The notes under the pieces are model-generated. The model did no database searches. It was not told the DNA's origin and saw only the letters and a list, made by a program, of their open reading frames with translations. Both the position numbers and the translations under genes were made by a program. From positions 840,001 through 872,000 of the forward strand of contig NZ_CP040089.1 in NCBI RefSeq assembly GCF_009617975.1: a DNA stretch of 32,000 nucleotides, written 5' to 3'. Position 1 is the stretch's first letter, and each line of letters starts with the position of its first letter. This DNA comes from Candidatus Nanohalobium constans (GTDB lineage Archaea; Nanohalarchaeota; Nanosalinia; Nanosalinales; Nanosalinaceae). Below are positions 1-32,000 of this stretch, piece by piece.

Positions 1-161
1 AGGTCTATTTCTCTGAACTGCTTCAGGTACTTTGATACTGTGGATTTTGAGACCTCTACATTTTCGACGATATCAGTGAATCTAGATGGGTTCTCATGCA
101 GGAAGCCTTTGATCTGATTTTCGGCATCTGCTTTTCGGAATGTTTCCATGTCAATTGGCAT
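1..161 (-). CDS. Partial CDS (first 53 codons; C-terminus lies off the left edge): small helix-turn-helix-like DNA-binding protein
   Basis: My own translation of the minus strand from the ATG at 161..159 gives MPIDMETFRKADAENQIKGFLHENPSRFTDIVENVEVSKSTVSKYLKQFREID... The FTDIVENVEVSKSTVSKYLKQF stretch looks like an HTH. A TATATAAAAG-like box (minus sense) sits about 26 nt upstream at ~186..195. It is absent from the ORF track because it is truncated. Confidence 0.4.
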   Translation of the reverse strand, partial: MPIDMETFRKADAENQIKGFLHENPSRFTDIVENVEVSKSTVSKYLKQFREID

Positions 162-487
162 AATAACTAATTAAACCTACCTACTTTTATATAGTCTTTG
201 TTATTTCTATACCTAATATTAGAAAACTATACTAAATAGGTGTTTGTCTATACATTCCGAAAAATTATAGAGAATATAGGTAATTAAGAAATAAAATTTA
301 GGATAAGAAAACTACAAGTACTATTTAAGTTTTAGCTTCTAGCGAGACCTTGAACCGTTGGACTGAGCCTGTTTAGTGGGATTGCTTGACTGAGGGTCCA
401 TTTTTTGTTGTTTACTGTTTGGTTTCTGCAGGGTAGAAAGAGTAGTTGTGTTTTTTGTGGGAGAATATAGGCAGGTTTGAGTGTTTT

Positions 488-1501
488 TTAGGTGAATTCT
501 TGGATTGTTGGTTTTTGGTTTGTGTTTTTTCCTTGGATGCTTTTTGCTATGGTTTTGGCTAGGTTTACGGGTACTGCGTTTCCTATCATTTTGTAGCCGT
601 CTCTGATTTTGTCGTATTTTAGTTTGAAGTTGTCTGGGAATGTTTGTAGTTTGGCTGCTTCTCGTATGCTGTATCTGCGGTATTCGTCTTCGTGTCCTTC
701 TTTGAATTTCCAGTTGTCTTTTTCTATTTTCTCCATTTTTGGTGCTTTTGGGTGTATTTTTTGGTGTCTTGCGTTTGCTTGGACTGTGTATGCGGGTTCG
801 TCCCAGTTTCTTACCCGGTTTCTGGACATGTATCTTGATGAGTAGCTTCCTATGTAGTGTTCGTGGTTGGGGAGTTCTAGTTCTTCTGGTTTGTGTGGTT
901 CTCCTTCTGTGGGTTTGGATTCTGGCATTCCTTTCAGTACTTCTTGCCCCATTTTTTCTTCTGTGCCTTCAGGGAATTCGTAGTTGAAGTCGATGTCGTC
1001 TCTTATTCCTACGATTATGACTCTTTTTCTTTCCTGTGGGACGTTGTGGTAGGAGGCGTTCATTTTCTTGTATTTTACGTTGTAGCCTATTTCTTTGAAT
1101 TTCTGGATTATTTCTTTGAATTCGTCTATGTTTGTTTTGGAGATTATTCCTGGTACGTTTTCGGCTACGAAGAATTTTGGTTTTTTGTGTTGGATGATTT
1201 CTATGTAGTTGTAGAATACTGCTCCTCTTTCGTCGTCGCTTCCTCTGAGGTGGTTGCTTGCTAGGGACCAGCTTTGGCATGGCGGTCCTCCGATTATTCC
1301 GTCGCATTCGGGGAGTTTGTCGTAGTCTAGTTCTCTGATGTCTTCTATTTTTAGTTCTGTTTCGTGGTTTTGGTCGTATGTTTCTTTGAGGAAGTCTGCG
1401 TAGTCTGTGGCGAATACTATTTCGTAGCCTGCTTTTGAGAAGCCGAGATCCAGTCCTCCGCATCCGGAGAAGAGGGATATGATTTTGTCTCCTTCGTTCA
1501 T
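488..1501 (-). CDS. DNA (cytosine-5) methyltransferase, HaeIII/NgoPII-like (probable GGCC specificity)
   Basis: Canonical C5-MTase motifs are present: FSGCGGLDLGF (motif I), GGPPCQSWS (catalytic PCQ, motif IV), ENV, QERKR, TFPDNF and GNAVPV. The variable region PNHEHYIGSYSSRYMSRNRVRNWDEPAYTVQANARHQKIHPKAP closely resembles the M.HaeIII target-recognition region as I remember it. Confidence 0.95.
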   Translation of the reverse strand: MNEGDKIISLFSGCGGLDLGFSKAGYEIVFATDYADFLKETYDQNHETELKIEDIRELDYDKLPECDGIIGGPPCQSWSLASNHLRGSDDERGAVFYNYIEIIQHKKPKFFVAENVPGIISKTNIDEFKEIIQKFKEIGYNVKYKKMNASYHNVPQERKRVIIVGIRDDIDFNYEFPEGTEEKMGQEVLKGMPESKPTEGEPHKPEELELPNHEHYIGSYSSRYMSRNRVRNWDEPAYTVQANARHQKIHPKAPKMEKIEKDNWKFKEGHEDEYRRYSIREAAKLQTFPDNFKLKYDKIRDGYKMIGNAVPVNLAKTIAKSIQGKNTNQKPTIQEFT

Positions 1502-1504
1502 AGT

Positions 1505-2407
1505 TCAGTCTTCTATCTCAAATATTAAAGCATTGATTCTGTTTGCTGGGTTTGCAGGATCCGGCGCTTGGATTTCCTGGTATTTGATGTTTTCCTGTTC
1601 TTCTATTGCTTTTATTTTGTCCTCAGGTATTTCTTGGTATTTTGATTTTTTCATAACTGCGAAAAGCGGTTGTTTTTCTTCTATTTTGTGTTTGTAGTTT
1701 TCTATGTGTTGTGAGAAGTAGTTGGCAGGGTGTGACATTGTCCACATGCCTCTGATCCGTAGTTTTGTTCTGCCTAGTGGGTCTGCGTCGTGGACTTTTC
1801 CAATTTCATTGGTCTGTGAGCTTAGGTCTCCATAGTCTAGTTCTCCTACTGCTTGGCTTGTCTTCTTGGAGAGCTTGTTTGAAAGGTTTTCGTATACTTG
1901 TTCTGGTGCTGCCCAGCAGTCGCCGTAAACCATCCAGATGAAGTCCAGGTTGTCTTCGCCCCTCGGCACTCTTCCCAGGATGTACACCAGTTCTTTTTCA
2001 TTCCAGCCACCAAGATGGTCTTCGCATTTTTGGCATGAGTTTGTTATTCTTTCATTGGAGCTCTTGAGTTTTTGATGCGGGTGTGAACTGTTGAGCTGTA
2101 TTGAGCCTGCTTTTGAAGTTGTCTTCTTCACCTCAAATGCTTCCCCATTCTCTATCATGAAGTCTGGAGGATGGTTCTTGTTTCCAAGCCACGAGAAATG
2201 TTTTGAATACTTTTTCTCTTTTTCATCCTTGGTTTCTATGTCAAAAGATCCGCAGAACAGGTCCATAGTAAAGTACTCCAGTCTATCACCAACCCTGTTA
2301 ATCCTGTTACTGCTGGAGTATATTTCGCTCATGTCTCTGTCATCCATTTCTGCATAATTCAGTAAAGCATCCAGAATATTAACCATGTACAAAAGTTGAC
2401 AGAACAT
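1505..2407 (-). CDS. Type II restriction endonuclease partner of the adjacent methyltransferase (PD-(D/E)xK-like)
   Basis: It lies 3 nt upstream of the MTase gene on the same strand. PPDFMIENGEAFEVKK fits a PD...ExK nuclease core. The true start may instead be the Met at 2386 (MVNILD...). Assignment to the NgoPII/HaeIII endonuclease family is inferred, not verified. Confidence 0.7.
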   Translation of the reverse strand: MFCQLLYMVNILDALLNYAEMDDRDMSEIYSSSNRINRVGDRLEYFTMDLFCGSFDIETKDEKEKKYSKHFSWLGNKNHPPDFMIENGEAFEVKKTTSKAGSIQLNSSHPHQKLKSSNERITNSCQKCEDHLGGWNEKELVYILGRVPRGEDNLDFIWMVYGDCWAAPEQVYENLSNKLSKKTSQAVGELDYGDLSSQTNEIGKVHDADPLGRTKLRIRGMWTMSHPANYFSQHIENYKHKIEEKQPLFAVMKKSKYQEIPEDKIKAIEEQENIKYQEIQAPDPANPANRINALIFEIED

Positions 2408-2461
2408 TAAATAAAACGGTTTAGGACAGGAAAATACCTAGAAAAACGGGGGATGAACTCC

Positions 2462-2722
2462 CTATTTTATCTTATCTTGGTATATTTTGAGGGCTGCTTT
2501 GGTATCAAATTCTTCTCCTGTATCCGGATCGACGAAACTTCCGTCGTCGTTTTTGAAACGTTCTAAGCTCTGTGAGTCTTCTTCACCAGTCTGAGAGTGA
2601 TTCTTGGCATCATTGGAAGATTTCTCAGGTTTTTCTGCCTCCGATTTTATTCCTTGTATCATTCCTTGTAGTTCTTTTTTGGTTTCTTCTAGTTCTTCTT
2701 CTATGTCCTCATCTTCAGCCAT
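2462..2722 (-). CDS. Small acidic hypothetical protein (86 aa)
   Basis: Open frame with the D/E-rich composition typical of the other genes here. No recognisable motif. Confidence 0.5.
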   Translation of the reverse strand: MAEDEDIEEELEETKKELQGMIQGIKSEAEKPEKSSNDAKNHSQTGEEDSQSLERFKNDDGSFVDPDTGEEFDTKAALKIYQDKIK

Positions 2723-2802
2723 TTTTTAGCCTCTTGTATTATTTTTGTTTTGTTGAAGGCAGGGATAAGTATTTTTACCGGGTTTCCCGTAATCTTGTTC
2801 TT

Positions 2803-3108
2803 ATGGATGATGCTGAGGAAATGTTCGAGACTTTGGAGGAAGCGCATGAAAAGTTAACTGAGTTGGAGGAAGATAGAGATAAGCTTCTTGAGGCGAATAA
2901 GAAATTGGTGAGGATTTTGGTCTCAATGGAGAACGATTTGAAGGATGCCGGAGTAGACTTTGAGGAACTGGATGAACACAGTTACTCCTTCCATGAGGGC
3001 TGGAGTAGCCGTAGAGATGGTTTAATGATTGAGGATATTTCTGAGGAATCGGTAGATAGGCAGTTGAGGCAGCTAGATCAACTTCTAAGCAACAAAGATA
3101 TTTTATAA
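2803..3108 (+). CDS. Small acidic coiled-coil hypothetical protein (101 aa)
   Basis: The ORF-track frame 2572..3108 starts in hydrophobic junk that overlaps the opposite-strand gene. The plausible start is the ATG at 2803 (MDDAEEMFETLEEAHEKLTELEEDRDKL...). Heptad-like charged repeats are present. Confidence 0.5.
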   Translation: MDDAEEMFETLEEAHEKLTELEEDRDKLLEANKKLVRILVSMENDLKDAGVDFEELDEHSYSFHEGWSSRRDGLMIEDISEESVDRQLRQLDQLLSNKDIL

Positions 3109-3148
3109 GCTAAAACAGGTAAAAATTAGGTATAGAGGACGATAATCA

Positions 3149-3646
3149 ATGGAAACTGAACAACAATATGTATGCGATGTATGCGATGAGGAGTTCGAAA
3201 GTGAAAAAGAACTGCATGTCCACGAAGGACAAGACCACCCTGGTAAAAGAGTAGAAGAGCTGCAGGGACTGCTTGAAAGAATCGATGAAGAAAGCAAAAA
3301 GGTCGCAGAGATAAAAGAAAGAAAGGAAAACCTTGAGGAGAGAGTAGACGAGCTTCAGGACAAAAAACAGCACTTACAGGATACTGTATCAGATCTTGAA
3401 GATACTAAAGAACACTTGGAAAACGAGCTCAGTGACAGAGAAGATAGGATTGATGAACTGGAAGACGAACTTGATCAAGCACATGAACACGAAGAAGAAC
3501 AGGAAGACAAAATTGAAGACCAGAAACAGAGAATCGAGGAACTCAAGAACGAGAGAGACTCACTTGAAGAATCTGTAGAAGAGACAGACCAGCTTTTAAC
3601 CAAGTTCCAGAGACAGGTCGACCAGTTCGACGAAGAACTTGAATAA
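3149..3646 (+). CDS. C2H2 zinc-finger protein with a long acidic coiled-coil tail
   Basis: The N-terminal YVCDVCDEEFESEKELHVHEGQDH fits C-x2-C-x12-H-x4-H. The remainder is an E/D/K-rich heptad-like sequence. Confidence 0.65.
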   Translation: METEQQYVCDVCDEEFESEKELHVHEGQDHPGKRVEELQGLLERIDEESKKVAEIKERKENLEERVDELQDKKQHLQDTVSDLEDTKEHLENELSDREDRIDELEDELDQAHEHEEEQEDKIEDQKQRIEELKNERDSLEESVEETDQLLTKFQRQVDQFDEELE

Positions 3647-3693
3647 CCTTTTTCTCCTTTTTATTTTATTATAATAGATGGATGAAATAGTAG

Positions 3694-4518
3694 TTATTTC
3701 TTCTCTGCTTTTACCATTCTGCGGTTTCCAAAGAGCTTGTCCAGTGTTTCCAGCTTGTAGTCCATTTCCCGAAGTTTTTGTTCTACCTGATCTGTTGTGG
3801 CTCCGTATCTTTCTACTGTTGGATGTATCTCGCAGTAGATTGCTTCTGGCAACTCCTTTTTGTCTATGTTTTCCATTCCTTTTAGGACTTTGAGTTCTGC
3901 TCCTTCAACATCTATCTTTATGACATCAGGAGACGGAATTACTTCTTTGTTTACCAAATTATCTAACCTGCATGATTTTATTTTAGTTCCTTCTTCAGAG
4001 TTTGTCAGATTTACTTGGCCTTCTCCTGTAACATCTTTCTCAATACTGATTCTTTCTGTGCCTTCTTTATCGGAGGCAGCTTTCTCCATCAAAGTAAATG
4101 AAATATCATTTCTCTCCGCATTCTGTTTCAACTTATCAGCGTTTTTAGGATGTGGCTCAAAAGAATAGACTTCGCAATCTGTTAAACTCCCTATGGAGCA
4201 TGTATAAAGCCCTATATTTGCTCCTACATCGTAGAAGACTTTATTTTCATCTAAAGATTCGGCCATATCTCTCAGCACAGGCTTATCAGATTTTAAGCCT
4301 CTTAATATCGTGAACTCCTCAACGTTAGGAGAGTGAAAAATTATTTCCTCATTCATTATCTGAAAACAGGCTCCATCATCATAATAGATGCTGAGAAATT
4401 TATTCGTCACTGGTTTCAGACCTGAAAGAACAAAGACCTTCCTGCAAAGAAAAGTAGCCCTGTCAGTATAGACATGTTCTGCAAAAGCATCAGCAATTGA
4501 GTGGAAATAACTATTCAT
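3694..4518 (-). CDS. FkbM-family SAM-dependent methyltransferase
   Basis: YDVGANIGLYT (SAM-binding glycine loop), FEPHPKNADKLKQN and IKIDVEGAELKVLKGM are typical of the FkbM family. Confidence 0.85.
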   Translation of the reverse strand: MNSYFHSIADAFAEHVYTDRATFLCRKVFVLSGLKPVTNKFLSIYYDDGACFQIMNEEIIFHSPNVEEFTILRGLKSDKPVLRDMAESLDENKVFYDVGANIGLYTCSIGSLTDCEVYSFEPHPKNADKLKQNAERNDISFTLMEKAASDKEGTERISIEKDVTGEGQVNLTNSEEGTKIKSCRLDNLVNKEVIPSPDVIKIDVEGAELKVLKGMENIDKKELPEAIYCEIHPTVERYGATTDQVEQKLREMDYKLETLDKLFGNRRMVKAEKK

Positions 4519-4598
4519 AATATAGTAATCAAGGCAGCTAAATTTTATTTAACTTCATAGAAGACGCAAAAAGTCTAAACATAAGTGGTGAAAAGGTT

Positions 4599-4609
4599 GT
4601 AGGAGACGG
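4599..4609 (-). repeat. 3'-flank half of the 16S rRNA processing stem
   Basis: GTAGGAGACGG (+ strand) is the perfect reverse complement of CCGTCTCCTAC at 6315..6325. The two arms bracket the 16S gene. Confidence 0.6.
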
Positions 4610-4690
4610 GTTCATACTCACTTTCTTGGAAAATTGAAAGTGAGTTAGGTTGGTCCTCAGATTTGTGTCTGAGGGACCTAAGTTGTTTTG

Positions 4691-6162
<1,472 letters not shown>

Positions 6163-6314
6163 GCTCCAAAATCAATTGGAGGGTTCTTGACGGGAATTTG
6201 TAAAATAACGAAAGGTTCCAAGCCTTCCATATGTGTCAAGTAAATATAGTGCATATTCACTAGGAATATGCGGCTACATGCTATCAAACGAGAACAAAAT
6301 TGCTCTCGTTGATT

Positions 6315-6325
6315 CCGTCTCCTAC
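6315..6325 (-). repeat. 5'-flank half of the 16S rRNA processing stem
   Basis: CCGTCTCCTAC (+ strand) is complementary to 4599..4609. It lies ~150 nt upstream of the mature 16S 5' end. Confidence 0.6.
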
Positions 6326-6423
6326 ATCACGCAAAAAAGATTAATGCGCTCATCAAATGGCTCTGAATGAGCTAAACCCCGGACGCGTTTCCTCGTCGGG
6401 TAAGCATGAAGTCCGGCTTAAAT

Positions 6424-6433
6424 CTTATAAAGG
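6424..6433 (-). promoter_or_regulatory. Candidate TATA box for the 16S transcription unit
   Basis: The minus-sense sequence CCTTTATAAG lies ~100 nt upstream of the processing-stem arm. It matches the TTTATAAG-type boxes seen in front of other genes in this window. Confidence 0.3.
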
Positions 6434-6587
6434 GTATCACTCCTTAAACCGGATGACCGTGAAAAGCCACGGCACACCTAGGCATTGAAAGATAACACTT
6501 ATGAAAGGAAACATGAGACGGCACTGTCTGAGTTTAAGTTCTTTCCAAGAATTTTCACAACAATGTATTGAGACATGTAATTTGGAG

Positions 6588-6662
6588 GGCGGAGGGCGGG
6601 ATTTGAACCCGCGTCCCGACCGCCACAAGGTCGGAGTATAGACCAACTAACCTACCTCCACC
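6588..6662 (-). tRNA. tRNA-His (anticodon GUG) with genomically encoded G-1 and discriminator C73; no encoded CCA
   Basis: Hand-folded. The acceptor stem is GUGGAGG/CCUCCGC, the T arm is GCGGG-UUCAAAU-CCCGC and the anticodon arm is CGACC-UUGUGGC-GGUCG. An extra 5' G at 6662 can pair with C at 6588. Confidence 0.85.
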
Positions 6663-6863
6663 ATTGGTCTTCTAGAAATGTTTTTGTGCGGAAATGTTTT
6701 TTAACCCTAGCTGGTTTTTGTCAGTGGGTGTTTTCGTCATCATTACCGGTTGCCCGGTTCAGACGATGTCTGGATGTCATCATCTTGACAATACTGTTTT
6801 TGGTTCGTGAACATTTAATAAGCAGGAATGTGTATGGTTGTTCAGAGGTTGTATTTTTTTGTT

Positions 6864-7043
6864 ATGAGCGGTCGTTACAAGAATATTATTAGAGGTGTGA
6901 TATTGTTTTTCGGAGGATTTGTTGTTATGGGTATTGGTACTGTTTTGCCGGAGCAGTGGAAGGTTTTCTATTACTCTATAGGTGCTACGATTACGTTCAT
7001 GGGTGCGACGGTTATCGGGTATCTCATGACCAGTTCTACTTGA
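6864..7043 (+). CDS. Small two-TM membrane protein (59 aa), hypothetical
   Basis: MSGRYKNIIRGVILFFGGFVVMGIGTVLPEQWKVFYYSIGATITFMGATVIGYLMTSST contains two hydrophobic helices. The ATG at 6864 is preferred over the ORF-track start at 6828. Confidence 0.4.
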   Translation: MSGRYKNIIRGVILFFGGFVVMGIGTVLPEQWKVFYYSIGATITFMGATVIGYLMTSST

Positions 7044-7083
7044 GACAGTTTTTTATCTAGAGAGAACACTTTTCTTTCTTACA

Positions 7084-7878
7084 ATGAAATTTTCAGGTAA
7101 GTTGCTGGTGGTTGCGGCTGTACTATCTTTGGTGGTTGCGGCGCCTGCAGCAGCACAGAATGAATCGGACGCAGATTTTGACGAACCAGAAGATGACTCA
7201 GATATAGATGAAGAGGATGAAGAGAGTGAGGAAGATGAGTCGGAATCTGAGGAAGACAAATCCAGAGATGAAGATGAGGACTCGACAGAGTTAAATTTAA
7301 CTCAGAGTGAAGCTGAGGAGATAGCTCGTTCGGCTCTTTCAGATAGAAACTGGAGCTTAGAAGATTCAAGCGTTGAGGAAGAAGGCTACTACGAGTTCGA
7401 ATTTGTCTCAGGTGAAAGCGAGGCAGAAATACAAGTAGATGGCTCCTCAGGAGAAGTTCTCAGGCAAAGTGAAGATATTGAAGAAGATGAAGAAATGGAA
7501 AATGAAGAAAAGCCTGTTCAGAACTTGGAAGAAGCAAGAGAAAGAATCTCCGAGCTTGAAGAAACAGTGAAAGAACTTAAGAAAGAGATCAGAGAGCTAG
7601 AAGGAGAAGAAAAAGATCTTCCGGAAGAAGCAAGCGACAGAGCAAGAGAGGCAAGAAACTCCAACAACTCTGAAGGTTCAGAGTCGGAGAGAGAAGTTGA
7701 AGTACAGAAAAACGGAACTGAGGTCGAGATCGAACAGGAAACAGAGGATGGAGAGGCAGAGACCGAGGTAGAAGTTGAGAGAAATGGTACGGAAACGGAA
7801 GTAGAAACAAAAGGTCCAGCAGAGAACTCTAATCGCCCAGGATTCGTCTCAGACATGCTTAACAGCATCTTTGGATAA
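7084..7878 (+). CDS. Secreted, extremely acidic protein with a PepSY-like domain and coiled-coil
   Basis: Signal peptide MKFSGKLLVVAAVLSLVVAAPAAAQ. The PepSY-like core is EEIARSALSDRNWSLEDSSVEEEGYYEFEFVSGESEAEIQVDGSSGEVL. A duplicated C-terminal unit is present: EVEVQKNGTEVEIE and EVEVERNGTETEVE. Confidence 0.7.
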   Translation: MKFSGKLLVVAAVLSLVVAAPAAAQNESDADFDEPEDDSDIDEEDEESEEDESESEEDKSRDEDEDSTELNLTQSEAEEIARSALSDRNWSLEDSSVEEEGYYEFEFVSGESEAEIQVDGSSGEVLRQSEDIEEDEEMENEEKPVQNLEEARERISELEETVKELKKEIRELEGEEKDLPEEASDRAREARNSNNSEGSESEREVEVQKNGTEVEIEQETEDGEAETEVEVERNGTETEVETKGPAENSNRPGFVSDMLNSIFG

Positions 7879-7895
7879 AAACCTTTCTTTTTTCT

Positions 7896-9899
7896 TTATA
7901 TCTGTTTTTTCTTCAGTAGTTGGGCATTCACTGCTACAATTACCGTGCTGAGAGACATCACTACTGCTCCTACTGCCGGTGAAAGCATTATTCCGATCGG
8001 TGCGAGGACTCCTGCTGCTAGTGGGATGGCTAATGCGTTGTATCCTGTTGCCCAGAACAGGTTCTGCTTCATCTTGCTGTAACTGGCATTACTCAAGTTG
8101 AATAACTTGACGATGTCCAGCGGGTTGTTCTGTACGAGTATGATGTCTGCGGATTCTACGGCCACATCTGTTCCTGATCCGATCGCTATTCCGACATCTG
8201 CCCTTGTCAGTGCCGGAGCATCGTTCACTCCGTCACCTACCATTGCCACCTTCTTGTCCTGGTCTTGGAGTTGTTGGACTTTCTGGTCTTTATCTTCCGG
8301 CAGTACTTGTGCAAAGAAAGTATCTATACCGAGTTCGTTTGCAACTGCCTCTGCTACCTCTTCCGAGTCGCCTGTAAGCATCGCAACCTCGATTCCCATG
8401 TTGTGAAGTTTCTCTATTGCTTCCCTGCTTTCCTCTCTGATCACATCTGCGAGCCCTACTGCTGCAACAGCTTCTCCATCTCTGAAAAGGTAGATTGCTG
8501 TTTCAGCGTTTTCTGCTGCTTTGTCTGCAAACTTTTTGAGTGCTTCTGGAATTTTAAAGTTTTCTGCTTTTGCTAGGTTTGGTCCTCCGACATGGACTGT
8601 TTCTCCTTTTACTTTTGCTTTGACTCCTTTTCCTTTGATTGCTTCGAAGCCTGATGCTTCAGGTACTTCGAGTTCTTTCTGTTCTGCGGAGTTTCTGATT
8701 GCTTGAGCGATTGTGTGTTCGGAGTCTGATTCAACTGCTGCCATATATTTCAGTGCATCGTCTTCGGAGATTTCTGCGGTTTTTATGTCTGCTACGCCCA
8801 TTTCTCCTTCTGTGAGTGTTCCTGTCTTGTCGAAGATTACTGTGTCGAGTGTTCTTGCTTGTTCCATTGCTACTCTGTCGCGGACCAGTATCCCGTTCTT
8901 TGCGGCCATCGATGTGTTTATGGCTACTACTAGTGGTACTGCTAGTCCTAGTGCGTGTGGGCAGGCTATGACTAGGACTGTGACTACTCTTTCGATTACT
9001 GTGACATCGAAGCCTACTGCTATGGTCCAGGCGATCGAGGTTAGTATTCCTGAGCCTAGCGCGATGTAGAATAGCCATCCTGCTGCTTTATCAGCCAGCA
9101 TCTGGGTCTTTGACTGGCTTTCCTGTGCCTCTTCCACAAGCTTCATTATACCTGAGAGTGCTGTTTCGTCTCCTGTGGCTGTTATTTCTATTCTTAGGCT
9201 GCCTTGTTTGTTTACTGTTCCTCCTATTACTTCATCGCCTGCTTTTTTGGAGACTGGTGCGGATTCTCCTGTTATCATGGACTCGTTGACATCTGATTCT
9301 CCTTCTATTACTTCTCCGTCGGCAGGTATTGATGCTCCAGGTCTTATTAGTACTTTGTCTCCGTTTTCCAGTTGTGATACTTTGACTTCTTCTGTTGTTC
9401 CGTTTTCAAGTATTTTTTCTGCTGTGTCCGGCATTAGTTGTGCTAGTTCGTCCAGTGCTCCTGATGCTTGCCTTACTGAACGCATCTCTATCCAGTGTCC
9501 GAGAAGCATGATGTCAATCAGTGTTACTAATTCCCAGAAGAAGCTGGACTGTGTATCTAGGAAGAGTGCTGCCATGCTGTAGGTGAACGCTACTGTTATG
9601 GCGAGGGAGATCAGCATCATCATTCCGGGCTGTCTGTCTTCTGCCTCGGATTTAGCCATTTTGAGGAATGGTAGTCCTCCGTAGCCGAAGATTATGATTG
9701 AGAAGATGGGTACGATTAGGTTGCTGCCTGTGAACTGGATTGGTGTGTATCCGAGTAGTCCGGATACGAATGTTGAGAAGTAGAGGACGGGTAGCGATAG
9801 TATTGTTGAGATGAAGAACTTCTTTTTGAACATTTTTTCGTGGTGTTTGTGTCCGTGTCCTGAGTCATGGTCGTGGTCTGTGTCTTCATTGTGTTCCAT
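7896..9899 (-). CDS. copB: Heavy-metal (copper) translocating P1B-type ATPase, CopB-like
   Basis: DKTGTLT phosphorylation site, GDGVNDAP hinge, transmembrane CPH motif ([11 protein letters not shown]) and a His-rich N-terminus ([13 protein letters not shown]), which together are typical of the CopB/P1B-3 subgroup. Confidence 0.95.
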
Positions 9900-9903
9900 C
9901 GTG

Positions 9904-10044
9904 TTATTCCTCTTTGGCTGGTTTTTCTGTGGTTTTTTGGTATAGGTAGATTATTGCTAGGATTAGGAGTGTCCAGATTAGTAGGGTTGTTATTGTTCCA
10001 AATTCGTTCATTCCGGATAAGCCATGTGTTCCTGTTCCGTGCAT
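9904..10044 (-). CDS. Unannotated 46-aa single-TM sORF between DUF305 and copB
   Basis: My own codon-by-codon translation gives [46 protein letters not shown]. Its ATG shares one nt with the DUF305 stop (TGATG) and its TAA lies 4 nt before the copB ATG. It is below the 60-aa cut-off of the ORF track. Confidence 0.55.
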
Positions 10045-10631
10045 CATAGCTGGTCTTCCCTCTGCCATTTCCTCATTTTCTTTATCTCTTCTGTCTGTGC
10101 GTCGATCATCTGTTGCTGCATCTGTTTGAGTTCTGTGTTTTTGCCGGTTTGATGGAACTGTTCTGCCATTGCGATTCCTCCTTGATGGTGTTCAATCATC
10201 AGTTTTGCGAAAAGATGGTTGAATTCTGTGCCGTTGTTTTCACGCAGTTGCTGCATTTGTTGTTCGGATGCCATTCCTGCCATTCTGTGATGGTTTCCTG
10301 GTTCGAATCCTTGGTTTTGCATCCACTTAGTCATCTGCCTATTTTCTTCTCTTTGTGCTTTGGATATATTATTTGAAAGTTCCAGGATATTTTCGTTTTC
10401 TGTCCTGTTTTCAGCCATTTCCGCCATCTCGATCGCTTGGTTGTGATGGACTATCATCATGTTCATGAACATGAGGTCTGCGCGGTTGAATCCTTGGTCG
10501 TCCTGGTTTTCTTGGGTGTTTAGAGCTGTCAGGGTTATTAGGGTTGTTAGGACCAGTATTATTGATGCTGTGGCTATCTTTGAGTTGGGTTTGAGCTTGT
10601 TTTTGATTTTTTCGTGTGAGACAGCAGTCAT
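10044..10631 (-). CDS. DUF305-family (ferritin-like, copper-resistance associated) exported protein
   Basis: It has an N-terminal TM/signal segment and two DUF305-type repeats: DLMFMNMMIVHHNQAIEMAEMA and FAKLMIEHHQGGIAMAEQF. Confidence 0.85.
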   Translation of the reverse strand: MTAVSHEKIKNKLKPNSKIATASIILVLTTLITLTALNTQENQDDQGFNRADLMFMNMMIVHHNQAIEMAEMAENRTENENILELSNNISKAQREENRQMTKWMQNQGFEPGNHHRMAGMASEQQMQQLRENNGTEFNHLFAKLMIEHHQGGIAMAEQFHQTGKNTELKQMQQQMIDAQTEEIKKMRKWQREDQL

Positions 10632-10647
10632 ATCATATTATGATATG
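10629..10647. promoter_or_regulatory. Perfect 9+1+9 palindrome CATATCATA-T-TATGATATG overlapping the DUF305 start codon; candidate PadR operator
   Basis: Read directly from the sequence. The right arm plus TGG (TGATATGTGG, 10641..10650) recurs as a direct repeat at 10675..10684, overlapping the padR-like start. Confidence 0.4.
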
Positions 10648-10680
10648 TGGCTGTTTTTAAGACGTTTCACATTTTGATAT

Positions 10681-11082
10681 GTGGTTATGTCGGAGCCGAA
10701 TTTGAATCATACTTATCGAGTTTATACTCTTTTGTTGTTGAAGATGGGTTCTAGGCACGGTTATGAGATTATTGATAGGATTGGTGAGGTAACGGGGAAA
10801 GATCCTAGTACGTCTCATATTTATCCTTTTCTTTCAGAGCTTGAGGAGAATGATTATGTTGTTTCGGAGAATGGTAGTAGAGGGAAGAAGATTTACTCTT
10901 TGACTGAGGAAGGTAAGGATTTTGTTGGAGATCAGCTTGACTCTTTTGGAGAGATGCTTCACGCCGCTATAAGAGATGAGATAGACGAGTGCAGTCACTG
11001 CAGTTGTAAGATTTACGATAATGGTTACGAGGACGATGGAGATGTTTTCTGTTGCAGGCACTGCGCGGGTGCCAGCGGTTGA
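10681..11082 (+). CDS. PadR-family winged-helix regulator fused to a C-terminal TRASH/YHS-like Cys-rich metal-binding module
   Basis: YRVYTLLLLKMGSRHGYEIIDRIGEVTG...IYPFLSELEENDYVVS is PadR-like. The C-terminal CSHCSCKIYDNGYEDDGDVFCCRHCAG resembles the TRASH/YHS pattern (C...FC-x3-C). The start is GTG at 10681 or ATG at 10687. Confidence 0.8.
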   Translation: MVMSEPNLNHTYRVYTLLLLKMGSRHGYEIIDRIGEVTGKDPSTSHIYPFLSELEENDYVVSENGSRGKKIYSLTEEGKDFVGDQLDSFGEMLHAAIRDEIDECSHCSCKIYDNGYEDDGDVFCCRHCAGASG

Positions 11083-11216
11083 ATAAGAGTTTGCGGTTAG
11101 AAGCATTATTGGGTTTTTCCTTTGTTTGAGACCCAGGTTTTTATGAAATGTTGATTGTTTGGGCTTGTCGAGCTGTTTAAATAAGTTATTAGGAATTTCG
11201 ATTTTAAGATGGAGAG

Positions 11217-11396
11217 ATGAGGAAGGAATTAGGAATACTGACATGTCTTCTAGCAGTAACTGTTGATCCTGTGGCTGGTGCAGGATCTTCAGGCGAGGCT
11301 GTTTCAGGTTTTATGGTTTTAATTGGTTTGCTGAGTCCTTTTATTGCTTCAGCAGTTACCAGTTTGTTTTATAATTATTTGAAGGATTGTTCATAG
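11217..11396 (+). CDS. Possible 59-aa membrane/lipoprotein-like sORF
   Basis: My own translation gives MRKELGILTCLLAVTVDPVAGAGSSGEAVSGFMVLIGLLSPFIASAVTSLFYNYLKDCS. GGAGAG lies directly upstream of the ATG and a TTTAAATAAG box lies ~35 nt upstream. It is below the ORF-track cut-off. Confidence 0.35.
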   Translation: MRKELGILTCLLAVTVDPVAGAGSSGEAVSGFMVLIGLLSPFIASAVTSLFYNYLKDCS

Positions 11397-11499
11397 CCCC
11401 AACCGGCGCACACATGATAGCAAGGGCAACATACCAAGAAGAGAGAACAAAAGAAGAACCAAAAAACTCTCTAAAAAACTTCATATAAAAAAGAAGGGT

Positions 11500-12081
11500 T
11501 TAGAAGAGGTTTAGGATCTTATCTAGGACCGTGGCGGAACCTTCTGCTTCTTTTTCGTTGTCCTGCCCATCTTTCTGAGATTTCTCTGCTCCTGTGCTAG
11601 GATCTTCGGAAATCTGTTTCTCACCTACCACAGTCTGGTTGTGAAGTACTTTGAGAGTGGAGTTTTGCGGTGCTGTAAAGTGTGCATGGTAGTTGACGTT
11701 GCCTATACACCTCGGGGCAACCTTCGAACTCTCAACTCCTTCAATCTTCATCTCGTAGAGATTATCTCCAGTCTTCCTCACTTCACTTGTCAGGTTATAC
11801 TTCGGGTGTGGTGTCTGGAAAACCCCTTCAACCACCAACGTATTGTTCCCTGGAGAAACATTCCTATGACCAATTGAAACATTATCAGCCTCTGCTGCAC
11901 CACACCTACCATCCATCTGAATGAAATCCAGGCGATAATCCGAACCCTGCGACAACGGTACCGCAGTAGCCTTCAACTCCTTATCCTCCGGCTGCGTAAC
12001 AGTATTATTCGGATCATAAATACCTGCCGTCAATACACTCAACGAAACAACCATCAAACCCATCAACAAAATCTTCTTCAT
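11500..12081 (-). CDS. Secreted hypothetical protein
   Basis: The likely start is MKKILLMGLMVVSLSVLTAGIYDP (signal-like). No family motif was recognised. Confidence 0.6.
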   Translation of the reverse strand: MKKILLMGLMVVSLSVLTAGIYDPNNTVTQPEDKELKATAVPLSQGSDYRLDFIQMDGRCGAAEADNVSIGHRNVSPGNNTLVVEGVFQTPHPKYNLTSEVRKTGDNLYEMKIEGVESSKVAPRCIGNVNYHAHFTAPQNSTLKVLHNQTVVGEKQISEDPSTGAEKSQKDGQDNEKEAEGSATVLDKILNLF

Positions 12082-12152
12082 AAAAACAGAAATAAACAAG
12101 ACCCCTTATAAACCCGTACTAACACGTTCTACGCAAAACGAACAAAGAAATA

Positions 12153-12235
12153 TGCGAGAGCGAGGATTCGAACCCCGGAACCTCTACAGGACAGCGCCCT
12201 CAACGCTGCGCCTTTGACCACTTGGCTACCCTCGC
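12153..12235 (-). tRNA. tRNA-Leu (anticodon GAG), class II with long variable arm
   Basis: Hand-folded. The acceptor stem is GCGAGGG/CUCUCGC, the T arm is CGGGG-UUCGAAU-CCUCG and the anticodon arm is CAGCG-UUGAGGG-CGCUG. Total length is 83 nt. Confidence 0.85.
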
Positions 12236-12375
12236 AAATTGTAAATTTGCTTGAGGTGCTGAAACTCTGAAGAGTTTCACTACCCTTCGCGTTGGAAGCC
12301 TGTGAATGGTTTTCGGTTGACTAGTTTTTTAACTGGTTTTGGTGAGGACCCGGTTTAAGTTGTATTACCCGTAAT

Positions 12376-13164
12376 TTGTTTGTAGTGACTAGAAAGAGGT
12401 ATAGTGTTTCAGGAAGTGTTGAAAGAAATTTAGCTGCTATAGATACTGTAGGTATGAAAGCTGAAGCAGGTGAAGAAGCTTTATGCATCCATGACTGCAA
12501 TTTTGGAAACTATGATGGCGCCGTTCTCTACGCTGAGAGGACTCCATTAGAGGAAGTTGACAGGGATGCCGCTGAAGAGAATAGCTTATCTGTTTACCGG
12601 AGAAATACGGGCGGCTCTCCTTTCCTATGGAGAGAAGATGATGTTGTTTTAACAGTATCTTCTGAAGCCGATCCATTGGAAGAAACGATTGGTCCTGCGG
12701 TTAAAAGCACTTTAGAGAGCTATGGCGTTGAAAGCGACAGAATTGAAGTAAAAGACGATGTTAACAGGAGGGCAGTCTATGTAGATGATATGCCTATCTC
12801 TTCTTTTGGTTCTGTTAACACCAATAGATTGAATGTTTTGTCAGGTTTCGTAGCAGCTCGGTCCTATGACGCCGAAAGAATCAGCCAAGTAGTGAATCTA
12901 CGGAGAGGAGAGGAAGAATACATAAGGGAGATGCCTGCTATTTCAGATTTCGCCGATGATATCCAGGAGTTTTTCCAGTCGCTCACTTCAAGATTAGAAA
13001 AACAGAACACAGATTCAGATTCCTGGAGCAAAATACTGGATAATCGAGAAGACGATTATAGAGAACTAGAGGAGCGAACCGGCAGCAGACACAGAGGATT
13101 CTGCCCCGTCTACAGAGAAGATCTTGAAGATTTCAGGAAACAGATTTCACAAAGCTGTCAATAA
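12376..13164 (+). CDS. Divergent lipoate/biotin protein ligase (BPL_LplA_LipB)-like protein, probably catalytically degenerate
   Basis: LSVYRRNTGGSPFLWREDDVVLTVSS parallels IEVVRRLTGGGAMFAEPGNVITYSIY of the bona fide LplA at 14202. The position of the LplA lysine motif (SGKLGGAAQ) reads DDMPISSFGS here. The start is uncertain: TTG at 12376 or ATG at 12454. Confidence 0.5.
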   Translation: MFVVTRKRYSVSGSVERNLAAIDTVGMKAEAGEEALCIHDCNFGNYDGAVLYAERTPLEEVDRDAAEENSLSVYRRNTGGSPFLWREDDVVLTVSSEADPLEETIGPAVKSTLESYGVESDRIEVKDDVNRRAVYVDDMPISSFGSVNTNRLNVLSGFVAARSYDAERISQVVNLRRGEEEYIREMPAISDFADDIQEFFQSLTSRLEKQNTDSDSWSKILDNREDDYRELEERTGSRHRGFCPVYREDLEDFRKQISQSCQ

Positions 13165-13888
13165 TTCCAGCTACCTTTTCAGGTTTCTCAGGGAGCATCT
13201 GATGACTTGTGTTCAGTGTTTTCAGCTCACAGTCAAGTAGTTCTGCTACTTGTTCAGACTTGTCCTGAGTTATTGCGCCGTCTTTTTCAGCTGCAACTAC
13301 TGCAGCAGGTTTCTCCACATCTCCAAGCTGTTCTGTTACATCGTATTCTATCATGGCTTTAAGCCCATTTCTTATGGGTCTGTCATCTGCTTTCTGTAGT
13401 TCTCTACGAGTCATTTCCCGTATTTCTGGTTTTTCACTTTCAGCAACATAGTTCTCGGTTATCTCCTCAGCCCACTCACTTTTCTCAAGTTCATTATACT
13501 GTTCGAGGAAGTATTCAACAGATTTATTCTCAGGATCAGGAGTGTCAGCAGAAGTAGCAAGTAAAACAAGGCCTGAAAAGTTCTCGTACTCTGCTGCATA
13601 CTGAAGTGCAGTCATACCTCCCATCGAATGACCTACCAATATCGGATTATCTAATTCAAGTTCCTCAATCATTTCATTGAGATCCTTGGCTAACTCTCTG
13701 ATAGTGAAAGGCTTACACCCTGAACCACCATGACATCTCTGATCATACCTTATCACAGGATTATCCAGATCCAAGTAAGGAGTTATCAGCTTCCAGAACT
13801 TTTTGCTGCCAAGCCAGCCATGAATGAAAATTATAGGCTTGCCATTTCCTTGTTCAATGCCGTATTCAAGCCCCTTGAAGGTTCCCAC
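13133..13888 (-). CDS. Alpha/beta-fold hydrolase
   Basis: FIHGWLGS (oxyanion HG region) and the GHSMGG nucleophile elbow are present. The apparent start is GTG. Confidence 0.85.
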   Translation of the reverse strand: MGTFKGLEYGIEQGNGKPIIFIHGWLGSKKFWKLITPYLDLDNPVIRYDQRCHGGSGCKPFTIRELAKDLNEMIEELELDNPILVGHSMGGMTALQYAAEYENFSGLVLLATSADTPDPENKSVEYFLEQYNELEKSEWAEEITENYVAESEKPEIREMTRRELQKADDRPIRNGLKAMIEYDVTEQLGDVEKPAAVVAAEKDGAITQDKSEQVAELLDCELKTLNTSHQMLPEKPEKVAGIIDSFVKSVS

Positions 13889-13923
13889 AGTCTATTTATT
13901 CGGGCGCCTGCTTTTGATACTTT

Positions 13924-14205
13924 ATGAAAAAAGCGTCTCACAAAGTCGAAGACGGCAAAATGGTGAAAATCCAGCTCGAAATAAACGACGAAACAGTTGA
14001 AGGAGTCCAGATCAGAGGAGACTTCTTCCTAGAACCTCCAGAAAAACTTGAAGAACTGGAAAAACAGTTAGAAGGACTCAAACAAGATTCAACCATAGAA
14101 GAAGTTGCTGAAAAAGCCAAAAATGTAGAGGCCGACCTAATCGGTTTTACACACGAAGACATAGGCAAAGCATTCAGAAAAGCACTGGAAGGTGACGAAA
14201 AATGA
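13924..14205 (+). CDS. lplB: Lipoate-protein ligase C-terminal-domain protein (LplB-type accessory subunit)
   Basis: It is 93 aa with IRGDFFLEPPEKLEELEKQLEGL, typical of the stand-alone Lip_prot_lig_C domain. It overlaps the start of lplA by 4 nt, as in the split archaeal (Thermoplasma-type) LplA/LplB system. Confidence 0.75.
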   Translation: MKKASHKVEDGKMVKIQLEINDETVEGVQIRGDFFLEPPEKLEELEKQLEGLKQDSTIEEVAEKAKNVEADLIGFTHEDIGKAFRKALEGDEK

Positions 14206-14951
14206 CTGAATGGCGTATAATCAACGAAGGAGAATATAGTGAGGCGATGCATCATGCGATCGACGAAGTGTTGACAGAGAAAATGGACAACGGCGAGATG
14301 AGGCCGACGCTGCGATTCTGGTACCGAAAAAATCCAAGCGTGCCAATGGGTCGTTTCCAAGCCTTTGAAGACGAAGTAGAAGTAGAGTACGCACAGGAAA
14401 AAGGCATCGAAGTTGTCAGAAGATTGACAGGTGGCGGGGCGATGTTTGCCGAACCAGGGAATGTGATCACCTACTCAATCTATATCCCAAAAGAGCAGGT
14501 ATCAGAAGGCTTCAAGGAAAGTTACGAAGAACTGGACCGATTTGCTGTTGAAGCGTTGAGAGAGTTAGGAGTTGACGCAGACTACGCCCCTCTAAACGAC
14601 ATCGAACACGAGTCAGGTAAACTAGGTGGGGCAGCCCAGCTCAGGAAAGACAACGCAGTGCTTCATCATACGACAATGAGTTATGACCTGAATACTGCTG
14701 AAATGTTGAGAGTTCTAAGAATCGGAAAGGAGAAGGTCTCAGATAAAGCCGTCAAGTCTGCTGAGAAACGAGTCTCTCGCATCTCCGATCATGCTGATGT
14801 CGAGCGCAGAGAAGTTATTGAAAAAATGATTGAGAAGTTTGTTAAGGATAAAGAGCATGAAAAAGGAAGTCTGACTGATGAAGAAGTCAAGAAAGCAGAG
14901 AAGCTGTCAGAAGAAAAATTCAAAACAGAGGAGTGGAACAAAAAACTTTAG
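14202..14951 (+). CDS. lplA: Lipoate-protein ligase A, catalytic N-terminal-domain subunit
   Basis: RRLTGGGAMF and SGKLGGAAQLRKDNAVLHHTTMSYD (lysine motif) are present. GGAAGGTGA lies upstream of the ATG. Confidence 0.9.
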   Translation: MTEWRIINEGEYSEAMHHAIDEVLTEKMDNGEMRPTLRFWYRKNPSVPMGRFQAFEDEVEVEYAQEKGIEVVRRLTGGGAMFAEPGNVITYSIYIPKEQVSEGFKESYEELDRFAVEALRELGVDADYAPLNDIEHESGKLGGAAQLRKDNAVLHHTTMSYDLNTAEMLRVLRIGKEKVSDKAVKSAEKRVSRISDHADVERREVIEKMIEKFVKDKEHEKGSLTDEEVKKAEKLSEEKFKTEEWNKKL

Positions 14952-15466
14952 TACTTCGGACTCTTCTCCTCCACACCCTCCAGATGGTTCTCATGCCGCG
15001 CCATCAAAAACAACAAGTCACTTAAACGGTTAATATACGCAAGAACTTCTTCACGGAGTTCTACATCTTGATCAAGCTTTACTATTTTCCTTTCTGCTCT
15101 TCTAGCCACGCTTCTTGCGTTATGCAGTTGTGCAGCGCTTTTACAACCGCCAGCTAACACAAAGCTTCTAAGCGGCGGACATTCTTCCTGATAGTAATCA
15201 CAGCGATCCTCTAACCTGTCGATATTTTCATCTGTAACCTTAGTATCAGGTTCTCGGTTAGCTAATTCAGCCTGAAGAATATGAAGCTCGTTCTGTATTT
15301 CCTCAAGCTCCCCCTCTTTGTCAGTCGCGTAGCTTCTACAGACGCCTACAAGAGAGTTTAACTCGTCGACCGTTCCGTAAGCCTGAATCCTCTCACTGCT
15401 TTTCGAAACCCTTTCACCAGAACTCAAATCCGTCCGACCTCTATCCCCATTCCCAGTATAAACCAT
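14948..15466 (-). CDS. PduO-type ATP:cob(I)alamin adenosyltransferase
   Basis: YTGNGDRGRTDLSSGERVSKSSERIQAYGTVDELNSLVG and the following helical bundle are typical of the PduO/MMAB family. Confidence 0.9.
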   Translation of the reverse strand: MVYTGNGDRGRTDLSSGERVSKSSERIQAYGTVDELNSLVGVCRSYATDKEGELEEIQNELHILQAELANREPDTKVTDENIDRLEDRCDYYQEECPPLRSFVLAGGCKSAAQLHNARSVARRAERKIVKLDQDVELREEVLAYINRLSDLLFLMARHENHLEGVEEKSPKY

Positions 15467-15519
15467 GCATCAAGATTGACAGCGGAAACTTATAGAACTT
15501 CAAGCCACAAATCTAGACT

Positions 15520-16653
15520 GTGAAACTGTACGAAAACGAAGCCAAAGAAATACTCAGAGATCACGACCTGAAGACCCCTAGCGACGGGGAGGAATTCGTG
15601 GTGAAGGCACAGGTACTGGCCAACCACAGAAAAGAGAAAGGCGGAATAAAATTCGCAGAAAGCCGTGAAGAAGCTGAAAAATTAAAGCAAGAAATGCTCG
15701 GGACAGAGATAGACGGGCAAGAAGTAGACGAAGTACTAATCGAACCTCAAATAGATTTCTCAGAAGAATACTATGTCAGCTTCATGTACAGCACAGACAC
15801 CCGAAACCCTGTAATGATATTCTCCAGAGAAGGAGGAACAGGAATCGAAGGAAAAGAAGCAGCAAAACTAGATCTGGAGGACGATTCACAGTTTAGATTC
15901 CGGCAATTCCTAAAAGAAAACGAGTTCAAAGGAAAAGAAATCGTCAAAATAGCGATACAACTACAGAAACTTTTCCAAGCCTTCCTGGAAGAAGACGCTC
16001 GGATGCTCGAAGTAAACCCTCTAGCCAAGACAGAAGACGGCTTTGTCGTACTCGATGCAATGATGGACCTAGAAGACGATGCATCGTACCGCCATGACCG
16101 AGACTTTCCAGAGAGAAATGCAGAAGGAGGAGAAAAAACTGAAAGAGAAAAAAGAGCTGAGAAAATAGATGAAGACGACCATAGAGGCGTAGCTGGAAAA
16201 TACACCGAGCTAGACGGCGACATCGGAATGATGCTAGCAGGGGGCGGCGCCTCTCTCACAAACATGGACGCACTGATGGAATACGGCGGCAAACCAGCAA
16301 ACTACACGGAGTACGGTGGAAACCCTCCGACAGAAAAAGTATACAAACTGTCCAAGGTCATCATGTCCAAAGAACTGAATGGGCTGTGGCATGTAGGAGG
16401 AACAGCCAACAACACAGATGTGGAAAGAACCATGGACGGATTCATACAAGCATTAAGAGAAATAAAGCCCAAATACCCTATAGTAGTGAGGCGGGACGGT
16501 CCTCACGCAGATGAAGCATTTGAAAAACTCAGAGAAGTAAAAGAAGAGCTCAACTTGAACATGAAGCTGTTTAGAAACGATAAACCGATGACAGAATCAG
16601 CTGAAGACCTTATGGAGATGGTCGAAGCATACAAAGGTGAGATGAATGAGTAA
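15520..16653 (+). CDS. ATP-grasp beta subunit of the succinyl-CoA synthetase / ATP-citrate lyase superfamily, with ACL/citryl-CoA-synthetase-like signatures
   Basis: GTG start. KLYENEAKEIL, LIEPQIDFSEEYYVSFMYS...FSREGG, MLAGGGASLTNMD, ANYTEYGGNPPTE, VGGTANNTDVERTMDGF and IVVRRDGPHADE resemble ACL motifs as I recall them (LIEPFV..EEFYVCIY, ANYGEYSGAPSE, GGSIANFTNVAATFKGI, FVRRGGPNYQE). They resemble SucC less well (ANFLDVGGGA, NIFGGIVRCD, VVRLEGNN). Confidence 0.85.
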   Translation: MKLYENEAKEILRDHDLKTPSDGEEFVVKAQVLANHRKEKGGIKFAESREEAEKLKQEMLGTEIDGQEVDEVLIEPQIDFSEEYYVSFMYSTDTRNPVMIFSREGGTGIEGKEAAKLDLEDDSQFRFRQFLKENEFKGKEIVKIAIQLQKLFQAFLEEDARMLEVNPLAKTEDGFVVLDAMMDLEDDASYRHDRDFPERNAEGGEKTEREKRAEKIDEDDHRGVAGKYTELDGDIGMMLAGGGASLTNMDALMEYGGKPANYTEYGGNPPTEKVYKLSKVIMSKELNGLWHVGGTANNTDVERTMDGFIQALREIKPKYPIVVRRDGPHADEAFEKLREVKEELNLNMKLFRNDKPMTESAEDLMEMVEAYKGEMNE

Positions 16654-17275
16654 AATTCCTGTTTTCGATATCGGAGATACTCTATCTCCTTCGAAAGAGT
16701 TCTCCCGGAAAGTCTTCAGAGAAGAATTAGAGAGGCAAGGTGTTGAGAACCCTCCGAAGTATCCTTATGAAGGATTCAACGAGATGAGTGTAGAATCAAT
16801 CCAGGAATGGTTTGAAAGAGATGATATTGATGCTGACGCCGAGGTAGCTGTTGAGAAGTATAAAGAAGCAAAGAAAGAGAGGTTAAAAGAGCTTGAAATG
16901 TTTGAAATGCTCAGAAAAATCGGGAAAGAGATTGAAACCCCTGGAATTATCAGTGACAACAAAGTAGCTGCCAAGAAATTCTACAAGGATATGTTCGAAG
17001 AAGAAAATGTTGAAATAGAGGGCTTTGTAGTTTCTGAAGAGATAGGAGTTAAGAAGCCAGAAAAAGGAATTTTTCAGGAATTTCTAAATAGGAGGAGTTT
17101 ATCCGGAGAAAACTGCGTCTACTTTGGAAACAATATTCCGAGAGACTCAGCATGTGAAAATGTTGGAATGCAATTTGTGCTCGTAAAACAGTTCGAAGTA
17201 TTCGGAGATAACTGGAACGGCAGACAGGTTTCAAAACTAAACTTTGAGAATGTTAGAGAGGAGGTTACAAGATGA
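16646..17275 (+). CDS. HAD-superfamily hydrolase-like protein
   Basis: FDIGDTL (motif I-like, second Asp displaced), IISDN, VKKPE and FGNNIPRD. The ATG overlaps the upstream stop by 8 nt, and its own stop overlaps the next ATG (ATGA). Confidence 0.6.
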   Translation: MSKIPVFDIGDTLSPSKEFSRKVFREELERQGVENPPKYPYEGFNEMSVESIQEWFERDDIDADAEVAVEKYKEAKKERLKELEMFEMLRKIGKEIETPGIISDNKVAAKKFYKDMFEEENVEIEGFVVSEEIGVKKPEKGIFQEFLNRRSLSGENCVYFGNNIPRDSACENVGMQFVLVKQFEVFGDNWNGRQVSKLNFENVREEVTR

Positions 17276-18156
17276 GTATTTTCGCAAATGAAGACACCAA
17301 ACTAGTTATTCAGGGTATTACTGGCAGAGCAGCAAGTGAAAAGACACCACACATGATAGACTACGGCACCGATGTCGTGGCAGGCGTCACCCCGGGCAAA
17401 GGAGGCGAGGAAGTGCATGGCGTACCTGTCTACGACACCGTCCGGGAGGCCAAGAGACAGCACCCAGAAATCAATACTTCACTAGTGTATGTCCCTCACT
17501 TCGCAGCAAAAGATGCAATCCTGGAAGCACTGGACAACGATATCACGGAGATCAATGTGACAACAGAGAGAATCCCCACTCGAGACATGTGGGAAGTCAA
17601 AGACAAACTAGAGCAAAAAGATGCCACACTCGTAGGTCCAACATCTGTCGGAGTAATAAGCCCTGGAAAATCCAAGATCGGTCCTATAGGCGGCAACAAA
17701 GCTGAAGAAGCATACGAAGAAGGAAATATAGGTATTATATCCAAGTCTGGCGGTATGACCACAGAGACCGCACAGGTCGTTCAGAACGCCGGATTCGGGA
17801 TTTCCACCGCTATGGATATCGGCGGCGACAAAATAGCAGGAACAAACTTCGTGGAAGCACTGAAAATGTTTGAAGAAGACGATCAAACCGATGCAGTCGT
17901 CATCTTCGGAGAGCTAGGAGGCACTTACGAGAACCAGGTCGCAGAAGTTATGGACGAAATCTCTATGCCCGTTGTTGTCTTTATCACAGGAGAATTCACT
18001 GAGTCTATGCCGACTCAACAGTATGGACATGCAGGAGCAGTGATCCGAGGCGATGAGGACAAGCCGAGTTATAAGAAGAAAGTTTTACAGGAGTCTGGCG
18101 CGCATGTTGTAGATGTACACCATGAGATCGGCGAAAAACTTCAGAAAATATTCTAG
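17272..18156 (+). CDS. CoA-binding alpha subunit of the succinyl-CoA synthetase / ATP-citrate lyase superfamily (phosphohistidine subunit)
   Basis: VIQGITGR, AGVTPGKGG, SKSGGMTTE (ACL-like SGGM rather than the SucD SGTLTYE) and the phosphohistidine loop YGHAGA. A strong GGAGG lies 7 nt upstream. Confidence 0.9.
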   Translation: MSIFANEDTKLVIQGITGRAASEKTPHMIDYGTDVVAGVTPGKGGEEVHGVPVYDTVREAKRQHPEINTSLVYVPHFAAKDAILEALDNDITEINVTTERIPTRDMWEVKDKLEQKDATLVGPTSVGVISPGKSKIGPIGGNKAEEAYEEGNIGIISKSGGMTTETAQVVQNAGFGISTAMDIGGDKIAGTNFVEALKMFEEDDQTDAVVIFGELGGTYENQVAEVMDEISMPVVVFITGEFTESMPTQQYGHAGAVIRGDEDKPSYKKKVLQESGAHVVDVHHEIGEKLQKIF

Positions 18157-18719
18157 TTCGTTTCTATATACATCAGCATGAACAGGTTTTCAGCGACCAC
18201 CTTAGAGTCGTATATGCTTTGGATATCTAATGAGATAAGATACTTGCCGTTATGGGCATAAACTTCATAGGTCTGACCATAAGATACGGTTCCAATGTTT
18301 GATGCTTCAAGCTGCCGAGTCATAGGAACAGGCGTCTCAATATTCTGGACCTGATATTTTGAGAGATAATTATTGAAGGCATTTTCTGCTGCTTCTGAGG
18401 AATTATGCCTCTTTACAGTAGAGTATACAAATAGAGGTGAACTTCCTGTACTACTGGTCGCCTTAAACTGCTTTTGAGCTACATCAACCTCACCCTCACG
18501 ATAAAAAGAAGATTTAACAGTAGTATATGAGGTATTAACATTTCTGCCTAATTCAGAGTTACTATTTTGAATAAGTATATCGGCAAGTTCTTCCTTATTT
18601 TGAATATCGTTATCTTTATCGGTTTTAGTTTGGAATTCAGCTCCTAAATGTACTGCTGCGTATGAAATCGCTGCTAAAACAATAATTGTCAAAGCAACTA
18701 AGCCCGTTTTCCTGTCCAC
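18153..18719 (-). CDS. N-terminally membrane-anchored hypothetical protein
   Basis: A single TM segment (GLVALTIIVLAAISYAAVHL) is followed by a soluble domain. No family was recognised. Confidence 0.55.
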   Translation of the reverse strand: MDRKTGLVALTIIVLAAISYAAVHLGAEFQTKTDKDNDIQNKEELADILIQNSNSELGRNVNTSYTTVKSSFYREGEVDVAQKQFKATSSTGSSPLFVYSTVKRHNSSEAAENAFNNYLSKYQVQNIETPVPMTRQLEASNIGTVSYGQTYEVYAHNGKYLISLDIQSIYDSKVVAENLFMLMYIETN

Positions 18720-18815
18720 AAAGTTAGTATAATCCAGGCATAATTAAAAGACAACATTATGAATAACATAAGTTTAACAGTTAGAATCGACTTGTGTAAA
18801 CTTAGGTAGCCCACA

Positions 18816-19523
18816 ATGAGCGATAAATGGAAAACTTCAATCTCGTCCTCAGGAGAAGACTCAGTAGTCAGAGGAGTTCCAAGAGAAGAAATAATGGACA
18901 TGGACTTTGCTGACGCAATATGGTTGATACTGAAAGGTGAGAAACCTTCTGAACAAGAATCCAAAATATTCAACACTATACTAAGTAGTTCTATCGATCA
19001 TGGAGTCGGGACGCCTTCAACTGTTTCCGCCCGCACAGTTCAGAGCGGTGGAAACGACATGAATACTTCAGTAGCTGGAGGAATTCTAGCACTAGGCGAT
19101 AAGCACGGTGGAGCGATAGAGGACTGTATGGAAGTGCTTCAGGACGAAGATTACTCTCCAGAAGAAATTGTAGATGTTTTTATAGAGTCTGGAGACAAGA
19201 TTCCTGGCTTGGGGCACAAAGTCTACGAGGATGTTGATCCTCGGGCGGAGAAAATCTTTGAGAAAGCTGAAAAACTAGGTATTTCCGGGAAGTATGTTGA
19301 GAGGATGAAGAGTATTTCTCAGGAGTTTGCAGAGGAAAAGGTTCCGCTTGTCATAAATGTGGACGGGGCTATCTCCGCAGTCATGAGTGATCTGGGATGG
19401 CCTTCAGAACTTGGTAAAGGATTTTTCATCATAGCCAGGACACCAGGATTAGTAGCGCATGTCCACGAAGAGATGGAAAACGAAGATTTCAGAAGAGAAG
19501 ATGGAGAATACACAGGTGAATGA
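18816..19523 (+). CDS. Short citrate-synthase-fold protein, citryl-CoA lyase-like
   Basis: At 235 aa it carries LALGDKHGGAIE, PGLGHKVYEDVDPRAEK and INVDGAISAV, which correspond to the citrate synthase/CCL catalytic His-His-Asp regions. It lacks the long N-terminal part of a full citrate synthase. Confidence 0.75.
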   Translation: MSDKWKTSISSSGEDSVVRGVPREEIMDMDFADAIWLILKGEKPSEQESKIFNTILSSSIDHGVGTPSTVSARTVQSGGNDMNTSVAGGILALGDKHGGAIEDCMEVLQDEDYSPEEIVDVFIESGDKIPGLGHKVYEDVDPRAEKIFEKAEKLGISGKYVERMKSISQEFAEEKVPLVINVDGAISAVMSDLGWPSELGKGFFIIARTPGLVAHVHEEMENEDFRREDGEYTGE

Positions 19524-19526
19524 GAA

Positions 19527-19838
19527 GTGGTTGATGTAGATAGATTCCGCTCCAGTCTAGGCGAAGTAGCCGTTACCCGAGGCCATGTAGAGAGGAAGAG
19601 AAGTCAGAGCGATGACTGGGACAGAATAGATGAAAACTTTAGCGAAGAGAATCTTGTAGATTACGTGGACTTTGAAGATGTAGAGGACATCAAATTGGAG
19701 AAGGCTTCCATCTATCCTAACATCAAGATAAAAGTTGATGGAAAGTGGAAGAGACTTTTCTTTCATGTAGGAGATGAGGTCGAAGAATGTTTCAGGCGGT
19801 TAAATTATAGGTGGCGTGCCTACCACCAGCTACACTAA
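19527..19838 (+). CDS. Hypothetical protein (103 aa)
   Basis: The frame opens 4 nt after the preceding gene with a GTG start. It is acidic with a basic, aromatic C-terminus (WKRLFFHVGDEVEECFRRLNYRWRAY). No family was recognised. Confidence 0.45.
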   Translation: MVDVDRFRSSLGEVAVTRGHVERKRSQSDDWDRIDENFSEENLVDYVDFEDVEDIKLEKASIYPNIKIKVDGKWKRLFFHVGDEVEECFRRLNYRWRAYHQLH

Positions 19839-19846
19839 CACAATTA

Positions 19847-20626
19847 CTATTCTTCTTTTTCGAACAGTTTTTCCTCAGCTGCCTTCTGATTTACTGCTCG
19901 GTTAAGTTTTTTCTTGGCTTCACCGACTTTTGTCGCAGTACTTACTGAGAAAACAGCTTCTAAAACAGTTTTACCTTCTTCTAAACCCTTATAATTTACT
20001 TTTGGCTCCGGCTTGTCAAGTATATCTTCTTCCAAATTCATGGATTCAATTAACATCTCCTCAAGTTTCTGTGATTTAGAGTTTTCTACCTTAAACTCTA
20101 TTGAGGCTGTTGCTCTCTTTCCCCTGGAGTAATTTTCTAACGGAGTTGTGGTCAGCATGCTGTTAGGCAGCACAGTCTTCTCACTTTCCCCATTCTTTAC
20201 CGTTGTGTGTCGCAGGCGTATTTCTTTGACTACTCCAGATTTTTCACCGACTTCGATGTAATCTCCTTTGATAAAAGGACTGTCAAGGTACAGCATAAAT
20301 CCTGCAACCAGGTTTGATATCTGATCCCTCATCCCGAAACCTACTGCAACTGTTGCAGCTGCAGTTATTGCTCCGAGAACACTAACAAGGTTTCCGAACT
20401 CTGCAGCCTGAAGAGCTACTATGAAAGATAGGAAAACTCCTGTGATACCTGTTAGATTGGAGAATGAGTGTCTTGTCACCATATCAGTGTTCCTACGAGC
20501 CATTAATTTCTCTGTCAGCGGCATGAGGACCACCCTAGTTATGGAAATCCCGAGAAACATCACTATAAGGAATCTTAGAAGCCTGAAATAGATCTGAACA
20601 TCCGGGAAAAGCTGTTCTAACACCAT
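19847..20626 (-). CDS. mscS: MscS-family small-conductance mechanosensitive channel
   Basis: Three N-terminal TM helices are followed by ISNLVAGFMLYLDSPFIKGDYIEVGEKSGVVKEIRLRHTTVKNGESEKTVLPNSML, the MscS beta-domain signature. Confidence 0.85.
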   Translation of the reverse strand: MVLEQLFPDVQIYFRLLRFLIVMFLGISITRVVLMPLTEKLMARRNTDMVTRHSFSNLTGITGVFLSFIVALQAAEFGNLVSVLGAITAAATVAVGFGMRDQISNLVAGFMLYLDSPFIKGDYIEVGEKSGVVKEIRLRHTTVKNGESEKTVLPNSMLTTTPLENYSRGKRATASIEFKVENSKSQKLEEMLIESMNLEEDILDKPEPKVNYKGLEEGKTVLEAVFSVSTATKVGEAKKKLNRAVNQKAAEEKLFEKEE

Positions 20627-20696
20627 GTAGTTCTAATGACGGACAGAGGTTTTTGAATACACAGGTTTTAATTACAGGTTTTACCAAGTTTTCAGC

Positions 20697-21299
20697 ATGG
20701 TAAGCGTACTAAGCAAAGTATTCGACAGATTCACCGAGGACGATGAAATCAGCATAGAGAACATGGATCTAGAAGAACTAAAGAAAGAAAGAAGCGAACT
20801 AAGAGCAGACCTAGAACTAAAACGAGATAAACATGAAGGACTAGCCGAAGACAGAAGAGTGAAATTTGAGAAGCTTCAAAACACAGAAGACGATCTTCTA
20901 CAAGAAGAACTAGCCGAAGAAATAGCCAGTATCGAGGACGAAATGAGCATCTACCACAATGAACACGCACAGGTAATGGACGCACTCAGAGTAATCGACG
21001 GATTAATCGCTGTTAAGAGAAAACAGCAGCTGATGGAGGACCAAGGAATCGTCCAGGAACTAGAAGACATGGACCAGGAAGAACTTGTCGACGCCCTGAA
21101 ACAGGAAAGAGTCCAAGAAATGATCAAAGACGAGAAATGGGACGAACTACAAGACCTGTTCAGAGGACAGTTAGAGCCAGAATACTCAGGAAATCAGAGA
21201 GTCAACGAGATAATCGAATCAGCAGAGAACGCGGAAGAAGAAAGCGTAGATGCTGTATTGAATAGAAGAGATAGTGAGAAAGGAAGGAATATTCACTAA
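20697..21299 (+). CDS. Acidic coiled-coil hypothetical protein
   Basis: A 200-aa open frame, E/D/K/L-rich and helical in appearance. Confidence 0.6.
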   Translation: MVSVLSKVFDRFTEDDEISIENMDLEELKKERSELRADLELKRDKHEGLAEDRRVKFEKLQNTEDDLLQEELAEEIASIEDEMSIYHNEHAQVMDALRVIDGLIAVKRKQQLMEDQGIVQELEDMDQEELVDALKQERVQEMIKDEKWDELQDLFRGQLEPEYSGNQRVNEIIESAENAEEESVDAVLNRRDSEKGRNIH

Positions 21300-21823
21300 A
21301 TCTTCTTTTCCATCCTTTCCACTGATTTCCTTGTCTCCTGAAGTTCCTTTAAAATCTCCATCAGAATATCATTCCTGTTTACGGAGTCAGAACCTCCTTC
21401 CTTATCCTTCTTGATATGCTTGTTAATCAATTCCTGAACCTGTTTAGGCTCTTCTATACTTCTGAAACGCATCTCAACGCCAGAACCTCCAGCAGTAGAA
21501 ACCTCTATGTTTCCGTAACCGAACTGTGTTCCGAAGAAGCCCTGTGAGAAGCTGATGTTCTGAACCTTGTCGAAACCGATCTTCTGAACGCTTCTAGACA
21601 AGACACCAGTCTTCTTATAGAGACCTTGTGTAGTAACCACGAAATCAGTGTTCTTGATATTCAGATAAGCACCTACCACAATCGGAATACCTATACCGAC
21701 CACGGACAAAGGAATTCCTATAGCCAGTGCCGGATAAATGCTTTTCATCAATGGTTCTCCGCTCCAGAGAACCTGTTCTTCTTCATCTAACGAAAGCCAA
21801 TCATACTCTGAGTTCTGTGTCAT
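21296..21823 (-). CDS. Membrane protein with bacterial-type PH (bPH_2/YdbS-like) domain
   Basis: EEEQVLWSGEP, a two-TM hairpin, then DFVVTTQGLYKKTGVLSRSVQKIGFDKVQNISFSQGFFGTQFGYGNIEVST. Confidence 0.75.
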   Translation of the reverse strand: MTQNSEYDWLSLDEEEQVLWSGEPLMKSIYPALAIGIPLSVVGIGIPIVVGAYLNIKNTDFVVTTQGLYKKTGVLSRSVQKIGFDKVQNISFSQGFFGTQFGYGNIEVSTAGGSGVEMRFRSIEEPKQVQELINKHIKKDKEGGSDSVNRNDILMEILKELQETRKSVERMEKKI

Positions 21824-21866
21824 AGAGGCAAATTAGCAATTTGTATTAAAGTAAGTTGGAGAAGTT

Positions 21867-21941
21867 GTGCGGTTGCCGGGATTTGAACCCGGGTCATCGG
21901 CTCGAAAGGCCGAAATGATTGACCAGACTACACTACAACCG
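21867..21941 (-). tRNA. tRNA-Glu (anticodon UUC)
   Basis: Hand-folded. The acceptor stem is GCGGUUG/CAACCGC, the D region is GUGUAGUCUGGUCAAUCAU, the anticodon arm is UCGGC-CUUUCGA-GCCGA and the T arm is CCGGG-UUCAAAU-CCCGG. Confidence 0.85.
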
Positions 21942-22035
21942 CTTCGGTGTGAAAAACATTGACGAACTTAATACTTTTAAATGGGATTTCTTCTCTCCCA
22001 AAAACTTTTCACAAAGAACACGAAACAGGTTGATT

Positions 22036-22437
22036 ATGAGTGACGACTGTATTTTCTGCAAAATTATTGAAGGCGATGTACCAAGCTACAAGGTATACGA
22101 AGATGAAAATGTCTACGCTTTTCTGGATGCTGAACCGGTTTCCAAAGGTCACACACTGGTGATTCCGAAGGAGCATGTAGATGATATTCACGGTGCTGCT
22201 GATATGGACTATATGTGGGAGCCATTGGTCAAGGTTTCCAACGCTGTGAAAGATGCCTTCGGTGCTGAAGGCGTGAATATCGCCCAGAACAACGGTGAGA
22301 AAGCAGGGCAAGAAGTCTTCCACCTACACTTCCATGTAACTCCGATCTACGAAGGAGATGAACTGGATATCACATACAACCGTTCAAGCCTTGAATCAGG
22401 TGATTCAGTAGCTGAGGAGATCAGCGAACAGCTCTAA
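22036..22437 (+). CDS. HIT-family (histidine triad) nucleotide hydrolase
   Basis: CIFCKIIEGDVPSYKVYEDENVYAFLD and the histidine triad HLHFHV. The start is reset to the ATG at 22036 because the ORF-track start overlaps tRNA-Glu. Confidence 0.9.
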   Translation: MSDDCIFCKIIEGDVPSYKVYEDENVYAFLDAEPVSKGHTLVIPKEHVDDIHGAADMDYMWEPLVKVSNAVKDAFGAEGVNIAQNNGEKAGQEVFHLHFHVTPIYEGDELDITYNRSSLESGDSVAEEISEQL

Positions 22438-22506
22438 AGTTATCCCACAGCTATTTTTCCTTCTTTTAACGAAAGAATCATAAGAGAACAAGCCTCAAAA
22501 ATTAAT

Positions 22507-23331
22507 ATGGCAATTCTTGAAAACCTGTTAATAGTATTTGTAGCAGCCTTAATAACAGACTTGGCTACCGGTTTAGGAACGATTCCTTTCTTCTTCGTGG
22601 AAGAGTTCTCTCAGCGCTACCTTGTAGGAATGTGGGGATTAGCTTCAGGCATCATGCTTTCAGCATCCTTCCTCGGATTGATACCAGAGGGATTGAAGGC
22701 TGCCCGAGAATACCCGTTCTTTAACTCAGAATTCCTGGCTGTCGGCATAGGTTTAATCGCAGGAGGACTTCTAGTCATCGGAGCACGGCGCCTAGTGGAT
22801 GATGCAGAACTAGATCCTGGAACATTCGAAGAAGCCGGATTCAAGAAAATGGTTTTAATCCTAGGCGTCTTAACCATTCACAGCTTCCCAGAAGGCGTAG
22901 CTATAGGAGTAGCATTCGCAGAACTTGGACTAGGTAGCGGAGTACCAATACTTGGATTCGCAGTACCAGCTATCGCGATCACAATGACTATAGCGATTTC
23001 AATCCACAACATACCGGAAGGAGTAGCCATTTCAATACCTTTCAAAGCCAACGGGGTTTCCAATTGGAAAACAATGGGTGCGGCAATATTCTCTTCAGTT
23101 CCACAGCCTATCGGAGCAGTAATAGCATTCCTATTCGTCAGAGAAGCACAGGCATTCCTGCCAATAGGCTACGGATTCGCAGCAGGAGCAATGATCTACC
23201 TAGTGCTGACAGAATTCGTCGAAGAAGCATTTGAAGAAGCCGAGGACATAGATACAAGTGGCTGGCCAGAATTTATCGGAGGAAACACCGCAGGACTAAT
23301 AATCATGATACTCCTATTCACCTTCATATGA
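22507..23331 (+). CDS. ZIP-family divalent metal transporter (ZupT-like)
   Basis: HSFPEGVAIGVAF and HNIPEGVAISIPF motifs in a polytopic membrane protein. Confidence 0.9.
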   Translation: MAILENLLIVFVAALITDLATGLGTIPFFFVEEFSQRYLVGMWGLASGIMLSASFLGLIPEGLKAAREYPFFNSEFLAVGIGLIAGGLLVIGARRLVDDAELDPGTFEEAGFKKMVLILGVLTIHSFPEGVAIGVAFAELGLGSGVPILGFAVPAIAITMTIAISIHNIPEGVAISIPFKANGVSNWKTMGAAIFSSVPQPIGAVIAFLFVREAQAFLPIGYGFAAGAMIYLVLTEFVEEAFEEAEDIDTSGWPEFIGGNTAGLIIMILLFTFI

Positions 23332-23702
23332 AAGAACTAGCTGGAAACCTGATAGTTGAAGATGGGAAAATACTCCTCTTATACAGAGAAGACGAAGAAC
23401 ACTGGGAAGTACCGGGCGGCAAAGTAGAGGAGGACGAAAGCCCTACTGAAGCTGCTGTGCGGGAGGCTGAAGAAGAGATAGGAGTTGAAGTTTCACTGGA
23501 GAAACCTTTCTACACCGGAGAATTCCAACATAATGACGACTTATTTTTGTGGAACGGCTATATCGCGGAAATAGAGGAAGGAGAACCCGAAATAACGGAA
23601 GATAACTTTGGAAAGTTAGAATGGTTCGAAGGAAGCGAACTGGATAATTTAGAACTCGCTCCTAACTTGAAAATGATATTGCCTGCGTTGAGAAAGTTGT
23701 AG
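23328..23702 (+). CDS. NUDIX hydrolase
   Basis: Nudix box GGKVEEDESPTEAAVREAEEEIGV. The start overlaps the ZIP stop (ATGA). Confidence 0.85.
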   Translation: MKELAGNLIVEDGKILLLYREDEEHWEVPGGKVEEDESPTEAAVREAEEEIGVEVSLEKPFYTGEFQHNDDLFLWNGYIAEIEEGEPEITEDNFGKLEWFEGSELDNLELAPNLKMILPALRKL

Positions 23703-24194
23703 CTATTCTTCAAGTTGATTTTTTGCTCTTCTGTATATCGGCGTTCCCATCCGGTCTCTTGTTTCCATCAATTTATCTAACTTGTTCGAAGCTGTTTCCT
23801 TTGTTATAGAATTGTTTTTGACCATCGATTGAAGCATTATTGGAGATATAGCTACTTCCGAGGAAGACAGTTTTTTGATCTCAGCCATTGCATGAAGGTC
23901 ATCCGTAAATAGGAAATCTGGGTCTATTTCCCGTGTCAACGCTAGGCAGCTTGCCTCTCCAGAATCAATCCGGTTTGTCTGAAATCTGCCAAATTCCAGT
24001 TGATGAATATTTATCTCTTCCTTAGATTGAAGTGCATTTTCTGCTGCTTCAGCCAGGTAGTCGTCTTGTTGGGAGATTTCTTCGAGCTCTGAGATGACTT
24101 CTTCTGTTGTGTGGACTGAGTGTTGTTTTATTGTTTCTTCTAATATTTCTGCTATTGAAAGCGAGATAAATGCTGTAGTGTCTAGTATTATCAT
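23703..24194 (-). CDS. PIN-domain nuclease-like toxin (VapC-like, extended C-terminus)
   Basis: Acidic PIN positions are present: IILDTT, SELEE, DSGEASCLALT and FTDD. It overlaps the stop of the upstream RHH gene by 4 nt. Confidence 0.65.
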   Translation of the reverse strand: MIILDTTAFISLSIAEILEETIKQHSVHTTEEVISELEEISQQDDYLAEAAENALQSKEEINIHQLEFGRFQTNRIDSGEASCLALTREIDPDFLFTDDLHAMAEIKKLSSSEVAISPIMLQSMVKNNSITKETASNKLDKLMETRDRMGTPIYRRAKNQLEE

Positions 24195-24499
24195 TTTTCG
24201 CTTAGGCCTGCAAGTTCAGATGCTTTCTCATCGGATTCGTTCAGTATTTCAGAAGTGGCTTTTACTGACTCAGCGTCCTGTTTACCTATCACAGCTTTCA
24301 TCTCATCAAAACCTAGTTCTCCATCGAGATAGAGTTCTACGACCTTCTGCTTGAAATCCTCATCATTTTCGAAATTTCCTAAGTACTCTCTCAGGGCTTC
24401 CTTCATTATCTCAGTTCTATCTCTGTGCGTGGCTTCTGCTGTAACATCAGCCTTCTCAAGCAGTTTCTCAGGCAGCCTAAAGTTTACCCTAGTAGTCAT
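24191..24499 (-). CDS. Ribbon-helix-helix (CopG-like) antitoxin
   Basis: MTTRVNFRLPEKLLEKADVTAEATHRDRTEIMKEALREYL. The start is reset to the ATG at 24499. Confidence 0.75.
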   Translation of the reverse strand: MTTRVNFRLPEKLLEKADVTAEATHRDRTEIMKEALREYLGNFENDEDFKQKVVELYLDGELGFDEMKAVIGKQDAESVKATSEILNESDEKASELAGLSEK

Positions 24500-24519
24500 G
24501 TATGTACATTGTACATACA
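24499..24519. promoter_or_regulatory. Perfect 10+1+10 palindrome TGTATGTACA-T-TGTACATACA; candidate operator of the RHH-PIN module
   Basis: Read directly from the sequence. It begins at the first base of the antitoxin start codon, and TTTTAAAT (minus sense) follows ~25 nt upstream of the ATG. Confidence 0.45.
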
Positions 24520-24586
24520 GATTTAAAATTGTATGGAAAAATGCCCAAGTTTCAATCCTAGAAAACAAAATAGGAAAATATGTAGA

Positions 24587-24787
24587 TTAGGTTAATTTGT
24601 GTTCTGCTACTTCGTCGATGGTGTCGACATGTGTCAAGAAGATTGTTCTGCAGCAGTATTTCTCAACTCCTAGATCATCTAGGACTTCTCCTTTGTCCTC
24701 GTCACCTTCTTGGGCTCTTTCTTCGAATTCTTCCCATTTGTCGCTGATGACTTTACCGCATGACATGCATCTTACCGGAAACTGCAT
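24587..24787 (-). CDS. rpoN: DNA-directed RNA polymerase subunit N (Rpo10)
   Basis: PVRCMSCGKVISDKWEEF...YCCRTIFLTHVD is the Rpb10/RpoN zinc-bundle signature. GAGGTG is an upstream SD. Confidence 0.92.
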   Translation of the reverse strand: MQFPVRCMSCGKVISDKWEEFEERAQEGDEDKGEVLDDLGVEKYCCRTIFLTHVDTIDEVAEHKLT

Positions 24788-24832
24788 AGATTAACTTTGC
24801 ACCTCGTGGAATAAATAAAGAGTGGAAAAATC

Positions 24833-25237
24833 CTATCTGTAGGATTTCTGCTGTTTGTGCCGTGCTCCTTTCGAAGACTGGCTTGGCTTGTGGGTTTCTG
24901 TTCTTCTTGGATCCTCGACCATCATGTTACGATCGTATTCTCTGAAGTCTCTCTCTAGGTCGTCGCTTCCTGTGTGATCGACTAGTGCCCTGGCTACTGC
25001 CATTCTGGCGGCTTCTGCCTGAGCCTGGATTCCTCCTCCTTCAGTATCTACAGTTATCTCTAGGTCGCCGAATACTTCTTCACCGGCGATGGTGAGAGGT
25101 TCTTCTACACGGCTTTCAAACATGTCTCTGTAAGTGTGAAGTGGTCTGGAGTTGACTCTGAGTGTGCCTTCTCCGTCTTCTTTGACGGTGGCTCTTGCCT
25201 TTGCTGTCTTTCTTCTTCCTGATGTGTGTGTTGCCAT
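24833..25237 (-). CDS. rps9: 30S ribosomal protein S9 (uS9)
   Basis: GRRKTAKARATV...GGGIQAQAEAARMAVARALV...KKSYR C-terminus. The start is reset to MATHTSG at 25237, immediately after the L13 stop. Confidence 0.93.
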   Translation of the reverse strand: MATHTSGRRKTAKARATVKEDGEGTLRVNSRPLHTYRDMFESRVEEPLTIAGEEVFGDLEITVDTEGGGIQAQAEAARMAVARALVDHTGSDDLERDFREYDRNMMVEDPRRTETHKPSQSSKGARHKQQKSYR

Positions 25238-25238
25238 T

Positions 25239-25655
25239 TTATTCGGCACCTCCGATAAACTCTGATACTTCACCAAGCTTTACATAATTCCTATGTTTGA
25301 GGTCGTCGCCTTCCTTGGCTTCGGCCTCTTCAACTTCTTCCTCCATTCTTTCAGGGATTCCCAAGTAAGTCTTCACATTCTTGAACTGCTCTCTTCCATC
25401 GCTTTCTTTGAATGGAAGCATGTTCCTGATTGTTCTCTTCAAGATTTTGTCAGCTCTCTTCGGGTAGTAAGGACCAGTGTCTCTTCTACCTCTCTCATAT
25501 TTCTGCTGGTACTTCTCCTTTACATTTTTCTCGTCGCCGGAGATAACAGCTTTGCTAGAGTTGACAACTGCAACTTCTTCGCCATCTCTTGCGATCTCTG
25601 CGACTTCGGAAGCAAGTCTTCCGAGAACTTTTCCTTCAGCATTGATTACTTTCAT
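25239..25655 (-). CDS. rpl13: 50S ribosomal protein L13 (uL13)
   Basis: MKVINAEGKVLGRLASEVAEIARDGEEVAVVNSSKAVISG is typical of archaeal uL13. Confidence 0.93.
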   Translation of the reverse strand: MKVINAEGKVLGRLASEVAEIARDGEEVAVVNSSKAVISGDEKNVKEKYQQKYERGRRDTGPYYPKRADKILKRTIRNMLPFKESDGREQFKNVKTYLGIPERMEEEVEEAEAKEGDDLKHRNYVKLGEVSEFIGGAE

Positions 25656-25658
25656 TAT

Positions 25659-26009
25659 TTATTTCACCACTCTGACATTTTCTCCTTCAGGATTTTCTTC
25701 AACTAGGTCCTGGATGAACATAAACTCGCCTTCCTCACTAATCTGATTCTTGGCGCTGTTCGAAGCCTTGAAAGCAGCGACATTGACTTCTTTGTTTAGG
25801 TAACCGCTTCCAAGAACTTTTCCAGGTACAACGATGGTTTCACCGTCTTCAGCAACTCTCTCAATATCTGAGAGATTGACTTCTGCTCTTCTCCTGTTAA
25901 CTTTTCCAAGGTTTTCAGCTACGCTGCTCCAGACAGGTGCATCCTGCTCCTGAAGCATTTCTATTGTTTCCAAAAGTACTGGATTTGAAGTATCGAATTT
26001 TTTATCCAT
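25659..26009 (-). CDS. rpl18e: 50S ribosomal protein L18e
   Basis: It has the expected size and position upstream of L13-S9-RpoN. Motifs are NPVLLETIEMLQ..., VNLSDIERVAEDGETIVVPGKVLGSG. GAGGTG is an upstream SD. Confidence 0.88.
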   Translation of the reverse strand: MDKKFDTSNPVLLETIEMLQEQDAPVWSSVAENLGKVNRRRAEVNLSDIERVAEDGETIVVPGKVLGSGYLNKEVNVAAFKASNSAKNQISEEGEFMFIQDLVEENPEGENVRVVK

Positions 26010-26135
26010 AAAGTATACACCTCGCAGCCTATCTCAGCTACTTATCGGTATTAACTGATTGGTGAGGAAAAAGTTATAAAACAGGAAAACATTGTGTTAC
26101 GAGTTCAGTAATTTTTCCATCTCATCTACAAATTT

Positions 26136-26453
26136 TCAAGCCGTTCCATATTCCTGACCATGCTCTGTTATCTCTTTCATGAAAGATGAATTCTTCATTT
26201 CTTCAAATTCTTCGGTACTAACTACTTTAGGTGAGATGTACACATCTTTCTCAAGCATAATGTCGTAAGATATCTCAAAAACCTTCTCCTTCAAATCCTT
26301 ATCCTCTAAAACAACCAATACATCTACATCACTATCTTTTGTTTCTTCTCCCCGAGCTACACTTCCAAAAAGCAAGACTTTCTGAAGCTCGGACCCAATA
26401 CTCTCGTCTAGGTCATTGAAAAATTTGTTAAAAGCTTTACTGTGAGAGCTCAT
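26136..26453 (-). CDS. Minimal nucleotidyltransferase (MNT-type, TA-associated) without an adjacent HEPN partner
   Basis: The nucleotidyltransferase signature is LFGSVARGEETKDSDVDVLVV. The ATG at 26453 is preferred to the TTG at 26474. Confidence 0.8.
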   Translation of the reverse strand: MSSHSKAFNKFFNDLDESIGSELQKVLLFGSVARGEETKDSDVDVLVVLEDKDLKEKVFEISYDIMLEKDVYISPKVVSTEEFEEMKNSSFMKEITEHGQEYGTA

Positions 26454-26470
26454 ACATAGTAATGTTGCAG

Positions 26471-26489
26471 CCAAGACTTATAGAATTAA
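26471..26489 (-). promoter_or_regulatory. Degenerate copy of the island promoter/leader element
   Basis: CCAAGACTTATAGAATTAA matches CCAAGACTTTTACAATTAA at 29915..29933 at 17/19 positions, with similar spacing to the downstream ATG. Confidence 0.4.
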
Positions 26490-26591
26490 TCATTGTAAAT
26501 CCAAAAAAGTTTCTATAAAGCCTAATAACTCCAAAACTCGGGGGTAGCAGAACTACAAAACCTTTTTTATCCTCTATCTTGGATTACTAAG

Positions 26592-26945
26592 TCAGATATT
26601 AGACAGTACCGTATCTTCCACAAGTTTCAGGATTTCTGGCATATACTTCTCCTCAGAAGGCTTTACACCATCTCCTGTATGAACATGGTCTGGAAATGTT
26701 TCAACATCGTGATGCGGCGAGTTATCCCATCTCCTGATCAAATCATTATCTTGGTTCATGAACTGGAACCTGTAATCATGGTTATCAGGCGACTCAAACT
26801 CTGTGAACTCCAATCTAGAACCATCAACAAAAACTATACTTCCCTTAAGCAGAACTGTTGAACCATCAATCCTCTCAAAACTCAAGTCTTGCTCATCAAT
26901 AACATAGTCTAATTCTTCAAGAGTTTCTCTGACCTGTGAAATCAT
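26592..26945 (-). CDS. His-cluster protein T1 of repeated two-gene module (DUF6516/TumE-like by recollection)
   Basis: RRWDNSPHHDVETFPDHVHTGDGVKP. It is paralogous to 28617..29003 and, more distantly, to 29265..29591. ATGA overlap with the upstream partner. Confidence 0.7.
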   Translation of the reverse strand: MISQVRETLEELDYVIDEQDLSFERIDGSTVLLKGSIVFVDGSRLEFTEFESPDNHDYRFQFMNQDNDLIRRWDNSPHHDVETFPDHVHTGDGVKPSEEKYMPEILKLVEDTVLSNI

Positions 26946-27217
26946 TTAATTTCAGCCTTCTCAAGTCTCTCCTTCCTATCCTCCAGTCTCTGAACAGACT
27001 GGTAAACAGCCTTCCACTCAAAATAGTCCTGGTCATCACCTAAATTACCTGACTCAAACTCTTCCAAGAACTCCTCGGAATCCATGTCGTGCTCATCCTC
27101 AAAATCCTCTAATCTTTCTCTAAAACGCTCAAGCTTCCTCTCAACAATATCAAGCTCACGGGACACACTCTCTCTAACAACATCCAAACTACCGTCAGAC
27201 ACATCAACCTCAGACAT
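26942..27217 (-). CDS. Small acidic partner protein A1 of repeated two-gene module (antitoxin position)
   Basis: Starts MSEVDV (ATG at 27217). It carries LEDFEDEHDMDSEEFLEEFESGNLGDD and DYFEWKAVYQSVQRLEDRKERLE, and is paralogous to A2 and A3. Confidence 0.65.
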   Translation of the reverse strand: MSEVDVSDGSLDVVRESVSRELDIVERKLERFRERLEDFEDEHDMDSEEFLEEFESGNLGDDQDYFEWKAVYQSVQRLEDRKERLEKAEIK

Positions 27218-27229
27218 AGAACACAATAG

Positions 27230-27247
27230 GAACTCCAAGACTTTTAC
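27230..27247 (-). promoter_or_regulatory. Island promoter/leader element, copy a (GAACTCCAAGACTTTTAC on + strand)
   Basis: An invariant 17-mer lies 12 nt from the A1 start codon. The minus-sense TAAAAG is centred ~26 nt upstream of the ATG. Confidence 0.6.
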
Positions 27248-27274
27248 CTTTAACGCTAGAAGACCAGGAAAATC

Positions 27275-27586
27275 TCAAATCCTTTTTTCAACTTCTCTTA
27301 GATTTTCTTCCTGATAAAAACCCGGTCTAGGCCCAACCTTATAGATAACATAGTTCTGTCCTTCGACATCAAATATCACTCTGTGATTAAGTTCTCTATC
27401 CCGTCCACGCATAACCTTAATCCTGTAGACATCCAAACCTATATCTTCTCTCTTGATGAAACTCACTTTACTCCAGTCAAGCCCTTTCTCCGGAAGTTTT
27501 TCAATATAAGACTTCAACTTCTTCTGAACATGACCTGGAAGCTGTAAGAATTCTTTCTCAGCTTCACTATTCCACTTAATATCCAT
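27275..27586 (-). CDS. RelE/ParE-family toxin
   Basis: At 103 aa it contains EAEKEFLQLPGHVQKKLKSYIEKL...YRIKVMRGRDRELNHRVIFDVEGQNYVIYKVGPR, the RelE-fold pattern. Its start overlaps the stop of the RHH gene. Confidence 0.75.
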   Translation of the reverse strand: MDIKWNSEAEKEFLQLPGHVQKKLKSYIEKLPEKGLDWSKVSFIKREDIGLDVYRIKVMRGRDRELNHRVIFDVEGQNYVIYKVGPRPGFYQEENLREVEKRI

Positions 27587-27819
27587 TATTCATCAAGACC
27601 TGCTTCTTCCATCACTTCCTCATGACTTTTCAGATCCCCATCTTCTTCCTTCCTCTTCTTCACTTCCTGAAGCTCCTTCTTATTCATCCTATCCCTCAAC
27701 TCGTTCCTAAGGGCTTCTCTCACAAACTCAGATTTACTAGGATAGTTCTCCTCCTCCACAACTTTCTCCACTTCTTTCTCCTGCTCATCCGGAAGCCTAA
27801 CACCAATCGCCATAACCAA
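27586..27819 (-). CDS. Ribbon-helix-helix antitoxin
   Basis: IGVRLPDEQEKEVEKVVEEENYPSKSEFVREALRNEL. Confidence 0.75.
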   Translation of the reverse strand: MVMAIGVRLPDEQEKEVEKVVEEENYPSKSEFVREALRNELRDRMNKKELQEVKKRKEEDGDLKSHEEVMEEAGLDE

Positions 27820-27993
27820 CTATTGTACCACAAGCGTTAAACAAGTTACGACTCGAGAGAATATCTTCAATATAACATTTCATGCGGGCATCACATACTC
27901 CGCATTCCCTCCTCACATGACTAAGCTCTTCTCGAACATCAGACCCAATAACCGGATCGACACTTCTATCGTCCAACAAAGAAAACAAGGGCT

Positions 27994-28353
27994 TCATATT
28001 TCTCGGGTTCTGTACCTGCCGCTTTCTAGAACTGTAATGGAGCCCTTCAAATTTTCCAGGCCTATCTTCAATATACCATTTACAGTTTTCTCTACAATTC
28101 CCGATGCCTGTATAGATGCATCTAACCTGACAATAACTAATCCTTCATAGTTTTCTGTATCATAATGCTCCGGGCTTCCAAACTCTAAATCCCTTGTAAT
28201 TAAAATAGCGTCTTTTTCTACAGCAACTTTGAAAACTTCAGAATCCGGATCACCTTTCCGCTCAAGTTCCCTGATATTCCTGGCTTGAAAACCTTTACTT
28301 CTAAGCTCTTCGGATAAACTATTCGGCAAGTTCTCATCGACTAAGAAATCCAT
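27994..28353 (-). CDS. DUF5615-type PIN-like protein (putative toxin paired with DUF433)
   Basis: MDFLVDENLPNSLSEELRSKGFQARNI...AILITRDLEF. It starts 6 nt downstream of the DUF433 gene stop. Confidence 0.7.
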   Translation of the reverse strand: MDFLVDENLPNSLSEELRSKGFQARNIRELERKGDPDSEVFKVAVEKDAILITRDLEFGSPEHYDTENYEGLVIVRLDASIQASGIVEKTVNGILKIGLENLKGSITVLESGRYRTREI

Positions 28354-28359
28354 TGATAA

Positions 28360-28575
28360 TCAAGCCAGTGAACCAGTCTTCTCTCCCTTCATAAACGAGG
28401 AAGCATAGCGTACAGCAGCCTGAACACCTTCTTTTTCCACACCATACTCACTCTTTATCTCATCAAACTCCATGCCAGCCTCAAGCATACCCAAAACTTC
28501 CTCAACAGTAACCCTAGTACCTTCTATTATAGGCTTACCATGCCGAACATCCTCATCTACAACAACATCAACCAT
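28360..28575 (-). CDS. DUF433-family protein (putative antitoxin/DNA-binding)
   Basis: VRHGKPIIEGTRVTVEEVLGMLEAGMEFDEIKSEYGVEKEGVQAAVRYA. The start is reset to the ATG at 28575. Confidence 0.8.
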   Translation of the reverse strand: MVDVVVDEDVRHGKPIIEGTRVTVEEVLGMLEAGMEFDEIKSEYGVEKEGVQAAVRYASSFMKGEKTGSLA

Positions 28576-28587
28576 GCACAAACAGTT

Positions 28588-28605
28588 GAACTCCAAGACT
28601 TTTAC
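28588..28605 (-). promoter_or_regulatory. Island promoter/leader element, copy b
   Basis: The same GAACTCCAAGACTTTTAC lies 12 nt from the DUF433 start, within the 41-nt gap after the T2 stop. It is followed by TTAACTCAAT, as in copy d. Confidence 0.6.
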
Positions 28606-28616
28606 AGTTAACTCAA

Positions 28617-29003
28617 TCACAGGAAGTTGTTTTCTATATAGTTCAAGGCATCAAGAATCTTGTCAGAGACATTTCCTGAGTCTAAAGGCGTCTCCTTTAC
28701 TTCATCACCTACATGCAGATGATCTGGGAAAGTATCCAAGTCTTCATGATGTGGAGAATTATCGAACCTTACTATATCTTCTCCATCCTGCCAGTGGAAA
28801 GAGTAAATATCCTCAGAGACAAAAACATCGATAAAACCTTCCGACAGGAATATTCTAAGGTTTCTAGGTGTATCACCAGGACTTCTCTCAATAGAAGTAG
28901 ATTCAACCAGGTCAGGAAACTCTTCCTCAACACTTCTCTCAAGTTCAATATACCTTTCTAGAACTGTTCTAGAGTCTCTATCCTCTCCTTGAGGTTCCGC
29001 CAT
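28617..29003 (-). CDS. His-cluster protein T2 of repeated two-gene module
   Basis: VRFDNSPHHEDLDTFPDHLHVGDEVKE. The only in-frame ATG gives a 46-nt overlap with A2. Confidence 0.7.
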   Translation of the reverse strand: MAEPQGEDRDSRTVLERYIELERSVEEEFPDLVESTSIERSPGDTPRNLRIFLSEGFIDVFVSEDIYSFHWQDGEDIVRFDNSPHHEDLDTFPDHLHVGDEVKETPLDSGNVSDKILDALNYIENNFL

Positions 29004-29227
29004 TCAATCACCGCCTCCCAGGCAGGATGTTCATCAACTTCACCTGACTCAACCTGTTTCTCCAACTCACTTAGAGAATCAACACTGTACTCACTCTTCA
29101 ACTCCTTAACCCGTGCACGGCACTCACGCAACTGAGTAGAAATATACGACTCCAAACCCTTACGCAAAACCTCACCACGACTCTCACCAGTAACACTAGC
29201 CACCGACTCAACATCAACCTCAGACAT
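28958..29227 (-). CDS. Small acidic partner protein A2
   Basis: It carries MSEVDVESVASVTGESRGEVLRKGLESYI, VKELKSEYSVDSLSELEKQVESGEVDEH and HPAWEAVIEWRNLKERIETLE. Confidence 0.65.
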   Translation of the reverse strand: MSEVDVESVASVTGESRGEVLRKGLESYISTQLRECRARVKELKSEYSVDSLSELEKQVESGEVDEHPAWEAVIEWRNLKERIETLEQF

Positions 29228-29238
29228 AGAACATAATA

Positions 29239-29255
29239 GAACTCCAAGACTTTTA
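29239..29255 (-). promoter_or_regulatory. Island promoter/leader element, copy c
   Basis: GAACTCCAAGACTTTTA lies 11 nt from the A2 start, within the 37-nt gap after the T3 stop. Confidence 0.6.
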
Positions 29256-29264
29256 TCGGTTTAC

Positions 29265-29591
29265 CTAGACCAAGTCGAATTTATTTTCGAGCATCCGGAA
29301 GAACTGCTCTAAACTGATTTCATCTGATTCAACATGATCTCCCGGATTTTCTATAGGATGAGTATGCCACCCTCCAGTATTGTCGGCTCCAAAGACTCTT
29401 TCCTCATCAACTATGTATGCGAAAGCCACTCTTCCCGTATCAAAGTTTCTGAAAACATCTACAAAACCATCCTCCAGTTTGATACGAGAATCTACAACAA
29501 CACCCTCCTTCATATCAATACTGAAATCCTGTATAAAATCTTTTTCAGCAGCTAAATCAATAATTCTAGAGGAAAACTGTTCTACATTCAT
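29265..29591 (-). CDS. Divergent His-cluster protein T3 of repeated two-gene module
   Basis: FGADNTGGWHTHPIENPGDHVESDE sits at the position equivalent to the T1/T2 motif. It has the same size class and an ATGA overlap with A3. Confidence 0.6.
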   Translation of the reverse strand: MNVEQFSSRIIDLAAEKDFIQDFSIDMKEGVVVDSRIKLEDGFVDVFRNFDTGRVAFAYIVDEERVFGADNTGGWHTHPIENPGDHVESDEISLEQFFRMLENKFDLV

Positions 29592-29899
29592 TCAAGATCT
29601 TCCAAAGCATCTTCTATAACCTTTTTACGGGAAACCAGTCCTTCCCACTCCCAAAAGTCCTTTTCAACTTCGTGAGAATGCTTATCATCAATATTATTAT
29701 CTTCCCATTCATCTTCAAACTCTTCAAAACTCATACCGTATTTTTCTTCAAACCCCTCAATTTGATCCTCTACCTTCCCTAAACGATAGATCATAGCATC
29801 TCTAACAGTAGAACGAACTGCCGAGTCAACACGAGACTCTCCCGTAACATCCTTCAACAGCTTCGCAGTATCGCCGGAAACACTATCAACATCAGACAT
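29588..29899 (-). CDS. Small acidic partner protein A3
   Basis: It carries MSDVDSVSG..., IEGFEEKYGMSFEEFEDEWEDNNIDDK and DFWEWEGLVSRKKVIEDALEDLE. Confidence 0.6.
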   Translation of the reverse strand: MSDVDSVSGDTAKLLKDVTGESRVDSAVRSTVRDAMIYRLGKVEDQIEGFEEKYGMSFEEFEDEWEDNNIDDKHSHEVEKDFWEWEGLVSRKKVIEDALEDLE

Positions 29900-29910
29900 A
29901 GAACATAATA

Positions 29911-29928
29911 GAACTCCAAGACTTTTAC
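29911..29928 (-). promoter_or_regulatory. Island promoter/leader element, copy d
   Basis: GAACTCCAAGACTTTTAC lies 11 nt from the A3 start. The leader AGAACATAATA is identical to copy c. Confidence 0.6.
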
Positions 29929-30040
29929 AATTAACTCAATTAGGCAAACCAGAATTTTTCAGTAGAAAGTTTATCTGAGAATGCGAGCTAAAGAAAAGAG
30001 AAAAGAAAGGAAATTGAAGGAAAGAATTTGGTCGAGAGCT

Positions 30041-32000
30041 TTACTCGACTACTGTTCCTGAGCTGGTTTCAACTGTGACCTTGCTCTGTCCTTCCAGTGC
30101 GTCCTGGTTGTTACGGTAGTCAGCAAGGAAGTCAGCAGCTGCTCTTGTATCTTCTCCGGTAGCACCGGCAACAACAAGTGCAGACTGTCCTTCACTGAAA
30201 CCATCAACCATCTGAATCATACCCTGACCAGTAGTGTAATTACCGGCAGGCATGGTCTGGTTATCATCAACCAATTCCTGAGTCAAACTGTTGGCATTAG
30301 GTCCACCAACAAGGATCAAATTGTCATTGTTCTTAACCTGACCAACGTTACCGTCGTCAGCAAGAACACCTGATGCATACTGTCCAGTAGGCGCTGCAGC
30401 AGTAGCAGAACCACCGGAAGAACCATCAGCGGAAAGCGCACCATCAGCACCAGTCATAGCGAATCCTGATGTTGCCTGTCCACTAGGCATGTTGATTGAG
30501 ACAACTTCTTCATCGTCTCCTTCATCATCAACACTTACGTAAGCTCCAAACTCATCATAGTTAACTGTGACGTCCTCATCTTCCAGACTTCTGTCTTCTG
30601 TCTCAAATCCAGAGTAGGAAGCTACGCTTGCTGCCTCACTATCGTCAGACTTAGTCTCTAGGACGTAAGCCTCTTCCTCATCCTGATCGTTTTCAGGCTG
30701 AGTAAAGAGTACAGCTGAATCAGCGTCATCGTCACTTCTATCACCTAGATCAACCATTCCATTGTCGGTTGTCAGGTTGTACTGTGCAAAGTCACTATCG
30801 ACGTTTGCAGTACTTACATAGTTGGAACCTGTAAACGTGAGTGTTGCTGTAGCGTCGTTGGAAACAACTCCGCTTGGAATGTCAGCAGTCTCTGTTGTGG
30901 TTGAGGTATCGAATGTGTCTTGATCGGTTGCTGCAGGCTGATCAACATCAACAGTTCCTACGTCTGTTGCATTGACTACCTCAATGCTTTGGATGTGATT
31001 GTAATCAGCTTCTCCAGAGGTGAGTGTAACTCCTGCAGTGTCAGAGCTGAAGGATTGAACCGAAGATGCTCCGCTTCCATCACTGTTCTCTGTGGTGTTT
31101 ACTCTAACTTCATAGAGGTCTCCAGTACCAATAGTGATTTCTACATCATCAGAACTCAAGTCAATTGAGCTGGTAAGTCCATCTCCTACAGTTGCAGTGA
31201 AGTGGTCGCTGACATCAAATGCTTGTCCTGCTTCGATTCCAGTTTCTGTTTCTCCGTCGTTGTCGACGTCTGTGTCTGGTGCGTCGAATGCGATTGCTGA
31301 GTCTGTTGCTGTGTACATTGCAGGCCATAGCTGTCTGTTTCCGTCTGCTGTGCTTCTTACGAAGCTGACTTCTTCTCCGTCTTCGAATGTTACGTGGAAG
31401 TCTTTTCCTTCGATTGATTCGTCCTGAAGTGTTGCGGTTCCAGCGCTTTGATCGTAGACGTCGCTGTCTCCACTGTTTAGATCAAGTCCGTCTTCTTCTA
31501 CTGTGACAGATTCTCCTGTGACGACGTTTTCGAGTGTGACGGATAGTTCTCCATCACTTTCAGTTCCTAGGTCGGAGTCTGAGACGTCTGTTACTTCGTA
31601 CATGTCTGCTTCTTCGTAAGCGTTGAGTACGACTCTGTCGTCTTCTTCAACTGCTTCTCCTTCGTACTGTGCGATTGTTCCGTCTTCGTCTCCGAATACG
31701 GATTCGTCGTCGTCAGTATCGGAACTGTCTGTGTGTACAGGTACTGTTGCTTCTTCTCCGTCTGTTGTGAATGTTACTTCTGAGACTCCTTCGTTTTCTG
31801 AAGTAACTTCGATTGTTTCTGCTGCGTTGTCTTCGTCTGCTGTGTCTGGGTTGAGTCCTCCGTAGTGGAACTCTAGTCCGAAGAGTGGATCTTCGTAAGT
31901 TTCTCCCTGCTCAATGAAGCTTTCATCGTTGTCTTGTGCTCCAAAGTAGAAGTTGATTGCTTCTGTTGATGTGAAATCTCCGCCATCAACTGTTACGTAT
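30041..32000 (-). CDS. Very acidic surface (S-layer-like) protein, 5'-partial (continues beyond the right edge)
   Basis: The ORF track starts at the Met at 31603, but my hand translation shows the same frame stays open to 31999 (...YVTVDGGDFTSTEAINFYFGAQDND...EEDDRVVLNAYEEADMYEVTDVSD...). The protein is D/E/T/S-rich with many N-x-S/T sequons. C-terminal NLILVGGPNANSL and ALVVAGATGEDTRAAADFLA resemble archaeal S-layer C-terminal regions. Confidence 0.7.
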   Translation of the reverse strand, partial: YVTVDGGDFTSTEAINFYFGAQDNDESFIEQGETYEDPLFGLEFHYGGLNPDTADEDNAAETIEVTSENEGVSEVTFTTDGEEATVPVHTDSSDTDDDESVFGDEDGTIAQYEGEAVEEDDRVVLNAYEEADMYEVTDVSDSDLGTESDGELSVTLENVVTGESVTVEEDGLDLNSGDSDVYDQSAGTATLQDESIEGKDFHVTFEDGEEVSFVRSTADGNRQLWPAMYTATDSAIAFDAPDTDVDNDGETETGIEAGQAFDVSDHFTATVGDGLTSSIDLSSDDVEITIGTGDLYEVRVNTTENSDGSGASSVQSFSSDTAGVTLTSGEADYNHIQSIEVVNATDVGTVDVDQPAATDQDTFDTSTTTETADIPSGVVSNDATATLTFTGSNYVSTANVDSDFAQYNLTTDNGMVDLGDRSDDDADSAVLFTQPENDQDEEEAYVLETKSDDSEAASVASYSGFETEDRSLEDEDVTVNYDEFGAYVSVDDEGDDEEVVSINMPSGQATSGFAMTGADGALSADGSSGGSATAAAPTGQYASGVLADDGNVGQVKNNDNLILVGGPNANSLTQELVDDNQTMPAGNYTTGQGMIQMVDGFSEGQSALVVAGATGEDTRAAADFLADYRNNQDALEGQSKVTVETSSGTVVE

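Follow-up and report, generated by a model that had tools for sequence, protein, structure and literature searches.

What are the three similarly oriented pairs of short genes that lie within 3.3 kb of the genome of the tiny halophilic archaeon Candidatus Nanohalobium constans LC1Nh, and how did they come to stand side by side? In the stretch of DNA analysed here (hereafter, the window; 32,000 nucleotides), the six ORFs concerned are all found on the minus strand, with the gene assigned here to an antitoxin (A1-A3) in each case preceding that assigned to a toxin (T1-T3). The pairs, described in an earlier note made from the sequence alone, are indeed present, namely, A1 (26942..27217; 91 aa; WP_153550670.1, annotated in RefSeq as hypothetical) and T1 (26592..26945; 117 aa; WP_153550669.1), A2 (28958..29227; 89 aa) and T2 (28617..29003; 128 aa; WP_153550675.1), and A3 (29588..29899; 103 aa) and T3 (29265..29591; 108 aa; WP_153550677.1, likewise hypothetical in RefSeq). 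The reported junctions were also seen, with A1/T1 and A3/T3 each overlapping by ATGA and A2/T2 by 46 nt (28958-29003), an overlap that is retained, together with the long N-terminus of T2, in the L005 and L010 orthologues. Similarity among the copies exceeds chance for toxins and antitoxins alike, as judged by BLASTP and hhalign. The region likely comprises three type II toxin-antitoxin operons that belong to the TumE-TumA superfamily and separated from one another long ago, a reading that includes the toxin action proposed below.

The TumE-TumA pair was described in 2023 as a translation-inhibiting type II toxin-antitoxin system in experiments conducted in E. coli, where toxicity and neutralisation were demonstrated for six such pairs, incorporation of 35S-methionine was lowered by one TumE, that of Allochromatium tepidum, and an AlphaFold-Multimer model of a gammaproteobacterial TumA-TumE was presented (Durairaj et al., Nature 2023, PMC10584680). 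The description of the module as uncharacterised and lacking an established mechanism was thus mistaken, given this experimental validation of the system and of its effect on 35S-methionine incorporation (PMC10584680), with the enzymatic activity of the toxin being a proposed one. The pairs considered here share with TumE-TumA a two-gene operon in which a small partner is followed by a toxin of ~110-130 aa, a predicted toxin fold in which two helices pack against an antiparallel sheet of seven strands and, in T1 and T2, the signature R-x-DN-x-PH...TFP-x-H-x-H. They differ from the validated pairs, all of which are gammaproteobacterial (subcluster 1a), in their archaeal (nanohaloarchaeal) host, in the MJ0235 type of A2 and A3, and in that T3 lies outside the Pfam model, with a catalytic loop that is shortened and rewritten.

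T1 and T2 both match Pfam PF20126 (TumE, formerly DUF6516) above its gathering score of 23.4 bits (T1: 72 bits, 4.1e-20; T2: 52.9 bits, 3.6e-14), bearing out the family link that the earlier note had tentatively offered, as well as its type II toxin-antitoxin reading; in RefSeq, both are labelled "toxin-antitoxin system TumE family protein". The two also match each other in BLASTP (1.9e-12) and NCBIfam TumE NF045777 (T1: 37.4 bits, 2.1e-9; T2: 32.7 bits, 5.8e-8), with neither reaching the equivalog cut-off of 90 bits, while T3 gave no match to this model. Because such scores, like that of A1 given below, fall far under the NCBIfam equivalog cut-offs, T1, T2 and A1 are related to the validated proteins at the superfamily level and are not their equivalents. 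An alignment of 29 sequences revealed R72, D74, N75, T83, F84, P85, H87 and H89 to be invariant in the T1/T2 family, and the clustered histidines of the T proteins may possibly form a metal site. The AF2 model of T1 (pLDDT 93.7) comprises a helix, seven strands (five long and two short) and a second helix. As predictions, the T1 and T3 folds agree with that reported for TumE, i.e., two helices on a seven-stranded antiparallel sheet (PMC10584680). A Foldseek search returned no significant solved relative.

The position of T3 is less direct. It yielded no match to Pfam TumE at E<=1, failing to attain the 23.4-bit gathering threshold, and only one of 69 T3-type proteins matched that model (E 0.0023), with a precomputed PF20126.5 match also being listed for one T3 orthologue. 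BLASTP between T2 and T3 was weak (1e-3), hhalign linked the T3 family to the TumE family at 93.9% (E 1.6e-7), or at 90.3% when the profile of the 69 T3-type sequences was used, and a directed hmmsearch linked T3 to TumE with 14.4 bits (E 1.5e-6 at Z=1). As the link to TumE exists solely at the profile-profile level, T3 is classed as TumE-like and not as a member of PF20126. The histidine cluster said to be shared by all three T proteins was confirmed in T1 and T2, whereas T3 presents GADNTGGWHTHPxxNPxxH, a sequence with neither PHH nor TFP. In the T3 branch, as read from the alignments, the PHH...TFP loop has been replaced by GGW and an NPxxH loop has been added, while R, DN and HxH are kept; indeed, across an alignment of 36 sequences combining the T3 type with the others, D, N, H and H show no variation. 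This subfamily, comprising ~355 clusters, is almost without annotation.

Such changes raise the question of whether A3/T3 is still a toxin-antitoxin pair or instead, having lost the TumE catalytic loop, now serves a non-toxic role, such as metal or ligand binding via WHxHP...H. Consistent with the latter are the near-absence of Pfam TumE matches in the family, the missing PHH and TFP elements, the new near-invariant residues G68, W75, P79 and H86, and a best fold resemblance that is frataxin-like, albeit non-significant; in L007-L009, moreover, the pair lies between genes for a biotin carrier and methylmalonyl-CoA mutase. Against this stand the antitoxin-first order and ATGA coupling to an upstream MJ0235/TumA-type partner, seen in every context examined, the retained R, DN and HxH, and a predicted fold that is the same as that of T1, with the T3 model (pLDDT 94.9) likewise running from one helix through seven strands, two of them short and five long, to a second helix. 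A JAB (JAMM-like) match was, furthermore, weak and not significant (E 0.02), and the structure search returned no JAB fold. Loss of toxin function is, therefore, deemed unlikely. On the basis of these sequence features, T3 is probably still a toxin, one whose specificity is possibly altered.

Turning to the upstream partners, A1 matches NCBIfam TumA NF045776 (37.2 bits, E 2.4e-9; equivalog cut-off of 100 bits not reached) over positions 20-64 of the 76-position model, as do 11 of 11 A1 orthologues (best 2e-10). Neither A2 nor A3 matched NCBIfam TumA directly. At the profile level, A2 and A3 are nonetheless homologues of A1, since hhalign aligned the A1 and A2 types at 95.6%, A1 and A3 at 97.6%, and A2 and A3 at 96.8% (E 1e-8 to 4e-12), with BLASTP giving ~1e-4 for both A1-A2 and A1-A3. 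Precomputed matches to the archaeal family PF27273.1 (MJ0235) exist for A2, A3 and most orthologues of both, and for none of the A1 type. A second archaeal family, DUF7342 (PF24033), was matched by A2 (30.3 bits) and A3 (22.4 bits) under its gathering threshold of 31.6 bits; both cover only the C-terminal half of the model (positions ~70-146 of 150), with its N-terminal half having no counterpart. Neither PF27273 nor PF24033 was found to be mentioned in the literature searched, and no PDB sequence relative of A1-A3 was found. In agreement with the earlier note, Pfam and NCBIfam profile searches detected no RHH, HTH or AbrB DNA-binding domain in A1-A3, such that classical autoregulation by the antitoxin is unsupported. 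The central acidic blocks of the A proteins are present as well, although two had been interchanged, the second sequence listed being that of A3 and the third that of A2. Acidity does not, on the other hand, distinguish the A proteins, as had been suggested, given that the T proteins (pI 4.2-4.35) are as acidic as A1-A3 (pI 4.3-4.6). Acidic proteins are expected in the proteome of a salt-in halophile.

In haloarchaeal plasmid DUF6516 loci (e.g., those of Natrarchaeobaculum sulfurireducens pAArc-Mg-01 and a Halobacterium noricense plasmid), a TumE-family toxin showing ~40% local identity to T1 is encoded first, i.e., in the order opposite to that seen here, and is paired with a winged-helix regulator of the HVO_A0114 type (164-172 aa) unrelated to A1-A3. 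A-like and T-like genes were found to be paired in other genomes too, with A upstream of T recurring in five independent contexts (L005, L006, L010, L011 and L007-L009). In L007-L009, the type 3 pair is flanked by housekeeping genes, encoding the biotin carrier and the methylmalonyl-CoA mutase mentioned above.

Examination of the surroundings revealed the pairs to be part of a 3.8-kb toxin-antitoxin island between genes encoding the L18e/L13 ribosomal proteins and an S-layer gene. The island also contains, all on the minus strand, a pair encoding DUF433 (ATG at 28575) and DUF5615/PIN-like proteins as identified by Pfam (27994..28612), a RelB-like RHH antitoxin (77 aa) with a 103-aa partner without family assignment (27275..27819), and an orphan MNT-type nucleotidyltransferase (26136..26482; ATG at 26453). 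A promoter/5' block of ~30-47 nt stands at the head of five of the six island operons. It precedes A1 (GTAAAAGTCTTGGAGTTCCTATTGTGTTCT, 27218..27248, with a TATA-like box centred ~-27 from the ATG), A2 (ATAAAAGTCTTGGAGTTCTATTATGTTCT, 29228..29258) and A3 (ATTGAGTTAATTGTAAAAGTCTTGGAGTTCTATTATGTTCT, 29900..29936), all on the minus strand, as well as the DUF433 operon (28576-28612), and is found in partial form at the head of the MNT gene (TATAAGTCTTGG). The RelB-like operon, with a plain TTTAAC box, is the one without the shared block. The MSEVDV N-terminus noted earlier is indeed shared among the A proteins but belongs to this conservation at the DNA level, which reaches ~30 nt upstream of the ATG.

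The company kept by these genes also bears on whether the pairs act mainly as anti-virus (abortive-infection) modules, in which removal or titration of the antitoxin during infection would leave TumE to halt translation. The two-gene architecture is that of the PADLOC phage-defence candidate PDC-M44, with PDC-M44B matching T1 (4.6e-10) and T2 (5.7e-8) and PDC-M44A matching A1 (8.7e-10) over the same regions as aligned in NCBIfam TumE and TumA; A2, A3 and T3 gave no match. The pairs, moreover, stand among further toxin-antitoxin or defence-like genes, MNT (PDC-S09, 7.5e-22) being one of them, and cassette content differs among related strains. Still, PDC systems are candidates and not validated systems, no mention of PDC-M44 was found in the literature searched, a signature-pattern search of IMG/VR viral contigs returned no TumE relative, and the window is without virus-related genes. 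A mainly anti-viral role is, as such, a minority possibility, yet one that does not exclude the toxin-antitoxin reading.

The proximity of the copies had suggested threefold amplification under diversifying selection. Were the pairs the product of recent local amplification, driven apart as immunity genes are, three co-oriented copies inside 3.3 kb with almost identical 5' ends would be expected, and are seen. The paralogues, however, share only ~25-35% identity, while each subtype has its own orthologues, at 55-98% identity, in other nanohaloarchaeal assemblies, with dN/dS between orthologues of 0.07-0.28 for both A and T partners. The near-identity is, in addition, limited to the promoter/5' block, which is also present on the unrelated DUF433 operon. 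These observations contradict recent diversifying amplification, rendering it highly improbable. The subtype-specific orthologues and low dN/dS instead identify the copies as old paralogues under purifying selection. Within each genome, the promoter/5' block undergoes concerted evolution.

In the preferred reading of three TumE-TumA operons, each has its own TATA-like box, located ~27 nt before the ATG of the antitoxin gene, and, judging by this spacing, the mRNA is probably leaderless. The small helical antitoxin would be made first, and, as the sequence shows, translation of the toxin is coupled to it via the ATGA or 46-nt overlap. By analogy with the E. coli assays and the AlphaFold-Multimer model, the antitoxin would bind its cognate toxin directly, so neutralising it. 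Upon loss of the antitoxin, free TumE would, as extrapolated solely from the Allochromatium tepidum toxin, stop protein synthesis, probably as a putative RNase acting through the conserved R-x-D-N ... H-x-H on the edge of the beta-sheet. The three pairs of N. constans thus belong to the already described TumE-TumA system, to which the present analysis adds a T3 variant that had so far gone unannotated and the new observation of a shared promoter block.

The six minus-strand ORFs described in the earlier note were recovered at exactly the same coordinates, namely, A1 (26942-27217, 91 aa) and T1 (26592-26945, 117 aa), A2 (28958-29227, 89 aa) and T2 (28617-29003, 128 aa), and A3 (29588-29899, 103 aa) and T3 (29265-29591, 108 aa), with A denoting the small upstream gene of each pair and T its downstream partner. 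The overlaps reported for the three pairs, corresponding to ATGA at the A1/T1 and A3/T3 junctions and to 46 nt at the A2/T2 junction, were likewise seen. The pairs form three coupled two-gene operons, each with one TATA-like box, and in every operon the start of the toxin gene lies inside or abuts the stop of the antitoxin gene. With pI values of 4.2-4.6, the six proteins are all acidic. The acidity previously considered a feature of the A proteins is instead a property of the proteome, with the toxins being equally acidic. Pairwise BLASTP comparisons yielded values of 1.9e-12 for T1-T2 and of 1e-3 for T2-T3, the latter involving the N-terminal part only, as well as of ~1e-4 for both A1-A2 and A1-A3 and of 0.04 for A2-A3. 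Given such weak BLASTP results, profile methods were needed to address the paralogy of T3, and that of A2 with A3.

Although earlier taken to be an unknown module, the gene pairs are known biology, corresponding to three TumE-TumA-type toxin-antitoxin pairs. Indeed, RefSeq already lists T1 (WP_153550669.1) and T2 (WP_153550675.1) as 'toxin-antitoxin system TumE family protein', with T3, A1, A2, and A3 each appearing as 'hypothetical protein'. DUF6516 and its upstream partner were defined as the new toxin-antitoxin superfamily TumE-TumA (Durairaj et al., Nature 2023, PMC10584680). In that study, six gammaproteobacterial TumE-TumA pairs presented toxicity and cognate neutralization in E. coli, Allochromatium tepidum TumE reduced 35S-methionine incorporation, a 'yet-unproven RNase activity' was proposed for TumE, and TumE subclusters were seen to differ in their antitoxins, these being diverse, unrelated partners (PMC10584680). 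No later mechanistic work on TumE was found in the literature searched.

T1 and T2 match the Pfam family PF20126 'Toxin TumE' (formerly DUF6516) with scores of 72 and 52.9 bits, respectively, the gathering score being 23.4, as well as the NCBIfam TumE equivalog model (2.1e-9 and 5.8e-8, respectively), with both falling well under the 90-bit cut-off of that model. In an alignment of 29 T1/T2 relatives, R72, D74, N75, T83, F84, P85, H87, and H89 (T1 numbering) are invariant, while Y58, P77, and H78 are nearly so. An AlphaFold2 model of T1 (pLDDT 93.7) presents a helix, seven strands, and a helix, as in the fold reported for the TumE family (PMC10584680). A PDB sequence search with T1 returned nothing significant and, as in the original TumE paper (PMC10584680), a Foldseek search of the PDB with the T1 and T3 models offered no match at E <= 0.001, with only weak likenesses to RNase W/FAU-1 and frataxin-like folds being detected (TM 0.3-0.4). 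No TumE relative was found when viral contigs were scanned with the pattern R[WFY]DN[SA]PH[HY]. The PADLOC phage-defense candidate PDC-M44 shares the architecture of these pairs, with A1 matching M44A and both T1 and T2 matching M44B.

Turning to the antitoxins, A1 matches the NCBIfam TumA model (2.4e-9), with its residues 34-78 aligning to positions 20-64 of the 76-position model, albeit under the equivalog cut-off, and all 11 of the 11 A1-type orthologues match this model as well. A2 and A3 carry precomputed assignments to Pfam PF27273 (MJ0235), and each also resembles DUF7342, at a sub-threshold level and in the C-terminal half only. Each A subfamily is homologous to the other two, as reflected in hhalign values of 95.6%, 97.6%, and 96.8%. 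Pfam and NCBIfam searches revealed no RHH, HTH, or AbrB domain in A1-A3, and a PDB sequence search with the A profile returned nothing significant and no solved relative. A1, A2, and A3 can now be named TumA-type antitoxins, and T3 a TumE-like toxin. Linking MJ0235, together with the C-terminal part of DUF7342, to TumA offers these archaeal families a testable role as TumE antitoxins. The literature searched contained nothing on MJ0235, DUF7342, PDC-M44, or toxin-antitoxin systems of N. constans. In a plasmid collection, DUF6516/TumE relatives of T1 were encountered on cyanobacterial and haloarchaeal plasmids, whereas no relatives of T3 were detected. On the haloarchaeal plasmids, gene order is reversed and the partner of TumE is an HVO_A0114-type regulator, such that TumA/MJ0235 is one among several antitoxin solutions. 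DUF7342 was also considered as a haloarchaeal TumE partner but was not confirmed, the partners there being HVO_A0114 regulators.

T3 is more divergent, with a Pfam search offering no match for it or for its eight close relatives. Their relation to TumE nonetheless emerges in four ways. One T3 orthologue has a precomputed match (PF20126.5). When the T3 family was compared with the T1/T2 family by hhalign, a value of 93.9% was obtained (E 1.6e-7, 100 columns), and directed hmmsearch linked T3 to TumE with 14.4 bits (E 1.5e-6 at Z=1). In the T3 model (pLDDT 94.9), the structural elements follow one another as in the T1 model. In the hhalign alignment, with which the predicted strands are consistent, R65, D70-N71, and H76-x-H78 are retained. 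The loop preceding the HxH strand comprises 5 rather than 12 residues in T3, such that it lacks the PHH and TFP elements, while a conserved NPxxH loop has been gained beyond the strand. When 1.84 billion representative proteins were searched with a profile, 355 T3-type clusters reached E<=1e-3, with 152 of them reaching E<=1e-10. Only one of 69 full-length T3-type members matches the Pfam TumE model, while a profile of these 69 sequences aligns with the TumE family (90.3%, E 1.4e-6). Taken together, the profile matches and the number of clusters place T3 in a sister branch of TumE that is sizeable (~355 clusters) and essentially unannotated. The loop around the putative active site differs in this branch, which could help find the TumE catalytic center. 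The GGWHTHP stretch of T3 resembles the JAMM motif GW(Y/I)H(S/T)HP. Classification of T3 as a JAB/JAMM protein was nonetheless rejected, with the PADLOC JAB match reaching only E 0.02 and no JAB fold match being obtained. A distant A3/T3-type pair was also noted in 52%-GC contigs from other environments (L007:3696-4339, as well as L008 and L009), where a T3-like gene with 37% identity is coupled through ATGA to a gene resembling MJ0235, and the pair is flanked by biotin-carboxyl-carrier and methylmalonyl-CoA-mutase genes. The T3-type branch hence reaches well beyond nanohaloarchaea.

The co-occurrence of A upstream of T in other genomes was seen in several independent contexts. Among more distant nanohaloarchaeal loci, an A2-like/T2-like pair, again overlapping by 46 nt, is present in L005, an A1-like/T1-like pair joined by ATGA in L006, and an A3-T3 pair alone, beside NUDIX and Zip genes, in L011. 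In the Nanohalobium-like locus L010, DUF433-DUF5615, A2-T2, and A1-T1 follow each other, directly adjacent. Orthologues share 55-98% identity within each subtype and paralogues ~25-35%, while Nei-Gojobori dN/dS values between orthologues range from 0.07 to 0.28, for toxins and antitoxins alike. These values, together with the existence of subtype-specific orthologues, speak against the amplification with diversifying selection proposed earlier; the three copies diverged long ago and evolve under purifying selection. Cassette order, moreover, differs between the window, L010, and L004, a second Nanohalobium-like locus. In the latter, an orphan A2-like antitoxin gene encodes an A3 tail as its C-terminus (VSRRKVIEDAK), with a remnant of the T3 C-terminus (LEEFLTEVDEKFFS*) coming next, pointing to recombination and decay among paralogous modules. 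This sequence (L004:4797-5140) is a recombinant, decayed TumA/TumE module of another Nanohalobium-like strain. At L010:1908-1960, an A1-like gene has lost its canonical ATG (ATT TCT GAG GTT GAT GTG...), with its promoter block being intact; the gene caller begins at a GTG further downstream.

Examination of the 3.8-kb island lying between the L18e and S-layer genes revealed six minus-strand operons, namely, A3-T3, A2-T2, DUF433 with a DUF5615/PIN-like gene, a RelB-like RHH gene together with that of a 103-aa protein, A1-T1, and an orphan MNT. This last gene (26136-26453, minus strand) encodes an MNT-type nucleotidyltransferase matching the MntA antitoxin model (1.1e-8) and PADLOC PDC-S09 (7.5e-22), and has no HEPN partner; by contrast, L006 contains four tandem MNT-HEPN pairs. 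The RelB-like RHH antitoxin (77 aa) and the coupled 103-aa protein are encoded at 27275-27819, also on the minus strand. The 103-aa protein belongs to no Pfam, NCBIfam, or PADLOC family, and its likeness to RelE3 is non-significant (E 0.55); it may represent an undescribed toxin family. In L005, this same pair, there comprising an RHH gene and a family-less 104-aa protein, comes after the TumA/TumE pair. Elsewhere in the window, a complete, stand-alone archaeal 16S rRNA gene is found on the minus strand (4689-6161). As no 23S gene lies beside it within the window, the rRNA genes appear to be unlinked.

The operons of this island are also related at their 5' ends. Within the 32-kb window, five copies of the motif T[AT][AT]AAGT[CT]TTG[AG] were counted, as compared to 0.10 expected. 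All are on the minus strand (26471-26482, 27235-27246, 28593-28604, 29244-29255, and 29916-29927) and precede the start codons of MNT, A1, DUF433, A2, and A3, respectively, by 23-29 nt, with none elsewhere. Together with the ~15-20 nt leading to the start codon, the motif constitutes a block of ~30-47 nt that heads five of the six operons, including those of the unrelated DUF433 and MNT genes. In A1-A3, where 28-29 of 32 upstream positions are identical and the proteins are ~30% identical, identity continues to the ATG and through ATGTCTGA(G/T)GTTGAT. Further upstream, 29 of 30 nt agree between the A3 and DUF433 promoters. The TATA-like box is centered at ~-27 from the ATG, which is the usual distance between the archaeal TATA box and the transcription start, such that the mRNAs are probably leaderless. 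A possible 4-codon upstream mini-ORF (ATGTTCTATGTCTGA) was considered and dismissed, as neither the DUF433 copy nor L004 preserves it.

Both Nanohalobium-like contigs present their own sequence version of the block, with four copies in L010 (L010:110-1925) and five in L004 (L004:2872-5430). In L004, the block heads UPF0175/DUF3368, DUF433/DUF5615, the orphan A2-like gene, a second DUF433, and MNT, although at MNT no more than a remnant is left, 38 nt upstream. Within a genome, the promoters of unrelated cassettes are identical at 26-29 of 32 positions, as compared to 21-27 of 32 for orthologous cassettes in different genomes. Since promoters within a genome are as similar as orthologous ones or more so, the block evolves in concert in each genome. 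All that remains in L005, L006, and L011 is a TTTAA box with unchanged spacing, along with the ATGTC(T/C)GAGGTTGATGT start. The L004 UPF0175-family antitoxin (L004:2900-3142), which has a DUF3368 PIN-like partner, begins with MSEVDSVS, encoded by ATGTCTGAGGTTGAT. Because its first codons and promoter block are as in TumA-type genes, the 5' module seems to have been exchanged between unrelated antitoxin families. Scanning a collection of genome contigs, evidently without N. constans, for the block yielded three chance matches, while scanning metagenome contigs for the block plus ATG yielded 39 single-copy matches, none with an MSEVD start and all apparently random.

The homogenized versions in related contigs indicate concerted evolution, a shared regulator, or a recombination site. 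Three readings were considered. The block may serve as a common operator, with a single trans-acting factor co-regulating the unrelated TumA/TumE, DUF433/DUF5615, UPF0175/DUF3368, and MNT families, it could be a homology patch for the shuffling, conversion, and deletion of cassettes within the island, or it could simply be a locally homogenized strong promoter. It is conceivable, if rather doubtful, that the block acts in cis as a signal dedicated to the toxin-antitoxin cassettes of nanohaloarchaea, going beyond a core promoter; the same guarded standing is accorded the separate proposal that the T3-type 'GWHxHP' branch forms a toxin family apart, acting on a target of its own.

By homology to the proteins tested elsewhere, A would bind and neutralize its cognate T, while free T would arrest translation. 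The conserved R-x-DN...HxH residues represent a putative active site, perhaps that of an RNase, which would be metal-dependent or rely on general acid-base catalysis. In this symbiont, the pairs may serve to stabilize the island, to impose dormancy under stress, or to defend against viruses. What is new here is modest, comprising the naming of A1-A3 and T3, the connection of MJ0235 with TumA, the unannotated T3-type branch, and the concerted promoter block. The main value lies in correction of annotation, with the four 'hypothetical' RefSeq entries now being nameable. N. constans is an obligate ectosymbiont with a genome of 973,463 bp, and at least five complete toxin-antitoxin pairs lie side by side in this 0.97-Mb genome. 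With their concertedly evolving promoters, these cassettes offer a small natural system for addressing how cassettes turn over and are co-regulated in the toxin-antitoxin islands of archaea.
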